Positions 1-64,000 of a stretch of 64,000 bases of DNA are shown here, piece after piece. The translations under genes and the position numbers were made by a program. The notes under the pieces were generated by a model, which had not been told where the DNA came from, did no database searches, and saw nothing but the letters and a program-made list of their open reading frames with translations. This stretch comes from a virus (taxonomy: Duplodnaviria; Heunggongvirae; Uroviricota; Caudoviricetes). The first letter of the stretch is position 1. Every line of letters begins with the position of its first letter. The stretch is taken from IMG/VR virus record IMGVR_UViG_3300009784_000001, positions 54,418 to 118,417 of that record; one strand, given 5' to 3'.

Positions 1-41
1 AATTGGCATACCTACAATTAATAAGGTGAAAATCCTTATCC

Positions 42-689
42 CTATCCAATATTTTCTTTTAATGATTTTTTTAACGTTTTTTCATCCAATGTTTCAGGCA
101 ATTTATCTAATGAATAACACCCAACAATTTTAACAGGTTTATATTCATTATCAAAAGCCACAGGTTCATTATTTTGTAAATAATAAAACCTATCTTTTTC
201 AGTTAATTTTCGTTTGTTAAATCCTTTATAGATTTCAAAAACATTCTTATCCAAATCAATTACATAAGCCCATTCACAAAATAAACTATCACCAAAAAAC
301 TTTTCGTCATTCAATAACCCTTCAATTTCAAAACCACCTTTCTTAAATTCATAAGGTTCACCTGTTTTTTCATTATATCTTGTTTCAATAAACCATCCAT
401 CATTGTAAATATAATTCAAAACATCAGAATCACACAAAAGATAATCATATTTTGCTCTATTTAATGTTTTATTTTTATCATTTATTTCCTTATTAATTTC
501 TTCTTTTCTTTTATCAGATAACCAACTAGGAAGATTATTAATCTTTTCAGAGAATTTTTGAATATCAATATTTTTCAAAAAATTCATAACACCTTCTCCT
601 ACCCCTGTAGGATAACCATCAAATTGACAATATTGAGCAACCTTAAATTCGCCATTCTTAACAACTCCAACACAACTTCTTGTACTCAT
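42..689 (-). CDS. hypothetical protein (215 aa)
   Basis: Track ORF with an ATG start (cat at 687-689). No recognisable motif. Confidence 0.5.
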   Translation of the reverse strand: MSTRSCVGVVKNGEFKVAQYCQFDGYPTGVGEGVMNFLKNIDIQKFSEKINNLPSWLSDKRKEEINKEINDKNKTLNRAKYDYLLCDSDVLNYIYNDGWFIETRYNEKTGEPYEFKKGGFEIEGLLNDEKFFGDSLFCEWAYVIDLDKNVFEIYKGFNKRKLTEKDRFYYLQNNEPVAFDNEYKPVKIVGCYSLDKLPETLDEKTLKKSLKENIG

Positions 690-766
690 TGATTATTATT
701 TTTAATTTGTTATTAATTTATAAAACAAAGATAAGGTAATTTTTTCAAACTACCTAATCTTTTATA

Positions 767-1123
767 TTAAAAATTGTTAAATAAAGGAATTACTTTACAA
801 TTTAACATTTCTTCCACTGCCTCCTTATCCCTACGATCTTCCCAATAAATTGAAAAATCTAACTCCTGGTCAATATCAATATTATATTTATCAGCTTCTT
901 TCCAATCCCAAAAGCAAAGGGCTTGCCCTGTTTCTTCATTTTCCAAAGTCCATTCAACCCTTACTTTCATATCAGTATCCTTTGTAGTTATTTCACCACT
1001 ATTCAAGGCTTCAGGAAGGTTAAACTGTTCCTTACCAAAAACTTCTCTCATTTTCCTAACAGTAGAGGTTACAGTTCCCATTTTGTGGGAAGAAACAAAC
1101 TTGCTATTTTTAATGTATTTCAT
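767..1123 (-). CDS. hypothetical protein (118 aa)
   Basis: Track ORF with an ATG start, packed against its neighbours. Confidence 0.5.
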   Translation of the reverse strand: MKYIKNSKFVSSHKMGTVTSTVRKMREVFGKEQFNLPEALNSGEITTKDTDMKVRVEWTLENEETGQALCFWDWKEADKYNIDIDQELDFSIYWEDRRDKEAVEEMLNCKVIPLFNNF

Positions 1124-1126
1124 TTT

Positions 1127-1480
1127 TTAATCCCCCTTATAATTTTCCAAATATTTAATAGCTTCATCCACATTGACAAATTCCAAATCATGGTAATTTT
1201 GATACAAGGGAATATCAATATTATATTTTTTAATGTATCTTACCACATCAATATCTTCTTTGAACAATTTTTGCTCTTCTCCCCAGAAAAATTTCTTAAA
1301 ACCATTTGCAAATCTTTTATTTGCTTTTTCAAACTCAGGAGTGAAATAAAACATTTTACGAATATGCCCAAATTTCAAATGAATATAGGAATTATTATCC
1401 CCATAAAAATCAATGGTAGGTTCTTTCTTATAATGAATGTCTGTACCATTTTCCAATGTTTCTACTACTACATTTTCCAT
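1127..1480 (-). CDS. hypothetical protein (117 aa)
   Basis: Track ORF. Early promoter box at 1512-1568 lies upstream. Confidence 0.5.
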   Translation of the reverse strand: MENVVVETLENGTDIHYKKEPTIDFYGDNNSYIHLKFGHIRKMFYFTPEFEKANKRFANGFKKFFWGEEQKLFKEDIDVVRYIKKYNIDIPLYQNYHDLEFVNVDEAIKYLENYKGD

Positions 1481-1511
1481 TTTATTTAATTTTTTGTTAT
1501 TAATATTGTAT

Positions 1512-1568
1512 TACAAAGATAAAAATTTATTCTGATATAACCAAAGAATAAATGTTAATAATTCTTAA
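1512..1568 (-). promoter_or_regulatory. Bacteroidota-type early promoter (-7 TATCTTTGTA, -33 TTTG, upstream TTAACAATTATTAAC-like box)
   Basis: Plus strand shows tacaaagata at 1512-1521 and atgttaataattcttaa at 1552-1568, so the minus strand reads TAnnTTTG. The same arrangement recurs before about 28 genes. Confidence 0.6.
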
Positions 1569-1822
1569 ATTACAACTTTTTTTCTATCATTATAAATTGA
1601 TTCTATCCAACTATTAGTAGAAGAATAATTAAGCCCTTTAACTACTACTTTCAAAGCCCATTCAAAAGCATTATTCAATTGTTCTTCTGTTTTGCAGGAA
1701 TAAAGTACATCAATTATTTTCTCATTCCTTGTTTGTGTATCTATTAATTGAGGAGCAATTCTTTTTTTAATAGCACCTGGCAAAAATACAGTTAATATTT
1801 TTATTTTATTATCTTTTTTCAT
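1565..1822 (-). CDS. hypothetical protein (85 aa)
   Basis: Track ORF with an ATG start. Confidence 0.45.
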   Translation of the reverse strand: MKKDNKIKILTVFLPGAIKKRIAPQLIDTQTRNEKIIDVLYSCKTEEQLNNAFEWALKVVVKGLNYSSTNSWIESIYNDRKKVVI

Positions 1823-1826
1823 TCCT

Positions 1827-2114
1827 TTAATTTTTCAAAGTTCCTACAATTTCAGTTCCTAAATCATACAAGGTATCAATACATAAAGTATCAACATATA
1901 TTTCTTCTCCTTCACTTGTAATTACAGCAGGATAAGGATCATCAAAAATTACATTTACTATTTGAAAAACTTTATCTTCACTCAACTTTTTGCCCTTTAC
2001 CTTCAAGGTAATATTTTTCTTTTCCTTTATTACTTCTTCAATACTTGATAACAATTCCATTTGTAAATCATCAAGTGCTTCAAGTTTATTATTTAATACA
2101 TTTATCTTATTCAT
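1827..2114 (-). CDS. hypothetical protein (95 aa)
   Basis: Track ORF with an ATG start. Confidence 0.45.
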   Translation of the reverse strand: MNKINVLNNKLEALDDLQMELLSSIEEVIKEKKNITLKVKGKKLSEDKVFQIVNVIFDDPYPAVITSEGEEIYVDTLCIDTLYDLGTEIVGTLKN

Positions 2115-2229
2115 TTTACTTAATTTTTATTTTATTGTAAAAATATAAAAAATAGGGATTTTGTGGGTCTTCTTTTTAATCTTTCCTGCTTGGCAGCCCA
2201 CAGCACTGAAAGTTCCCTAATGTTTTTTT

Positions 2230-2493
2230 TTAATCTATGGAAGGGAATTTATTGATACCATTCCTATCACATATTTCTTCCAAAATATCTTCAAATGCAC
2301 CTTTATGAAAACGATTTTTTCTGTCCCCACCATCCAAATAATTCAAATGTTTCCCTGTAGTAGTTCCCCACCGATTTTCAGATACATATAACTTTCCATT
2401 TTCCATTACTGCAACAATGGTAGAATAAGAAAACCAAAATCCTATTCTATTCACCTCAATCTTTCTAAAATTCACTCTTGAAATACCACTCAT
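2230..2493 (-). CDS. hypothetical protein, start corrected to Met20 of the track ORF
   Basis: The track start at 2550 is TTG, and the N-terminus IIPYLCIE is the translated promoter box. The first ATG is at 2493. Confidence 0.45.
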   Translation of the reverse strand: MSGISRVNFRKIEVNRIGFWFSYSTIVAVMENGKLYVSENRWGTTTGKHLNYLDGGDRKNRFHKGAFEDILEEICDRNGINKFPSID

Positions 2494-2525
2494 TTTATTT
2501 AATTTTTTATTTGTTTTAACTTCAA

Positions 2526-2583
2526 TACAAAGATAAGGAATTATTACCAATCTACCAAACTTTCTAAGTTAATAAATGTTAAT
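2526..2583 (-). promoter_or_regulatory. early promoter (same class)
   Basis: Plus strand shows tacaaagata at 2526-2535 and gttaataaatgttaat at 2568-2583. Confidence 0.6.
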
Positions 2584-2768
2584 TATTCAGCAATTCTACC
2601 AAAATATTTTATTAAACAATTTATATATTCTAATTTTTCATTCCAATAATTGACTTGCCCTTTACAAGGCTTTACCTTCTTAACATCCATTGTACGCAAA
2701 AAATCTAATGTTTTACATAAAGATCCTTCAAATTCAAGTATTATAATATTTTGTTCTTCGTTTGTCAT
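2583..2768 (-). CDS. hypothetical protein (61 aa)
   Basis: Track ORF. Confidence 0.4.
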   Translation of the reverse strand: MTNEEQNIIILEFEGSLCKTLDFLRTMDVKKVKPCKGQVNYWNEKLEYINCLIKYFGRIAE

Positions 2769-2938
2769 ATTATAATATTTTATTTAATATTTTTTGTGCT
2801 ACCCATATCATTGAAAGTAGAAATAATGTTACCCATATTCCTAAAGAATATATTGCCCATATTACTATCCCAATAAAGAAAAAAGTTATTAACAATAATA
2901 AAACATCATATCTAAACCACAACCACCAATTTTTCATA

Positions 2939-3427
2939 TTACCAATCTTTTAATAAACCTTTCAAATTATCTTTTGTTTCAATTATTTCAATTTCAATAT
3001 TCCCATTTTTTGATACCTTATTCAATTCTTCTTTGAGTTTATCTATAAATTCTCCACCCTTACCAATTAAAATTCCAGGACGAGCAGTAAATATATAAAC
3101 TGTATTCCCTACACATTTAACACCATCCACTGAATTATAAATGTAAGCAGTTTCCAGTCCATAAAAATCTTCTTCCAATTTCTTAATTACATCCATTACA
3201 GAAACAACAATTTCAGGGTACATAGTTTCACATGCCATTCCAATAGCCGTATCCAACATTTCTTTTTGCAAATTCTTTGAAAACTCCTTCTGTTCAAAAT
3301 CTGTTAAATGTTCCTGTATTACTTTTATAGTATATTCCATTCCTTTATTATAACCAATCAGAACAGCAGCTTGGATAATTTCTCCAATCCTATCAGGATT
3401 CAATATCATTATATCATTTATTTTCAT
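2939..3427 (-). CDS. KH-domain-like RNA-binding protein (putative)
   Basis: [11 protein letters not shown] matches the GxxG loop of a KH fold. The track start at 3433 is TTG; the ATG is at 3427. Confidence 0.45.
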
Positions 3428-3440
3428 ACTCAATTGCGTA

Positions 3441-3857
3441 TTATATATTATAATTTTGTCCGTTCACTGTTAAAATTTCTGAATAACCCCTTATACCATC
3501 TGTATCAGTTCTTATACAATCATCAAATAAACATAATACAGTTCCCTCTTTTTCTTCATTACAAAAATAACCAACTTTGTCACCTTGTTTAATGCCATAC
3601 TGTTTCGATAATTCTATTTGTTCATCATCCACAACCCAACACCTTACAACTTCAAGGAAAAATCCATCAATCAAATAAGATATACCAAATTTGGTAGCAT
3701 AGCTTAAAGAAGAAAGTTTATCAGAATAAACTCCTTTTATTTCACCTAATTTGTATTCCCATAATTGAGTTTCTTTATTAAAACAAGGATATACAGCTTG
3801 TTTCCCTATATTTTGTAAATATACTCTATTTTTACTGTTTTTTGCTAATTTTCTCAT
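3441..3857 (-). CDS. hypothetical protein (138 aa)
   Basis: Track ORF. Confidence 0.5.
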
Positions 3858-4156
3858 GCTTCAATTGCTTCATAAAGATTAACCAATTCATCCAAACTCA
3901 ATTCAATTACCAAGTATTCATCCACTGTTGTTTCACTATAAACAAGTTCGCCATTATCATTGAAATATACATAATTTGGATATATAAATTCATTTCCTTC
4001 ATTTTCAATTACATAATTTTGAATATTTCCATTCAAACGCAAGAAACAATCATCCCCACTACCCATTCGATGCAATATCATTGAAATATCCCTTACTATC
4101 TCATCATGCATCTTTTCCATTTCTTTCTTAATGTCTGTTAAATCTACTGTTTTCAT
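3854..4156 (-). CDS. hypothetical acidic protein (100 aa)
   Basis: Track ORF whose stop overlaps the next gene's start by 4 nt. Confidence 0.5.
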   Translation of the reverse strand: MKTVDLTDIKKEMEKMHDEIVRDISMILHRMGSGDDCFLRLNGNIQNYVIENEGNEFIYPNYVYFNDNGELVYSETTVDEYLVIELSLDELVNLYEAIEA

Positions 4157-4227
4157 TTTATTATTATTTGATATTACAAAAGTACAAAAATTCTACTAAT
4201 CTACAAAATAATTAAAGTTAATAAATC

Positions 4228-4476
4228 TTAATTTTTTTGATATTTAGGAGGTAACTGACTTATATAAGTATAAGCAATTTTACTAATATGTTTTCTATTA
4301 ATTTCAAGATGCTTATTATCCGTCCCTAACAAATTGCTAATTGAATCATCTTTGAAACGACTTTGTTTTCTAAAACAATTCATATACATATTAGGTAAAG
4401 TAGAATAACATATATTCAATAAAATTAAACCATCATTGTTTAACCTTTTTATCTTTTCAAATTCTTTCTTTGTCAT
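4228..4476 (-). CDS. hypothetical protein (82 aa)
   Basis: Track ORF. Confidence 0.4.
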   Translation of the reverse strand: MTKKEFEKIKRLNNDGLILLNICYSTLPNMYMNCFRKQSRFKDDSISNLLGTDNKHLEINRKHISKIAYTYISQLPPKYQKN

Positions 4477-4488
4477 TGTTATATTCTA

Positions 4489-4713
4489 TTAAGCTAAAAC
4501 ACAATTATCATCATTTAACCATTGAATAAAGTCTGTTTTCTTCTCTAAATATTTAATGAAAGCTGCCCTTGCAAAAGCCTCTCCCCTATAATATTCAATT
4601 TTATCACATAAGAAATCAATAATTGCATCTTTTTCATCATCTTTTCTTATCTGTGCTTTTATACCTCCAACCATCGTAGAAGCAAAATTTCTTGCTATAT
4701 CACCATTTGTCAT
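4489..4713 (-). CDS. hypothetical protein (74 aa)
   Basis: Track ORF. Promoter at 4738-4794 lies upstream. Confidence 0.45.
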   Translation of the reverse strand: MTNGDIARNFASTMVGGIKAQIRKDDEKDAIIDFLCDKIEYYRGEAFARAAFIKYLEKKTDFIQWLNDDNCVLA

Positions 4714-4737
4714 ATTTTATCTTATTTTTAATTTCAA

Positions 4738-4794
4738 TACAAAGATAAGAAATTATTCCCAGACTACCAAAAATGAAAAGTTAATAATTGTTAA
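4738..4794 (-). promoter_or_regulatory. early promoter (same class)
   Basis: Plus strand shows tacaaagata at 4738-4747 and gttaataattgttaa at 4780-4794. Confidence 0.6.
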
Positions 4795-4871
4795 AATTTA
4801 TATCTTGTCTAATCTTAAATTATATAATAATCAATAAAACTATTTTAACTTGTCTAAAATATGTTAAAAAA

Positions 4872-4899
4872 AGATAGGTAGCTACTTCATTCTACCTAT
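4872..4899 (-). terminator. intrinsic terminator hairpin (GATAGGTAG / CTACCTATC)
   Basis: A 9-bp perfect stem is followed on the minus strand by UUUUUUUAACAU. It forms part of the repeated intergenic cassette. Confidence 0.55.
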
Positions 4900-4933
4900 C
4901 TTCCCATCAAACAAACAAAATTAAATAAGATTA

Positions 4934-5311
4934 TTAAATAGTATTTTTAATCATTTCAATTGCATTACCTAAACTTTTTGCACAATCTTCCCAATAATTC
5001 ATTGCCAAGACTGGCTCAAAAATAATTTTACCTTTCCCATTGCTATATGAACGTTTACTAATGATGCTTTTCATTACTTTCATATTGAAAATTTTATCTC
5101 CTTCTTTTACAATAAGAGGATTAAAACTATTAATACCTACAGAAGTCCCATTAATACCTTTTCCTTCTTCTGTTAAAACATAATCATCACTTACCGATGT
5201 GGCAACAATTTCATTTTCATTGCTTTCTTTGAATTTCTGTTCAAACATTTCTTTCCTTTGTTGCATATCTTGCAAAACTTCTTCCCAATTAACTTTTGAT
5301 GAATCTTCCAT
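4934..5311 (-). CDS. hypothetical protein (125 aa)
   Basis: Track ORF. Confidence 0.5.
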   Translation of the reverse strand: MEDSSKVNWEEVLQDMQQRKEMFEQKFKESNENEIVATSVSDDYVLTEEGKGINGTSVGINSFNPLIVKEGDKIFNMKVMKSIISKRSYSNGKGKIIFEPVLAMNYWEDCAKSLGNAIEMIKNTI

Positions 5312-5375
5312 ATTGTTTATTTTTTTTTATACTATAAAGATAAGAAATCTATTTCAATTTTCCAAAGAAATAATG

Positions 5376-5672
5376 TTAAAATTTATCAAAGTTTGCAAAT
5401 CTATTCAAATAATCTAATCCTGCTGCCAATTTATTGAAATCCCCTTTGAAAATAATATTCCCAAAATTATCCTGGATTTCAATTAATCCTTCATTTTCAC
5501 GCCGTTTATAAGTATCCCCAAATCCCTCAAATACATCAAAGGTAAATTGTACATTCCTTCCATTATTGTCATTTGTTAAATTTACTCTTACTCTGCCTAC
5601 ATTACTCCTTATATTTTCATTTACTTTCCCTTTAACTCCCTGAACTGCTACACTTAATCTATTTGTTGCCAT
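5376..5672 (-). CDS. hypothetical protein (98 aa)
   Basis: Track ORF. Promoter at 5700-5756 lies upstream. Confidence 0.45.
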   Translation of the reverse strand: MATNRLSVAVQGVKGKVNENIRSNVGRVRVNLTNDNNGRNVQFTFDVFEGFGDTYKRRENEGLIEIQDNFGNIIFKGDFNKLAAGLDYLNRFANFDKF

Positions 5673-5699
5673 GTTATCTAATATTTAATTATTTGTTAT

Positions 5700-5756
5700 C
5701 ACAAAGATATGAAAAATTATCTAATCTATAAAGAAAAAAATGTTAATTAATCTTAA
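5700..5756 (-). promoter_or_regulatory. early promoter (same class)
   Basis: Plus strand shows cacaaagata at 5700-5709 and atgttaattaatcttaa at 5740-5756. Confidence 0.6.
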
Positions 5757-5766
5757 TATTATTTTG

Positions 5767-5780
5767 TACTCATTTGAGTA
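5767..5780. repeat. TACTCA-TT-TGAGTA inverted repeat, copy 1 of 6
   Basis: Exact 14-mer found 6 nt 3' of the stop codon of gene 5787-6029. Confidence 0.7.
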
Positions 5781-5786
5781 TATATA

Positions 5787-6029
5787 TTAAAATTCTTTTA
5801 CATCAAAACTGTCAATTACAACAATCTCCCCTATTTTATAAGGCTTCAAATAATTATCCCTGTAAGACTTCCAATAGGAATTGTTAAATTTATTTAAAGC
5901 CTTATCCATCCTTATTTGTTTATTTCTGTTGGATGGATAGTATTTTAACAACTTCCCTACCCTTGTGCAAATAACTGCAAAGTCCTCTTTGAAATATAAA
6001 ATTGTTGCTTTTTGTCCTATGTATTCCAT
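5787..6029 (-). CDS. hypothetical protein (80 aa)
   Basis: Track ORF. Confidence 0.45.
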   Translation of the reverse strand: MEYIGQKATILYFKEDFAVICTRVGKLLKYYPSNRNKQIRMDKALNKFNNSYWKSYRDNYLKPYKIGEIVVIDSFDVKEF

Positions 6030-6517
6030 TATTCTTTAATTTGAAATAGACAATCTATATATAATTTGCTTTCTTCTGCTGTATAAACTCCCATATCTAC
6101 CAAACATTGTGTAGAATAAGCTGCAAATACTATTCCACTCCAATCAAAATCTACACAATGAATGCCATCTTGTACTGTTAAAAATTGATATTTTTTAAGA
6201 AATTCCCAATAGGACAATTTTTTTGCTTTCTCATATTCAGCCCATCTCTTTTGTCTTTCATCCCATAGAAGATTATCATATCCCCCTCTTTTGATAAGAA
6301 AATTATAAGCCTGGTCATCAGCATAGGAAGACCAAAAATCAGTTTTAACACTTACTCGGCTACCTTGAAAACTATACAATTTATTGATAGCTCTTTTACA
6401 TTGATTAAGAAAACCATCCCAACCTTCAACACTTTGAGAATGGGTCGTGTAAATGTCCCTTTTCTCAAAATCTTTCATAAATTGTTTGCATTCCTTATCT
6501 GTCATATTGGCTATCAT
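6029..6517 (-). CDS. hypothetical protein (162 aa)
   Basis: Track ORF. Promoter at 6527-6583 lies upstream. Confidence 0.5.
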   Translation of the reverse strand: MIANMTDKECKQFMKDFEKRDIYTTHSQSVEGWDGFLNQCKRAINKLYSFQGSRVSVKTDFWSSYADDQAYNFLIKRGGYDNLLWDERQKRWAEYEKAKKLSYWEFLKKYQFLTVQDGIHCVDFDWSGIVFAAYSTQCLVDMGVYTAEESKLYIDCLFQIKE

Positions 6518-6526
6518 CTTTAATAT

Positions 6527-6583
6527 TACAAAGGTAAGAAAAAATTCCTACCTTTGCAAATATTTAATGTTAAATAATCTTAA
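6527..6583 (-). promoter_or_regulatory. early promoter (same class, TACCTTTG variant)
   Basis: Plus strand shows tacaaaggta at 6527-6536 and atgttaaataatcttaa at 6567-6583. Confidence 0.6.
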
Positions 6584-7152
6584 TCTTCAAAACAAAATGA
6601 GCTATCCTTAAAATATTCCCATTCATTAATTTCACTCATTTCAATAAAATTTTCTTCACTGAAATAATAATCATAATCCGCTTGAATAGCTTTTTGCCCA
6701 CTCTGGTAACATTCTCTAACAAGTTCCCCATAAGTCAAAGGACTATTTTTATAATCATTTAACCACTCCCAAAAAGGATCTAAAAAGACATCATCCATGC
6801 AGTATCCTGTCAATGGACAACTATATCTTTTTACATTGCTATTTTTATTTGTATATTCCTCTCCTTTGGTAAACTTTGAAATAACATCATTTACTTTCAA
6901 AAAGCTGTACAACTCTTCTCCTGTCAATTCTTCAATTTCTGTCAAGTTATAAACTCCATAAGTTACTGCAATTTCATCCCTTCTTAACCATATATAAGGT
7001 AAAGCATCTATGAAGGCTTTTATTGTTGCTTCATTATCCCTATTATCATAACTTTCATCTTTTTGAAAATTATAATGTGCCTTTTCAAAAGCCTTTGGAA
7101 ATAATTCCTTTAATTCTTTTGCTGTGTAAGCTGTTTTTTCTATTATTCTCAT
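6580..7152 (-). CDS. hypothetical protein (190 aa)
   Basis: Track ORF. Promoter at 7183-7239 lies upstream. Confidence 0.5.
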   Translation of the reverse strand: MRIIEKTAYTAKELKELFPKAFEKAHYNFQKDESYDNRDNEATIKAFIDALPYIWLRRDEIAVTYGVYNLTEIEELTGEELYSFLKVNDVISKFTKGEEYTNKNSNVKRYSCPLTGYCMDDVFLDPFWEWLNDYKNSPLTYGELVRECYQSGQKAIQADYDYYFSEENFIEMSEINEWEYFKDSSFCFED

Positions 7153-7182
7153 CTTATCTAATATTTAATTGTTGTTTGATAA

Positions 7183-7239
7183 AACAAAGGTACAAAATTA
7201 TATTGATACTACAAAAAAATTAATGTTAATAATTGTTAA
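7183..7239 (-). promoter_or_regulatory. early promoter (same class)
   Basis: Plus strand shows aacaaaggta at 7183-7192 and gttaataattgttaa at 7225-7239. Confidence 0.6.
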
Positions 7240-7598
7240 TTCGTTTTGCTTCTGATTCTATCAAATTCAACAATTTCATTAAAATTATTACCATCAATAT
7301 GTGGATATTTTATTTTTAAAACATCAATATCAACCATCAAATTATTCATTTCTTCATCAGAAAAGGAAGAAATTAATGCCAAATGTTTACTATCCCATTT
7401 CTTATAAAATTCATAAGCAGCACTATTTTTTGGCAATAACCTTTCCTGTGCCTGACCTCCCCCTGCATAATCAGTCCTTCTGTAATTTAATTGATTAGCA
7501 ACTGTGGAAAAATATTCGTCACTATTTTTTCTGTAAGACTGCCCTCCTACTTCCACTTCAAAAAATATCCTTTTCTTTACTCTAAAACTTACTGTCAT
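7236..7598 (-). CDS. hypothetical protein (120 aa)
   Basis: Track ORF. Promoter at 7635-7695 lies upstream. Confidence 0.5.
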   Translation of the reverse strand: MTVSFRVKKRIFFEVEVGGQSYRKNSDEYFSTVANQLNYRRTDYAGGGQAQERLLPKNSAAYEFYKKWDSKHLALISSFSDEEMNNLMVDIDVLKIKYPHIDGNNFNEIVEFDRIRSKTN

Positions 7599-7634
7599 AT
7601 TACCTAATTTTTATTTGTTTATTTTGTTAAGCAA

Positions 7635-7695
7635 TACAAAGATACAAAATCTTTTCCAATCCACAAAAGAAATAAAGTTAATAAAAGTTAAAAAT
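7635..7695 (-). promoter_or_regulatory. early promoter (same class)
   Basis: Plus strand shows tacaaagata at 7635-7644 and aagttaataaaagttaaaaa at 7676-7695. Confidence 0.6.
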
Positions 7696-7767
7696 TTTTC
7701 ATATTATATAATATTAAAATTTATTCAAAATTTATTATAGATATTTTAACATTCTTAAGAACTACAT

Positions 7768-7808
7768 AAAAAAACCGACCAAAAATAAACATTTCGATCG
7801 GCGGTTTT
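7768..7808 (-). terminator. putative intrinsic terminator
   Basis: On the minus-strand RNA, CCGAUC...GGUCGG forms a 6-bp stem followed by UUUUUUU (the plus-strand A-run at 7768-7775). It closes the ORF-free region. Confidence 0.45.
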
Positions 7809-8312
7809 ATCCTTTTATGATATAACTTTGCCTTCTACTACCTCATTATACTGGCAACAAAATTATAGTGCGACTCATAAAAGTTTCTTGGAATAAAACA
7901 GGAGGTTTATTATCTTTTCTTATCCCTCAAATTGCAGACGTTTCTTTATGATCCCGCCAAAAACACTTCACTTAATTTGCAATTACCTAATCAAATGATG
8001 GTTGTCAATTTCTTTTAATTGTTATGGATATTAATCATTATCATATGTGCCAAACTTTCAATACCCAATTAAAATTTCCCTTAATCTTCAACCAAATTCA
8101 AACACTGCCATCAGGTAGGCAACTAACAACCTTTGAACTTACAAGGCGTTCCAACTCTTTTATTTCACGACTTGGACTAATCGTGCCTTATCCAAATTAA
8201 TAACCCATTTTGTAAAACCCTAAAAACAACCAATGGAAATTTCAAATTATGGACTAACCACTTGGAGTTTTTGTTAAAATAACTTTGAATAAATTTTTTG
8301 CGCTGGTGTAAA
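7776..8312 (-). ncRNA. candidate non-coding RNA of about 530 nt, class unknown
   Basis: No ORF longer than 14 codons on the minus strand. A canonical early promoter (8320-8376) points into the region and a terminator sits at its far end. GC content is visibly higher than in the flanks, and there are local hairpins such as CACGAUUAGUCCAAGUCGUG. Confidence 0.35.
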
Positions 8313-8319
8313 ATCGTAA

Positions 8320-8376
8320 TACAAAGATATAATTTTATTTTTATATAACCAAACCTTTTATGTTAAAAATTCTTAC
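8320..8376 (-). promoter_or_regulatory. early-type promoter driving the ORF-free region
   Basis: Plus strand shows tacaaagata at 8320-8329 and tatgttaaaaattcttac at 8359-8376. The downstream side has no ORF. Confidence 0.55.
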
Positions 8377-8582
8377 TCCATTACCCATATAACCCCTTTT
8401 TCACTCCCTCTAAAAACATTTGAACAGGCAATAGGTTTATTTTCTATCTTATCAGAAAAATAACATCCACTTGCATCTGCTCTCAAAAAACAACAACCTT
8501 TACAAATGTTGCTTTCTGTTTCTATTGCTTTAACTTTTCCTGCAATAAACATTGTATTCTCATCAATTTTAATTACTTCCAT
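8373..8582 (-). CDS. small Cys-rich protein (69 aa)
   Basis: Track ORF carrying CKGCC and CS motifs. Confidence 0.45.
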   Translation of the reverse strand: MEVIKIDENTMFIAGKVKAIETESNICKGCCFLRADASGCYFSDKIENKPIACSNVFRGSEKGVIWVME

Positions 8583-8601
8583 ACATATAAACTATTTTAA
8601 T

Positions 8602-8615
8602 ACTCATTTGAGTAT
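8602..8615. repeat. TACTCA-TT-TGAGTA inverted repeat, copy 2
   Basis: Exact 14-mer found 6 nt 3' of the stop of gene 8621-8824. Confidence 0.7.
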
Positions 8616-8620
8616 GTTTG

Positions 8621-8824
8621 TTAAACTTTATAATATTCATCAGTTTTCAAAAATTGATTCCAATCATTTTGTGCCCAGAAACAGACCGCTCCTGCAAATT
8701 CTTGTTTTGAAAAAGGCAATGTCCTGTATTTCCATTCTGTTTTACCATTATATTGGACATATATTGTGAATGTTCTATTCCGCTTGTTTGAAGAAATTTT
8801 CAATATTTTACCTTTTACTTTCAT
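8621..8824 (-). CDS. small protein, family A (paralog of 14627-14833)
   Basis: The NRTFTI...YKYRT.PFS...DW..F....D.YY pattern is shared with the protein at 14627-14833. Confidence 0.5.
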   Translation of the reverse strand: MKVKGKILKISSNKRNRTFTIYVQYNGKTEWKYRTLPFSKQEFAGAVCFWAQNDWNQFLKTDEYYKV

Positions 8825-8827
8825 AAA

Positions 8828-9025
8828 TTAAAAAAATTTGCTTCTATCACCCAAAATATCAATTATTTCTTTATGACTTTTTCCATAAATGTTAATAGTT
8901 TTAACATCTGCATCTCCACCATTTCCATATCTATCAATTATATCCATTTCAAATTCATTCCAATTCAAAATGTCATAATCACTTTTCCTTTCAATATATG
9001 CTATTGCTAAATTATCTAATTTCAT
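8828..9025 (-). CDS. hypothetical protein (65 aa)
   Basis: Track ORF. Confidence 0.4.
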   Translation of the reverse strand: MKLDNLAIAYIERKSDYDILNWNEFEMDIIDRYGNGGDADVKTINIYGKSHKEIIDILGDRSKFF

Positions 9026-9027
9026 AA

Positions 9028-9237
9028 TTATCTTGTATATGGATATTTGTTTCTTATCAATTCTTTGAACATTCTTTTAGCTTCTGCAACACTATAACCA
9101 ATATATCTTTCTGTTACAGTAGTCCCAAACATAGTGTCCCAGCTTAAACTAAAACCATCAACCCTATGTAAGATTAAATAAATAGGACTTCCTTTCCAAT
9201 TCTTTTCAATGTTGTTATAACCAAATGTAAGTTTCAT
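9028..9237 (-). CDS. hypothetical protein (69 aa)
   Basis: Track ORF. Promoter box at about 9267-9324 lies upstream. Confidence 0.45.
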   Translation of the reverse strand: MKLTFGYNNIEKNWKGSPIYLILHRVDGFSLSWDTMFGTTVTERYIGYSVAEAKRMFKELIRNKYPYTR

Positions 9238-9325
9238 ATTATATAAGTTTTATTGTTTGTTTGTACTACAAAGGTAAGGAAAAAACTCCAGACTACAAAA
9301 TTTCTGGAGTTAATAAATGTTATTT

Positions 9326-9517
9326 TTACTTATAACCTATAACTCTCAATAATTTAGAAATTTCTTTATCTTCCAGAAGAAGGTAGTTTTCTTCTTTTAA
9401 TCTTAATTTTATAAAATCAAAATTACTTTTAATCCCTAATCTATTTAATGTTTCACTGTTACAATGATTACATTCATCTTGAAATTCTTTAATTTTTTCC
9501 CAGCTTGCTTTTTTCAT
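9326..9517 (-). CDS. hypothetical protein (63 aa)
   Basis: Track ORF. Confidence 0.4.
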   Translation of the reverse strand: MKKASWEKIKEFQDECNHCNSETLNRLGIKSNFDFIKLRLKEENYLLLEDKEISKLLRVIGYK

Positions 9518-9529
9518 ATTATCTAATAT

Positions 9530-9958
9530 TTAATATTTCAAATTTCTACATATCGGACCCATCCCTAATTCAATACTTTCAGGATCAGTTAATTCTCTAT
9601 CACATTTTGAACACCTACCACTGTGAAATAAACTCATTTCACTGTGAGGACTATATCTGTTAATGTATCTGTCAATAATAAATTGAAATGTTTTATAAGA
9701 TACTGCATCTTTTCCTACCCTGCTTTTTGCAGTTAAAATCAACTCCCATTTACCAAAATATTTTTTTAATATACCAATGTAAAGAAAAGTATCAGAAGAA
9801 TTTTTAACAGAAATAAAATAACTATTCTTATTATTGCTTGTTTCCTTTACCTTATAAGTAAAATGTTTTCCAGAACGCTCTGACCTTACTGTTAAAATGG
9901 CTCGCCCACCCAAAATAAAGTCCTTTTCAAACCCTTTCTTTAATTGATGCTGTTCCAT
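9530..9958 (-). CDS. hypothetical protein with C-terminal zinc ribbon
   Basis: CSKCD...GPIC motif. Promoter at about 9979-10038 lies upstream. Confidence 0.5.
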   Translation of the reverse strand: MEQHQLKKGFEKDFILGGRAILTVRSERSGKHFTYKVKETSNNKNSYFISVKNSSDTFLYIGILKKYFGKWELILTAKSRVGKDAVSYKTFQFIIDRYINRYSPHSEMSLFHSGRCSKCDRELTDPESIELGMGPICRNLKY

Positions 9959-10155
9959 TACTTATCTATTATTTATATTGCAAAGATACAAAAAATTATC
10001 TAATCTAAAAAATATATTTTGCTAATAAATGTTAAAAATTTGATAACCAGATATTGTTAAATCTTATTGAAAGTTATTACAAATATTTTAACTTATCTAA
10101 TTTTTGTTAAAAAAATTGTGTGCTACTTTTATAACACACAATTCATTTATGTTAA

Positions 10156-10401
10156 TTACCGTTTCGATACTGTGATAACATTATGACCACAATGCACAGA
10201 ATTATCAAAATATCTGTCCTTTAATATCACAATTCCTAAATCAATCTGATCTTCCAGAGAAGGCACTCTTTGCTCATTTGTTAATCGGAAATTCATATCC
10301 TTTACCCTGTTCCTGAAAAAATTGTAAGATATAATTTCAGGCTCTTGTAAAATTCTCATTATCCCTTCTTGCTCCAATAAACTAAAATACTTCGTTTTCA
10401 T
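10156..10401 (-). CDS. hypothetical protein (81 aa)
   Basis: Track ORF. Promoter at about 10438-10496. Confidence 0.4.
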   Translation of the reverse strand: MKTKYFSLLEQEGIMRILQEPEIISYNFFRNRVKDMNFRLTNEQRVPSLEDQIDLGIVILKDRYFDNSVHCGHNVITVSKR

Positions 10402-10490
10402 TTTATATAAGTTTTATTTGTTTGTATATAATCACATAACAAAGATAGTAAATATTATCTAATCTGCAAAATTATTTGTGTTAAAAAATG

Positions 10491-10721
10491 TTACATTTCA
10501 GAAATATATTGTTCAACTCCACAATCACTAAAATCTAATGTAATAGGATCCCCTGCACCTACAACATCAAACCAATATATATCCATAGGGACTAATTCTA
10601 AACCATTTCTACCAAGTTCCATTTTTGTTTCTTTCCTAAGAAATTTTACTGTCAAGGGAAAATCATCATACCCATCAAAATAATCATATTCTTTCCCTAT
10701 TATTAAATCTTTTGTTTTCAT
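10491..10721 (-). CDS. hypothetical protein (76 aa)
   Basis: Track ORF. Confidence 0.4.
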   Translation of the reverse strand: MKTKDLIIGKEYDYFDGYDDFPLTVKFLRKETKMELGRNGLELVPMDIYWFDVVGAGDPITLDFSDCGVEQYISEM

Positions 10722-10755
10722 TTTTCCTATTTGTTTATAATGTAAAAATAATAAA

Positions 10756-10989
10756 CTATTTAGTTATACTCTTTTGAGTGTTTCTCTTCCCTTTCTTACT
10801 CTTACGTTTTCCCTTTGAATTATATTTTATTATTTCCCCTTGCTTTGTTAATTCTCTTTTCTTTTCAGGTATGTAATTCCCCTTTGAAATATTCGCTTTC
10901 CTTTCTCCTGCCATGTAATATTCATTATCACCATTCAAAATTCCTGCACAATGCAATTGCATCATATATTGAGCCAATAACCCATCCAT
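10756..10989 (-). CDS. hypothetical Lys-rich protein (77 aa)
   Basis: Track ORF. A variant inverted repeat TACTCTTTTGAGTG lies inside its 3' end at 10767-10780. Confidence 0.35.
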   Translation of the reverse strand: MDGLLAQYMMQLHCAGILNGDNEYYMAGERKANISKGNYIPEKKRELTKQGEIIKYNSKGKRKSKKGKRNTQKSITK

Positions 10990-11009
10990 ATTTATAATGT
11001 TAATAAAAA

Positions 11010-11246
11010 TTAAATATCACTTAAAGTCCTTTCACCCATCGGAACACTTTCCATCTTATTAATTTCTTCAATCGTTAAACCATTAATAAATTGCTTTGTA
11101 CCTTTCAAATTACTGAAAAACATTGCATATTTATCATACCTTTTTGTTTCCTTATTCCAAAACTTTATCCCAGAAACAATCCCTGCTTTATAACTAATCA
11201 CTTCATAATTCCCTACTATACGTTTCATATTATATAAAATTAACAA
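11010..11246 (-). CDS. hypothetical protein (78 aa)
   Basis: Track ORF. Confidence 0.4.
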   Translation of the reverse strand: MLILYNMKRIVGNYEVISYKAGIVSGIKFWNKETKRYDKYAMFFSNLKGTKQFINGLTIEEINKMESVPMGERTLSDI

Positions 11247-11497
11247 GTATATATAATAAAATGTTGTTTCCTTTTATCCATATCAAAATATTTCTTCAAA
11301 TCATTCCACGCCCCTGGCGTCCCATATGCTACTTTTGAAAATAAAGTATCTTTATCCATTATTGTTATATTGAAAATCCCTGCCTCTCCTTTTGATAACA
11401 TTCCATAAATATCTTTTTCCCATAAGTACATACTATTGTTATCCATTTGACAACCAGCCTTCTCAAACATTTGCTTTACTTCTAAAATCTTATCCAT
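11240..11497 (-). CDS. hypothetical protein, start corrected
   Basis: The track start at 11524 is TTG (MYII is the translated promoter box). The first ATG is at 11497, and the promoter box is at 11520-11529. Confidence 0.45.
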   Translation of the reverse strand: MDKILEVKQMFEKAGCQMDNNSMYLWEKDIYGMLSKGEAGIFNITIMDKDTLFSKVAYGTPGAWNDLKKYFDMDKRKQHFIIYTC

Positions 11498-11656
11498 CTT
11501 GTTTTCTTGTTTAATTATATACAAAGATACAAAAAATAATTTATATAATAATAAAAAACCATCTTAATAAAAATTAAAAAATGTTAAAATTTTCCCCCTG
11601 AATATATCTTAAATTATATAATCAATTAATATACATATTTTAACTTTATTAATAAG

Positions 11657-11682
11657 TATTAAAAAAAGGGACTTATGCCCCT
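11657..11682 (-). terminator. intrinsic terminator
   Basis: The minus-strand RNA reads AAAAGGGGCAUAAGUCCCUUUUUU, a stem followed by a U-run, at the stop of gene 11673-12098. Confidence 0.5.
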
Positions 11683-12098
11683 TTTAATATTAAGTGTGTT
11701 TTTAATCGCTTCATTTGCCGCTCCATATCATGGATGTTTTTTAATTCATTCCAATTTGGCTCATGTACTAAACGGAATTTAACTATCCCTGTATCAATAT
11801 TCCATTTGTAATCAATCATATCACTCAAATTTGCAAAATCATACCCCATTTCATTCAATATACCAAGCTCAAAACCAATCCCAACAAAATGTTGCCATAA
11901 GATAAAATTATAAGCTGAGTCCAATGTAGGCTCAATTTCATTATCATTTATAGCTTCACCAAGCAAAAACCAATCCAAATCAAATCGCTCTGCAAATTTA
12001 AGAAAAGATGTAATTTTATAGGAGGCAAAACCCCCAACTCCAAAATATCCCTCTAATAAATAATTAATATTACTCCTTTTCATATCATTTCCTCCCAT
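11673..12098 (-). CDS. hypothetical protein (141 aa)
   Basis: Track ORF. Confidence 0.5.
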   Translation of the reverse strand: MGGNDMKRSNINYLLEGYFGVGGFASYKITSFLKFAERFDLDWFLLGEAINDNEIEPTLDSAYNFILWQHFVGIGFELGILNEMGYDFANLSDMIDYKWNIDTGIVKFRLVHEPNWNELKNIHDMERQMKRLKTHLILKGA

Positions 12099-12241
12099 CT
12101 GTTTTTTCTGTTATATGCCTTTTTGCTTTTATGTACCCTGTTATAAGACTTAAAGCTACCACCAAATTCTTCAATCTCCATTTCCCTTGAGATTCGTTTG
12201 TTCATTAACATTATTTGCTCCTTTGTAATCCTTGCTTTCAT
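12080..12241 (-). CDS. small basic protein (53 aa), not in the ORF track
   Basis: Read here as ATG at 12241-12239 through to TGA at 12082-12080, giving MKARITKEQIMLMNKRISREMEIEEFGGSFKSYNRVHKSKKAYNRKNRWEEMI. A canonical promoter box (caaaggta) sits at about 12272-12320, and the ORF overlaps the next gene's start. Confidence 0.35.
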   Translation of the reverse strand: MKARITKEQIMLMNKRISREMEIEEFGGSFKSYNRVHKSKKAYNRKNRWEEMI

Positions 12242-12323
12242 TGCTTTAATCTTTGTTTATTTGTTTGTAGTGCAAAGGTAATGAAATTAATTGATATATA
12301 CAAATTATTAATGTTAATAAAAC

Positions 12324-12512
12324 TTAAATTTTTGAATATACCCATCCAATTAAATCCAATATCCCTATAACAAATTCTCTTATTGTTTCTGTATCTGTAA
12401 AATAATAATATACTGTTACTTTATTATTTACTACTGAATAAGATGAAATTTCAATACTGTTATCAATTAAATTTTCTCTTATGTAATCTATTAATAATTT
12501 TTCACTAAACAT
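12324..12512 (-). CDS. hypothetical protein (62 aa)
   Basis: Track ORF. Confidence 0.35.
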   Translation of the reverse strand: MFSEKLLIDYIRENLIDNSIEISSYSVVNNKVTVYYYFTDTETIREFVIGILDLIGWVYSKI

Positions 12513-12519
12513 ATCTTTC

Positions 12520-12696
12520 TTAATTATAAAGTGTAACGTTCTTTTCTTCTTTATTGCTATTTAATTGCTCAATTTTGCTAATCCTTATTGCAAAAGGTAA
12601 AACATATTCCTTCGCTTTTTCCTTTGTTTCTGCTGTTACTATCTGCCACGACTTCCTTCGCTCCTCATCAATATATGTAATAAAATAATCATTCAT
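12520..12696 (-). CDS. hypothetical protein, start corrected
   Basis: The track start at 12729 is TTG inside the promoter box. The ATG is at 12696. Confidence 0.4.
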   Translation of the reverse strand: MNDYFITYIDEERRKSWQIVTAETKEKAKEYVLPFAIRISKIEQLNSNKEEKNVTLYN

Positions 12697-12976
12697 ATTG
12701 TATAAGTTTTTATTATTTTTATATAACAAAGATAATATTTTTTATTGAATCTGCAAAATTTCTGAAGTTAATAAAAATTAATAAATGTTAAAACTTGAAA
12801 TCGTTCTTTTATGTTAATTTAATTCCTTTTAGAAAAAATTGAATTGATTTTCAATGAATTTTGTATGTTACTGAAAATGAGGGGCAAAAAATTTCAAATC
12901 ATTAAGTTTATTTTTTTGAAATCTTGTCCCTCTATTTTTCAAAATTGTTGTATGTGTAAAAAATTTTTCAAAAAAA

Positions 12977-12990
12977 TACTCATTTGAGTA
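12977..12990. repeat. TACTCA-TT-TGAGTA inverted repeat, copy 3
   Basis: Exact 14-mer about 40 nt 3' of the stop of gene 13029-13337. Confidence 0.7.
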
Positions 12991-13028
12991 TTCTTATCAA
13001 TAATTGATACAACAACAATAATTGATAA

Positions 13029-13337
13029 TCAATAAGTTTCTTCACAATACCATTTCACAATTTGTGGAAGGTCATCAATATTGTCAAATTCTGTATAAGG
13101 TAAAGTTGCTGTGTAAAGTGTAAATCCCATTTTGGGAAAATTATTTTCCTGTGAAAAAGGAATAAAATAAAATCTGTTATTAAGTTTTTGAATAAAATAT
13201 CCATCCCAATCCCCAGCGGAGGAAGATGTATTTGTTAATTCAACTTTTACTACTGACTTGTAACCTTTCAAAAGTTTTTCAGCACCATACCAATTATCTT
13301 TAACCTTTAATTCTTTGTTTGTTAATAAATTTTTCAT
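13029..13337 (-). CDS. hypothetical protein (102 aa)
   Basis: Track ORF. Confidence 0.5.
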   Translation of the reverse strand: MKNLLTNKELKVKDNWYGAEKLLKGYKSVVKVELTNTSSSAGDWDGYFIQKLNNRFYFIPFSQENNFPKMGFTLYTATLPYTEFDNIDDLPQIVKWYCEETY

Positions 13338-13351
13338 ATTTTTTTATTTTA

Positions 13352-13630
13352 TTAAAATTCAATTTTACAATTATATTCGCTTATTAATTTAGTAATTAAT
13401 TTATTATAATCCCAATCATATAGATTTTCGGATATAGTTATTTTTATTTTTTGATATTCCACTATTTGAAAATGAAGGTAGCCATATTGAACACCTTGCA
13501 AATATCCATAGCCATGTTCCTTTTGTAAATGTAGGATAGGAAACATTTTTGTTTCACTATATATTCTATCCATTAATTGAGAAATAGTATTTTTACCATT
13601 GTAATAAACTACATAATATTTTGTTTCCAT
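13352..13630 (-). CDS. hypothetical protein (92 aa)
   Basis: Track ORF. Promoter at about 13645-13700. Confidence 0.45.
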   Translation of the reverse strand: METKYYVVYYNGKNTISQLMDRIYSETKMFPILHLQKEHGYGYLQGVQYGYLHFQIVEYQKIKITISENLYDWDYNKLITKLISEYNCKIEF

Positions 13631-13904
13631 AACTTAATTATTTATAGAACAAAGATACAAATTTATTTTCATGTAACAACAAAGAATAAAGTTAATAATT
13701 ATTAAAATATGTTAATTTTTTTGGGATTATTGAAATATTAAAATAACATTATAAATCAATAAAACTATTTTAACTTTGTTAATTTTTTAACAAAATGATA
13801 GTAAGAAAAAAAAATTCCCATAGGAAAAAAATTATAATATGATTTTTACCTATTAAAATGATAATATTAAATATTAAAGATATTTTAACATTTCATTTAA
13901 TAAT

Positions 13905-13938
13905 AAAGAAAAAGGTCATTTTCACAAACAACCTTTTC
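13905..13938 (-). terminator. intrinsic terminator
   Basis: Stem AAAAGGT/ACCTTTT. On the minus strand it is followed by a U-run, 3' of gene 13958-14350. Confidence 0.45.
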
Positions 13939-13957
13939 CTAATTATTTGTAGTGATA

Positions 13958-14350
13958 TTAATTTATTTCCTGTAATTGTTCCAAACAGTCCCCAAACAAT
14001 CTCTCTACTGCTTTCCATTCTTTGCAGACTGCAAGGTACACTTTATAATCAGAACGGCTATCCATACAGTAACCAAAGTTATCACAAAAGGTTTCAAAGT
14101 CTTCTGGATCGTAGTGTGTTAATCCTGCAAGGATATCATACATTGTTGGGGACGTGTTTCCTTTTGCAAGGCATTGCCCAAATTTGAAACGATATTTTTC
14201 TCTGTTCCGTTCCAAAGTACAATTAAAAACATATCTGTATGTACCATCTTCTTTATCATCTTTGAAAAAGGAGGCATAGATAGATTTTCCTATTTTCAAA
14301 GTAACATTAAATTTCTTTGCAAATTTTTCTGCCTGTTTTTGATAATTCAT
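13958..14350 (-). CDS. hypothetical protein (130 aa)
   Basis: Track ORF. Confidence 0.5.
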   Translation of the reverse strand: MNYQKQAEKFAKKFNVTLKIGKSIYASFFKDDKEDGTYRYVFNCTLERNREKYRFKFGQCLAKGNTSPTMYDILAGLTHYDPEDFETFCDNFGYCMDSRSDYKVYLAVCKEWKAVERLFGDCLEQLQEIN

Positions 14351-14352
14351 TT

Positions 14353-14538
14353 TTATTTCAAATTAAATTGTTTAACAACATGATCCAAAGCGTTATTATA
14401 TATGCCACTTTCAATAAGATAAGCTCCAATTTCATTTCCAATTTCTTCCATTTTATTATCTGAAATGGAATTTGCATTTACTCCCAGTTCTTCTAAATCT
14501 ATCCTTTGTAAGGCAATTGTCCAAAAACATCTTTTCAT
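14353..14538 (-). CDS. hypothetical protein (61 aa)
   Basis: Track ORF. Confidence 0.4.
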   Translation of the reverse strand: MKRCFWTIALQRIDLEELGVNANSISDNKMEEIGNEIGAYLIESGIYNNALDHVVKQFNLK

Positions 14539-14626
14539 ATTATTTAATTTTTATTATTTGTTTGATAACACAAAGATAAGAAATTAATTTGATATTACCT
14601 AATTTATAATGTTAATAATTGTTAAA

Positions 14627-14833
14627 TTAAATTGGATAATAATCATCTGTATAACGCATAAAATCTACCCAATCATCACTTAACCAATTTTGAGCCTCTT
14701 CAAAATTACTTTGGGAAAAAGGCACTGTTCTATATTTATAAGTTTCTTGACCCTTTTGCATAGAAACAATTGTAAATGTTCTATTTTTCTTATTTGAATA
14801 AATTCTCCAATACAAACCATCAAAAACTTTCAT
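14627..14833 (-). CDS. small protein, family A (paralog of 8621-8824)
   Basis: Carries the shared NRTFTI/YKYRTVPFS/DW..F motifs. Confidence 0.5.
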   Translation of the reverse strand: MKVFDGLYWRIYSNKKNRTFTIVSMQKGQETYKYRTVPFSQSNFEEAQNWLSDDWVDFMRYTDDYYPI

Positions 14834-15011
14834 ATTATATAAGTTTAATTATTTACATAACAAAGATACAATTTTTATTTCATATAATTTAATTTATAAA
14901 GTTAATAATTTTTAATAAATGTTAAAAATAAAATTATATAATATCTTAAATTATATAATCAATTAATATATATATTTTAACTTATTTAATTTATGTTAAA
15001 AAAATGATGAT

Positions 15012-15038
15012 AACCTTTTTCACAAAAAGTTATCACCC
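15012..15038 (-). terminator. intrinsic terminator (12-bp perfect stem)
   Basis: Hairpin GATAACCTTTTT-CAC-AAAAAGGTTATC, followed on the minus strand by AUCAUCAUUUUUUU. Confidence 0.55.
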
Positions 15039-15264
15039 CACTATAAAATAATTAACTTACACGACTTATATTTTTTCAGCATATCGGCAACTGTGCTACT
15101 TACACCATAAATCAGGCTGTAATCTGAACCTGTTCCGCATCTGCTCTGTTTCTTTATATAAAAACTTAAAGGAATATAACATCATTCTTTTTACTTATCC
15201 CTGCCCATTTTAACAGCGTTAAAATTGATGTTTGCACTTGATAAAACCTTTAAATTATTTTGTT

Positions 15265-15504
15265 TTATAAATTGAAATATATATCAGGGTTATTTGACAC
15301 ATTATAGATATAAGAACCTTTCTTAATCAACAATGCACCTTTCCCATAGAATTGTTTCTTCATTCCTTTAACACTTCCAGACTTATCAAAATTTGGAAAT
15401 TCACTTAAATCTATTTGAGAAAAAGTAGGTAATATTTTAACAGGAAAATTCTGTGCGTCCCTTGCAAAAGGGTTATAAGGTATATTAATTGTTTTCATAT
15501 TCAT
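15265..15504 (-). CDS. hypothetical protein (79 aa)
   Basis: Track ORF. Confidence 0.4.
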   Translation of the reverse strand: MNMKTINIPYNPFARDAQNFPVKILPTFSQIDLSEFPNFDKSGSVKGMKKQFYGKGALLIKKGSYIYNVSNNPDIYFNL

Positions 15505-15667
15505 AATATTTACATTTATCTACTACTGTATTTTTTTCTATTGAAGAAGAACCCTTTTTATCTCTTTTAACAATGCAAAAACAATTAGTTGGCTCTGAAA
15601 AAATTGAATAAGTCATTCCCAATCTAAAATTTTTACATTCAATACATTTTATTTTTGTTATACTCAT
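15485..15667 (-). CDS. small Cys-containing protein (60 aa)
   Basis: Track ORF. Its ATG lies inside inverted-repeat copy 4. Confidence 0.4.
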   Translation of the reverse strand: MSITKIKCIECKNFRLGMTYSIFSEPTNCFCIVKRDKKGSSSIEKNTVVDKCKYYEYENN

Positions 15668-15674
15668 TTGAGTA
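15661..15674. repeat. TACTCA-TT-TGAGTA inverted repeat, copy 4
   Basis: Exact 14-mer directly 3' of the stop of gene 15680-15913. Confidence 0.7.
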
Positions 15675-15679
15675 TATTA

Positions 15680-15913
15680 TTAAAATGTTATTCTATTTTC
15701 TCTAAAGTACTTTTTGAAATTCGCCTTTACTTCTAACATAGTTACATGCTCCATATAAAACTTTCTACATAATTCTGTTTTTCCTCTCAAAGCTATATAA
15801 CCAATTACACTTTGTTCGTCCGTTCTGTACATTTCCAAATCAAACATTTTTTTATTTGGAATATCAACATCAAACACTTCAACTTTTTTAACAAAATTTT
15901 TTAAGTTAGGCAT
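15680..15913 (-). CDS. hypothetical protein (77 aa)
   Basis: Track ORF. Confidence 0.45.
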   Translation of the reverse strand: MPNLKNFVKKVEVFDVDIPNKKMFDLEMYRTDEQSVIGYIALRGKTELCRKFYMEHVTMLEVKANFKKYFRENRITF

Positions 15914-15920
15914 AATTGTA

Positions 15921-16166
15921 TTACTTTAATAAATCAGTTAATTTTGCTTCAAATTCTTTTTTTGTTACTTCTTCACCATTTACTTTATAGCTTTTCCAGG
16001 GTGATGGATTAGCATGTCTGTAATAATGTTTTGCAGTTTTGTATTCAAATTCATTTTCCTGTAAATTCAGGGTATATTTTGTCCCTGCACTCCCAGCGAA
16101 ACCCCAAGCGTTTGTGCTGTCAAACTTTTCTTTTGTTGCTAATTCTTTGAATCGTATCCAGTTCAT
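15921..16166 (-). CDS. hypothetical protein (81 aa)
   Basis: Track ORF. Confidence 0.45.
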   Translation of the reverse strand: MNWIRFKELATKEKFDSTNAWGFAGSAGTKYTLNLQENEFEYKTAKHYYRHANPSPWKSYKVNGEEVTKKEFEAKLTDLLK

Positions 16167-16251
16167 ATTCGTTTTATTTAATCAGTTAATTATTATAATA
16201 CAAAAGTAAGAAAAAATTATGTAATATCAAAATATTTCAAGTTAATAATTG

Positions 16252-16572
16252 TTAAAACCACTTTTTCAAATCTTTCTTTTTGCAATTTTGAGTAATTTGT
16301 GTATCTACTTTAATGTAATAACCAAAATTGTTATAAATGTTTTTGAAAGTATTAAAACCATCAAAATTCACGTTCAATTGTTTTGCTATTTCTCTAATTG
16401 CATCATATTCCGCTTGATTTCCATACCCATAGCGGAAATCCATATAGAATTCTTCTGCATTGTCCATTCCAAAATTTAACATTACTCTTGCAGCGTAATA
16501 GGTATTGCCATAAGTCTTATCACGCCATTCCCTACTTGAAATTATTACTGATCTTAATTCATTTGCTTTCAT
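16252..16572 (-). CDS. hypothetical protein (106 aa)
   Basis: Track ORF. Confidence 0.5.
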   Translation of the reverse strand: MKANELRSVIISSREWRDKTYGNTYYAARVMLNFGMDNAEEFYMDFRYGYGNQAEYDAIREIAKQLNVNFDGFNTFKNIYNNFGYYIKVDTQITQNCKKKDLKKWF

Positions 16573-16771
16573 TTTATTTACTTATTAATTATTTTATACA
16601 ACAAAGATACAAAAAATATTTTATATAACAATAAAGAATTATGTTAATAATTGTTAAAAAACTATGCAATTTAGTAATCTTAAAAAATATAATAAATGAT
16701 ATAGATATTTTAACTTTTCTAAAAAATGTTAAAAAAAGAGAACTTTCTCGTTCCCTCTTTTCAATATAAAT

Positions 16772-17296
16772 TTATTTTGTCATATAAAATTCCCACAAAT
16801 CCAGGTATTCTGTTCCCACTTCCTTTGCATCCGCTTCATTTTGCAAGTGTAGGCGAGAGGCGCAACCCGCATACGTACACGCATCCTGATAACCCGCATC
16901 ACAGAACCGAAAAGGAGAATCCAGAAAAAACCAAGGATACCATTTTCTTTCATCTTCGTCCTCCCAATTTGGGAACCATCCTTCATTCTTCGCTTCTACA
17001 ACTATTTCTAAAGCCCTTAGTACTGTTGCCCTATTGAGAGCCAAAACTTCAATTTGGTATTCAATATCATTCAAATAATTTTCTCCTTGAGCATCCTTTA
17101 ACATTTGCAAACGTTTTTCATAAAAATTCATAAACTTGCTAAAGCTCCTGCCCAATTTCTCAAAAGCCCATTTTGTTTTGATTAAACAAGGCAATTCTGA
17201 CAGTACCAAATCAGGAAAATTTTGTTCCAAAAATAACTTAAAATCCCCTACTGCTGTAGGATAAAATTTCTTTGCTTGTTCTAATGTAAAATTCAT
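16772..17296 (-). CDS. hypothetical protein, start corrected
   Basis: The track start at 17323 is TTG (MYII is the translated promoter box). The ATG is at 17296. Confidence 0.5.
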   Translation of the reverse strand: MNFTLEQAKKFYPTAVGDFKLFLEQNFPDLVLSELPCLIKTKWAFEKLGRSFSKFMNFYEKRLQMLKDAQGENYLNDIEYQIEVLALNRATVLRALEIVVEAKNEGWFPNWEDEDERKWYPWFFLDSPFRFCDAGYQDACTYAGCASRLHLQNEADAKEVGTEYLDLWEFYMTK

Positions 17297-17361
17297 ATTA
17301 TTTAATTTATTTATGATATACAAAGATAAGATAATTTATTGATATATACAAATTATATAAG

Positions 17362-17583
17362 TTAAAAATTGTTAATATTTTTATTTATATAAGCAATAAC
17401 TTTATACACAGGACGCAAGGATAATAGAAACAAGCCAAATACTGTAACAGCAGTCCAAATTGCAATGTATAAAACGTTCCATTCACAGATATTGACTAAT
17501 ACAGCCAATAAACCTATAATAATCATTCCTATTGAAATAATTGCACCTATCCATGCAAATATACTAAAACCTTTGAATTTCAT
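17362..17583 (-). CDS. small membrane protein (73 aa)
   Basis: Hydrophobic throughout. Confidence 0.45.
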   Translation of the reverse strand: MKFKGFSIFAWIGAIISIGMIIIGLLAVLVNICEWNVLYIAIWTAVTVFGLFLLSLRPVYKVIAYINKNINNF

Positions 17584-17598
17584 ATTTTATATAATTTT

Positions 17599-17874
17599 TT
17601 ATTTTAAATATTGCACACTATATTTATTACAACAAGCTAAAGGATTATTCAAAGTACCACGTATATGCTTTGCAGGAGCACTACAGCTTGCAGCTTTATA
17701 TATATTGCCTTCAAAATCTATAAAAGCATAAACAGACTTGGAGCCCCACATGTTTAAATATATTTTGAAATATTTTTTTCCTTTTTCAAATCCATAGTAG
17801 AAATTATCACCTTCCCCAAATTTTTTATTCAAAAGATTTTTTAACTCTACAATTTTCAAATTTATATTTTCCAT
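17599..17874 (-). CDS. hypothetical protein (91 aa)
   Basis: Track ORF. Confidence 0.45.
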   Translation of the reverse strand: MENINLKIVELKNLLNKKFGEGDNFYYGFEKGKKYFKIYLNMWGSKSVYAFIDFEGNIYKAASCSAPAKHIRGTLNNPLACCNKYSVQYLK

Positions 17875-18033
17875 ACTGTAATTATTTTATATAACAAAGA
17901 TACAAAAAAGTTTTTATATTATCTAATTTATAAAGTTAATAATTGTTAAATATTTTTACTGAAATTAAGAAAGTTAAAATACTTATATTATTAATAGAAT
18001 ATATTTTAACTTTTCACATTACATAAAAAAATT

Positions 18034-18097
18034 AAGGTAGTTCCGAAGCGAATTCCCCAATCTATTATGGGACTTGTATCAAGCGCAGAACTACCTT
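18034..18097 (-). terminator. intrinsic terminator (AAGGTAGTTC / GAACTACCTT stem)
   Basis: A 10-bp stem encloses a loop of about 44 nt, with a plus-strand A-run at 18025-18030 giving the U-run on the minus strand. It lies 3' of gene 18254-18601. Confidence 0.45.
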
Positions 18098-18253
18098 GTT
18101 ATTATTTAATATTATTATATTTTATCAAAATTATTATTGCGGAGGAAATCTTATTCTTTTCATATTTTATTCAATCTATTATATTATTAAATTATTTTTT
18201 ATATAAATTATTTATCGGCTGTCCCCTTATTTTTATCATATTTTCATTCAATT

Positions 18254-18601
18254 TCAAAGTAAAACTCCTGTATTTTGTTCCCAGCTTTGAGTACCTTCAG
18301 AATCTTTATTTATAATCTTTTCGATTTTCAACAAAGCATTTTTGAATAATTCACCCTTTGTAAAATTGCCCCTTGCTTTTTCTCCATTGTGTTTAATACC
18401 ACTTCTCACACCTCCACCCATGTAGTTTCTATACGCCCCAAACTTTGCCACAGGATAACCTAAAATATTGCCACAAATACCCAGTGACCAATTTCTACTA
18501 CCATCAAAGAAGACTGAGCCTTCAGGAACATTTAATTTGTTTTCAAGTGTTTCGATTACTTCTTCAATACTGTTTTCTCTTTTGAATCTGTAAGTTTTCA
18601 T
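18254..18601 (-). CDS. hypothetical protein (115 aa)
   Basis: Track ORF. Confidence 0.5.
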   Translation of the reverse strand: MKTYRFKRENSIEEVIETLENKLNVPEGSVFFDGSRNWSLGICGNILGYPVAKFGAYRNYMGGGVRSGIKHNGEKARGNFTKGELFKNALLKIEKIINKDSEGTQSWEQNTGVLL

Positions 18602-18687
18602 TTTATCTAATCTTTAATATTTGTTTTATTGTATTACAAAGGTAAGAAATTAATTTGAATTACACAATTTTTCAATGTTAATAATTG

Positions 18688-18849
18688 TTAATTTTCAAAT
18701 GTTACATCATCACTCCAATATTCACCTGCTCCATAAGGGCAAGCATTTGCTTCTTCTTGTGCTTCTGTTTCATCACCATATACCCCTCTAAAATTCCAAT
18801 TATTTTCAGGGTCATTATAACCAACTATATAAACTGTTCTTTGTATCAT
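18688..18849 (-). CDS. small acidic protein (53 aa), not in the ORF track
   Basis: Read as ATG at 18849 through to TAA, giving MIQRTVYIVGYNDPENNWNFRGVYGDETEAQEEANACPYGAGEYWSDDVTFEN. A promoter box lies at about 18880-18940. The plus-strand track ORF 18685-18891 is judged spurious. Confidence 0.4.
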   Translation of the reverse strand: MIQRTVYIVGYNDPENNWNFRGVYGDETEAQEEANACPYGAGEYWSDDVTFEN

Positions 18850-19080
18850 ATAATTTTATCTTATTTAATTTATATAATAATACAAAGATAAACATTTTAT
18901 TCCAGATAATCATACATAATGATGTTAATAATTGTTAAAATTTATACATAATATAATCTTAAAAAATATCTTATTTATTAAATATATTTTAACATTTAAC
19001 AATTGTATATAAAAAAAAATAGCTTTCAATACTTTCACTCTGTCCAGCATTAAAAACTATATTTGATTTTATTTAATATG

Positions 19081-19094
19081 TACTCATTTGAGTA
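19081..19094. repeat. TACTCA-TT-TGAGTA inverted repeat, copy 5
   Basis: Exact 14-mer about 58 nt 3' of the stop of gene 19152-19760. Confidence 0.7.
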
Positions 19095-19151
19095 TGCTGT
19101 AAGTATCCTTTCAAAGGTATGACACAAACATACTTTCATAAGTACAAAGTA

Positions 19152-19760
19152 TCAATCCATTCTATAACTTACATTTACATTTTTTATTCCATTTTGCCTG
19201 CAAAAATCAGCCACAAGATGCCAATAACAAAATTGCATTGATAGATCCTGCATCCATATTGCTCCAAAACCAGCACCCATTTTTGTTAATTTATTAATTA
19301 ATTCCGTTCCAAGTTTTTTTGCAACCATGTCTCTCACTTTGGTATCATTTTTGTTTGCAATGGAATTAATTTCAGATGCTTTTTTTGAATTTTTATTATA
19401 TATCATCCACACTTGAGCGCATCCATAACCAAAAAATACATATCTTTTACCATCATCTTTAACAAGTTTTGTATCATTTCCAATAACACTTTTTACCTTA
19501 TAAACTTCAGTATAAAAAGTATCTACAAATTTATCAAGGTTATCTTTCATGTATTGCATAAATTCACTTTCAATTCCTTTGTTTGCTTTTGGCTCTTTTT
19601 TAACAATTACCTTTGTTGTAACTGTTTTATTTTTATTAATACTTTTTCTAATAAGGATGGAGGCTTTTTTCTTTGTAATTCCATCATTAGAATAATCAAC
19701 ACCAGTGTGTTGCAGTAAAACTCTCAATTGTGCCTCTGTAGCAAAATCATTAATATACAT
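19152..19760 (-). CDS. hypothetical protein (202 aa)
   Basis: Track ORF with an ATG start. Confidence 0.5.
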   Translation of the reverse strand: MYINDFATEAQLRVLLQHTGVDYSNDGITKKKASILIRKSINKNKTVTTKVIVKKEPKANKGIESEFMQYMKDNLDKFVDTFYTEVYKVKSVIGNDTKLVKDDGKRYVFFGYGCAQVWMIYNKNSKKASEINSIANKNDTKVRDMVAKKLGTELINKLTKMGAGFGAIWMQDLSMQFCYWHLVADFCRQNGIKNVNVSYRMD

Positions 19761-19971
19761 ATTATTCGTGTTTCAATTATCTTATAGAACAAAGATACAA
19801 AATTATATTAATATACCAAAGAACATGATGTTAATAAAAATTAAAAAATATTAAAAAAATTATATAATTTGTAATATTAAAATATATCTATTATTTATTA
19901 TAACTATTTTAACTTATTTAAAATATGTTAAAAAAATGTAGTCATCTTTTGAATAACTACACTTTCATTTT

Positions 19972-20382
19972 TTATTTTCCATTATTTGGAAGGTTCGCAG
20001 GATACAAATAAAATGTAAGGTTCGCATCCACAAATTCATTCAAAAAATCAAGTTCTTCACAATTCAAAGTGCCAGCACTACTCATCAAAACATATTCATT
20101 TTCGCAAACAAATTCGCATCCTTCTTCAATAGCTTTTATTTGCTTTTTTGTAACCCAGGCAGAGCCAACCAGAGCATCATCACTATCATGCCCCTCATCC
20201 CTACAACTGTTTACCCAAGGAGCTAAAATACTTTCATAATGACTTTCAAAGTTTCCAATAGTTTCATTTACATCATCCCAATTCACTTCACATTCATTTG
20301 CCTCAGCATTTGCTTCAATAATATCTGAGCTACTTGTGGATAACGCCCATCCAATCTGATATAACTTCGGTTCCTTTTTCAT
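19972..20382 (-). CDS. hypothetical acidic protein (136 aa)
   Basis: Track ORF. Confidence 0.5.
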   Translation of the reverse strand: MKKEPKLYQIGWALSTSSSDIIEANAEANECEVNWDDVNETIGNFESHYESILAPWVNSCRDEGHDSDDALVGSAWVTKKQIKAIEEGCEFVCENEYVLMSSAGTLNCEELDFLNEFVDANLTFYLYPANLPNNGK

Positions 20383-20465
20383 ATTATATAATTTTTATTA
20401 TTACAAAGGTATAAAATTTTTTTGATATATAGAAGAAAATTATGTTAATAATTGTTAATTCGCTA

Positions 20466-20479
20466 TACTCATTTGAGTA
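20466..20479. repeat. TACTCA-TT-TGAGTA inverted repeat, copy 6
   Basis: Exact 14-mer overlapping the stop codon of gene 20469-20762. Confidence 0.7.
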
Positions 20480-20762
20480 CATTTTCCTTATTCAATAGTT
20501 CAACCATTCCCTTACTATCTATTCCATGAGTACATCCAATTTTACGAGGAAATAAAATAGTATAATTTAATAGATCTTCAACCTTCCAATTCATTCGCTT
20601 TATAAAGTCCATCCACACTTTCCTTGAGCAAATGTTATTTTCTATTTTATAAACTTTACCTTCTGTTTCCGCTTTTATAGAATCCTCCATAGACAATTTA
20701 TTGAAGGTATCATTGTCCATTTTTATGACTAATATTTTACAAAATTTGCTTGGATATTTCAT
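20469..20762 (-). CDS. hypothetical protein (97 aa)
   Basis: Track ORF. Confidence 0.45.
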   Translation of the reverse strand: MKYPSKFCKILVIKMDNDTFNKLSMEDSIKAETEGKVYKIENNICSRKVWMDFIKRMNWKVEDLLNYTILFPRKIGCTHGIDSKGMVELLNKENVLK

Positions 20763-20763
20763 A

Positions 20764-20997
20764 TTATTTATGCAATTTATTCATTATACTATTGTATATA
20801 AGTTTCTTCGATCCCCATTTACAAGTCCTATTAAACTTTGGACTATCACGTTTCAACAAGGCACAAAAAACCTCAAAAGTAAACTCATTTCGAGCATCCA
20901 AATTGCATAAGTTTACAAAGCCATACATTTCAATAAACGTATCTGAAAAATTTATATTATTCATATCTGTAAGTTTATATATCATTTTATAATACAC
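20764..20997 (-). CDS. hypothetical protein (77 aa)
   Basis: Track ORF. This is the last early promoter, at about 21000-21060. Confidence 0.4.
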   Translation of the reverse strand: MYYKMIYKLTDMNNINFSDTFIEMYGFVNLCNLDARNEFTFEVFCALLKRDSPKFNRTCKWGSKKLIYNSIMNKLHK

Positions 20998-21129
20998 AAA
21001 GATAATGTTTTATTTTGATATAACAACTAAAAATAATGTTAAAAAAATATAATTTTTTATCAATTAATTGTTAAAATATCTTTATTCAAAATTAAATATT
21101 TTTAACAATTCATTAACATTATTTAACTT

Positions 21130-21170
21130 AATAAATCTTAGATAATCCAAATTTTTTTCGTACCTTTGTT
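21130..21170 (+). promoter_or_regulatory. plus-strand host-type promoter (TACCTTTG at 21161-21168)
   Basis: The -7 box reads in plus orientation about 30 nt before the ATG at 21200. A GTTAAAATA box in plus orientation sits at 21070-21078, making this a divergent promoter region. Confidence 0.5.
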
Positions 21171-21199
21171 ATATCAAAATAACATTAATACATAATAAA

Positions 21200-21517
21200 A
21201 TGAATACAATTAATTTCAACACAGGAAAATTTGAGTTTGCAGGATATAGTTTCGATGCAGATCGTAGGGTCTTAACAAGCGAAAGCAAAGTAAATAAACT
21301 AACTACAAAGGAGGCAAACCTTCTTCAGGCACTTGTGGAACGTAAAAATGATGTGCTTACAAGGGACGAAGCCCTACTAGCAATTTGGGGTGATAATAAT
21401 TTTTTCAATTCTAGAAGCATGGACGTTTATGTTTGCAAGCTCAAAAAATTATTTGAAGGTAGTAAAGTGATGATTCTAAATATTCATGGGACAGGATACA
21501 AAATGATGGCAGACTAA
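21200..21517 (+). CDS. winged-helix transcriptional regulator (OmpR/PhoB C-terminal DNA-binding domain only)
   Basis: LTTKEANLLQALVERKNDVLTRDEALLAIWG...MDVYVCKLKKLF...GTGYKM matches the trans_reg_C pattern. It is the only early-region gene on the plus strand. Confidence 0.65.
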   Translation: MNTINFNTGKFEFAGYSFDADRRVLTSESKVNKLTTKEANLLQALVERKNDVLTRDEALLAIWGDNNFFNSRSMDVYVCKLKKLFEGSKVMILNIHGTGYKMMAD

Positions 21518-21730
21518 CTGCCATTATGTCAGGGGTGAGCTACACATCCCCCCTCAAGGGGGAGGGGGGAGGAGAGGGGTAGCCTTTAGAGGCAAACGCT
21601 TCATTAAATATATCCCTTTAAAAATTCTAGAAAAATAAAAATTGATTTTTCAAAAAATGACTTCTCCAAAAATAAAAAACTATGCCAAAAAAATTCCAGA
21701 AAAAAATTTATCCTTTTTCAAAAACTGGTT

Positions 21731-21952
21731 TCACATCTCTGGATACAATATTCTTATCAAACTTTTGATTATTCCAAAAATTGGCATAAGTAATATACTA
21801 ATTATGCAGATAGTTACAATAATCATACCAATATTATATTCAATATCTTTCACTTTTCCAAAGATAGTAGATAAATCTTGTATAAACAATATAAGTAATC
21901 TAATACCAGCTATTATCAATATAATTCCAACAATATAGAAAATAATATTCAT
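21731..21952 (-). CDS. small membrane protein (73 aa)
   Basis: Hydrophobic. The 4-nt overlap with 21949-22146 favours the minus strand over track ORF 21642-21938 on the plus strand. Confidence 0.4.
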   Translation of the reverse strand: MNIIFYIVGIILIIAGIRLLILFIQDLSTIFGKVKDIEYNIGMIIVTICIISILLMPIFGIIKSLIRILYPEM

Positions 21953-22146
21953 AATTCATTATTTAATTTTTTAATGGCATTATATTCTCTTTTTCCACAA
22001 GTAAAAATAACTCGTTCACCAACACTATATTGTTTATGATCTTCATCCCAATCAATCACATCACTTATAGCAAAAAGAATATCTTTTAACACTGACCATT
22101 CAGTATAAGTAAAATCTTTTGTGATATTTCTACTTTTTGATTTCAT
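21949..22146 (-). CDS. hypothetical protein (65 aa)
   Basis: Track ORF. Confidence 0.4.
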   Translation of the reverse strand: MKSKSRNITKDFTYTEWSVLKDILFAISDVIDWDEDHKQYSVGERVIFTCGKREYNAIKKLNNEL

Positions 22147-22261
22147 ATTGTTTAATTTTTAATTCATAATATAATTCCAGATATAATATAAACAAATAAA
22201 AATCATAAACAAGTAAGCGCCAATCTCAAGATAATATTTTGTTTGATACCAGATATAACTT

Positions 22262-22615
22262 TCAAATTTCATTTTCATTTAATTTTAATGATTTAAAGAA
22301 ATCTTCTTTTGTTCCAATATTGAATTTAATTCTTTCTTCATTTGTTAATGATCTAATATCTCCACATATTTTGCATTCCATATGGGCAAATTCTCTTGGA
22401 TATACTTGTTGCAATTCATATTGATGATCTGATTCATCATTTAAGCAGGGAGCTTTGAAAACATCATAATAAAAACATATTGTGGTTTCATAGATAAAGG
22501 TTTTACCACAATTTTCACATTCTTGGTTGTGTTTTTCATCTTCTGTATAACCTTGACCATCATCATGGTTTATATTTTGTTCAAATCCACAGTAGGGACA
22601 TTCAATATCTTTCAT
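22262..22615 (-). CDS. zinc-finger protein (117 aa)
   Basis: CPYCG...CENCG...CKICG motifs. Confidence 0.5.
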   Translation of the reverse strand: MKDIECPYCGFEQNINHDDGQGYTEDEKHNQECENCGKTFIYETTICFYYDVFKAPCLNDESDHQYELQQVYPREFAHMECKICGDIRSLTNEERIKFNIGTKEDFFKSLKLNENEI

Positions 22616-22657
22616 ATTTTTTTAATTATTATATATTTATACTTAAATAAATTAATT

Positions 22658-22954
22658 ATGGAAAACATATTTCAATTTTTCAATATGGGTCTGATGATCT
22701 CAATTATTATTGTTACCTATGCTGTATTTAAAATCCTTGAATCTTTTAATATATCATGGAAAACTTGGATCAAAAGAATTATTACTATCGTTATTTCTTT
22801 ATTACTTAGTGTATTCTATTATTGTATCCTTCATTTGAAACTGGATGAAATAATTCCTACTTATTTAATAAGCGTTGTACTGTATGATTATTTGATAAAG
22901 GAAATATTAAGCAAGATAAAGGGGGGTAGTGAAGAAAAAGAGATAGATGCTTAA
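22658..22954 (+). CDS. membrane protein (about 98 aa), start moved to an internal ATG
   Basis: Hydrophobic ORF in the same frame as track ORF 22523-22954. The upstream part overlaps gene 22262-22615, so the ATG at 22658 is preferred. Confidence 0.4.
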   Translation: MENIFQFFNMGLMISIIIVTYAVFKILESFNISWKTWIKRIITIVISLLLSVFYYCILHLKLDEIIPTYLISVVLYDYLIKEILSKIKGGSEEKEIDA

Positions 22955-23307
22955 TTTATCATTGAATTTATTATTTCATATCCACATTTCACTACGTTCA
23001 TAAAATCTTTAAAATCATCTACATTTAATTGGAGTGGTCTATCACTGCACCATTCGAGTTGGCAATCTTCTTTTCCAATATTAAAATGAGCAATTAAGAG
23101 AGAATTTTCAAGTTTTTCAAAACAGGAAGAATGGATAGAAACACAACTATCTATATTTGATTTATAGAAATCATTATTAACTTTAACAAATTCAGACTGT
23201 TTATTATACAGTTCATTTGGAAAATATTGAAGGATTTCATATCTTTCTTGAAGATATTTTATTCCGATGTTATTAATTCTTATTTCAAATTTATTTATTT
23301 CATTCAT
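22951..23307 (-). CDS. hypothetical protein (118 aa)
   Basis: Track ORF. Confidence 0.45.
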   Translation of the reverse strand: MNEINKFEIRINNIGIKYLQERYEILQYFPNELYNKQSEFVKVNNDFYKSNIDSCVSIHSSCFEKLENSLLIAHFNIGKEDCQLEWCSDRPLQLNVDDFKDFMNVVKCGYEIINSMIN

Positions 23308-23548
23308 AATTTAGAGTAGATTTTACATTATTTATTGGGATTGTATCTATTTTTATTTCTGTTGGGGAATATATTATTGTTTTAATTACTTTATATTTTT
23401 TTGTTTTTTCCATTTGTATTTGGTAATTAATAGTTTTAGGTGGAATTTGGGGTATAATTGGGGAAGACAAGGAAATTAGCCATGTCATTCCAAGTATAAA
23501 GATAAATAAGCCAATCACTATAAAAAACAAGTATTTTTGAGATTTCAT
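23300..23548 (-). CDS. membrane-anchored protein (82 aa)
   Basis: N-terminal transmembrane segment. Confidence 0.4.
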   Translation of the reverse strand: MKSQKYLFFIVIGLFIFILGMTWLISLSSPIIPQIPPKTINYQIQMEKTKKYKVIKTIIYSPTEIKIDTIPINNVKSTLNYE

Positions 23549-23561
23549 ATTACATAATTTT

Positions 23562-24050
23562 TTAATAATTTTTCCAATTAGGAATTATTTCATTTAATTT
23601 TTTGTCCCATGGTTTGTCAATAAGAAATTCAGATTTCCATGTTGATTTATTATTTTGATCGGTCCATTCCCATTGACATTCAGCTTCCACAATATCAGGG
23701 CAGTTACGTTCATAGTTTTTATAATAATATAAGTACCACAGCATTTGTTCCCAGTAATCATCGTCCAGCATATTATTTCCTATTGGATTTGATAGCCATA
23801 TAAATAATTGCCAGTTACCAAAGAGTATTAGATTGAAAGCTGGGGCAAACTCAAATCTTGGGGTATCATATTTATCTTTCCAATAGAGGTCATAATGATA
23901 AATTTTAATAAAACATTTTGATTTATAGACAGGGAGTCCTGTTGCCCATTTTCCGAAATAGACATTTACTTTTGGCTTTTTGAATACATTTCTTGCGAGC
24001 CAATAAGTTTTATACATATTTGGTATATACCAAGGAATTTTATTTTTCAT
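23562..24050 (-). CDS. hypothetical protein (162 aa)
   Basis: Trp- and Tyr-rich ORF. Confidence 0.5.
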   Translation of the reverse strand: MKNKIPWYIPNMYKTYWLARNVFKKPKVNVYFGKWATGLPVYKSKCFIKIYHYDLYWKDKYDTPRFEFAPAFNLILFGNWQLFIWLSNPIGNNMLDDDYWEQMLWYLYYYKNYERNCPDIVEAECQWEWTDQNNKSTWKSEFLIDKPWDKKLNEIIPNWKNY

Positions 24051-24289
24051 GAAAGTATATGTTCTTTAATATGTTCGATTGCATCATCTGTTGTTTTAAA
24101 AATATACTTTTCTTCCACATTGCTTACTATATGAGAAGAATTACCAAATCTATATTCCAAATTATATGAAACAAAAGTGGTACGGCATTCTATTCTAACA
24201 TTTGTACTATAAATTCTATAAGGAGTTATATGATGATCAATAACAGAATATACTTTATCATCATAATTAAATTTAGTTTCAATTATCAT
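24047..24289 (-). CDS. small protein, family B (tandem paralog)
   Basis: MIIETKFNYDDKVYSVI compared with MTIETKFNKGDTIYTII in the next gene. Confidence 0.45.
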   Translation of the reverse strand: MIIETKFNYDDKVYSVIDHHITPYRIYSTNVRIECRTTFVSYNLEYRFGNSSHIVSNVEEKYIFKTTDDAIEHIKEHILS

Positions 24290-24528
24290 ATTTTTTGATT
24301 TATTAAAGATTGGATTAAATTATCTTTTGTTTTGAACAATCTTTCTTCTTTTATATTTTTGAAAGGGGTATCAATATCATCTTCTACTAAATTATAGAAA
24401 ATATTAGGTAATTTATCATCTTTATTAAATTCAATACTTATTCCAGTGATTTTACCTTTGAATAATTCTGAATTAGCTATGATTGTATAGATAGTATCTC
24501 CCTTATTAAATTTAGTTTCTATTGTCAT
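24286..24528 (-). CDS. small protein, family B (tandem paralog)
   Basis: See the previous entry. Confidence 0.45.
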   Translation of the reverse strand: MTIETKFNKGDTIYTIIANSELFKGKITGISIEFNKDDKLPNIFYNLVEDDIDTPFKNIKEERLFKTKDNLIQSLINQKI

Positions 24529-24868
24529 TTTTATAATATTCTATTTTTGTTTTTTGTATTTTTGTTGGTAAGAATTTAGAATTTAATGACCAGCGAAAGC
24601 ATCTCCAATGATAACAATGTTCTTCCACTTCATAATCAGGGTTAAATTGTTTTGTATTTGAAGTTAATTCAAAATTTGTTAAAATAGCAAAAGTTCGTGC
24701 CTGCCCTTTTACTTCATATACACAAGGTATTTTTGTATGAATAATTGTTAATATATCCCCTATTTTTAAGTTATAAGATTCACTACCTTGGTAGGGTTCA
24801 ATATAACTTATATTTTGTTCAGTTACTTTAATTGTAGGTAATTGTTTTCTATAATCTTCAAAATTCAT
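24512..24868 (-). CDS. hypothetical protein (118 aa)
   Basis: Track ORF. Confidence 0.45.
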   Translation of the reverse strand: MNFEDYRKQLPTIKVTEQNISYIEPYQGSESYNLKIGDILTIIHTKIPCVYEVKGQARTFAILTNFELTSNTKQFNPDYEVEEHCYHWRCFRWSLNSKFLPTKIQKTKIEYYKNDNRN

Positions 24869-24873
24869 ATTAT

Positions 24874-25137
24874 TTAATTTATTATATTAGAAAATAAAGA
24901 AGGGAAATTTTCTTTAGTATATTTTTCTGTACATTCTTTTGAAATGTTATGCAGATAGTTTTCAGCCTCTTCTGCTGTTTCAAAATGCCCATTAAAATCG
25001 AGCATAAGTTTATGTATAGCTCCATTTCTTGTCATATACATTAGTCCTCCATATAAATCATTTTCATCTTTAAATGATTGTATTAAGATATTATTTGGAT
25101 AATTTCCTGCAATTTCCAATGCTGTTAATAGTGTCAT
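24874..25137 (-). CDS. hypothetical protein (87 aa)
   Basis: Track ORF. Confidence 0.4.
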   Translation of the reverse strand: MTLLTALEIAGNYPNNILIQSFKDENDLYGGLMYMTRNGAIHKLMLDFNGHFETAEEAENYLHNISKECTEKYTKENFPSLFSNIIN

Positions 25138-25824
25138 TTATTTTAAGAACATATTTAAATTTTTATATATTACGCATTGTCTTTTATCAGATAGAATACC
25201 AAGATTAATTTTATCCATTATTTTAATGATATTATTATCTTTCATATATTGTTCAGAGAATGTTTGTTTTTCTGGATTACAGCATGGGTTAGTATATAAA
25301 TAATACCAATAGGGATACCAAGTATCTACTTCTTCCAAGTTGACATGAGCGTGAACGCAAGTTATATTAACTGGTTTTGAATTTATTGTTTCATAATCTC
25401 CCCAGTCAATTAGATTTATATCATCCAATATTGTATCTTGGAATTTCTTTTTAATTGGGATAATTCCTCTTATTGGTCTATTTGAAAATTTTTCCAACCA
25501 TTTATTAAATTTATCAATATTAAGAGCTGGATCAATAGATACATTATTTGTTTTGGATAGGAAAGCGAATATAGCTGCTGTTCTTGTATAGCCACCATCT
25601 CCGATATGTAACCAATTAAAATTACTGATTTGGCATATTTTCTTCATACAAGAAAAAGCAGCATAAGATTCTGTAATTTCTTTTGAAGGAGATTCAGCAT
25701 CTTTAAAACGCCACATTAGTTCTTCATATGAATTACTTCTTAATATTTTATCAAGATATTTTGTATGTGGCAAATTTATGATTGCATGATTTGAAGTATA
25801 TTCTGTTGTTATATTATTATTCAT
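25138..25824 (-). CDS. hypothetical protein (228 aa)
   Basis: Track ORF. Confidence 0.5.
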   Translation of the reverse strand: MNNNITTEYTSNHAIINLPHTKYLDKILRSNSYEELMWRFKDAESPSKEITESYAAFSCMKKICQISNFNWLHIGDGGYTRTAAIFAFLSKTNNVSIDPALNIDKFNKWLEKFSNRPIRGIIPIKKKFQDTILDDINLIDWGDYETINSKPVNITCVHAHVNLEEVDTWYPYWYYLYTNPCCNPEKQTFSEQYMKDNNIIKIMDKINLGILSDKRQCVIYKNLNMFLK

Positions 25825-26054
25825 AATTGTTGATATACTACTGTTTCTTTAATCATTTTATTTCCACCTTGAAAATAAACAAGATTATTCATTGCTTCTT
25901 CAAAAGTAGAAAATGAATCTATGCAAGCTGCTCCATCCCAACTATTAATCCATGCATCAACCCACCACCATCTAAATAAGAAATGTTTTTGTTGAATAGT
26001 ATATGATTTTGTTCCTGATGGATTTATTTTTTCTACAATTCTATATTTTGTCAT
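25821..26054 (-). CDS. hypothetical protein (77 aa)
   Basis: Track ORF. Confidence 0.4.
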   Translation of the reverse strand: MTKYRIVEKINPSGTKSYTIQQKHFLFRWWWVDAWINSWDGAACIDSFSTFEEAMNNLVYFQGGNKMIKETVVYQQL

Positions 26055-26061
26055 ATAATAT

Positions 26062-26259
26062 TTAATGATTTAATAAAATAGTTATGATTATTCCACCACT
26101 AAAACTTGTTAGTATAATAAGCAATATACTAAGCATTAAAATAATATCAAAAGTATGTTGTTTCATTTTATGAATAAATGGAAAAAAAGATAAAGCAAAG
26201 AGTACTGATAATATTATATTAAGTAAGAACATAAAGAATATAGCTTCAATAAATAACAT
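26062..26259 (-). CDS. small membrane protein (65 aa)
   Basis: Two hydrophobic segments, as in a holin-like protein. Confidence 0.35.
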   Translation of the reverse strand: MLFIEAIFFMFLLNIILSVLFALSFFPFIHKMKQHTFDIILMLSILLIILTSFSGGIIITILLNH

Positions 26260-26284
26260 ATTATATATTAATTAAAAATTTTTA

Positions 26285-26518
26285 TTAGTCAAATCCTTCT
26301 TTTTTATTTTCTATATAATCACTTATTAGTCCAAAGATTATTATAAGTACTATTCCTATCAAAACGGAAAGAAATCCATATAGGATAAAAGAATGTGCTT
26401 CTTTTATTGTATTAGCTGTAAATACAAATATTAATAAACCACCTGCAAGAAAAGATAATCCTCCACAGATAAGTAGCATTACAAGTCCATCTACAAGTTT
26501 ATCAATAATTTCTGGCAT
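26285..26518 (-). CDS. small membrane protein (77 aa)
   Basis: Two transmembrane segments. Confidence 0.4.
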   Translation of the reverse strand: MPEIIDKLVDGLVMLLICGGLSFLAGGLLIFVFTANTIKEAHSFILYGFLSVLIGIVLIIIFGLISDYIENKKEGFD

Positions 26519-26520
26519 TT

Positions 26521-26988
26521 TTAATTATCTATATAGGGTTTATATTCCCTTGGTAAAGGAGTAGTAGTACCTTGTGGAAGTGTTCCTATATTACAGAATC
26601 TATAATTAAATTTAGCCATATTTGCATTATATTGAGAAGCTAAATCATTATAACTTGCTTTTACTCCCAGATATTCAGACTGCCATATATTATATTGTTC
26701 TGTATCTGATCTTGACCATTGTTGTCCATTAGAATATCTCTTTTCAATAGATTTAAATCTTTGTTCATAAGCTCCAAGTGTAGCTATTTTTGAATCCAAG
26801 GATGCAGAAGCATCTTTGAACCATTCATATTTTTGTAAGAGGACAGAGGGACTGTATTGTTCTTCAACAGTTTTAGCTGCATCATCAGCCATGTGATTAG
26901 CAACTCCACAAGCTCTAAATCCTATTCCAACAAGGAATAATAGCACTAATGCTACTATTCCCAAGGCTATCCAACCTACTATTTTCAT
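26521..26988 (-). CDS. N-terminally membrane-anchored protein (155 aa)
   Basis: One transmembrane segment followed by a soluble domain. Its stop overlaps the start of 26988-27521. Confidence 0.45.
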   Translation of the reverse strand: MKIVGWIALGIVALVLLFLVGIGFRACGVANHMADDAAKTVEEQYSPSVLLQKYEWFKDASASLDSKIATLGAYEQRFKSIEKRYSNGQQWSRSDTEQYNIWQSEYLGVKASYNDLASQYNANMAKFNYRFCNIGTLPQGTTTPLPREYKPYIDN

Positions 26989-27521
26989 TATTTATTTTCC
27001 TCCATATTTAATACTATGGACTTAACAGCCAATGGTTCAGAAGATATATGAAGAATCATTCCACCAGTTACATATTGTTGATGATACACGCCTTTAGAAT
27101 CCCACCAATATAGATAGTCCATTGAAGTTCCATAAGTACCATCATCTTGTATTACATCAGGGTAGTACCATTGATAATCAGATTGACCACCACTTCTTGC
27201 TCTCATTGTAGGGGTTAATCTTTTACCAGAACTTGTTACTTTTCCTTTTACAGTTGAATAAATCAACACTTGACCTGAATAAGCACTGATGATATACAAA
27301 TGTTTAATTGAACCTGGTTCATTATCTGCTTTTAATCTTGCAGCGATATTATTTTGTTCAACTGTTCTACCGTTCATATCAGTAGGAACTGATGCTTGCA
27401 CTTCTTGGACACCTGATTTAGAAGTTTGTTCTTTTACAGCACCACTATCATCACATTCACCTGAGCTTAATGTTATAAATAAGAACATTAAACCAAAACT
27501 TAACCATAGAAATCTTTTCAT
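26988..27521 (-). CDS. secreted protein with signal peptide (177 aa)
   Basis: N-terminus MKRFLWLSFGLMFLFITLSSGEC. Confidence 0.45.
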   Translation of the reverse strand: MKRFLWLSFGLMFLFITLSSGECDDSGAVKEQTSKSGVQEVQASVPTDMNGRTVEQNNIAARLKADNEPGSIKHLYIISAYSGQVLIYSTVKGKVTSSGKRLTPTMRARSGGQSDYQWYYPDVIQDDGTYGTSMDYLYWWDSKGVYHQQYVTGGMILHISSEPLAVKSIVLNMEENK

Positions 27522-27616
27522 TTTTTTTTATTTATTAAATTAATTTTTTTATTGTAACACAAAGATAAAATTTATTTTTTATATAACAAAATTTTTTATA
27601 TTAAAAAAATTTAAAT

Positions 27617-28513
27617 TCAATTGAATAAAGAAAGATTTTCTTTAAATACAGGGTATTCTTCTGCTGTGGGGGAATATATTAATGTTTTAAATTCTTTACC
27701 AGCAATATATGCGTTCCATGCTTTGATAAGAAGGGCATGTTTAAGTCTGAATGTTTCACTATATTTTTTATTAAGAGAATGATAATTAAGCCTTTCTCTT
27801 AATACATCTATCATAGAATTATTATTTTCTTCTTCCAAAAATAATTTTTTAAAGAAGTCAATAACAAAATCTTTAGAATATTTTTTATTTTTTATAAGAT
27901 AAATTATATCTCCACCTATATCACTTTTATTAAATAATTTATTTTTTTTATAATAGTAGCTAGCAAGAGCAGTAACTTCATTATACAGATCAGGGGTTGT
28001 ATAATATTCATCTAAAGCATCTCTTCTTAAGATTTTTCGTTTATTAAAGTTATTTACTCTATCAATATAATGGTTAACAATAGAGGAAGCAGCAGAATAG
28101 TTTGGAATGTTAGCTACAGCAAAAACATCTCTGGTACTTCTATTTTTTCCTGTATCAAAGGTATCAAATGTACTTTTATCAATATTATACATTACAGACA
28201 TTTCAATAGGAATATTAGCATCTATTATTGCATTTAATCTTGTAAAGCCATTAAGTAGTTCTTTTTCTTTTGAAAACTGTATAGCTTCTCCATTAATTAC
28301 CCATTTTCCATTTCTCATAGCATCACTATATATTTTCACATATTTACGTGAAACTGGCCTGTTGATATATCTACCATTACCTCTTTCTTTTTCTCTTGCT
28401 AAAATAAATTTAGCATTTTCTGGTGTAATTTTCATTACTTTGTGCTTGACATCTGTTTTGACTTCTTGTCCTTCTTTATACTCTTCCATATTATTAATTA
28501 TTATTATTTTCAA
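27617..28513 (-). CDS. ParB/Srx-like nuclease-domain protein (putative)
   Basis: The N-terminal stretch KITPENAKFIL...YSDAMRNGKW...NGFTRLNAI resembles a ParB N-terminal fold. The match is weak. Confidence 0.35.
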   Translation of the reverse strand: MKIIIINNMEEYKEGQEVKTDVKHKVMKITPENAKFILAREKERGNGRYINRPVSRKYVKIYSDAMRNGKWVINGEAIQFSKEKELLNGFTRLNAIIDANIPIEMSVMYNIDKSTFDTFDTGKNRSTRDVFAVANIPNYSAASSIVNHYIDRVNNFNKRKILRRDALDEYYTTPDLYNEVTALASYYYKKNKLFNKSDIGGDIIYLIKNKKYSKDFVIDFFKKLFLEEENNNSMIDVLRERLNYHSLNKKYSETFRLKHALLIKAWNAYIAGKEFKTLIYSPTAEEYPVFKENLSLFN

Positions 28514-28892
28514 TTAAGTTCTCATCATTAATATTTTTTTCATTGGATTGATTAATTTTTTTCATCCAAGTAATAAAGATATATTCGCCAGTAATTTTTT
28601 CGTTCAATTCATTATTTAGCAAGAGTACGTTATAGCCAAGATTTTCAAAATATTGAATTATATTTTCGATTAGCACATTTTCATCTTCCAAATCATGAAT
28701 TAAGGAATATTTTTTTATTTGAGTTTTGAAGTGAATTGTTTTATTAATATCACTGATTACTCTTTTAGTATTTTTATTTATATTTTCATTACTTCCAAAT
28801 TTAGAGGAAGTATATGCATCATTAGCAGAAATAACATTTTTACTGATTAATTTTTCCCACCAGCTAAATACAAGTTCATTAATTTTTTTCAT
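28494..28892 (-). CDS. hypothetical protein (132 aa)
   Basis: Track ORF. Confidence 0.45.
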   Translation of the reverse strand: MKKINELVFSWWEKLISKNVISANDAYTSSKFGSNENINKNTKRVISDINKTIHFKTQIKKYSLIHDLEDENVLIENIIQYFENLGYNVLLLNNELNEKITGEYIFITWMKKINQSNEKNINDENLIENNNN

Positions 28893-29046
28893 TTTTGTTA
28901 TTTAAATTATTAGAATGTTCTATAAATTTTTCAGCAAAATAAAAAGAGAGATTGACTGCTTCTTGTTTACCATATTCTTGCAAGAGATATGGATTTTGCA
29001 ATACGCTTTGTAGCAATTGAAATGCTATTTTATTAACATCATACAT
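28879..29046 (-). CDS. small protein (55 aa), not in the ORF track
   Basis: Read as ATG at 29046 through to TAA at 28879, giving MYDVNKIAFQLLQSVLQNPYLLQEYGKQEAVNLSFYFAEKFIEHSNNLNNKNEKN. A promoter box lies at about 29071-29120, and the ORF overlaps the next gene's start. Confidence 0.35.
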   Translation of the reverse strand: MYDVNKIAFQLLQSVLQNPYLLQEYGKQEAVNLSFYFAEKFIEHSNNLNNKNEKN

Positions 29047-29105
29047 ATTATTTTATTTTTTAATTTATGATACAAAGATAATAATAATTTTTGTAACAAA
29101 AAAAC

Positions 29106-29390
29106 TTATAATGTTAAAAAATCTAAACATTTTTGTATTACTTCAATTTTATTGTCATCTACTTCTTTTTCCCATATAACTAAAATATCATATCCTCTTT
29201 CTCTAATAGCCTCATGTTTTAATTTATCTTTTTTTCTAATTTCATTTATACTTAATTTATTATGAGGATTAATCCAATTTTCATTATATATCTCTGGATT
29301 TCCATGCCAATAATTTCCATTATATTCAATACATTTTTTATTCAAAGTATCTACAAAGTCATAAGAATATAAAATTTTATCTTTAGACAT
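29106..29390 (-). CDS. Vsr-like (very-short-patch-repair family, PD-(D/E)xK fold) endonuclease homolog
   Basis: IEYNGNYWHGNP...SINEIRKKDKLKHEAIRERGYDILVIWE aligns with Vsr FVDGCFWHGH...RDRRD...GWRVLIVWE. The same frame stays open upstream as far as 29525. Confidence 0.6.
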   Translation of the reverse strand: MSKDKILYSYDFVDTLNKKCIEYNGNYWHGNPEIYNENWINPHNKLSINEIRKKDKLKHEAIRERGYDILVIWEKEVDDNKIEVIQKCLDFLTL

Positions 29391-29517
29391 TACACAAAAT
29401 TCTTTTGTTAAAGGAGAAAAATATAAATGTTCTTTTCTATTTAATTGTTCATATAATTCTTTAAAAAAAATATTAGCTTTATTAGAAGCATAGGGAAAAT
29501 GTTTGGTGATGGTTAGA

Positions 29518-30744
29518 TTATTTTTTTAACTCTATCAAATATTTCATATCACATTGGTTTATATTATATACAACATATTCTGAATTAATTAAATCTGCTC
29601 CACCATGTGCATATACAGAATGAAAAGGTTTAATATTATTTTCATTAAAATTATAACATTCAGAAGTGTGTTTATATATATGCTTTTGATTTCCAAGGTT
29701 AACTCTAAACAAAGCCATATATGCCTTATTATCATTTCCATTTACCCAATATGAACCAGATAATGATGTATAACCAATTGATTTTCTTGCTTTATCAGCA
29801 AAATAAATCCCTTGTGAGCCAAACATTCCACCTGTTATAATAGCACCTGCTGGCCTAATAAGTAAACCACTTTGTAATAATGAAAACCAGTTTTGATTAC
29901 GACTACCATGAAAAAATAGTAATTCATTTTTAATATCCATTGAATTGAATTTTTCATCATATCTTTTTTGGGTTTGTTTATTGATTACTTTAAATATGTT
30001 CCCCATAAGATTGGATGAATCTCCCATTAAAGTTTTGATTGATTGAAGTATTTTTTTATCTTCAATATATTCAACAGTTAATCCTAATTGTTCCAACAAA
30101 TTTTGTTTATTGTTATTATTTTCATTTGTTTTTTCAACTTGAATTGTTGTAACTTGACCTGCTAATGTATCAAGCAATTTTTGTTCGTTATCAATTATCT
30201 TTTCTATTTCAGTTTTATTATTTGATTGAAATAAAAAATCTCGAACATCCCCCATTCTTCTTGGGATAGTTGTATATATTTCAAGTAATAATTTATTTAG
30301 TTCATTATAATTTACTTGATGCTTATAAGCAGATGTTAATTTATCAATTAGTTCTTGAGCAGTATCAATCATTTTTTGAGTTACACTGTTGGCTGATACT
30401 TTGTAGTTTTTTTGGATTGTTTTCTTTGCCCAAGATTGAAGTTCAGAGATAAGATTTTTAACTTTGATATTATCTGATATAAAAATATCTTTATTATTAT
30501 CTGATATAATAGGTTCTTCAACAGCAATTAAATCAGTAATATCTTTATATCCTTTTCGTATTTTTTCTTTATATTTTGATTCCCATTCATGGATGGGATA
30601 GGAGGTATATTGTTTGGAAGAATCCACTCTACCATATTCAACATCAATTTGATTAGTAGAAGTATTTTCAGTCATTTTGTAATATTTATTATGATTCCCC
30701 TTAATTCCTTCAACCAATACTAAATAAGCATATTTACTACTCAT
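29518..30744 (-). CDS. poly(ADP-ribose) polymerase-like ADP-ribosyltransferase (WGR domain plus PARP catalytic domain)
   Basis: The catalytic region FFHGSRNQNWFSLLQSGLLIRP...GGMFGSQGIYFADKARKS...YVVYNINQCDMKYLIELK aligns with PARP1 [22 protein letters not shown]...GYMFGKGIYFAD..SKS...EYIVYDIAQVNLKYLLKLK, including the H-Y-E triad. The N-terminus is WGR-like. Confidence 0.8.
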   Translation of the reverse strand: MSSKYAYLVLVEGIKGNHNKYYKMTENTSTNQIDVEYGRVDSSKQYTSYPIHEWESKYKEKIRKGYKDITDLIAVEEPIISDNNKDIFISDNIKVKNLISELQSWAKKTIQKNYKVSANSVTQKMIDTAQELIDKLTSAYKHQVNYNELNKLLLEIYTTIPRRMGDVRDFLFQSNNKTEIEKIIDNEQKLLDTLAGQVTTIQVEKTNENNNNKQNLLEQLGLTVEYIEDKKILQSIKTLMGDSSNLMGNIFKVINKQTQKRYDEKFNSMDIKNELLFFHGSRNQNWFSLLQSGLLIRPAGAIITGGMFGSQGIYFADKARKSIGYTSLSGSYWVNGNDNKAYMALFRVNLGNQKHIYKHTSECYNFNENNIKPFHSVYAHGGADLINSEYVVYNINQCDMKYLIELKK

Positions 30745-30827
30745 AATTCTTTTATTTTTAGCCCATTAAATGATTTGTTTAATTTCATATTATAAAGTAA
30801 AACACGATATGTTATATTATATTTTTA

Positions 30828-31004
30828 TTAATAAACATTAAAATCTGTTCTTTCGCTTCTATGATCCATTATTTTTCCTTTTGCATAAACACAACGAGTT
30901 TGGCAATTATTACAACTATCTTCTTTTATAAATGCTTGCATCCATCTGCAATAATATTTATATTGTAGTGCATTTTTTCTTCTTTCATCCCAATAATCAT
31001 CCAT
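30828..31004 (-). CDS. small Cys-rich protein (58 aa), not in the ORF track
   Basis: The ATG at 31004 abuts the Nudix stop. Sequence MDDYWDERRKNALQYKYYCRWMQAFIKEDSCNNCQTRCVYAKGKIMDHRSERTDFNVY has a C..C...C..C spacing. Confidence 0.35.
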   Translation of the reverse strand: MDDYWDERRKNALQYKYYCRWMQAFIKEDSCNNCQTRCVYAKGKIMDHRSERTDFNVY

Positions 31005-31571
31005 TTAAGAAAATGTTTTAATTAAATCATCATGGTTAAAAGCCCATTCTCGATTATCTATATTTGAATAATCATAATCAAATTCATGACCCATAAGAAT
31101 TAAAGGGATTTCTATCCATTCAACTTTTTCTATTTCTTTTCCTTCATTTTCAGGAAATTTAGTTCTTGTTAATCTTGGATCATCTTTTGAATTAATTTCA
31201 TTATATTCTCCACGAAAAGCATTATAAGAACTAGGGCTATAAGTAAATAATAAAGAAACATTTTGTCTATTTGAAGAAGGGTTTGAATCTATTCTTGCTA
31301 ATTCCCATTTATTTGAATCAGTTTTAATACCAGTTTCTTCATCTACTTCTCTTGTAATAGCTTCTTCAACAGTTTCATTAAAATCAAGATAGCCACAAGG
31401 TAAACTCCATTTTCCAGCTTCATCTTGACCATCATTTCCTCTTTTAACTGCCAGAAGAAAAAGTGAACTTGTTTTTTCTTCAATGAATGAAAAGATACCC
31501 ACGACCGCTACTGATCGTGAGTACCATAATGTTTCTCCTGTTTTAGGATGTTTAAATGAAAAATTATTCAT
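31005..31571 (-). CDS. Nudix hydrolase
   Basis: Nudix box GKWSLPCGYLDFNETVEEAITREVDEETGI, matching GX5EX7REUXEEXGU. Confidence 0.8.
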   Translation of the reverse strand: MNNFSFKHPKTGETLWYSRSVAVVGIFSFIEEKTSSLFLLAVKRGNDGQDEAGKWSLPCGYLDFNETVEEAITREVDEETGIKTDSNKWELARIDSNPSSNRQNVSLLFTYSPSSYNAFRGEYNEINSKDDPRLTRTKFPENEGKEIEKVEWIEIPLILMGHEFDYDYSNIDNREWAFNHDDLIKTFS

Positions 31572-31574
31572 GAT

Positions 31575-32417
31575 TTATTTTTTTAGAGACCAAATAGGAG
31601 AAACATTAGCATTTTGTCCGCCAATTAAGAAGTCAATATTAAAGTTACCATTTTTAGCTTTAGCCATTTCAATTAACTCTTTGTTGATTTCAAGTGAACG
31701 TAATTGAATAAATTCTTTTACTGTTAGGTTTAGATTGACCATATATGCTTTATCAGCTAATGCACGAGATTTTTCTGCACCTTGTCTTGAATCTTCACTT
31801 TCTTTACGTCTATCTTGGGTTTGTTTAGCTTGGATGGCTGCTCCTGTTTTGTTCATTTCTTCTATTACATCCGCATTAGGAATTGCTCTACTTGTTATTA
31901 CTTCTGCTAATTTAACTGGTAAGCCTTTTTCCTTTAATAAAGCTGTTATATTTGTAAAAATATTATTATTAATAGTATCATAAACTTGTCTATCAGAAGT
32001 TAAACGAAACATATCATATTTGCATACTTCATTTCTAATTTCTTGACGAGCTGGTTGTTGAACGTTATTTGCATACCAATTAGGACCAAAGTGTAATACG
32101 ATTTGAGGAGATTGCCCTTTTTCCATTTGTAAAATTAAGAAACAATCAAGACTGATTGGAGTATTATTACTTGTGATCATATCTTCAAAAGACTCTTTGT
32201 ATTGAACAGGAGAAGTTTTGAAAACGTCCAAATGAGTTGACCATGCATAATATTCACTTCCTTGTGTCATAGGAGAGGTATCTACACCCCCTGTACCAAA
32301 AATATAAGGTTGTTTTGTAAACACGCCTTCCTCATCCCCTTTCAAAGTGGCACGACTACAGCCGCTTAATAGAACAATGGATATAAAAATCCACATAAAT
32401 TTAATTACATTTTTCAT
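31575..32417 (-). CDS. lipoprotein with an SPFH/band-7-like C-terminal region (putative)
   Basis: Lipobox LLSGCS after the signal peptide. The C-terminal half is coiled-coil, rich in Ala, Glu and Gln. Confidence 0.45.
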   Translation of the reverse strand: MKNVIKFMWIFISIVLLSGCSRATLKGDEEGVFTKQPYIFGTGGVDTSPMTQGSEYYAWSTHLDVFKTSPVQYKESFEDMITSNNTPISLDCFLILQMEKGQSPQIVLHFGPNWYANNVQQPARQEIRNEVCKYDMFRLTSDRQVYDTINNNIFTNITALLKEKGLPVKLAEVITSRAIPNADVIEEMNKTGAAIQAKQTQDRRKESEDSRQGAEKSRALADKAYMVNLNLTVKEFIQLRSLEINKELIEMAKAKNGNFNIDFLIGGQNANVSPIWSLKK

Positions 32418-32439
32418 TTTTTTTTAATTTAATATTATT

Positions 32440-32931
32440 TTATAACTCAAAAGCTGAATCATCTTCTCCAAGTAATATTTTTAATGCTTCCATATATTTT
32501 GTAGTCCTTACTAAATCTTCCATTGTTAATTCTTTTGGTTTCATTCTAGTAAGATTTGCATTATCCATAATATCTGCTATTTTCACTCTGATAGCAATGC
32601 TATTTGTACTTTCTTTTATATGTTTAATATATTCACCATAATAAGCATTATCTTTTGTCAAAATCCTTATAGCATCTATACATTCATCAGGAATACCTTC
32701 ATTTTTCAAATCCAATAAAGTAACATTACATTCTTCTATCACATCATGTAATAGAGCAACTATTTTTTCATTGTCATTATCTAATGACATTGCTACTCTT
32801 AATGGATGTTGATAATAATCTATACCATTTTTATCTGTTTGCCCATCATGATATTTTTTAGATAACTCAAGGGACAAACAGACTAATGGATTAGTAGTAT
32901 TTAATAATATTTCACAATTATCATTTCCCAT
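32440..32931 (-). CDS. RelA/SpoT-family HD-domain hydrolase (small alarmone hydrolase-like)
   Basis: Diagnostic motifs are YYQHPLRVA, IVALLHDVIEE and KIADIMDNANLTRM. Confidence 0.7.
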   Translation of the reverse strand: MGNDNCEILLNTTNPLVCLSLELSKKYHDGQTDKNGIDYYQHPLRVAMSLDNDNEKIVALLHDVIEECNVTLLDLKNEGIPDECIDAIRILTKDNAYYGEYIKHIKESTNSIAIRVKIADIMDNANLTRMKPKELTMEDLVRTTKYMEALKILLGEDDSAFEL

Positions 32932-32942
32932 TTTTATTTTTT

Positions 32943-33455
32943 TTAGAAAGCTAAACCAAGACTTAAACCTAAACCTATTTTATTGATATTCATTTGTTCA
33001 AAGGTACGTTCCCAATAAACACAAGGTTCAACAAAAATATCTTTTGTTACAAACAAAGTGTAGCCACAATCAATTCTTAAACCATTTTCATAAGAAGTAT
33101 TTTTAGCAGTAAAACCTTCATACCATGCTCCTAAAAACCAGGAGACATTGGGGAAATACTGCCTAATTCCTACAGTATAGTTAAATGTGTTATAAGTATC
33201 ATTATTGTCAGCTTTTTCTAACCCCCACCCTAATCCTGCATTAAGGCAAAAATCATTAAAAAGAAAATAATAACCACTAAATCCAAGATCAAGAGAATTA
33301 ATTTTATAATTACCAAGACCTGTTGATAAATCAAAATTACTAAAATTTGCTACAATTCCCTTTGCACCTTGTGGGCAACATTTGGTACATTCTTGAGCAG
33401 ATATTGTCCAGCTCAACATTAATAAACTAAGTACTACTAAAACCTTTTTTCTCAT
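32943..33455 (-). CDS. outer-membrane beta-barrel protein (putative)
   Basis: Signal peptide MRKKVLVVLSLLMLSWTISAQ, alternating aromatic beta-strands, and a C-terminal LGLSLGLAF ending in Phe. Confidence 0.45.
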   Translation of the reverse strand: MRKKVLVVLSLLMLSWTISAQECTKCCPQGAKGIVANFSNFDLSTGLGNYKINSLDLGFSGYYFLFNDFCLNAGLGWGLEKADNNDTYNTFNYTVGIRQYFPNVSWFLGAWYEGFTAKNTSYENGLRIDCGYTLFVTKDIFVEPCVYWERTFEQMNINKIGLGLSLGLAF

Positions 33456-33460
33456 TTTTT

Positions 33461-34114
33461 TTAATTTATAATTTTTGTATCAAAATATTTCAAGTTTTCC
33501 GAATTTGGATGATCACCAAATTCAGTTTCTACACGCCAGACATAATATCGAGCTTGATTAGGAGTTAAATCCTTTTTTTCTAAATCTGCGCCACCTATAA
33601 CATATACTTTTTCTTCATTTCCCAAATCGCAAGATACAGTATATAGCATATCATCAAGTTGATCAAGAGTACTAACTGTTAATAATATTTCTTCTCCTGA
33701 TTTATCTACTATTACTTCAAACATATCAGAGCTTATTTGAGTGATATCAACAACTTTTCCTTTAACTGATTTATTGAAGAATGTATTTTTTACATTACTA
33801 TTATTTAATAAAAAGTCTTGTGCTGCTGAAGGGCAAGCTCTTGGTCTATCAAGAATACCACCATCATCAATTTCAATATCTATTGAATAATTGAAATATA
33901 CAAAATGGTCATCTTCAAATCTTCTATGTGTATTGGAATTCCATTCTAAATAATTTTCTCTGATAATGGTAGAAACTTCTTTCTGGGTAACCCAGAAACC
34001 TTGGTCTCTTAATTCTTCTTTTACTTCTAAAGTAGTTGTTTCTTCATTGGTATCAAGCAATGATTCAAACACTTCTTTAACATCATACTCTGTAACATAG
34101 TTTCTTTTTTCCAT
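33461..34114 (-). CDS. hypothetical protein (217 aa)
   Basis: Track ORF. A promoter box lies at about 34150. Confidence 0.5.
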   Translation of the reverse strand: MEKRNYVTEYDVKEVFESLLDTNEETTTLEVKEELRDQGFWVTQKEVSTIIRENYLEWNSNTHRRFEDDHFVYFNYSIDIEIDDGGILDRPRACPSAAQDFLLNNSNVKNTFFNKSVKGKVVDITQISSDMFEVIVDKSGEEILLTVSTLDQLDDMLYTVSCDLGNEEKVYVIGGADLEKKDLTPNQARYYVWRVETEFGDHPNSENLKYFDTKIIN

Positions 34115-34199
34115 ATTATTTATTTTTTAATATTTTATTTAATTCAAAAACAAAGGTAAGAATAATATTTAATATAGCCAAATTATTTTATGTTAAAAA

Positions 34200-34733
34200 T
34201 TAAAAACTATCAGTAACTTGACCATACATATCTGAATTGTAATATCCTTTTCCTCCCATAACAGGTTTAATTTTAGGGCTTTTAATGTTTCTTACAGGAT
34301 TTTTTAATTGTAGCCTTAAATCTTCAATTGTAGCATTTGCTTTTTCAAGTTTTTCTGTAAGCATGATAATTACTTTTTTATCTGTTTCTTCATCTTTAAC
34401 TTCTTCTCTTGATAAAATTGGAACTACTGTAACTGGTTTTACAGTTTCAGGATTTTCTATTTCATTTTCAACAAGTTTTACTTTATCATAACCTTCTATT
34501 TCTATAGAAAAAGAGGGTTGAGTTTCATCCCACACATCTATATTATATAATTCTTTTAATAATCCAAAAAATAAATCTTTTTTCCTAAATTCATCTGACT
34601 TTAAGACAATTTCATTTTCTTCATTTATATCTGTGTCAAATGTTCCAGTTCTTTCTATAATTTCAGAAGTGTTTTCTAATTCAGCATCCATAGCTTCTCT
34701 TATTTCTTTATCAATTCTTGTTTTCTTTGCCAT
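34200..34733 (-). CDS. hypothetical acidic protein (177 aa)
   Basis: Track ORF. Confidence 0.5.
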   Translation of the reverse strand: MAKKTRIDKEIREAMDAELENTSEIIERTGTFDTDINEENEIVLKSDEFRKKDLFFGLLKELYNIDVWDETQPSFSIEIEGYDKVKLVENEIENPETVKPVTVVPILSREEVKDEETDKKVIIMLTEKLEKANATIEDLRLQLKNPVRNIKSPKIKPVMGGKGYYNSDMYGQVTDSF

Positions 34734-34751
34734 ATATTTTTTATTTAATTT

Positions 34752-35105
34752 TTATTTATAATCATAATAATCATCATAACGATCTCCATTTATAACATTC
34801 TTATATCCTATTACATCATAAAACTTGTTTGCTAATTCAATTCTAAAATTTGTATTTAATATATTAAAATCTGTTTTATCAAATATTTTGAAAGGTATAT
34901 TTTCATCACCACATATCTTTCTAATCATATATAATAAATTTCTTCCTCTTTGTTTATCAGAAAAAAATATAATATTTATATCATTTTTAAATGAATCCAA
35001 TTGAGCAAAACCTATCAATAGATAAACAAAATAGGTTGTTCTTCCACTTCCTTTTCTTAAACTGTTGTTGTGATGATGAGTATGTAGTCTATCTAAATCA
35101 AGCAT
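34752..35105 (-). CDS. hypothetical protein (117 aa)
   Basis: Track ORF. Confidence 0.4.
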   Translation of the reverse strand: MLDLDRLHTHHHNNSLRKGSGRTTYFVYLLIGFAQLDSFKNDINIIFFSDKQRGRNLLYMIRKICGDENIPFKIFDKTDFNILNTNFRIELANKFYDVIGYKNVINGDRYDDYYDYK

Positions 35106-35919
35106 TTTCTGATAAGAATTTAAGTTCTTTCATTATATTTTTAACTTTGATAATTAAATCTTCAATCGTACCATCATTTTCAATAATATAGTCAAATCCA
35201 TTATAATCATCCAATGCAACTTCTGATTCATGAGAACCACCATTCATACCAGGTCTATTAATTCTAATAATTAGTCCACCCTTATCTTTTATCCCTTTAA
35301 CCTCGTTTGGAAATCTAACATCACTTATTAACCAATAATCTCCTTCTTTATAATCACTCAATGTACTAATTACCCAAGTATTAGGATTAACTAAATTTCT
35401 AAAACAATCTGTCCCAATGACTTGTAACATTTCACGATAAGTAGGAATATATTTTTCTATAATAGAAGTATATCCCATCATTGAAAGAAACATTTCGCCA
35501 TTATAATAATGTTTATCTACATATTCATCAATATTCATTAACTTATAAGTTCTATCTTCTTTTATAAGTTTAGTAACAGCCCATTCTTCTGGAAGTTTAC
35601 TTGATTTAAATTCATTATTTTCCAAATCAGAAAGTTTACAGCCAGTTATCAATGCAACAACTTCTTTTAATTTTCTAGCAAATAATCTTTTTTCCCATTT
35701 TGTTATGGAATTAATATTTGTATTTCCTGTTAAAAAATCATCCAAACTTTCTTTTTCTAAATAATGTTTGACAAAATTAACATCATTTGTTATATTATGT
35801 TTTGCCAATCCATCTTTGTTTGGAGATTGTAAGATATTATTATATATGTCTAATAATTTCCATATTTTAACAACTGAATCTTTTCCACTTTGCAATTTTC
35901 CAGAAATTCCCAGTATCAT
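35098..35919 (-). CDS. deoxynucleoside monophosphate kinase (T4 gp1-like)
   Basis: P-loop ILGISGKLQSGKDS. LQVIGTDCFRNLVNPNTWV, IRINRPG and ENDGTIEDLIIKVKNI parallel T4 gp1 LMQALGTDLIVNNFDRMYWV, IHVVRPG and TNDGSLEELFSKIKNT. Confidence 0.8.
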   Translation of the reverse strand: MILGISGKLQSGKDSVVKIWKLLDIYNNILQSPNKDGLAKHNITNDVNFVKHYLEKESLDDFLTGNTNINSITKWEKRLFARKLKEVVALITGCKLSDLENNEFKSSKLPEEWAVTKLIKEDRTYKLMNIDEYVDKHYYNGEMFLSMMGYTSIIEKYIPTYREMLQVIGTDCFRNLVNPNTWVISTLSDYKEGDYWLISDVRFPNEVKGIKDKGGLIIRINRPGMNGGSHESEVALDDYNGFDYIIENDGTIEDLIIKVKNIMKELKFLSENA

Positions 35920-36158
35920 ACTAAATTCATTTTAACTAATAATTTATGTTTACTTTCTATTTCAAGAATATATTCTATAATAGTTTCAGCACTTGTAAGC
36001 ATACCATTGATAATATAATATATTTCATTTTTATTATATTTATCAACAAGTACTTTTTGTAAACCTTGTTCATCTCTACCATAGGCAGCAACAACAAGTT
36101 TTTCAAAAGTATCTGAATCCTCATTATACAATTTCAGTAGTTTCTTTTTCATTAACAA
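35916..36158 (-). CDS. hypothetical protein (80 aa)
   Basis: Track ORF with overlapping start and stop. Confidence 0.4.
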   Translation of the reverse strand: MLMKKKLLKLYNEDSDTFEKLVVAAYGRDEQGLQKVLVDKYNKNEIYYIINGMLTSAETIIEYILEIESKHKLLVKMNLV

Positions 36159-36411
36159 ATTCTTTTAATTTATTTTCGCTGATAAATCCTACATGTCGTT
36201 TTAATTCATTATCATTTTCATCAACCAGTAGAATGGTAGGAACTCCTCTTATATTATATTTTTCAGCTATTTCAAAGTTATCATCAACATCTACTTGTTC
36301 AAATGTTAGATTTTCAGAAGTTAATTCATTAGCAACTTTTTCAAAAATAGGTGCTAACATTCCACAAGGGGAACACCATTGTGCTCCAAACTTAATGATC
36401 GTTTTTTTCAT
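36124..36411 (-). CDS. trxA: thioredoxin
   Basis: Active site WCSPC, the cis-Pro motif VPT, and a size of 95 aa. Confidence 0.85.
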   Translation of the reverse strand: MKKTIIKFGAQWCSPCGMLAPIFEKVANELTSENLTFEQVDVDDNFEIAEKYNIRGVPTILLVDENDNELKRHVGFISENKLKEFVNEKETTEIV

Positions 36412-36491
36412 ATTTTACTTTATTTAATATTTTATTCATTTCTTCTTCTACATTATCATTAAATATAATAGTAAATAAAAACTAACACTAT

Positions 36492-37082
36492 TCAGCATTT
36501 ATTTTTATAATTTCCTATTGTATTTTTATATTTTTCAGGATTAAAAAAATACTTTACATTCATCGTAAATATATACCATTTGTACCATATTTTAGATTCA
36601 TACCATTTCTTCAATTTATCATACAATTCATTTAATTTCAAACAAAATCTTATGAATTTATTTACTTTTACTGAATCATATATTTCTTCCCAATTATCAG
36701 GATAGTATCCCTGTTCAATTGCACATTTTTTACAAATTGTTCTTATCCAGCCATAAGGGTTATTAATATCTTTTTTTCCTACATTAAAAGGAGAACCACA
36801 GTATTCACAAATGTGCTTACTTGCTTTTTCTCTCATTTTAATATCTTCATCAAATTCTTCAGGTAATCCAGTTGTATAGATATTCAGATATCCCCATTTT
36901 TCTTTAATTTGAGTAATTTTTAACTTTTCTTCTTCTGATTTATCTTTATTAAAATCATTTATTTTATGTAAAAATACTCTTACTAAACCAGCCCAACCAG
37001 AGTTATCTGATAAACCCTCTGTTCCGAATAAAGAGGCAGGATGACCAGGTAATGTTCTTATATTTTCAAATTTTTCTTCCAT
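36492..37082 (-). CDS. hypothetical protein with zinc ribbon (196 aa)
   Basis: CEYCG...CKKC motif. Confidence 0.5.
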   Translation of the reverse strand: MEEKFENIRTLPGHPASLFGTEGLSDNSGWAGLVRVFLHKINDFNKDKSEEEKLKITQIKEKWGYLNIYTTGLPEEFDEDIKMREKASKHICEYCGSPFNVGKKDINNPYGWIRTICKKCAIEQGYYPDNWEEIYDSVKVNKFIRFCLKLNELYDKLKKWYESKIWYKWYIFTMNVKYFFNPEKYKNTIGNYKNKC

Positions 37083-37339
37083 ACTCTATCATAAAAAAAG
37101 TCTTTTATTATAAAAACTATGAAAATAATTGCAGCAACAATAGTTGTTATCCACCATAAAATCATATTTTTAGGAAAAACAAAATCTGATATTACGATCA
37201 AAAAAAGTAGTATCATAACTGCTCCCCATTCTGTTAAATTATTGTTTTCCATAATTATTTTCGTGTTATAAAGCAAAATAATGAAGTGAAGAATGTTATA
37301 AACATTATCCATAATGCTGGGCAAAATATGTGACACCAT
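37058..37339 (-). CDS. membrane protein (93 aa)
   Basis: Hydrophobic. Confidence 0.35.
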   Translation of the reverse strand: MVSHILPSIMDNVYNILHFIILLYNTKIIMENNNLTEWGAVMILLFLIVISDFVFPKNMILWWITTIVAAIIFIVFIIKDFFYDRVWKKNLKI

Positions 37340-37430
37340 TTATAAGCTACTGCAAACATACATATAAATATAGAAATTAAACATATTATTGTACTAGGAA
37401 CATATACCCAAAACCAGTCAAATTTTTTCA

Positions 37431-37616
37431 TTATTTTTCTATCATTTGAAAATATTTATATTCTCCAACGCCAGGGAATCCTCCCAATGTTTCACATATT
37501 GCATTATCACAAAGATAATATAATGAGCAAGATATACACATTCTATCTTTTTCTTCAGAAGGAATAGGAAGTAGTTTATGTGTTATATTATTTATAGTTA
37601 TTTCAACATCTTTCAT
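37431..37616 (-). CDS. small Cys-rich protein (61 aa)
   Basis: Track ORF. Confidence 0.35.
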   Translation of the reverse strand: MKDVEITINNITHKLLPIPSEEKDRMCISCSLYYLCDNAICETLGGFPGVGEYKYFQMIEK

Positions 37617-37945
37617 ATTTTACCAAATAAAAACATTTTATCCATACTGAATGTATTCTTATCATCAGGAACAAGAGGTACAATAGGAACTCTGATTTTA
37701 TTGAAATAATTTTTCATTTCTTCATCTGTCATATATTCTCCATTATCCTTTATAATTCCACATTTTGGATTATCATAATTAAGCATCATAACACATTCAT
37801 TAATACCATTTTCATGATAATGATAAGTAATAAAATCAACATCATGGTTTGCCCATTTTCCTGTATCTGTATTATATGATTCAACAAACACAGGAATATT
37901 TTGTGGCATTTTCTTTAACTTATTGATTAGTTCCTTTGTGGTCAT
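37613..37945 (-). CDS. hypothetical protein (110 aa)
   Basis: Track ORF. Confidence 0.45.
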   Translation of the reverse strand: MTTKELINKLKKMPQNIPVFVESYNTDTGKWANHDVDFITYHYHENGINECVMMLNYDNPKCGIIKDNGEYMTDEEMKNYFNKIRVPIVPLVPDDKNTFSMDKMFLFGKI

Positions 37946-38274
37946 TCTCCAGTTACTTCAATTTTTTGATAATATTTTGCATTAACTTCTTTATTTAATA
38001 CATCTTTATTTTTAACATCAACAATAGGAGTACTATTTTCTATAATAATAGGAACAGAAACATAATTTTTATTATTATTTTTCCAATCATCAATTTGTTT
38101 AATTTCTTGTCTTAACCATTTTTCAATATCAGTATCTTCTACAAAAAATATATCTCCTTGAACATATTTCAAGATATAGTTATCTAATAATTGAAGAAAT
38201 CTTTGATCTGGATAATATTTCCAAAGTACTTTAATCAAATCTAATATTTTTTCTATTCTTCCTGGATTTCTCAT
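37942..38274 (-). CDS. hypothetical protein (110 aa)
   Basis: Track ORF. Confidence 0.45.
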   Translation of the reverse strand: MRNPGRIEKILDLIKVLWKYYPDQRFLQLLDNYILKYVQGDIFFVEDTDIEKWLRQEIKQIDDWKNNNKNYVSVPIIIENSTPIVDVKNKDVLNKEVNAKYYQKIEVTGE

Positions 38275-38359
38275 TTTAATAATTTTTTTCTATTATTCCA
38301 AAGAAACAACAAAAAAAGTATAAATAAAATTGTCAATATAGTATATGCAATCATTTTAA

Positions 38360-38569
38360 TTATAAATTATTAAATTCTTTTTGTGTTTCTATTAATTCAG
38401 TCTCTAATTTCACTTTTAATTTAGCTTTTATATCAAGAGGCATACAATAATCATAATTTAATCCTGCTATCTTATATATAACTTTTTCATTGAATAGATT
38501 TAACTGTTCTTTCAAACAACGAATATTTCCAGCTAATTCATGAGCTTTATTTAATTTTTCTTCTGTCAC
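38360..38569 (-). CDS. hypothetical coiled-coil protein (69 aa)
   Basis: Track ORF. Confidence 0.4.
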   Translation of the reverse strand: MTEEKLNKAHELAGNIRCLKEQLNLFNEKVIYKIAGLNYDYCMPLDIKAKLKVKLETELIETQKEFNNL

Positions 38570-38571
38570 TT

Positions 38572-39534
38572 TTACTTGTTTAATGGAATTAAATTCAACA
38601 TATATTTTTTTCCTTCTTCACTGTTCATCAGTGGAGCATCATCAATAATCCATTTATTTCTAATAATATCTTCTTTTTGATAATCAAAAAATGTTTCTAT
38701 CAATGGTGTCTTAATAACTGTAGAATATGGTAATAACACTGAATACTGATTATTTATAGTTTGAAAATCTGTATGAATTTCTTTGCCATTAACAAATTTC
38801 TTTTTTGTAATTAATCTACCTCTTTTTTGACCAATAGGATAATCATTCCAATTGATATTTTTCTCTTGAAATAGTAATTCTTGCATTTGATCAGTATTTT
38901 TCTTATGTAATTCTTTTGGTGAAAAATAAGTTTGAGCAGCCATTGAAATGCTATTTCTTACACAATCTAACTGGCGAAATAAGAACCAGGAAAAAGCATC
39001 ATTTTGTGTGGGTACAACAAATGCCCTACAATCAAACTCAGCTAACTTGAAATCTCTGATTTGATCATAAATTGTTAAATCCTTATCAACTTCAACACCA
39101 TCTATTGTTTGTTTATATTGTTCTCCAAACTCATCACAAAATCCTTCACATTTTTGATTTTCCAATTTTCTAACCATTCTTAATTGATTGAATTTGGAAG
39201 CTGCCATTGAAGCTGCAAGAGAGTTAATCTTACATAATCTGTAATCAAACCATGCTTGTTTTTCTCTTGTATCATAATCACAAACAAAAATACTTATTTC
39301 ATCAGATTGAACAAATGCAAATAATGCTCCTGAAATATTGGAACATAGATATTTTGCAGTTTCATTCATATCTTCGATGAAACCTGTATCAAATGGTTTT
39401 TCAAGTTTATTCTTAAATTGATGGGAAAAGGAACGACCATCTAACACCATAATAACATATGATTTTACTGGTAGTTTATAATCACATAAACCTCTATAGT
39501 ATAACATTCTATCTTCTAATTTATTCCATTTCAT
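38572..39534 (-). CDS. Thg1-like protein (tRNA-His guanylyltransferase / 3'-5' nucleotidyltransferase family)
   Basis: LPVKSYVIMVLDGRSFSHQF...EKPFD...SDEISIFV aligns with yeast Thg1 LPQCYIVVRIDGKKFHEF...AKPNDE...ESDEYSFIL. There is a C-terminal extension of about 80 aa. Confidence 0.8.
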   Translation of the reverse strand: MKWNKLEDRMLYYRGLCDYKLPVKSYVIMVLDGRSFSHQFKNKLEKPFDTGFIEDMNETAKYLCSNISGALFAFVQSDEISIFVCDYDTREKQAWFDYRLCKINSLAASMAASKFNQLRMVRKLENQKCEGFCDEFGEQYKQTIDGVEVDKDLTIYDQIRDFKLAEFDCRAFVVPTQNDAFSWFLFRQLDCVRNSISMAAQTYFSPKELHKKNTDQMQELLFQEKNINWNDYPIGQKRGRLITKKKFVNGKEIHTDFQTINNQYSVLLPYSTVIKTPLIETFFDYQKEDIIRNKWIIDDAPLMNSEEGKKYMLNLIPLNK

Positions 39535-40474
39535 ATTTTGTCCAACCTCTATACTTTTTAATCTTATTATTTTTTAATTTTAACAAATAATCATATCCCA
39601 AATCATTTTCCTTTGCAAAGCCCTTCAAATCCAAAATGTGATGAATTTTTTCATCAGGAGATTTTAAATCACATTCACCTCTATTTTTTTTTACATATAT
39701 ACCATTCTTTTTACAATAGTACAAAACTAATCCACTATCCAAATTTAATTTTAAACCTATATTATTTACATTTTCACCATCCTTGTGCATTTCTAATATA
39801 GTTGGGATTAAATATTTATGATCTTTGAAACCATTTTTTTCAATATTTTTATTTTTATATGGATATACAACCCATTTATGCTTATAATCTTCAAAAGGAC
39901 ATTTGCCAATATCTTTTAAAAATTTTTCAACATTTCTTCTTGGAATATTAATAATAGGTTTTTTTTCATTAAATCCTATTTTTGCTTCATATTCTTTTAA
40001 TTGTTTAATTAATATGTTTTCTATCTCTTCACAACAAAAAGAATTTGTTGATAATTTTATATTATTTGTTACACATTCATTTTCTCTATTATCTATTGAA
40101 CCATCTCCTAGATACCATATCAAATTACATAATTTATCAAGTTTTAAATCTAAGGGAACCATTTTTTTATCATTAGGATACCATTTTTCTTTCAATTCAT
40201 ACCAGAATAAATTTGATTTTGCTGATAATCTAAATTCTTTATAAATTTTATTTGTTCTTTTATCATAATATTCATAACTTTGAGGATGATTATCACACCA
40301 TACATATTCTGGTAATAATTTTTTGATAAACATTATAAATTCTAAAGAAGAACTGTTTAAGAAAAAATTAAAACTTTTTTTATTAATTCCTCCATCACTT
40401 AATAATAAACCATTTATAACTGACATTTCTTTTTCATTAAAAGAAAATTTTTCATATTTCCATTTTTTATTCAT
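39521..40474 (-). CDS. LAGLIDADG homing endonuclease (double-motif, free-standing)
   Basis: Motif 1 INGLLLSDGGI and motif 2 LIWYLGDGSI sit about 100 aa apart. The ORF overlaps the Thg1-like start by 14 nt. Confidence 0.7.
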   Translation of the reverse strand: MNKKWKYEKFSFNEKEMSVINGLLLSDGGINKKSFNFFLNSSSLEFIMFIKKLLPEYVWCDNHPQSYEYYDKRTNKIYKEFRLSAKSNLFWYELKEKWYPNDKKMVPLDLKLDKLCNLIWYLGDGSIDNRENECVTNNIKLSTNSFCCEEIENILIKQLKEYEAKIGFNEKKPIINIPRRNVEKFLKDIGKCPFEDYKHKWVVYPYKNKNIEKNGFKDHKYLIPTILEMHKDGENVNNIGLKLNLDSGLVLYYCKKNGIYVKKNRGECDLKSPDEKIHHILDLKGFAKENDLGYDYLLKLKNNKIKKYRGWTKYEME

Positions 40475-40522
40475 ATTCTTTTTATTATAAATATTCTGGA
40501 AATGAGATAATTTTCTAATAAA

Positions 40523-40690
40523 TTAATCTTCATTAGTTTTTTTAGTTCTTGATAAAAATACCCAAGCTAATGCTGGAGCAAATAATATAGATGAAATTAT
40601 TAAATTAACTTCATTTTCAGGATATATTATAGCTATAAGCCAATATATAAACACCAATACAAGTGCTATAATACTTAATTTTTTATTCAT
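40523..40690 (-). CDS. small membrane protein (55 aa), not in the ORF track
   Basis: ATG at 40690 and a promoter box at about 40700-40740. Sequence MNKKLSIIALVLVFIYWLIAIIYPENEVNLIISSILFAPALAWVFLSRTKKTNED. Confidence 0.35.
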   Translation of the reverse strand: MNKKLSIIALVLVFIYWLIAIIYPENEVNLIISSILFAPALAWVFLSRTKKTNED

Positions 40691-40742
40691 TTTTCTTTAT
40701 TTTTATAAAACAAAGATACAAAACATTTTTTAATTTTCAAAA

Positions 40743-40925
40743 TTAATACAACAATAATTCTTCTTCAGTTAGTTCTTCAACATAAGTATTATTTTTTGTT
40801 GAAGTAGAAGTATTTTCCTCATCTACAAAGTCATTATGCAAAAATCTTACATTTTCTTTGAGATAAACCACTTTTCCAACTTTTCTAATAATATCTTCAT
40901 CTTTCAATTTATCAGATAATTTCAT
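40743..40925 (-). CDS. hypothetical acidic protein (60 aa)
   Basis: Track ORF. Confidence 0.35.
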   Translation of the reverse strand: MKLSDKLKDEDIIRKVGKVVYLKENVRFLHNDFVDEENTSTSTKNNTYVEELTEEELLLY

Positions 40926-40953
40926 ATAATTTATAATTTTTACATTATAAATA

Positions 40954-41166
40954 TCAGAATGGAGTGATAGGAGAATTATCAGCCTCTAATTTATTTGTTT
41001 TTGTATTAAAAACTATCCCTGTATTATGTGAAATGGCTTCATTTGGATGTTTGGAAGCATATCTTAAAGCCTTAATATTATAATAAGTTTCACCAAGTTT
41101 ACCAATCGCCCAACAAAGAAGAATTGTAACTATTATTGTTACTACTAATACTATAATAATTTTCAT
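40954..41166 (-). CDS. small membrane protein (70 aa)
   Basis: N-terminal transmembrane segment. Overlaps the ClpX-like stop. Confidence 0.4.
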   Translation of the reverse strand: MKIIIVLVVTIIVTILLCWAIGKLGETYYNIKALRYASKHPNEAISHNTGIVFNTKTNKLEADNSPITPF

Positions 41167-42266
41167 ATTATTTGATTTTTACTTATTACATATTCTTTGG
41201 TTACATTTACTTTTTTAATTCCTTTTTCTGGAATTTCAAAAGCATAATCCTGTAATATTTTTTCAAGAATATTTCTTAAACTTCTTGCCCCTGTCTTTAA
41301 GTTTATAGCTATTTTAGCTATTTCGGTAAGTGCATCTTCATCAAATGAAAGAGAACAATCATCCATTGAAAATAATTGTTTGAATTGCTTTATAATAGCG
41401 TTCTTTGGTTTAATTAAAATATTAACAAGCATTTCTTCTGTTAATGGATTTGTATTTGTCATAATTGGAAATCTACCAATTAATTCAGGAATTAAACCAA
41501 ATGATCTTAAATCATCTGGAATTGCATATTTAAGAATTTCATTTTCATTGATATTTTTCCTTTCATTAGAAACATTAAATCCTACTTTATTAACATTTAA
41601 TCGTTTTTTTATTTTTTTATCAATACCTTCAAATGCTCCCATTCCAATGAACAGCACATTTTTTGTATTAAATGAAATTGTAGGTTTATCAGGATGTTTT
41701 CTTTGACCATCTGTTTGAATTTCTACTATACTATCTTCCAATAATTTTAATAATCCTTGTTGAACTCCTTCACCAGAAACATCACGAGTGACTGATGGAT
41801 TTTCAGATTTTCTTCCTATCTTATCAATTTCATCTAAGCATATTATGGACATTTCAGCTTGTTTAAGATTACCATTTGCAGCTTTTAATGCACCAACCAA
41901 AACAGTTTCAATATCTGATCCAACATAACCACTTTCAGTTAATGTTGTGCAATCAGCAATATAACAGGGAACATTTAAGAATTTAGCAATTGTTTTTACT
42001 ATATAACTTTTTCCTGTTCCAGTTTCCCCTAAAATAATCACATTTGATTTATCAATTTCAATAGTATCATTTTCCATATCATTATTATTGATAATTCTTT
42101 TATAATGATTATAAACTGCTGTACATAGTACTCGTTTTGTTTCTTCTTGCCCAATGACATATTGATCAAGATATTCTTTTAATTGATGTGGTTTAATTGC
42201 ATTTAATATTGGGACATTATTATCAATCAAATCCTTATATATATCTATTCTATTTAAATTATTCAT
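41163..42266 (-). CDS. ClpX-like AAA+ ATPase (no N-terminal zinc-binding domain)
   Basis: YVIGQEETKRVLCTAVYNHYKRI, the Walker A motif GETGTGKS, TLTESGYVGSD, an IGF-like VGF loop and the sensor LIGRFP all parallel E. coli ClpX. Confidence 0.8.
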   Translation of the reverse strand: MNNLNRIDIYKDLIDNNVPILNAIKPHQLKEYLDQYVIGQEETKRVLCTAVYNHYKRIINNNDMENDTIEIDKSNVIILGETGTGKSYIVKTIAKFLNVPCYIADCTTLTESGYVGSDIETVLVGALKAANGNLKQAEMSIICLDEIDKIGRKSENPSVTRDVSGEGVQQGLLKLLEDSIVEIQTDGQRKHPDKPTISFNTKNVLFIGMGAFEGIDKKIKKRLNVNKVGFNVSNERKNINENEILKYAIPDDLRSFGLIPELIGRFPIMTNTNPLTEEMLVNILIKPKNAIIKQFKQLFSMDDCSLSFDEDALTEIAKIAINLKTGARSLRNILEKILQDYAFEIPEKGIKKVNVTKEYVISKNQII

Positions 42267-42463
42267 ATTGTAGTCATTATTAATAAATTATTAATAAAAA
42301 TAAACAAAAATATTATAAATAACAATATCATAGCTATATTAAATAATTTATTTCTTAATTTTTCATTTTTTATAAAAAAAGAAATAGCATAAAGTAAAGT
42401 ACTTAATATTGTTGAAATTAATGTTATTAATAATATTTTATCCATATATGTTATATTATTCAA
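42263..42463 (-). CDS. small membrane protein (66 aa)
   Basis: Hydrophobic. Confidence 0.35.
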   Translation of the reverse strand: MNNITYMDKILLITLISTILSTLLYAISFFIKNEKLRNKLFNIAMILLFIIFLFIFINNLLIMTTI

Positions 42464-43217
42464 ATTGATATTTCATTCCGCCACCGAAACAGTGTGTGGT
42501 TTTATCACAAGCAATAATCTTATTTTTATGAAAAACATATCCTCTTGCACAAACATTTATAACTTCTGCACTTCCTATCAGCCCATCTTTATCAATATAT
42601 TTTTGGATATTGCATCTATTTGACCAGGAGGGAGAACCATCTTCATTGAAGAAACCATATAAATCTCTTCTATCTTCTCCACCACAATCAAATTGATATT
42701 TAATTTCTTCAAATAGATTTGAAAATAAACTGATAGCAATTCTTTTATCATCTTCTGTATTATCAAATGGGACTTGACCAAGAATATGATATAAACATCC
42801 CAATGTTTTTAATTTATCCAATGCTGACATTGTATTTCCAAACAATATATAATCAACATTATTTTGTGTAAGATTTTTTATGATTTTACTTCCTAAAGAA
42901 AAGGGGGGATTATCAAATACCAATGTTTTATTTGATGTAACTTTATTATAAAATTCTTTATCTTTTTTCCATTGAAAGAAATCATTCAGGTCTAATTCTT
43001 TATTATAACAACTATGAGGAGTAAGAAGAATTTTATCTTTTCCATATTTACCTGCTATTGATTGATAAATGGGAGTTTCATAAATTACATTAAATGGTAG
43101 CCATATATAATCATATTGAGAAAATATATATTCATATCTATCTCTGAGTTTATCACAAGTTATTTTTCTTGTGTAAATTTCATCTCCACTTCTATTTTTT
43201 ATTGAAGGTTTTTGCAT
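42456..43217 (-). CDS. putative adenine-specific methyltransferase (NPPF motif)
   Basis: VFDNPPFSLG resembles a motif IV NPPF/Y. No clear motif I was found, so the call is tentative. Confidence 0.4.
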   Translation of the reverse strand: MQKPSIKNRSGDEIYTRKITCDKLRDRYEYIFSQYDYIWLPFNVIYETPIYQSIAGKYGKDKILLTPHSCYNKELDLNDFFQWKKDKEFYNKVTSNKTLVFDNPPFSLGSKIIKNLTQNNVDYILFGNTMSALDKLKTLGCLYHILGQVPFDNTEDDKRIAISLFSNLFEEIKYQFDCGGEDRRDLYGFFNEDGSPSWSNRCNIQKYIDKDGLIGSAEVINVCARGYVFHKNKIIACDKTTHCFGGGMKYQFE

Positions 43218-43220
43218 ATT

Positions 43221-44210
43221 TTAATAAATTATATATTTTTTATCTGATAACAATCCTGGATTAATATTAATTACGCTTTCATTTTTATTTTCTCTTTTTT
43301 CATCATAGTAATATCCAGCAGTTTTACCTATTCTATGAATATAATCATTAACTAATTTATGCCCCATTCTTAAATAAGTTTCTCTAAAAGTATTTAAATC
43401 TGTTATTTCATTAAAAGGCTTTGTTAAATAGGGAATAAATTTTTGCCACTTTCCAATTTCTAATTTAGATAATTCTCCTAAAGAAGAAAGGGCTTGTTCA
43501 TATTTTTTATAAGCAGTTGTTTCTTTTATATCTTTATTAAAGTTTTGCTGTTGCGAATTCATACCTCTTAATTGTCCATAAACAGAAGCTACATGAGCAT
43601 TTTTTTCACTTCTAATGAATAACAAATAACTTACAAAACAAAAGTGAACAATATCCATATCATTGGAATTTATACCTTGATTGATTGCTGCTGTATTAAA
43701 TTCTTTATGACTTTGAAAAAATGTTGAAACTTGTTTATTATTAGATGGATCTGAATTTTTCTTTAAACGAATATATGTTTCATATAAATGTGTTAATTCA
43801 TGATATAGGACTGAATAAAATTGTTCTTTAATTAATCCTCCATTGTAAGAAGTTGTATTTACATTTATTATTCCTGCATTTAATTTACCATTATTATCAA
43901 TTATCTGTTTATTACCACTTAGATGATCACCCGTTCCAACCATTCCTGGTTTAGTATTAATAAAATCATAAACTTTTACTGTTAATTGTAAAGTTTCTAT
44001 AAATTGAATTCCTTTTAATAAATCAAAAGGAATGAGTATTTCGTAAAAATTACCTACTGTTTTATTACCATCACCAAATTGCTTTGGCACTTGCCTTTTC
44101 ATTTGATTTTGTACATAAGTAAAAAGAGTAGATATTAAATTATTATATTTCAATATTTCATTTGGTATTCCTCTATTTTCAACTAATTTTATTACACTTT
44201 CTTTTGACAT
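43221..44210 (-). CDS. hypothetical protein with an HExxH motif (possible metallopeptidase)
   Basis: LYHELTHLYE. Confidence 0.4.
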   Translation of the reverse strand: MSKESVIKLVENRGIPNEILKYNNLISTLFTYVQNQMKRQVPKQFGDGNKTVGNFYEILIPFDLLKGIQFIETLQLTVKVYDFINTKPGMVGTGDHLSGNKQIIDNNGKLNAGIINVNTTSYNGGLIKEQFYSVLYHELTHLYETYIRLKKNSDPSNNKQVSTFFQSHKEFNTAAINQGINSNDMDIVHFCFVSYLLFIRSEKNAHVASVYGQLRGMNSQQQNFNKDIKETTAYKKYEQALSSLGELSKLEIGKWQKFIPYLTKPFNEITDLNTFRETYLRMGHKLVNDYIHRIGKTAGYYYDEKRENKNESVININPGLLSDKKYIIY

Positions 44211-44224
44211 ACTTTATTTTTGTA

Positions 44225-44659
44225 TTATAATAATTTTAATTCTTTTGTAAACTCATCAATATCTTCATTCCACCAGGGCCCTATACCAACACAAGTTTTG
44301 GTTTTAATTCCATGAAATTCTGTTAATCCAGCATCTTCAATCATAACACAAGGTATTTCAGGTTTTTCAGAAGTTATTTTATTATATAGATTTACTAATT
44401 CTTCTTCTGATTCTACATATAAACATATTTTAGTAAATATACCATTTAACCATTTATCTAATACTCCATCTTTTTCAAATCTTGTTTCGTAGCAAGTCAT
44501 TACAGGAGCTTTGGTAAAATTAGGGGTATAATCATATTTATTAAATAACTGTAATAAGGCTCCTAAACTCGCATGAGAACCTTGGGCAATTAATTTGCCT
44601 TTCCTCATATTGAGGTCTTTTCTAACTACTATAACTTGTTTAACATTTTCCATATTCAT
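44225..44659 (-). CDS. peptidyl-tRNA hydrolase, PTH2 family
   Basis: VVRKDLNMRKGKLIAQGSHASLGA compares with archaeal and eukaryotic PTH2 VVRTDLKMGKGKIAAQCSHA. Confidence 0.8.
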   Translation of the reverse strand: MNMENVKQVIVVRKDLNMRKGKLIAQGSHASLGALLQLFNKYDYTPNFTKAPVMTCYETRFEKDGVLDKWLNGIFTKICLYVESEEELVNLYNKITSEKPEIPCVMIEDAGLTEFHGIKTKTCVGIGPWWNEDIDEFTKELKLL

Positions 44660-44816
44660 TTAATTTATTGATTTATAAGATGAACATCTATCAACACGAT
44701 AAAAAAAAAGTCTTTCTATGCCATGAATTCTACAATATTTACAGTTTTCTTTATTTACATATACGCCAAAATTTATATATTCGCCTGCAAACATACAATC
44801 TAAACATAATATTTTT

Positions 44817-45569
44817 TTATTCTCTTTTGTATTCATTTATTCTTTTTTCTGCAATACAAAAATAATCATAATCCATTTCAATTCCAATAAAATCTCTATT
44901 TAATTCTTTACAAGCTACCCCTGTCGTCCCTGAACCCATACAAAAATCCAAAACAGTATCCCCTTCATTAGTGAACAAAGATACAATTCTTTCCATTAAT
45001 TTCAAAGGTTTTTGTGTTGGATGAGCAACTTTTTCTTTTGAATTATGTGGTAAAGCAGGAATATCCATCCAAACATCGGATAAAGTAATCCCCTCTTTCA
45101 AAATACCTTCGGTATATTCTTTTCTGTCTGTTTCGGGTTTTATTTTTATATTATTAAAAACAGGATTATCTCCTCTTGAATAATAACAAATTGGTTCATA
45201 TCCAGAAGCTAATGCTTTTCCTCTTGTATTATTAAATCCTCTTTTTCTTGCCCATATAATAATACGTTTTTCATCAAAATACTCATCCAGTCTTTTACAT
45301 ATATATTTATTATATTGTCTTGAAGTAAATAAAATAATATTTGCATTATCTTTTAACAATTGAGGAAAACATCTAATAATTAGAGTTATCCAATCAAGAT
45401 AAGATTCCAAATTTGCCCATTGGTTATCCCATTTATTTTTTATTACTTCAAAATATGGTAAATCTGCAATAATACAATCAATAGAATTTGGTATTATTAA
45501 TTTTCCATCAAATTTATCATTTATAAGAACATCAAAAATATCTTCATTATATAATTCAATTTTACTCAT
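44817..45569 (-). CDS. DNA methyltransferase, beta-class (N4-cytosine or N6-adenine)
   Basis: N-terminal DLPYFE (a DPPY-like motif IV) and C-terminal motif I VLDFCMGSGTTGVACKELNRDFIGIE. Confidence 0.75.
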   Translation of the reverse strand: MSKIELYNEDIFDVLINDKFDGKLIIPNSIDCIIADLPYFEVIKNKWDNQWANLESYLDWITLIIRCFPQLLKDNANIILFTSRQYNKYICKRLDEYFDEKRIIIWARKRGFNNTRGKALASGYEPICYYSRGDNPVFNNIKIKPETDRKEYTEGILKEGITLSDVWMDIPALPHNSKEKVAHPTQKPLKLMERIVSLFTNEGDTVLDFCMGSGTTGVACKELNRDFIGIEMDYDYFCIAEKRINEYKRE

Positions 45570-45954
45570 TTCTTATCAAACATTTATTTAAATTAAGTTT
45601 TGGCTTAATATTAGTATTATAATAATCTATCATTTCTTCATCAGATAAAAAGTATATTTCTTTTGCATCTTTCCCATCAGAAAAATATAAATAAATTACT
45701 GGTTTTTCATATATTTTTGTTTTATCTTCTGGATCAATCATATATTTTCCATGAGAATAAGTGTTAATTTTTTCAGGCTCAACATGTGCAAATCCTAATT
45801 CCCATTTATCATTAAAATAAGAATTACTCCATCTCTTTTTTTTAAAGAAAATACCAGTTATTATGAGTTCTTTTTCAACATATTCAAATCTATCTACATA
45901 TTCTCTTTTAAAAAGAAAAATCCTTGTTACTTGTTCTAAATTATATATTTTCAT
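45562..45954 (-). CDS. hypothetical protein (130 aa)
   Basis: Track ORF. Confidence 0.45.
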   Translation of the reverse strand: MKIYNLEQVTRIFLFKREYVDRFEYVEKELIITGIFFKKKRWSNSYFNDKWELGFAHVEPEKINTYSHGKYMIDPEDKTKIYEKPVIYLYFSDGKDAKEIYFLSDEEMIDYYNTNIKPKLNLNKCLIRNE

Positions 45955-46016
45955 GTTTATTCTACTTTAATATTACATAATTACCACATAAAGGTAACTA
46001 AACATTTTTTAGGTAA

Positions 46017-46346
46017 TTATTTTATCAATTTACATAAATCCACAACTAATTCTTCTTCATAACCAAAATATCCACTTTCATCTCGTTTCATCATAGATAT
46101 TGCAATGTGAATCATCTCATGTTTTATATAATCATTCAAATTACATAACTCCCCTCTAACCACCATATTATACTTTCCAATATATGCTATTTTTAGTTCT
46201 GGATATATTAAACATTCTGATTCCAATCCATCTTCTTTATATTGTATATCCCAATCTTTTAATATTGTATATTTGGATTGCCAGTATTCTATTAAATCAC
46301 CAATTTCATTCATCATCTTCATTATTATAAAAATGTTCTTCAGCAT
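46017..46346 (-). CDS. hypothetical protein (109 aa)
   Basis: Track ORF. Confidence 0.4.
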   Translation of the reverse strand: MLKNIFIIMKMMNEIGDLIEYWQSKYTILKDWDIQYKEDGLESECLIYPELKIAYIGKYNMVVRGELCNLNDYIKHEMIHIAISMMKRDESGYFGYEEELVVDLCKLIK

Positions 46347-46480
46347 AATTTTTTAAAAAATCTTCTCCTTTATTCAAAGTTTCTAATTCAATTAATGCTG
46401 ATAATAGATTCTTATCTCCTTTTGATTCTTTATATAACTCTGCCCCTCTATAAAGAATATTTCTAAAAGCATTCATATAT

Positions 46481-46915
46481 TTAATTAATTTTATATTGTA
46501 AAATAAGTGTCACAAAGATACCATTTTTTCCTTTATTATCAAAATCTTTCCAATATCCAATAGATATTTCAAACATGCTTTTTTCGTTAAAAGAGAAATC
46601 TTTTCCCCAATAAACAGTAGAAGTTTTAATAAAATCATAATCAATTCCAATAAAAGAATTGTTTTTATACCAATTTTTATCTATTTCTATTTTACTTACA
46701 TTATCACTTCTTATCATATATTGAAACGTAAATGTTTTATAATTAATAGCAGAAGCTAAAAAAGCATATTTGGATAATGTATTATTATTTAAATTTTTAT
46801 ATTCCAAATTATAATCTGTTCCAACTCCAATAAAGAAATCAGCTTTCATTTTATCTTGAGCATGAATTATTTCAAAACATAAAGATAATAATATAAGTAA
46901 TATACTTCTTTTCAT
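46481..46915 (-). CDS. secreted protein (144 aa)
   Basis: Signal peptide MKRSILLILLSLCFEIIHAQ. A promoter box (gatacaaagata) lies at 46929-46940. Confidence 0.45.
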   Translation of the reverse strand: MKRSILLILLSLCFEIIHAQDKMKADFFIGVGTDYNLEYKNLNNNTLSKYAFLASAINYKTFTFQYMIRSDNVSKIEIDKNWYKNNSFIGIDYDFIKTSTVYWGKDFSFNEKSMFEISIGYWKDFDNKGKNGIFVTLILQYKIN

Positions 46916-47009
46916 TTAATTTTATTAAAAATGATACAAAGATATGAAAAAAAAATGAATATACAAAATTTTTTATTTTACTATATATTTATGAGTAAAT
47001 ATTATTATA

Positions 47010-48548
47010 ATGAATATACCAACAAATTTAAAAGTTATACAAAGTGGCAATATGCCCAATTCTACTACTTTAACCTCTGGACAAATAGCATTTGGAAAAA
47101 TAGGGGGGGGGGGTAATATAAGATTGTTTATGAATGATGGTTCTGCTATAACAGAACTATCAGATATTTTTGTTCCTTATGGAAATAAATTAAGTTCTTC
47201 TTCTCCTTTACCTATTGGCCCTAATAGTACTGTTAATGGCTTTGGAGGAATTGCAATAGGTTATAACTCAAGTGCAGCAGGAGGTTTATTAAGTACTGGC
47301 CCAATTGCAATAGGTTTTAATGCAGTTTCATCTATTAATTCAATAGCAATAGGGTACTTTGCTAATGCAGCAGCAAATACTTCAGTTGTTATAGGTTTTA
47401 ATGCAAGTCAAGATGCTACAAGTCAACCAGGAAATTCAGTTATAATTGGAAGTGGAGCACATGGCTATGCCACTCTTTATAATTCTGGAAATAGTAGTTT
47501 TAGTGGGCAGGGAGTTATAATAGGATCTAATGCAAGTGGAACATGGAAAAATGTAACAGTTATTGGCTATGGAGCGAAAGCTGATCCTACTGCAAATACA
47601 AGTTTACCAATTATTAATGCAAATGGAGCAGATTATGCTCTTTCTATTGGCGCTTGGACAAATGCTTTAGCTAGTGGAGCGATAGCTGTTGGTGGAACTG
47701 CTAATGCAGATGGCAGTATATGTATTGGAAGTGCATGTGATGAAGTTAATGGAATTGCAATAGGAAATTCCTCTCGTGTTATGTCAGGTGCAAATAGTGG
47801 AATTTCAATAGGATATTATTCAAATGCAATTTCACCTAATACAGTGGCAATAGGAAGTTTTGCAATTGCTGGACTAAACGCTTCTTATGGAATAGCTATT
47901 GGAAGAGGAGCACTTCTTCAAAATAGTAATTCAGGAATAGCTATTGGGCTAAATAGTGGTGCAGTTAATTCATCTGCACTTGTTTTAGGTACTCAAAGTA
48001 GTGCTAATGGATTACAAGCATTAGCTATTGGTACAGGTACACAAGCTATTGGTTTAAATACAATAGCAATAGGAACTAGTGTAGTAGCAAATAATACAGG
48101 ATGTATTGCGATAGGAGCAGGAGCAGTTGTGTCCAGTGCAAATACAATGCAGTTAGGAAGTTCAGCTCTTGTAACTGTTTATCGAGGAGCAGGAACAGCT
48201 ACAGCATTTAATACAACATCAGATGAACGTATCAAAGAAAACATAGTTGAAGCAAACACAACAATATGTTTAAGTGATGCCAACAGGTTAAAAGTCAAAC
48301 GATTTTCATATAAAGATTTTGTAAATAGTACTGGTGATAAAACTGTAACTGGGTTTATAGCGCAGGATTTTAGGGAGGTATTTCCAAAGCAAGTAAGTGA
48401 GGTGAAGAAAGTGTATCAAGTTGAAGGAAAAGAAGATGTTGTATTTGAAGATTTGTTAAGCATTGATACATCGCAGGTTATTTATACATTGGTAGGAGCT
48501 ATTCAGGAACTGACGAAACGGATAGAACAATTAGAAAACAAATCATAA
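47010..48548 (+). CDS. tail fibre protein with Gly/Ala/Ser-rich IAIG repeats and a C-terminal intramolecular-chaperone (peptidase S74-like) domain
   Basis: Repeats are of the AIGxN/SIAIGY type. The C-terminal TSDERIKENIVE matches the S...DxRxK autoprocessing signature. The gene is on the plus strand and contains a G11 tract at 47103-47113. Confidence 0.7.
   Translation: MNIPTNLKVIQSGNMPNSTTLTSGQIAFGKIGGGGNIRLFMNDGSAITELSDIFVPYGNKLSSSSPLPIGPNSTVNGFGGIAIGYNSSAAGGLLSTGPIAIGFNAVSSINSIAIGYFANAAANTSVVIGFNASQDATSQPGNSVIIGSGAHGYATLYNSGNSSFSGQGVIIGSNASGTWKNVTVIGYGAKADPTANTSLPIINANGADYALSIGAWTNALASGAIAVGGTANADGSICIGSACDEVNGIAIGNSSRVMSGANSGISIGYYSNAISPNTVAIGSFAIAGLNASYGIAIGRGALLQNSNSGIAIGLNSGAVNSSALVLGTQSSANGLQALAIGTGTQAIGLNTIAIGTSVVANNTGCIAIGAGAVVSSANTMQLGSSALVTVYRGAGTATAFNTTSDERIKENIVEANTTICLSDANRLKVKRFSYKDFVNSTGDKTVTGFIAQDFREVFPKQVSEVKKVYQVEGKEDVVFEDLLSIDTSQVIYTLVGAIQELTKRIEQLENKS
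47103..47113 (+). repeat. G11 homopolymeric tract inside the tail-fibre ORF (encodes GGGG)
   Basis: Eleven consecutive G in a very AT-rich genome, 94 nt into the ORF. The upstream alternative-frame ORF 46931-47116 ends in this tract. Confidence 0.9.
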
Positions 48549-48557
48549 TTAATAAAA

Positions 48558-48598
48558 AAATCCCAATCTTTCGGTTGGGATTTTCTATTATATTTTTT
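48558..48598 (+). terminator. bidirectional intrinsic terminator
   Basis: Stem AATCCCAA/TTGGGATT with T-runs on both sides, directly after the tail-fibre stop. Confidence 0.6.
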
Positions 48599-48889
48599 TT
48601 TATTTTTATGAGGTCTATCATAAGATATAAAGCCAATATGAGTTTCAAGTTCTATTTCTCTTGAAACTTTTTTGTTCATTTTCAATATGTCTTGTTTTGT
48701 AATTTTCATATTATATTTTTAATATATTGTCTAATTTTATGATTTAAACTTCCACGAGATACTGTTGTGTTCATTTCTTCCCACCAGTTAATATGTCCCT
48801 CTTTCTTCAATCTACCATGTATGTAATCTTGTTTAGAAGGAAAATTAATTTTTTTAACACGCCCAAACGGTTTCATATTTATTTATTTG

Positions 48890-49120
48890 TTAAAAATTAT
48901 CACTACCATCACCACCATCACAAAATATTCCAAAAACTGTGTCAAATTCATCATTATTCCAAGTATCATTAATTCTTAAAGATAAACTACCAGAAGCACC
49001 AAATAAACTTATTCTACCTTGTTTATCAGCATATTTTTCAAGCCTTTTCAATGCTTTATAATATAACTCTTCATTATAAGTTAATTCAAATTCTTCTCCT
49101 CTGTTTGTTTTTACTACCAT
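48890..49120 (-). CDS. hypothetical protein (76 aa)
   Basis: Track ORF. Confidence 0.4.
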   Translation of the reverse strand: MVVKTNRGEEFELTYNEELYYKALKRLEKYADKQGRISLFGASGSLSLRINDTWNNDEFDTVFGIFCDGGDGSDNF

Positions 49121-49452
49121 AAATCTTCTGATGTTAATCTACCTCCCAATAAAGGTTTAGTAAGTTGTCCATTTTTAATAACTAATTCAAGTGCTTCTTT
49201 TCTATTTAAGAATCTATTTTTGTTGGTTATGAATCCATCTTCCCACTTTGATTTCATATACTTTTCTACTGTTTCTCTCCCAAAAATTTCCCATATACAA
49301 TGATGTCTCCATCCAGAAACTACATAACCTGTGTTAATATTAAATGGTTTATATTGATAGGTTTTTTCATCATCAATATAAATAGCAGCAGCCATTACAT
49401 ATTCCCTTTCACCATTATTCAAATGAGCTTCTAATCTTTCTTTATCAATCAT
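49114..49452 (-). CDS. hypothetical protein (112 aa)
   Basis: Track ORF. Confidence 0.45.
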   Translation of the reverse strand: MIDKERLEAHLNNGEREYVMAAAIYIDDEKTYQYKPFNINTGYVVSGWRHHCIWEIFGRETVEKYMKSKWEDGFITNKNRFLNRKEALELVIKNGQLTKPLLGGRLTSEDLW

Positions 49453-49718
49453 TCTGTAATATAAATTATATCCTTTTCATCAACTTCAATTAGAAATAGA
49501 AAACCTAATTCATCACGCAATTTAGAAAAAGGGTATTCTTCTAATAATTGTTTTTCTTTTTCATGAGTCAATTTAATAGGAACAGCATTTTCCACATCTC
49601 TATACCACCAGAAAGTAACAGGAAATAATCTATCTGGTTTTTCACTTTTAATATAATGCCATGGTTTTTCTAAAAAAACTTCTCTCCTATCAGGAGTCCA
49701 TGCATACCAAACTTTCAT
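49449..49718 (-). CDS. hypothetical protein (89 aa)
   Basis: Track ORF. Confidence 0.45.
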   Translation of the reverse strand: MKVWYAWTPDRREVFLEKPWHYIKSEKPDRLFPVTFWWYRDVENAVPIKLTHEKEKQLLEEYPFSKLRDELGFLFLIEVDEKDIIYITE

Positions 49719-49936
49719 TCTTCTTCAATTTTATTATTTTTTCTTCTTTGACTTGCATTGAAATACAATAATCTTTTCAATTTTGATTCATGTTCTTTTA
49801 ATGCAAATCCATGATAACTCCAAGCATTTTTTTCTTTCTTTTTCTTGTTTTGTGCGCTCATTTTTTTTTAATTTAATAATGATTACAAAGATACAAAATA
49901 AATTTTACATTAGAAAATAAATAATGTTAAAAAATC

Positions 49937-50491
49937 TTATAAATCAATAGAGGTAGCAGTAGAAAAAGATTTATCAAATAATGTATTTAATCTATTTGTT
50001 ACTTTTTCATCATTAAAACAACATTTCGCTTTAAAAGGATAATTTATATCATATTCTATTCTATAGATATTATCATCTCCTGTTGAAAAATTTATTTCAT
50101 ATCTTAATTTTGGTTCTCCATATTCCAATGTTGCTTTTTCATCTGTTTTTTTAATTTCATATTTTTTTTTATCTATTGAACGTAACGTTTTGAATATTTC
50201 CTTTTCATTTAATTCTTTACTATTAGGTATTGTTTTAAGCAAAAATTTTACATATCCTTTTTTAAGAAAATATTTTAAGGCTTTAATATATTCATCAGAA
50301 TTTGATAAATCATCACATAAATTATAAGTAAAAATACGAATTAACCCATAACTTGATTTTTCAAACATAGCTTTAAAGAAAGCAAGTGCATGGCTTCCAG
50401 CAGAATTTTCAAAAGATTTGAGAGATTGAATTGTGACAAGATATTTTACAGCATCATAAAATTCTGAATCTATTTTGAATGGTTTGTTCAT
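49937..50491 (-). CDS. hypothetical protein (184 aa)
   Basis: Track ORF. Confidence 0.45.
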   Translation of the reverse strand: MNKPFKIDSEFYDAVKYLVTIQSLKSFENSAGSHALAFFKAMFEKSSYGLIRIFTYNLCDDLSNSDEYIKALKYFLKKGYVKFLLKTIPNSKELNEKEIFKTLRSIDKKKYEIKKTDEKATLEYGEPKLRYEINFSTGDDNIYRIEYDINYPFKAKCCFNDEKVTNRLNTLFDKSFSTATSIDL

Positions 50492-50494
50492 AAC

Positions 50495-50998
50495 TTATCT
50501 ATCTGTACATGTATATTTTAATACAACTCTATTATAAGTATAATTACCTCTTGCGACATTTGTTGTAGTTGTGATTTGTTGCCTTCCAACATATATTCTT
50601 ATACCAATATCGTTACTAGCTACATTTGAAACTGTTGAACTAGGCAAAGGTAAAGTATTATTAGTACTTGGATTAAAAGAAAATGCTCTATATATCCATA
50701 TTTTATCTACATTTGGAATGTTATGATTATAATTATTAGTGGCTGTTGTAGAAAAAGCATTAGTAGGCAATTGTATCATTTGTTTATAAATTTTGTGATA
50801 TTGATTATCATCTATATCAAAAAAATCTACACCTGTATACTTTTCAGTAAGTATAAAATCTGGAAGCGCACATAATTCTTTATCTCCTAAATACATTACA
50901 TTTTCATCAGTAGTTATATAAAGAGTGTTTTCATCTTTATTAAAAATACTATCATAAGTTGCTTTTAATCCTTTTAAAAATTTTAACACAGGAAACAT
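50495..50998 (-). CDS. family C protein (tandem paralog, 167 aa)
   Basis: Shares the LKFLKGLKA.YD.I..KD.N..YITTDE...YLGDK and C-terminal RYTCTDR patterns with 51012-51515. Confidence 0.5.
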   Translation of the reverse strand: MFPVLKFLKGLKATYDSIFNKDENTLYITTDENVMYLGDKELCALPDFILTEKYTGVDFFDIDDNQYHKIYKQMIQLPTNAFSTTATNNYNHNIPNVDKIWIYRAFSFNPSTNNTLPLPSSTVSNVASNDIGIRIYVGRQQITTTTNVARGNYTYNRVVLKYTCTDR

Positions 50999-51011
50999 AC
51001 ATATTTAAATT

Positions 51012-51515
51012 TTATCTATCTGTACAAGTATATCTTAGTACAATCATATTATAATTATTATCTACTCTTATACTTCCACTTTGGGTTACTATATTTGTTA
51101 AATTTACTTGGACAGTAATACCATTTGCAAGAGTAGCTGCTTGAAATGGTAAAGGTAATGATTGACCTGCATTGGCAGGAGTTGCTCCACCAGTAAGTTG
51201 TATAGTAAATCCTTCATGAACCCATACTTTATTTATATTTGATATATTATGAGGTGTTGAAAGAGCAGCAATAGCAGCAAATGCAGTACTTGGTAATTGT
51301 ACCATTTTCTGATATATTTTATGTAATTGCCCATCATCTGTATCATAGAAATAAAAACCAGTAAATTCTTCATTTAATGTGTAATTTGGAGAACGACCTA
51401 TTTTTTTATCCCCTAGATAAATTAAGCCTTCATCAGTAGTTATATAAATAGAATTAGGATCTTTTGAAACAATAGCATCATAAGCAGCCTTTAATCCTTT
51501 AAAAAATTTTAACAT
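51012..51515 (-). CDS. family C protein (tandem paralog, 167 aa)
   Basis: See the previous entry. Confidence 0.5.
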   Translation of the reverse strand: MLKFFKGLKAAYDAIVSKDPNSIYITTDEGLIYLGDKKIGRSPNYTLNEEFTGFYFYDTDDGQLHKIYQKMVQLPSTAFAAIAALSTPHNISNINKVWVHEGFTIQLTGGATPANAGQSLPLPFQAATLANGITVQVNLTNIVTQSGSIRVDNNYNMIVLRYTCTDR

Positions 51516-51551
51516 AAATCAAAAATATTTTCTTATAAATATTTATAAATC

Positions 51552-52781
51552 TTATTTTATGTAATTTATTAATTCATTAACATCAAAAAATACATTTTCT
51601 TTTTGATATATATTACTAAATAAGGGATTGTTATAATATTCATCTTTAAATTCATTTCTATTAACAAAATATAATAAATGGATATTATTTTCTTTGGATA
51701 AATTATACTTTTCAATATCTCTTTTTATCACTTCATTTAATTTATTTCCAAAATAATTTATTTTGTAAAGATGTTGTCCACCTTGACATTCAATTAATAT
51801 ATTTTTTCGAGGTAAATAAAAATCAAATTTAAACCTTTTGGCAAAACAAAGTATTTTTTTATTGCATTCTTCAATATATTCTATTTTATTTTGTTCTAAT
51901 TCTATTCTAATTTTTGTTTGTAATTTTGATGTTTTACATTTTAAACATCCATGATAATTTAAATGTCCTCTTGGAACTTGCCAAAATTCCCCATGTTCTG
52001 GGCAAATTATGCAAACAGGAGTAGAATCATTAATATAATTAACTTTGGAATAATTATACCTATCTCCATGAATTTTTTTAGCATCCTGTATAAATTGTTC
52101 AGTTGTTTTTCTTTTTTCTATCCCTCTATAAATAGATTCAATTTGTCTTGGTATTCTGCCTTTATAATGATGACTTGCAAATTCCCAAAATTCACCAAAT
52201 TCTTTTCCTGTATTTGGATTTATAGTATGATCAATAATACATATTTTTTTATCACTTCCTTTATATATTAATTTACTATAATCAAAACGATTTTTATGAA
52301 TTTCATTACATTTTTTAATAAATTCTTTTTGAGCTATACGTTTATTTATTCCTCTTTTTATATAAGAGCTTTTTTCATTTTCACTTCCACGTAAATGACT
52401 ATTAGGAGTTTGCCAAAATTCGCCAAATTCTTTTCCTGTATTTGGATTTATAGTATGATCAATAATACATATTTTAGTAGATGCGCTAATATATTCTATT
52501 TTGGAATAATCATACCTATCTCCATGAATTTTTTTAGCATCTTGTATAAATTGTTCAGTTGTTTTTCTTTGTTTATTATGTTTTATATCATTCATACATT
52601 TTAAACAATTCCTTCCTTCTAAATGACGGGAAGGAGTTTGCCAAAATTCTCCATGTTGGGAACAAATAATACAAACTTTTGTTTTATTATTTATGTATTC
52701 AACTTTACTATAATTATACTTATCCCCATGTATTTGTTTAGCCTTTTGAATAAATTGTTCTGTTGTTAAAGATTTAGACAT
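51552..52781 (-). CDS. repeat-containing putative endonuclease (4 zinc-binding repeats of about 65 aa plus a C-terminal PD-(D/E)xK-like domain)
   Basis: Four repeats of TTEQFIQ.AK.IHGD.Y.YSK..Y......K.CIIC..HGEFWQ.P..HL.G..C.KC. The C-terminus FDFYLPRKNILIECQGGQH resembles a DUF559/Vsr-like nuclease core. Confidence 0.45.
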   Translation of the reverse strand: MSKSLTTEQFIQKAKQIHGDKYNYSKVEYINNKTKVCIICSQHGEFWQTPSRHLEGRNCLKCMNDIKHNKQRKTTEQFIQDAKKIHGDRYDYSKIEYISASTKICIIDHTINPNTGKEFGEFWQTPNSHLRGSENEKSSYIKRGINKRIAQKEFIKKCNEIHKNRFDYSKLIYKGSDKKICIIDHTINPNTGKEFGEFWEFASHHYKGRIPRQIESIYRGIEKRKTTEQFIQDAKKIHGDRYNYSKVNYINDSTPVCIICPEHGEFWQVPRGHLNYHGCLKCKTSKLQTKIRIELEQNKIEYIEECNKKILCFAKRFKFDFYLPRKNILIECQGGQHLYKINYFGNKLNEVIKRDIEKYNLSKENNIHLLYFVNRNEFKDEYYNNPLFSNIYQKENVFFDVNELINYIK

Positions 52782-52864
52782 ACTTATAATTTAAATATAA
52801 ATAGTATGATTATTATAAAAATAACATTTAGACTAAACAGAAAATAAACAATTAAAACACCACC

Positions 52865-55800
52865 TTATGAACAAGCTGACCATCCGCAATTAGTACATTT
52901 TTTACATCCATTTTCATATATAATAGAATTTGTTAATCCACATTCAGGACAAGTTTCATTAATATTACCTTCTTTTTTCTCTAAATATCTATTTAAGATT
53001 CTTGCACAAACACTGCTGAATGAAGTAATACTATCATCATACTTTTTGAAGGTTTTAATAATATATTCAAGTCCTATTCCATGCCTTAATTCTAATGAAG
53101 TACGAGTACAATGCCTTTTTTCTTCTTCACTGTTAAATTCTGTTAAGTTAGGAATTGTGATAAATTCTGAATCAAATTTATATAAGTTCTTTTTTATTTT
53201 TGTTATTGTACCTCTATGTTCTTTTATTTTATTAAAGGAGGTTTTTAATTCAATATTTTCAAGTGTTGGGATGAAACAAAATAATTCATAAGGCATTTCG
53301 CAATATAAACCAATGATAATAATATAATTTTGACCTTTATATTTTATTTTATAAAAATCACTAGTTAATGTTTTTGGACGTTTAGGAGCATTATGTGTTG
53401 CAAAGTCTTTACAAGGATCGTCATTTTTTTTATCTGTTGCCACTAAAACACCACTTCGAGAACCTTCTCTATATATTGTACAACCTTTTAAGTTATATTT
53501 GAATACATTTTTATAAATTTCATCTACTTCTTTAATAGTTACATTTTGAGGAAGATTAATTGTAGATGAAATGGAAGAAGTTATAAATTCTTGTATTAAT
53601 CCTTGTATTTTAACTCTTTCAACCCAATTAATATCATTTGCAGTTTGTTTATAGTATGGTGATTCTTCATAAACTCTTTGCCAATCTGTATTTTCCCACC
53701 CATTATATTCATTTAAACCTCTACTAGCAAGAAAATATTCTTTTAATTTTGGATGAACAACAACAAATTCCTTAAATCCTTTACCATTTTCATCAATGTA
53801 ATCGGCAGTTTCTCCTGGGGTTAATACTCTTCTTCTTACATAAAATGGTAAAAATAATGGTTCAATACCAGAAGTAGTTTGAGTCATTACTGATACTGTG
53901 CCAGTTGGGGCTAATGTACTAATTCCCGAATTTCTTCTTCCATATTTTAGCATTCTTATAGTTTGAGAAGGAAATTCATCAATAATAAATTGATACCATT
54001 CATTATTTCCTATTAAATCAATATATGTATTTTCACTATCTGAAACTTCATGAAACTCTTTATTTTTATCCCATAATGGAAATGTACCTTTCAAAATAGC
54101 TAAATCAATAGAAGCATCCAATTCATTTTCAAGTTTTAATTTCATCACCTTTTGAAGTATGTCAAAATCTCCATAAGGCTTATTTAACGCTGCAAACATA
54201 TCACCTAAAGCTGTGTAACCAGTTCCTGTTCTTCTACCTAAAGAACCTATATTTTTTATTTCTTCCCACAATTTAATTTCAAGTTTTTTACTCTTTGAAC
54301 TTTTTGATAAAAGTAATAAAATTCTATCAACTGCTTCAATTTCTAAGTCAACAATTAAATCAGTCATAACTTGAATTTCATAAAAAATCTCTTTCATCAA
54401 ATCCTTGTCAATAGAACTATTTTCTGTAAAGGGGGAAGATACCATTGAGTAAAGATTAGTAGCCATTAAACGACATGAATCTTTTGGAGCCAAACTTAAT
54501 TCACCACATGGATTTGTAGATACGGCTTTGAGTTCTTTATATATTGATGTGGGGTCATAATTTATCATTCTATCCCAATTTAAAAATCCTGGTTCGGCAT
54601 GATTTCTATTGGAATAAACAAATTCATCCCATATTTCTTTTGCTTTTACCATTTTTATATAACCTTTATGAGTACCATCAATATTAACCAGATTGTATAA
54701 GTGATTATATAAAAAGTAATCTTTTTTAATATGTTCTATATTATATTTCAAAACTTCTTCATCAATTTTTAAATCACAAGGAAATCTCAATATATAATCT
54801 TCATCATTTTCAAGTGCTTGCATAAATTCATCATTAAATTTAATAGATATGTTAGCATTTGTTATAGCATTTGTATTTTGTTTACATTTAATAAAATCTA
54901 ATATATCAGGATGATTGATATCCATTGAAATCATCATAGCCATTTTACGACTTGATTGCCCTATAATTTTGCCTATTACATCATATATTTGCATCCAATC
55001 AACAGGACCAGAAGAAATTTTTGCTGAATTATTAACAGCAGCATTATTGGGTCTTAAATTTGAAATGTCAATACCACAATTATGAATGTTAACAAACCCA
55101 AAATTACTACCACAATAATAATTATTATTATCTTCAACAACTATATCTATATATTTATATTTTATATTATTATCTTCTATTATAGATTTTACTTGAGTTC
55201 TCGATAGTATTTCAAATAATTTAGAATTATTAATTAAACCAATTTTATTAAACAAATATAATGCAGCTTTTCCACATGATCTTTCTTTATTTAAATTAAT
55301 TCTGTTAGCTTTAAATAAATTATATTCTCTTTTATTAAGTCCCAAAGAAGATATTTTTACATTATTTATTAATTCTATCTCTTCATTAAGAAGTTTTATT
55401 TTCCCAGATTGATGCCTATAACTTCTTTCTTTCATCCTATTTAATTTATCTGGATGAATTACATAATTCATTATTTCAGTATATATATCAGAATCTTTAT
55501 AGATATGTAATCTATATAAATTATTTTCATTATTTTTTTTAGGATATCTAATATTTACACTATATCTTTGACCAATTGAAGATAAATAAAATGATATATC
55601 ATCAATAGCATTTTTTGAAGTTATATCAATATCAATTTTACCTTCCTTTCTAATATGACCATCAGAATCAATTAAGCCAGCAAGAAATGGTATCCACAAA
55701 TTATTTTTATTTATAAAATTTGGAACACTCCAAGTATATGTTTTTTTATTAATTTGATTATCTAAAAAATTATCTATAATATAAACACCATCTATACTTG

Positions 55801-56851
55801 AAACTCTAAATTCCCAACATTCGCTTTTATAAGATTTTCTTTTAACTTTTGTAACTAATGATATATTTTCATTATTAATCATTTTTGAAAAAATACTCCT
55901 ATATTTTTCAATAATCTCTTTATTGTTTCCAATAATACTAAAAACACCAGCATAATATCCATATTGTTTTGGAATAGTTAGTCTAGCTGAACCATCACCC
56001 ATATGACAACCAATCCACCAACCAATTTCATCATAATTATTTAAAATATGCTTATATGATTTACCAGAAATAGTTTTATTAAATGTTTTGTCTAATAAAC
56101 CGCTATTATAATTTTCATATCCATATTCCTTTTCTTTTAATACTAATAATGGATGTTTTTTTGATGTTTTTAAATTAATACCATTATTATATTGTATATC
56201 TATTTGTTCATTTTGTAAAACTTCTGTATAAAATTTATCTGTAATTTTTTTCCATTCATCAATTTTAGCATTAATATTAAAACTTAAAACCATATCACCA
56301 ATATTTACATCTTTTATTGGTATAATACCTTTATCTTTCACTAAAATTTTTGAATTTTCTTCAACACAACCCCCACGGCGTTTTCCTACTTGCCCCATTT
56401 CCATAACAGAAATTAGAATATCCTCAATAGAATCTTCTACTGCATCAACTACAAAACAATTGGAAATTGAAGTAGGAGAATTTGTTCCTAAGTTTTCCAT
56501 TATTGAACCACCTGGAATTATATATCTATATCCTTTCAAATAAAAATAAAAATGTTCCTCTAATTCTTCTAATGTTGCATTTTTTAATTTATCAAAACGT
56601 TTTTTTCCAGTATCAGATAATAATTCATATTTGGTTTTATCTATTTTTTGAAAATAATTAAATTCTATTCTTGCAAATTCTTTAGCATATCTTCTATGAC
56701 TATCATCAGGAGTTAATTCACATAAATTTTTATTTTCATCTTTTAAACAATACTTTTTAATCCATGTAGTTGTAGCTAATTCATCATTGTTAAAGTACTT
56801 GAGGGTGGCATTGTAAACCTCATCATAACTATAATTTTTATTTTCGATCAT
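52865..56851 (-). CDS. ribonucleotide reductase large subunit, class II-like, interrupted by an intein
   Basis: Active-site STNPCGELSL, finger loop SGPVDWM and a C-terminal Cys cluster. There is no ATP cone. The track start at 56857 is TTG; the ATG is at 56851. Confidence 0.85.
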   Translation of the reverse strand: MIENKNYSYDEVYNATLKYFNNDELATTTWIKKYCLKDENKNLCELTPDDSHRRYAKEFARIEFNYFQKIDKTKYELLSDTGKKRFDKLKNATLEELEEHFYFYLKGYRYIIPGGSIMENLGTNSPTSISNCFVVDAVEDSIEDILISVMEMGQVGKRRGGCVEENSKILVKDKGIIPIKDVNIGDMVLSFNINAKIDEWKKITDKFYTEVLQNEQIDIQYNNGINLKTSKKHPLLVLKEKEYGYENYNSGLLDKTFNKTISGKSYKHILNNYDEIGWWIGCHMGDGSARLTIPKQYGYYAGVFSIIGNNKEIIEKYRSIFSKMINNENISLVTKVKRKSYKSECWEFRVSSIDGVYIIDNFLDNQINKKTYTWSVPNFINKNNLWIPFLAGLIDSDGHIRKEGKIDIDITSKNAIDDISFYLSSIGQRYSVNIRYPKKNNENNLYRLHIYKDSDIYTEIMNYVIHPDKLNRMKERSYRHQSGKIKLLNEEIELINNVKISSLGLNKREYNLFKANRINLNKERSCGKAALYLFNKIGLINNSKLFEILSRTQVKSIIEDNNIKYKYIDIVVEDNNNYYCGSNFGFVNIHNCGIDISNLRPNNAAVNNSAKISSGPVDWMQIYDVIGKIIGQSSRKMAMMISMDINHPDILDFIKCKQNTNAITNANISIKFNDEFMQALENDEDYILRFPCDLKIDEEVLKYNIEHIKKDYFLYNHLYNLVNIDGTHKGYIKMVKAKEIWDEFVYSNRNHAEPGFLNWDRMINYDPTSIYKELKAVSTNPCGELSLAPKDSCRLMATNLYSMVSSPFTENSSIDKDLMKEIFYEIQVMTDLIVDLEIEAVDRILLLLSKSSKSKKLEIKLWEEIKNIGSLGRRTGTGYTALGDMFAALNKPYGDFDILQKVMKLKLENELDASIDLAILKGTFPLWDKNKEFHEVSDSENTYIDLIGNNEWYQFIIDEFPSQTIRMLKYGRRNSGISTLAPTGTVSVMTQTTSGIEPLFLPFYVRRRVLTPGETADYIDENGKGFKEFVVVHPKLKEYFLASRGLNEYNGWENTDWQRVYEESPYYKQTANDINWVERVKIQGLIQEFITSSISSTINLPQNVTIKEVDEIYKNVFKYNLKGCTIYREGSRSGVLVATDKKNDDPCKDFATHNAPKRPKTLTSDFYKIKYKGQNYIIIIGLYCEMPYELFCFIPTLENIELKTSFNKIKEHRGTITKIKKNLYKFDSEFITIPNLTEFNSEEEKRHCTRTSLELRHGIGLEYIIKTFKKYDDSITSFSSVCARILNRYLEKKEGNINETCPECGLTNSIIYENGCKKCTNCGWSACS
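55079..56368 (-). mobile_element. intein (430 aa) with a double-motif LAGLIDADG homing endonuclease, inside the RNR gene
   Basis: Begins CVEENSKILVKDKG and ends VNIHN followed by a +1 Cys. HE motifs are GWWIGCHMGDGS and FLAGLIDSDGHI. Codons at both junctions were checked on the sequence: Cys is tgt at 56368-56366 and Asn is aat at 55081-55079. Confidence 0.85.
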
Positions 56852-56985
56852 AAACAATATTTGTAAATTTTATTTTTTGGTAAGAAATAAATACTATCAA
56901 ATGTACCAAAATAATCTGATTTTTTTTAATTTTATTTTAAAACTCTGTTAAACAAAAGTATATTTTTTAAAATAAAAACACAACA

Positions 56986-57369
56986 TTATATTACTAAATT
57001 TTTGGAAAGATTTCCCTGTAAAGTAATTTTATTGTTATACCAATCCATGATTAGCTGTTTAAGAAAAGCATCACGTTTTTCTCCTTTATCAATTTTATCT
57101 TTAACCTTTGGCTCCAATCTATAAAATAAATCTTGTGGAGTTATATTTGTAACTATTACATCTTTTCCATCATCACCTTTGGATTTTACTCCAATTACTT
57201 TTTTATTTGTAAATTTACCATCAGGAGTTATTTCAGTCTGTTCTCCTTTTTCATAATGCTGGTCAAGAAAATTTTTCAAATCAAGAACAATATCTAATTG
57301 AGTTTGCTCCACAATCATATAAGATATGAGTTTTTTAGATTGATTTTCTGTAAGTATAATAGTTTTCAC
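56986..57369 (-). CDS. hypothetical protein (127 aa)
   Basis: Track ORF. Confidence 0.45.
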   Translation of the reverse strand: MKTIILTENQSKKLISYMIVEQTQLDIVLDLKNFLDQHYEKGEQTEITPDGKFTNKKVIGVKSKGDDGKDVIVTNITPQDLFYRLEPKVKDKIDKGEKRDAFLKQLIMDWYNNKITLQGNLSKNLVI

Positions 57370-57380
57370 TTAATTCATAT

Positions 57381-57412
57381 TTTGATATAAATATCTTTTT
57401 CTATATCTTTGT
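57381..57412 (+). promoter_or_regulatory. plus-strand Bacteroidota-type promoter for the Dam methylase gene
   Basis: TTTG at 57381-57384, a 20-nt spacer, then TATCTTTG at 57405-57412. The ATG follows 21 nt downstream. Confidence 0.55.
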
Positions 57413-57432
57413 ATCAACAAATATATAAAAAT

Positions 57433-58326
57433 ATGAGCAAATTTCAAAATCCAATAAAGTGGTCAGGTTCAAAATCATCCTTATCAAAACAAATAGTGGA
57501 ACAAATTCCATATAGTGTAAATGGAACTTATTATGAACCATTTTGTGGTAGTTGCAGCGTCTTATTTGAAATATTAACAAATCTCAAACAAGGATATTTA
57601 AGAAATAGAATAACAAAATATCAATGTTCTGATATAAATAAAGATTTAATTGATTTATGGAATGCTATAAAAGAAAAACCATTATATTTACATCATTGGT
57701 ATTCAAGTTTTTGGGATAACTTCAATTATAATTATAGTTCTATTCCATTGCCTACAGATAAATTATATCAAAATAGAAAAGACAATTTTAATGTTGTAAG
57801 AGGTTTATATAATAGAATAGATGGAGATTGGAGTGAACAGAAATATGTTTTATTATTATTTCTCACTAGAACGGCATTTAATGGTTTATTACGATTTAAT
57901 AATAAAGGTGAATATAATAGCACTTGTCATTTTTCAAGGCCAGGTATTCATCCTGATAAAATGAAAGAAATACTTTTTAATGCTTCTGATATATTAAATG
58001 CTTTTAATGTAGAATTTAAACATATAAATTATGTTGATATTAAGCCAGAAGAAAATGATTTTGTATTTCTTGACCCTCCTTATTCAGACAGTGATAAAAA
58101 GAAAATGTATTATGGCACAATTGATGAGAGAGAATTAATTGATTACTGCAATAATTTACCTTGTAGTTATGGTTTAACTTACAATGGTGATAGAGGAAAT
58201 AACAAAGGAAAAAGATTAGCATTAAATGATACCAAAGAAGTACTTTTAGAAGCTAAAAACAGCAGTTACAGTAAAATGAATGGTGAAATAATTAAAGTTA
58301 AAGAAATTTTATATATTAAAGATTAA
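57433..58326 (+). CDS. dam: DNA adenine methyltransferase, Dam family (D12 class)
   Basis: KWSGSK (Dam KWAGGK), EPFCGSCSV (EPFVGAGSV), LFLTRTAFNGLLRFN and DPPY (FLDPPYSD). The track start at 57409 is TTG inside the promoter box; the ATG is at 57433. Confidence 0.85.
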   Translation: MSKFQNPIKWSGSKSSLSKQIVEQIPYSVNGTYYEPFCGSCSVLFEILTNLKQGYLRNRITKYQCSDINKDLIDLWNAIKEKPLYLHHWYSSFWDNFNYNYSSIPLPTDKLYQNRKDNFNVVRGLYNRIDGDWSEQKYVLLLFLTRTAFNGLLRFNNKGEYNSTCHFSRPGIHPDKMKEILFNASDILNAFNVEFKHINYVDIKPEENDFVFLDPPYSDSDKKKMYYGTIDERELIDYCNNLPCSYGLTYNGDRGNNKGKRLALNDTKEVLLEAKNSSYSKMNGEIIKVKEILYIKD

Positions 58327-58331
58327 AAAAC

Positions 58332-58661
58332 ATGAAAGAAAAAGTAATTACAAAAGAAAAATTGATTTCTAAATTAAGAAGTAAACTCAACAGAAGAGGT
58401 GGTGGATGGTTTTATTCCAAAAAACAAGATTTATTTTTAGAATCTCCTGATAATCATCAACGTTCTAATGATTGGGGTAAACAAAGAGTTATTGGATGTC
58501 ATTATTATGGTGATAGCATTTTAGTTTATTTAGGAAATTGTGATGGAGAAATGTCAGCATATAATAAAACATCACCAACAGAAGAATTAATGACAGCAAA
58601 TAAAATTGGTATACATAGATTTTCCAAAGATGCTGTACAGAAAATTTATGACAATATTTAA
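58332..58661 (+). CDS. hypothetical protein (109 aa)
   Basis: Track ORF co-oriented with dam and followed by a terminator. Confidence 0.45.
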   Translation: MKEKVITKEKLISKLRSKLNRRGGGWFYSKKQDLFLESPDNHQRSNDWGKQRVIGCHYYGDSILVYLGNCDGEMSAYNKTSPTEELMTANKIGIHRFSKDAVQKIYDNI

Positions 58662-58667
58662 AATAGA

Positions 58668-58696
58668 AAAGCCTCCTAAAAAGAGGCTTTTATTTT
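58668..58696 (+). terminator. intrinsic terminator
   Basis: AAAGCCTCCTAAAAAGAGGCTTTTATTTTG: an 8-bp stem followed by a T-run. Confidence 0.65.
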
Positions 58697-58882
58697 GCAA
58701 TATCATTTGTTTTTAAGGAATATTTTATTCCATAATAAGGAACAAAGCAAATTATAAAATTTTTTATTGTAAAATTAACTTGCCTATACATTTGTATGGC
58801 TGTTGATATAATGAAATTAAAAACTATTAATAATAACAATATTTTTAACATAACTTAATAATTTGATAATAAATATTCTTAT

Positions 58883-59419
58883 TTATATTTTACCCCACAC
58901 TTCAAAACTATATGGAATTTCTGTATCATTATCAATATATACAGGAGGCTCTATTGGTTCAAATCCTGTTTCAGGAAACTTAAAGAAAGCATCTGCTTCA
59001 AATGTTGAATGTATTTTTGTTAAATAAATTCTATCTACATAAGGTAAAAATAAATTATAAATTTGTTCTCCACCAATTACCCACACATCTTTCATATTAT
59101 TAATAAGAGGTCTATTAATTCCTAATCTATAAGAAAATATCAATCCATCAAAATCTGTTGGGAAAGAATTTTTATCTAAATAGCCCAAAAAATTACCATC
59201 TTCTTCGTAAATTGATGTTCCTGAATTAGATAAAACAATATTTCTTCTATTAGGTAATGGTTTTTTAGGTAAACTATCCCAAGTTTTTCTTCCCATTATT
59301 ACAACTCCATTAGTTGTTAATTCTTTGAATCTCTTCAAATCGGCTTTTATTGGATATAAAAGATTACCTTTATATCCAATTCCTGAATTTAAATCTGTTG
59401 CTACTATTAAGTTAATCAT
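58883..59419 (-). CDS. folA: dihydrofolate reductase
   Basis: MINLIVATDLNSGIGYKGNLLY..ADLKRFKELT.GVVIMGRKTWDSLP...LPNRRNIVLS and the VIGG..IY motif. Confidence 0.9.
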   Translation of the reverse strand: MINLIVATDLNSGIGYKGNLLYPIKADLKRFKELTTNGVVIMGRKTWDSLPKKPLPNRRNIVLSNSGTSIYEEDGNFLGYLDKNSFPTDFDGLIFSYRLGINRPLINNMKDVWVIGGEQIYNLFLPYVDRIYLTKIHSTFEADAFFKFPETGFEPIEPPVYIDNDTEIPYSFEVWGKI

Positions 59420-59612
59420 CTTTGAATTTATCTTTTAATATTTGACAATTATCACATTCATCATAAGTTACTCCTCTTTTATGGATTGCACACCATGTAT
59501 CACCACATACATCAGAACTCCAATTATCAAAGCCACAAAGAGGCATTGAGCCATCTTTACTCCAACCCTTTTCACCTCTCCTTGTTTTAATTTGTATTGT
59601 TTCTATGTGCAT
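59412..59612 (-). CDS. small Cys-rich protein (66 aa)
   Basis: Track ORF lying between the DHFR and VWA genes. Confidence 0.35.
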   Translation of the reverse strand: MHIETIQIKTRRGEKGWSKDGSMPLCGFDNWSSDVCGDTWCAIHKRGVTYDECDNCQILKDKFKDD

Positions 59613-59617
59613 ATATT

Positions 59618-60247
59618 TTAACCAACATTTTCAAGTGATTGTTCCATAAATGAATCAGCATCAGCCATACTTGCAGAGCATCTGTATTTTGTTGCAACAT
59701 CACAAACATAATGTAATGTTGAGCTAGTATTACTACCATAAGCTGCCATGTGTCTAATACCCATATCAACTCCATCAGTACATTTTGATAAATCATCACC
59801 AAGATAAATAAATGACCAGTTATATACAGTTTCTTGATGTTCAATCATTTCTTTTATTTGTGATAATGAAAACTCAGAAGAAGAATTTTCTTCTCCATCA
59901 GTAATTATAACAACAAGTACTTTTGAAGGTCTATTTTCTTCATTGATTTTAGATAATTCTTCACCTGTTTCATTAATAGCTTTTCCTATTGCATCAAAAA
60001 GTGCCGTTCCACCAGCAGGATTATAATCTCTTTCAGTTATAGTTTTTAATTCATCTTTAGGCTGATTAACCCATATTCTTCTAACATCATTGCTGAATGT
60101 ATATAAAGATGCCATTATATCTCCATCAGGCAAATTCTTTTGAGCTTCTACAAACTCGTTAAAACTACCAATAACATCTTTTTTTCGTGGAGACATTGAA
60201 CCACTTTCATCTATTACAAATGTAATTGCACAAAACTTTTCTTTCAT
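59618..60247 (-). CDS. von Willebrand factor A (VWA) domain protein
   Basis: MIDAS motif VIDESGSM at the start of a Rossmann-like alpha/beta pattern. Confidence 0.6.
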   Translation of the reverse strand: MKEKFCAITFVIDESGSMSPRKKDVIGSFNEFVEAQKNLPDGDIMASLYTFSNDVRRIWVNQPKDELKTITERDYNPAGGTALFDAIGKAINETGEELSKINEENRPSKVLVVIITDGEENSSSEFSLSQIKEMIEHQETVYNWSFIYLGDDLSKCTDGVDMGIRHMAAYGSNTSSTLHYVCDVATKYRCSASMADADSFMEQSLENVG

Positions 60248-60253
60248 ATTATT

Positions 60254-61933
60254 TTAATTTAATTTTAATTCTTCAAATGTTGTTGTTATTTCAGGCTTAT
60301 TTAATCCTGTTGATAATGGAAATTTAATTGTTGGATAAGGATTATAATCATTAATTAAAAATGATTTTGAAGATAATAAAGTAAATAACTCTGTTAATTC
60401 TTCACTCTCATATATTTTTTTATCTTTAAGTTTATTTTCAACAATTTCTAAAAATTTATTTGTATTCTTATCTCCATAATTCCAATCTAACCAAGGTAAT
60501 TTTCTTGGTTCTCTTTGTAATTGTTCTAAACATCCTTCAATTTGATTTTCATATAGATGACAAGAATTACCATGCCATTTAAATTTACCTGGCTTATAGC
60601 CTGTAATTTTAGCTAATATATGTAGTAAAAAGGCGTAACTTGCTATATTAAATGGCAACCCTAAAGCCCAATCTACGCTGCGTTGTACCATTAATAAATC
60701 TAAAAATTCTCCTTTTCTAATATTGGTAGAAAATAAAATATGACAAGGAGGTAAACAAACTTCATTATTTTCTAAAACCATTGGATCCCAGGACAAAACT
60801 TGTTGGTATCTAGAATTTGGATTTGATAATATCAAATTAATTAAATTTTTAATTTGATCAATACCATTATCTATATTTTTTCTAACTAATGTAAATCCTT
60901 TATATGATTTATCATTACCACTTAACAAACTATAAAAAGAATCTTCGTTCAAATTATTTTTTTTAACAAATAAAGGAACATTATCTATTAAATATTCAAA
61001 GCCATCTTTATTTTTAATAATATATTTTTTATGTTGAGTAGATATATTTTCCATTTTAGTGGCAAATTTACATGTTGTTTTAGAATACAATAAACCATTT
61101 CCATTAATATCTTTATCTAATTCATATAATTTCCATTGTTTTATTTTTAATTCATAGTTTGGTATATCTTTAATATCCTCCAAAAAATATTCAAAACATT
61201 TCCATCTATTGGATACTCTTACTCCTCTTCCCCCATAATTTTTATATCCAATATTATTTTCATTATAACATCTATCAATCATATGTTCCCATATTTTTTT
61301 AAATTTTATTGTCAAAATATCTTTTTTATTATATATACCAGTACAAGCCACATTTAAATATTTTGGAAAATAAGGATCATAAATACTTCTATCTTTTATA
61401 TGTTCTTCTCTAATAGCTGTTTTATATCCAGTATTTAAAAAATAAATTTCAAATATTTTATGCCTATTTTCTAAATAACATAAATTAGATCTTACAAAAT
61501 CTCCATAATTTTTACTATGGTATATTTCCAAATTCATATTTTCTGGAATGTCATTCAATTTAATAGTAAATGGTTTTTTATCAGGATAACCTATTATTTT
61601 TTTTGCACCAAAACTGCGCCAAAAATAGGGATAAGATTTCCCTAAAATAGTTGCACTTTCTTTATCCCATCTTTTAACATCATCATCCCATATATGACAA
61701 TTATTTTCATGTAAATATTCTAATGTTACTTTCCCTTTTAGAAAAAAAATTAATTCACTAATTATGCCTTTTGTATACATTTTTTTTGTTGTAAGTAAAG
61801 GAAATCCATCATTCATATCAAATTCTAAATCCAAAACAAAAAGTTCACGTGTTCTTGGCATGTTTTCTCTAGCTGGATCTTTAATATCGCCATTTACCAG
61901 AATTTCTTTCATTAAATCTAAATATTGTTTCAT
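60254..61933 (-). CDS. thyA: thymidylate synthase (ThyA family) with a large in-frame insertion
   Basis: N-terminus MKQYLDLMKEIL...FPLLTTKK and C-terminal LPPCHILF...QRSVDWALGLPFNIASYAFLLH...REPRKLP. A conserved Asn in PFN indicates uracil specificity. The protein is 559 aa against about 264 aa for the E. coli enzyme. Confidence 0.85.
   Translation of the reverse strand: MKQYLDLMKEILVNGDIKDPARENMPRTRELFVLDLEFDMNDGFPLLTTKKMYTKGIISELIFFLKGKVTLEYLHENNCHIWDDDVKRWDKESATILGKSYPYFWRSFGAKKIIGYPDKKPFTIKLNDIPENMNLEIYHSKNYGDFVRSNLCYLENRHKIFEIYFLNTGYKTAIREEHIKDRSIYDPYFPKYLNVACTGIYNKKDILTIKFKKIWEHMIDRCYNENNIGYKNYGGRGVRVSNRWKCFEYFLEDIKDIPNYELKIKQWKLYELDKDINGNGLLYSKTTCKFATKMENISTQHKKYIIKNKDGFEYLIDNVPLFVKKNNLNEDSFYSLLSGNDKSYKGFTLVRKNIDNGIDQIKNLINLILSNPNSRYQQVLSWDPMVLENNEVCLPPCHILFSTNIRKGEFLDLLMVQRSVDWALGLPFNIASYAFLLHILAKITGYKPGKFKWHGNSCHLYENQIEGCLEQLQREPRKLPWLDWNYGDKNTNKFLEIVENKLKDKKIYESEELTELFTLLSSKSFLINDYNPYPTIKFPLSTGLNKPEITTTFEELKLN
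60863..61603 (-). other. in-frame inserted domain of about 247 aa within thyA carrying an HNH-family homing-endonuclease-like module
   Basis: WEHMIDRCYNENNIGYKNYGGRGVRVSNRW ... ELDKDINGNGLLYSKTTCKFATKMEN matches the W..M..RC.N...Y.NYGGRGI.V / LDRID..G.Y..NC.W pattern of phage HNH-type endonucleases. It sits in the ThyA small-domain variable loop, after YPYFWRSFGA. There are no intein splice motifs. Confidence 0.55.
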
Positions 61934-62026
61934 AATTTATCTAATTTTTCTTTTATTTCTTTAATTAGTATCCACAAACCTACTATACAATCAAGTATAA
62001 TAGGAATAATTATAATTTTCATTTTT

Positions 62027-62221
62027 TTAATTTAAATTAGTTATTGTTACATAAAAAGCATCTCCCATTTCATCAATTTCTTTTTGTGGATAACCATTGG
62101 CAACACAAAATTGTGTTATATCTTCTCCCCATTCACCTGGATAAAATTCTTTGGGAAAACCATATAAGTATCCGCTAGGAGGATCTACTAAAAATCTGTC
62201 ATTATTTTTTTCTCTTGCCAT
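62027..62221 (-). CDS. hypothetical protein (64 aa)
   Basis: Track ORF. Confidence 0.4.
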   Translation of the reverse strand: MAREKNNDRFLVDPPSGYLYGFPKEFYPGEWGEDITQFCVANGYPQKEIDEMGDAFYVTITNLN

Positions 62222-62224
62222 TTT

Positions 62225-62734
62225 TTAATCATTTAGTGTTTTCAAATACTCATTTTCTTTAATGATTGCTTTATCAAATATTTCTTTTCCATATTTTTCA
62301 ACCAATTCAATATCAGTAATATTTCCATTAATCATAAGATTGAAACAATCATTTACCTTTTCTTCATCTGTTAATTTAGCAATTTTTTCAGATTCATCCA
62401 ATTTCATAAATTGTATTTTCTGTTCTTGCAATTTATTCAAATCAGTATCATCAAGTTTAGTTGCAGGATAATTTTTTATATATCTATGAAATGCTTTCCC
62501 ATTAGATTTTTCCAATAAATTCTCACCTAAGATTGCATTCTTAAAATTAACATAATCATTAACATCAACATTATCATATCGGTAGGTTCTTCCTTTACCA
62601 AAAACAATTGTTAATGTTTTTAATCTATTATTAGGATGGTCCTCACACATACTATATTCAATATTACTACTTTGGTAATATACATGGTCATAACCAATAC
62701 CATCTTTCTGAATGTATTTTTTATAAATTATCAT
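62225..62734 (-). CDS. hypothetical protein (169 aa)
   Basis: Track ORF. Confidence 0.45.
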   Translation of the reverse strand: MIIYKKYIQKDGIGYDHVYYQSSNIEYSMCEDHPNNRLKTLTIVFGKGRTYRYDNVDVNDYVNFKNAILGENLLEKSNGKAFHRYIKNYPATKLDDTDLNKLQEQKIQFMKLDESEKIAKLTDEEKVNDCFNLMINGNITDIELVEKYGKEIFDKAIIKENEYLKTLND

Positions 62735-62753
62735 ATACTTTTTTTTATTCTTT

Positions 62754-62954
62754 TTATGTAAATTGCCTGTTAATTTTAGGAAACATTATTACTAATTTCA
62801 TTTTACCTTTTTTTTCAAGTTTATCAACAATTTTCTTTTGTTTATCATTGCATCTATACAACCAGTTTCCAAATAACATTTTTCCTTCTGAAATTTGTTC
62901 CAAAAATTCTTTTTCTGTATATGGCGAATAATGTTGTCCTATTAAATTTATCAT
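62754..62954 (-). CDS. hypothetical protein (66 aa)
   Basis: Track ORF. Confidence 0.4.
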   Translation of the reverse strand: MINLIGQHYSPYTEKEFLEQISEGKMLFGNWLYRCNDKQKKIVDKLEKKGKMKLVIMFPKINRQFT

Positions 62955-62955
62955 T

Positions 62956-63708
62956 TTATTTAATCAATTTTTCTTCTGTTAAAAATTTATTTATCATTTC
63001 ATTAGCTCCTTTAACATCCAATTTAGTATCATTACACCATAGCAAATAATCAAGATCAACATTTTTTACTTCCTGTAATGTTTTACCTTTATATTTCCCA
63101 AATGTCATTGTTAATGTTTCTGTTTTTGGAACAGTTTTATTATATTCTTCTTCTGTAAATTTATATTCAAAACATTTTTGGGCAGCGAGATAATCACATA
63201 TATGCAATAATTTTTCTGCTTCTGTTTTAGGTAATCTTTCTCCCCATTGTCCCATATGAGTTTCAACAGAAAATAACAAGTATCTTTCTATGTCAGTTGT
63301 GGTATCATATTCATATGGTATATCTAATTCATCCAAACATTTTTTAAGAAATCTGACAGCAAATTGTGGGTGATCATCTACTGTATGACCAGTTTTATTA
63401 TCTCCCTTTTTAATCATATCATGTGCAATAGCAGCAATCAATAATAAATCTTTTTCACTATCAGTGAAATCAAACATTTTAAGATTGGATAACATAATCA
63501 TTATTTTTGCTACTACCTTTGTATGTCTAATCAATCCACCTGGTCCTAAACTTAAAGGGGGATGATATTTACCAGATGTTGAAGCAGGCATATCAAAAAA
63601 ATATGTAGGGGCTTCTTCCAAGATTTTTTCTAATAATAATTTATATTCTGGATTTTTAATTAAACTTAATTCTTCACTGAAAATATTCAGTCTTTCATTT
63701 TTATTCAT
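62956..63708 (-). CDS. HD-domain phosphohydrolase
   Basis: H...LIRHTKVVAKIM and IAAIAHDMIKK form the HD motif. The C-terminus carries FGKYKGKTLQEV..DYLLWC. Confidence 0.6.
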   Translation of the reverse strand: MNKNERLNIFSEELSLIKNPEYKLLLEKILEEAPTYFFDMPASTSGKYHPPLSLGPGGLIRHTKVVAKIMIMLSNLKMFDFTDSEKDLLLIAAIAHDMIKKGDNKTGHTVDDHPQFAVRFLKKCLDELDIPYEYDTTTDIERYLLFSVETHMGQWGERLPKTEAEKLLHICDYLAAQKCFEYKFTEEEYNKTVPKTETLTMTFGKYKGKTLQEVKNVDLDYLLWCNDTKLDVKGANEMINKFLTEEKLIK

Positions 63709-63887
63709 TTTCTTATTTTATATTTTTTATTTAATTTATTTTCTGCATAATGTTTTGCTCCCCTCTGATTCATTCCATTATTCATAGCTTCTTTATAATA
63801 GATTATATATTGTATTAACATTATAATATTTAATATAAAAAATGCAAGAAGCAGTACTAATACTACAAAAAATATTATTTTAATCAT
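63705..63887 (-). CDS. small membrane protein (60 aa)
   Basis: Hydrophobic N-terminus. Confidence 0.35.
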   Translation of the reverse strand: MIKIIFFVVLVLLLAFFILNIIMLIQYIIYYKEAMNNGMNQRGAKHYAENKLNKKYKIRK

Positions 63888-64000
63888 AACATATAATCTA
63901 AAATTGGATATTTTATAAGTAATTCTGAATGTAATCCTCTATAATATATAGGAGAAAACACTATTAAACAAGCAACAATTATTCCAGTACAATGTAGGAA

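Follow-up and report, generated by a model that had tools for sequence, protein, structure and literature searches.

How does the thymidylate synthase gene of a jumbo phage come to carry, in its own reading frame, a domain that resembles a homing endonuclease, and what becomes of that domain in the protein? On the usual view, a homing endonuclease gene can enter an essential, conserved gene without destroying it only if it travels in a self-splicing intron or an intein, or else it has to settle between genes. A first-pass annotation of the 64-kb stretch of DNA analysed here (the window), made from the sequence alone, had read its thyA gene as ThyA with an in-frame endonuclease-like domain that is neither intron nor intein, and this claim held on every in-silico test available. 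The motifs it quoted are all present (YPYFWRSFGA, LPPCH, QRSVDWALGLPFNIASY, REPRKLP, WEHMIDRCYNENNIGYKNYGGRGVRVSNRW and ELDKDINGNGLLYSKTTCKF), the N- and C-terminal ThyA halves are canonical as it had said, and its estimate of about 247 residues inserted in the small-domain loop became 248 by alignment. The strand, which it had left unstated, is minus; translated on the plus strand, the same positions are riddled with stops.

The enzyme itself appears complete. The Pfam profile PF00303 (Thymidylat_synt) matches the product in two stretches, scoring 231 bits where 24.3 is the curated threshold (E 1.5e-68), and NCBIfam thymidylate synthase models also match in two stretches, TIGR03284 scoring 188.5 against a cut-off of 108. 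The E. coli residues that were checked (R21, E58, W80, Y94, R126, C146, R166, S167, D169, N177, H207 and Y209) have as their counterparts, in the same order, R22, E60, W82, Y101, R375, C397, R418, S419, D421, N429, H459 and Y461. The catalytic Cys, C397 (codon at 60743-60745), lies in its PCH motif and is accompanied by the dUMP- and folate-binding residues; the catalytic residues are invariant in the aligned relatives, as are R22, E60, W82 and Y101 across an alignment of 56 relatives. E. coli R127 is replaced by Tyr376. The C-terminal part has a lineage-specific additional segment (approximately aa 484-520) and a C-terminal tail, and the additional segment is common to insert-less relatives of 330-350 aa. 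An AF2 model of the full-length protein shows ThyA with an inserted folded domain (pLDDT 94.7). The neighbourhood of DHFR, VWA and thyA genes named in the first-pass annotation was confirmed by Pfam, and because a DHFR gene lies nearby we infer, in the absence of activity data, that the enzyme does work as a dTMP synthase; retention of that activity by the chimera is likewise an inference, resting on the catalytic residues kept, the confident AF2 fold and the DHFR gene. The large subunit of RNR, encoded elsewhere in this genome, contains an intein with a LAGLIDADG domain.

The insert lies between the YxxxWR (YGxQWR) segment and the IDQ helix, in a loop of ThyA that is naturally variable and on the surface, and an AF2 model of the insert alone is again confident (pLDDT 90.7). 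Its parts are given in Table 1: a small beta-rich domain, a core module and a C-terminal tail. The core follows the pattern W..M..RC / YGGRG / LDKD..Y..C....N, with the residues W215..M..R221-C222-Y223, Y233-G234-G-R-G, W244, L272-D273-K274-D275, Y283, C288 and N296. The tail aligns with residues 97-171 of I-HmuI in hhalign (probability 77%, E 2e-5), and an HMM search against the PDB gives E 0.084; PF22083, the profile of the NUMOD-like helix-turn-helix module, matches the same region in the inserts of relatives and in free-standing relatives, not in the window protein. Nothing indicates that the insert is translated separately from Met133, an internal residue that varies among relatives and is not preceded by a Shine-Dalgarno sequence. 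A tblastn search with the insert found neither a paralogue nor a partner endonuclease of the insert family in the 64-kb window.

Table 1. Features of the thyA locus, in window coordinates.
Feature	Residues	Position	Strand	Basis
Whole thyA ORF (ThyA-insert chimera)	559 aa + stop, ATG start	60254..61933	minus	ORF listing
N-terminal ThyA part	aa 1-109	61607..61933	minus	R22 (E. coli R21), E60, W82, Y101, YPYFWRSFGA; alignments
In-frame insert	aa 110-357 (248 aa)	60863..61606	minus	aligned to the ThyA of E. coli and of three phages
Small beta-rich domain, Tudor/SH3/CarD-like	~aa 122-184	61382..61570	minus	
Core module	aa 205-301	61031..61321	minus	residue conservation in ThyA-borne and free-standing relatives
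Beta-beta-alpha part of core	aa 270-300	61034-61126	minus	
Putative C-terminal I-HmuI-type NUMOD-like DNA-binding module	~aa 303-352	60878..61027	minus	hhalign to I-HmuI
C-terminal ThyA part	aa 358-559	60254..60862	minus	IDQ, R375, C397, R418-S419-D421, N429, H459-Y461; alignments
VWA-domain gene, directly downstream of thyA		59618..60247	minus	Pfam VWA, E 2.1e-8
Dihydrofolate reductase gene		58883..59419	minus	Pfam DHFR_1, E 1e-38

An obvious objection is that the insert belongs to an intron, for instance a group I intron with an in-frame ORF, which is removed from the mRNA and leaves a ThyA of normal length. Phage thyA genes are indeed classic intron hosts, as in T4 td and in RCIP0023, a phage of the same genus as an insert-bearing one. 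Against this, Rfam detects no group I or group II intron in the window up to E 10 and no intron up to E 0.1 in four to five other insert-bearing or related loci, though the same scan does detect the T4 td intron as a positive control (E 2.9e-8). There is also no room for a ribozyme core, because protein homology spans insert residues 24-240. In every one of 87 relatives, which differ in length, the reading frame continues across both junctions, and at local composition an open frame of 248 codons would arise by chance with a probability of only about 1e-13. Removal as an intron is thus all but excluded.

Post-translational removal, whether in an intein-like reaction of an unusual kind or through proteolysis, would free the endonuclease and leave a normal or a two-piece ThyA. 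In its favour, inteins do exist in this genome, as the RNR large subunit shows, and one relative (P0047) has an intein in ThyA as well. The junctions speak against it: among the 87 relatives their residues are variable, with no conserved Cys, Ser or Thr at the +1 position and no His-Asn pair with a nucleophile after it. No Hint/intein domain was matched by Pfam, and no Hint fold appeared among the PDB matches of the fold search. Moreover, P0047 carries both an insert of the same type and a true LAGLIDADG intein; the latter sits at the catalytic Cys, a site other than that of the insert, and shows the expected Cys...Asn/Cys junctions. We consider this alternative very unlikely. Because there is neither a ribozyme nor a protein-splicing domain, the insert is read as being translated as part of ThyA.

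What kind of module is it? The claim that its motifs are typical of phage HNH endonucleases held only in part, as likeness to a PHROG family and to I-HmuI was found, whereas a catalytic His and a Pfam HNH or NUMOD match were not. Among the curated profile sets tried, only PHROG families annotated "HNH endonuclease" match the insert, phrog_2081 doing so with E 1.6e-46 over the whole of the homologous span given above; Pfam gives no match up to E 10, neither to an HNH nor to a NUMOD profile, and NCBIfam gives none. In a fold search I-HmuI is the top structural match, 105 viral structural relatives are named homing endonuclease or I-HmuI-like NUMOD-like, and the beta-beta-alpha metal-finger fold criterion of HNH / His-Me finger nucleases is fulfilled. 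The program hhalign pairs TCKFATKMEN of the insert with NLRWVTQKIN of I-HmuI (residues 87-96), so that N296 corresponds to the catalytic N96; among the 87 ThyA inserts, 79 have N here, 7 have Q and 1 has S. The canonical general-base His, which in HNH enzymes stands at the end of the first strand, is missing, and no His position is conserved across the 30 free-standing or the 87 ThyA-borne members. In the place of D74-H75-K76-D77 of I-HmuI stands L272-D273-K274-D275, an assignment made by spacing alone, as the hhalign alignment begins only at residue 87. The module is HNH-derived, lacks the catalytic His and is not a textbook HNH; because no Pfam HNH profile matches, intrinsic nuclease activity remains unproven.

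The arrangement is no one-off and proved to be widespread in phages. Of the 120 ThyA relatives that scored best among those drawn from public genomes and metagenomes, 87 have the insert, always in frame; cultured Klebsiella, Escherichia and Bacillus phages have it too, and there the protein is annotated merely as "thymidylate synthase". The listed core residues are conserved in 79-87 of the 87 insert-bearing ThyAs (W, R, C, Y, Y, G, W, K and D each in 87 of 87) and also in free-standing relatives, which shows, at the computational level, that the insert is under strong purifying selection. Conservation of this strength is equally compatible with a domain that benefits its host. No description of this ThyA insert was found in the literature searched in full text. 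A preprint on actinophage inteins was rejected as a precedent, as it concerns a ThyX-type thymidylate synthase (IPR003669), which is a different enzyme family.

Free-standing phage proteins of approximately 220-245 aa match the insert over its full length. Their genes are flanked by conserved phage genes and adjoin thyA, RNR and DNA polymerase genes: in Bacillus phage Chotacabras one is directly upstream of thyA, and in SPG24 one is between pieces of DNA polymerase. The smallest consist of the core and a small domain that binds DNA; no nuclease domain is recognised in them. Candidates for the insert in other host proteins did not survive inspection: long matches without a ThyA domain are free-standing proteins with tandem modules, the match in the DNA polymerase of Caulobacter phage RW is inside what appears to be a real intein and probably in another frame, and the "dUTPase" of Staphylococcus phage PT94 is a mis-named free-standing member. 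The core-profile search returned short proteins only and is hence blind to further fusions. At the computational level, then, the in-frame architecture, the homology to free-standing endonuclease-like genes and the absence of splicing machinery are all shown.

The first-pass annotation had left it open whether the insert is a permanent domain or a splicing-independent invader, and the comparative data favour the invader. Among Klebsiella jumbo phages, KP13-7 has the insert and K64-1 has an empty gene; their flanks are 96% and 94% identical in DNA and the central tract is replaced. The Escherichia jumbo phages UE-S1 (with insert) and PBECO4 (empty) show the same pattern, and 015DV002 and BSP14 are a further pair counted as showing polymorphism of this kind. 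Between UE-S1 and KP13-7 the insert tract is 83-93% identical, compared with 69-73% for the backbone. Two metagenome contigs (L024 and L025) are 98.4-99.8% identical save for one swapped tract of 880 nt, and in another pair of relatives (P0087 and P0135) the extein ends are identical and the inserts occupy two different sites. In certain pairs, inserts that are 97-99% identical lie within exteins that are only 56-75% identical, and in other pairs the reverse is true. In a tree of the exteins the window ThyA is nested among insert-less ThyAs, whereas its insert clusters with the inserts of other ThyA clades; these are simple neighbour-joining trees on p-distances. The thyA gene of RCIP0023 has instead an intron carrying a GIY-YIG endonuclease. 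In Kioshi and Hobo the entire thyA is swapped, so this pair is uninformative on insert boundaries. Polymorphisms of presence, absence and swapping with co-converted thyA flanks are thus shown for related phages. For the window locus they are not, because the nearest relative of its thyA is at most 48% identical; a search of viral contigs with the VWA gene gave only loci of 38-46% identity, none of them with an informative thyA.

The explanation that we consider likely is that the insert is a splicing-independent, in-frame mobile element of the homing type, with the reservation that its nuclease activity is untested. The element would be tolerated as an additional folded domain of a ThyA whose enzyme core retains all catalytic residues; the chimera, or a partner nuclease, is inferred to bind and to nick or cut the insert-free thyA of co-infecting phages, and recombinational repair would then copy the insert together with adjacent thyA codons (co-conversion). 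We propose that the patchy distribution and the swapped tracts arise because repair copies these codons along with the insert. DNA cleavage by the insert domain and present mobility in the lineage of the window are inferred.

A referee could argue instead that the domain has been domesticated: that it has lost its nuclease activity, now benefits the phage by enabling ThyA to bind DNA or RNA, possibly tethering dTMP synthesis to replicating DNA or regulating thyA expression, and is inherited mainly vertically with occasional ordinary recombination. The lack of a catalytic His and of a Pfam HNH match fits this view, as do the extreme conservation of the core residues, the retention of the insert across whole ThyA clades, the intact catalytic residues of ThyA and the smallest free-standing relatives with no recognised nuclease domain. 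Against it stand the presence, absence and swaps between genomes that are 94-99% identical, with their flanks co-converted; an insert tract that is more alike across phage genera than the backbones are; two insertion sites in otherwise identical ThyAs; an alternative thyA state in the same genus that is itself an intron with a GIY-YIG endonuclease; and free-standing relatives in positions typical of homing endonucleases. On balance domestication seems unlikely, and the mobile element remains our preferred reading.

Several known systems share features with this element. The HNH nicking endonucleases of the I-HmuI / I-BasI type from Bacillus phages (1U3E) are the best structural match and resemble it in the beta-beta-alpha fold, the N296/N96 pair, the putative NUMOD-like C-terminal DNA-binding module, the extended modular architecture and the phage origin. 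However, I-HmuI comes from a group I intron and possesses the catalytic pair D74-H75, whereas the thyA insert is free of any intron and reads LDKD where DH would stand; the N-terminal part is also different, the insert having the W..M..RC/YGGRG segment and the Tudor-like domain. Inteins with homing endonucleases are likewise in frame in conserved enzyme genes and sporadic in distribution, and they home with co-conversion, as is proposed for the insert; but they have a Hint domain and junction nucleophiles, and the insert lacks both, so we infer that it stays in the mature protein. Inteins also sit in catalytic motifs, as in P0047, and the insert in a variable surface loop.

The seg and mob genes of T4 and the nrdA of Aeromonas phage Aeh1, which is split by mobE, are equally without intron or intein and are associated with genes of nucleotide metabolism. 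Such endonuclease genes are either intergenic or leave the host protein divided into two polypeptides. The thyA frame instead continues into the element and out of it again, and a single chimeric protein results. In Ophiostomatales fungi, the mitochondrial rps3 is joined in frame to LAGLIDADG homing-endonuclease ORFs that have no intron or intein of their own (PMC7902536, citing Gibb and Hausner 2005); there the endonuclease family is a different one and the setting is an organelle rather than a phage. That fusion is reportedly toward the end of rps3 and not an internal domain read through on both sides. The T4 td intron with I-TevI shares the host gene (thyA/td beside DHFR) and is a mobile endonuclease element, but the claim that it lies at a similar place failed: it follows QRSVDVFLG, between aa 183 and 184 (QRSVDVFLG/LPFNIASY), which corresponds to G425/L426 of the window protein and is some 65 ThyA codons further downstream than the insert. 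In addition, its endonuclease is of the GIY-YIG family, and the T4 element is removed by RNA splicing with a ribozyme that Rfam sees.

One may speculate further that this is a distinct route by which homing endonuclease genes colonise conserved protein-coding genes with neither intron nor intein: a whole endonuclease gene would settle in frame in a permissive surface loop and yield a bifunctional enzyme-endonuclease chimera, whose nuclease, a His-less HNH derivative, would target the empty thyA of competing phages; D/K/D, Tyr and Asn would then be the candidate catalytic residues of a His-less nuclease. The evidence at hand does not tip the scales for or against this bolder reading. The system nevertheless offers a way to learn if an HNH fold without its His is still able to cleave DNA, and it could provide new site-specific DNA-binding or nicking modules. 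Sister phages with an insert-bearing (KP13-7), an empty (K64-1) and an intron-containing (RCIP0023) thyA make a tractable system for the fitness cost of an unspliced selfish insert. For phage genomes more broadly, over-long enzymes may conceal mobile elements that escape the programs used to find introns and inteins, and the present case suggests a third solution to the invasion of an essential gene: to remain in the protein as an additional domain in a tolerant loop.

The thyA ORF of this 26% G+C window lies on the minus strand (Table); translated from the plus strand, the interval is stop-rich throughout. An identical ThyA protein is found on a 359,962-bp metagenome contig, pointing to a jumbo phage. 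All the motifs quoted by the first-pass annotation are present in the ORF, and the VWA and DHFR neighbours that it named were confirmed. The Pfam thymidylate synthase model matches the ORF in two stretches (E 1.5e-68), as do the NCBIfam ThyA models, and alignment to E. coli ThyA and three phage ThyAs confirmed the claimed insertion, placing 248 residues at positions 110-357 with the conserved YxxxWR segment (YPYFWRSFGA) on one side and the IDQ helix on the other. In insert-free relatives this position holds 2 to 26 residues, implying that the loop is naturally variable; eukaryotic thymidylate synthase has its first short insert at the same loop.

The enzyme around the insert appears intact. 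Equivalents of E. coli R21, E58, W80, Y94, R126, C146, R166, S167, D169, N177, H207 and Y209 are all present, this catalytic and ligand-binding set varies little or not at all across 56 relatives, of which 47 are insert-bearing, and the AF2 full-chain model, a prediction, has a mean pLDDT of 94.7. We infer that the enzyme still works, although activity has not been shown. The position of E. coli R127 is Tyr376 here, the C-terminal tail (aa 541-559) extends past the usual end, and REPRKLP is followed by another extra segment, WLDWNYGDKNTNKFLEIVENKLKDKKIYESEELTELFTLLSS, which is lineage-specific and which the protein shares with insert-less relatives of 330-350 aa.

Features of the window and of related loci
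Sequence	Feature	Position	Strand	Remark
Window	thyA ORF	60254..61933	minus	559 aa, ATG start; from ORF listing
Window	Insert in ThyA	60863-61606		aa 110-357
Window	C-terminal ThyA part with second extra segment and tail	60254-60862	minus	segment aa ~484-520, tail aa 541-559
Window	VWA and DHFR genes	downstream of thyA	same as thyA	context
Window	RNR large subunit	52865-56857	minus	1330 aa; LAGLIDADG_3/Hom_end domain at aa 390-458, before barrel domain
Window	D12-class N6-adenine DNA methyltransferase gene	57409-58326	plus	opposite strand, between RNR and DHFR genes
Window	KTSC-domain protein (weak match)	62225-62734	minus	169 aa; upstream of thyA; precomputed Pfam
Window	HD / ExoX-like C-terminal domain protein	62956-63708	minus	250 aa; upstream of thyA; precomputed Pfam
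RCIP0023 (L028)	thyA in two annotated pieces	902-2859		around 'intron-associated endonuclease 1' ORF
Contig L025	RNR large subunit	1844-4513		889 aa
Contig L024	RNR large subunit	2846-4513		555 aa
Kioshi (L003)	thyA	2986-4632
Hobo (L005)	thyA	2983-3852
Caulobacter phage RW (L021)	DNA polymerase	340-3222		960 aa

Given the base composition of the insert, a run of 248 stop-free codons would arise by chance with a probability of about 1e-13. Its assignment to the HNH endonucleases in the first-pass annotation held only in part: Pfam and NCBIfam scans of the insert gave no match, while PHROG family 2081, annotated 'HNH endonuclease', matches its residues 24-240 (E 1.6e-46) and four more endonuclease-annotated PHROGs match its core. 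When 1.84 billion cluster representatives were scanned exhaustively with HMMER, 1,311 relatives emerged at E <= 1e-10, the best 150 of which comprise 52 ThyA fusions and 98 free-standing proteins. The latter are mostly 220-245 aa long and match the insert end to end, which indicates that a whole gene, not a fragment, has been inserted. The insert-only AF2 model (pLDDT 90.7) predicts three parts: a small beta domain resembling Tudor, SH3 and CarD folds; a helical W..M..RC / YGGRG segment followed by a beta-beta-alpha unit (ELDKD ... Y ... C-x-F ... EN); and a small C-terminal module.

The fold is shared with intron endonucleases of the type of I-HmuI, the HNH nicking enzyme of Bacillus phages. 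In profile comparisons TCKFATKMEN of the insert pairs with I-HmuI residues 87-96 (NLRWVTQKIN), so that N296 falls on Asn96, to which a catalytic role is ascribed (PMC9410903), and the tail aligns to the NUMOD-like domain, whose model PF22083 matches the inserts of relatives in the corresponding region. The aligned part of the I-HmuI sequence used for hhalign agrees with the PDB sequence. W215, R221, C222, Y223, Y233, G234, W244, K274, D275 and Y283 are each present in 87/87 ThyA-borne inserts, D273 in 85 and N296 in 79. No histidine is conserved across the insert family, and in our own spacing-based alignment L-D-K-D occupies the place of I-HmuI D74-H75-K-D, a region that hhalign stops short of. 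Sequence and predicted structure thus identify an HNH-derived module with a non-canonical site. PacI is an HNH enzyme reportedly thought to use tyrosine in place of histidine (Shen et al. 2010); by analogy the invariant Y283 might do likewise, which is no more than a lead.

Could the insert be removed before the mature enzyme is formed? For RNA splicing, an Rfam scan (E <= 10) found no intron at window positions 59500-62500, nor, up to E 0.1, in four related loci, while the same scan recovers the T4 td intron (E 2.9e-8); protein homology spares only about 23 residues at the N-terminal end of the insert and 8 at its C-terminal end, leaving no room for a ribozyme. For protein splicing, the junction residues of 87 relatives are variable, without Cys/Ser/Thr at +1 and without His-Asn, and no Pfam or fold search detected a Hint fold. 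The frame is preserved in 87/87 insert-bearing relatives despite varying insert length. Removal by either route is therefore very unlikely, and the claim that this is neither intron nor intein held in silico; the suggestion that the T4 td intron lies at a similar place failed, since td is interrupted at aa 183/184, equivalent to window G425|L426. In one 909-aa relative (P0047) the insert occupies its usual loop and a genuine LAGLIDADG intein (CFTEDN...IVSN|CHALVQF, with Cys...Asn|Cys junctions) interrupts the protein precisely at the catalytic cysteine, a contrast that may reflect a non-splicing element being obliged to occupy a permissive loop.

Homologous inserts of 170-285 aa are found in 87 of the 120 best ThyA relatives. 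The insert is also present in cultured phages, where the annotation reads thymidylate synthase only: 015DV002 and Kioshi of Bacillus, KP13-7 and phiKp_21 of Klebsiella, and UE-S1 and ph0011 of Escherichia. A second insertion site, upstream of LGPVYGxQWR, is used in relatives P0105, P0125, P0126, P0133, P0135, P0151 and P0154; P0135 shares its ThyA ends exactly with P0087, whose insert lies at the other of the two sites.

Within one genus of Klebsiella jumbo phages the insert is present in KP13-7 and phiKp_21 and absent from K64-1, RaK2 and Muenster; RCIP0023 and W12-3 carry an intron-type GIY-YIG ORF instead, so that RCIP0023 probably represents a third allelic state of the gene. Between KP13-7 and K64-1 the flanks are 96% and 94% identical, and the replaced central tract comprises the insert with some 17 thyA codons upstream of it and some 60 downstream. 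The pattern recurs in the Escherichia jumbo phages, between UE-S1, which has the insert, and PBECO4, which is empty (flanks 94.7% and 89.9%). The insert tracts of UE-S1 and KP13-7 are 83-93% identical and exceed their backbones (69-73%), a sign that the tract has passed laterally from one phage genus to another. Over about 5 kb, contigs L024 and L025 match at 98.4-99.8% identity outside one 880-nt tract, which holds differing insert variants (31% amino acid identity) and about 45 upstream codons; their RNR genes also differ by a roughly 1-kb LAGLIDADG intein, present in one and absent from the other, amid 99.8% identity. The RNR large subunit of the window genome likewise seems to carry a classical intein.

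The divergence of insert and host protein is discordant: many pairs have 97-99% identical inserts within 56-75% identical ThyAs, other pairs the reverse, and the two identities correlate weakly (rho 0.18). In rough neighbour-joining trees the window ThyA is nested among insert-less ThyAs, its insert clustering with those of other ThyA clades. Free-standing relatives sit where homing endonucleases are typically found. In Bacillus phage Chotacabras the gene lies immediately upstream of thyA, and in SPG24 it separates pieces of the DNA polymerase; elsewhere it precedes an RNR gene or is flanked by a kinase/HD gene and a methylase gene. This computational evidence shows the element to be mobile in the relatives, not at the window locus itself, whose nearest relative is 48% identical. 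As separate observations, the entire thyA gene is replaced between phages Kioshi and Hobo (flanks 83-95% identical), with Kioshi ThyA divergent at usually conserved positions (QECAW for PCH, PFNWFQY), and the polymerase of phage RW has an intein-like segment (CIAKFTPV...VHN|C) enclosing a tblastn match to the core module, apparently outside the polymerase reading frame.

No description of such a ThyA insert was found in the full-text literature searched. Besides the I-HmuI-type enzymes, the nearest known systems are phage endonucleases that stand free or split genes, in-frame fusions of LAGLIDADG ORFs to the mitochondrial rps3 of fungi (PMC7902536), and inteins, which are likewise inserted in frame but, unlike this element, also splice. 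The main rival reading, a domesticated nucleic-acid-binding domain, we regard as unlikely, though the two readings are not mutually exclusive. If the insert is selfish, the inferred cleavage step would be either carried out by the insert itself, with an active site lacking His, or provided in trans, for which T4 offers a precedent in mobE, which mobilises the defunct I-TevIII (PMC2790892). The best-supported reading, likely albeit wholly computational, is that a homing-type selfish element has dispensed with splicing and persists as an inserted domain of ThyA.
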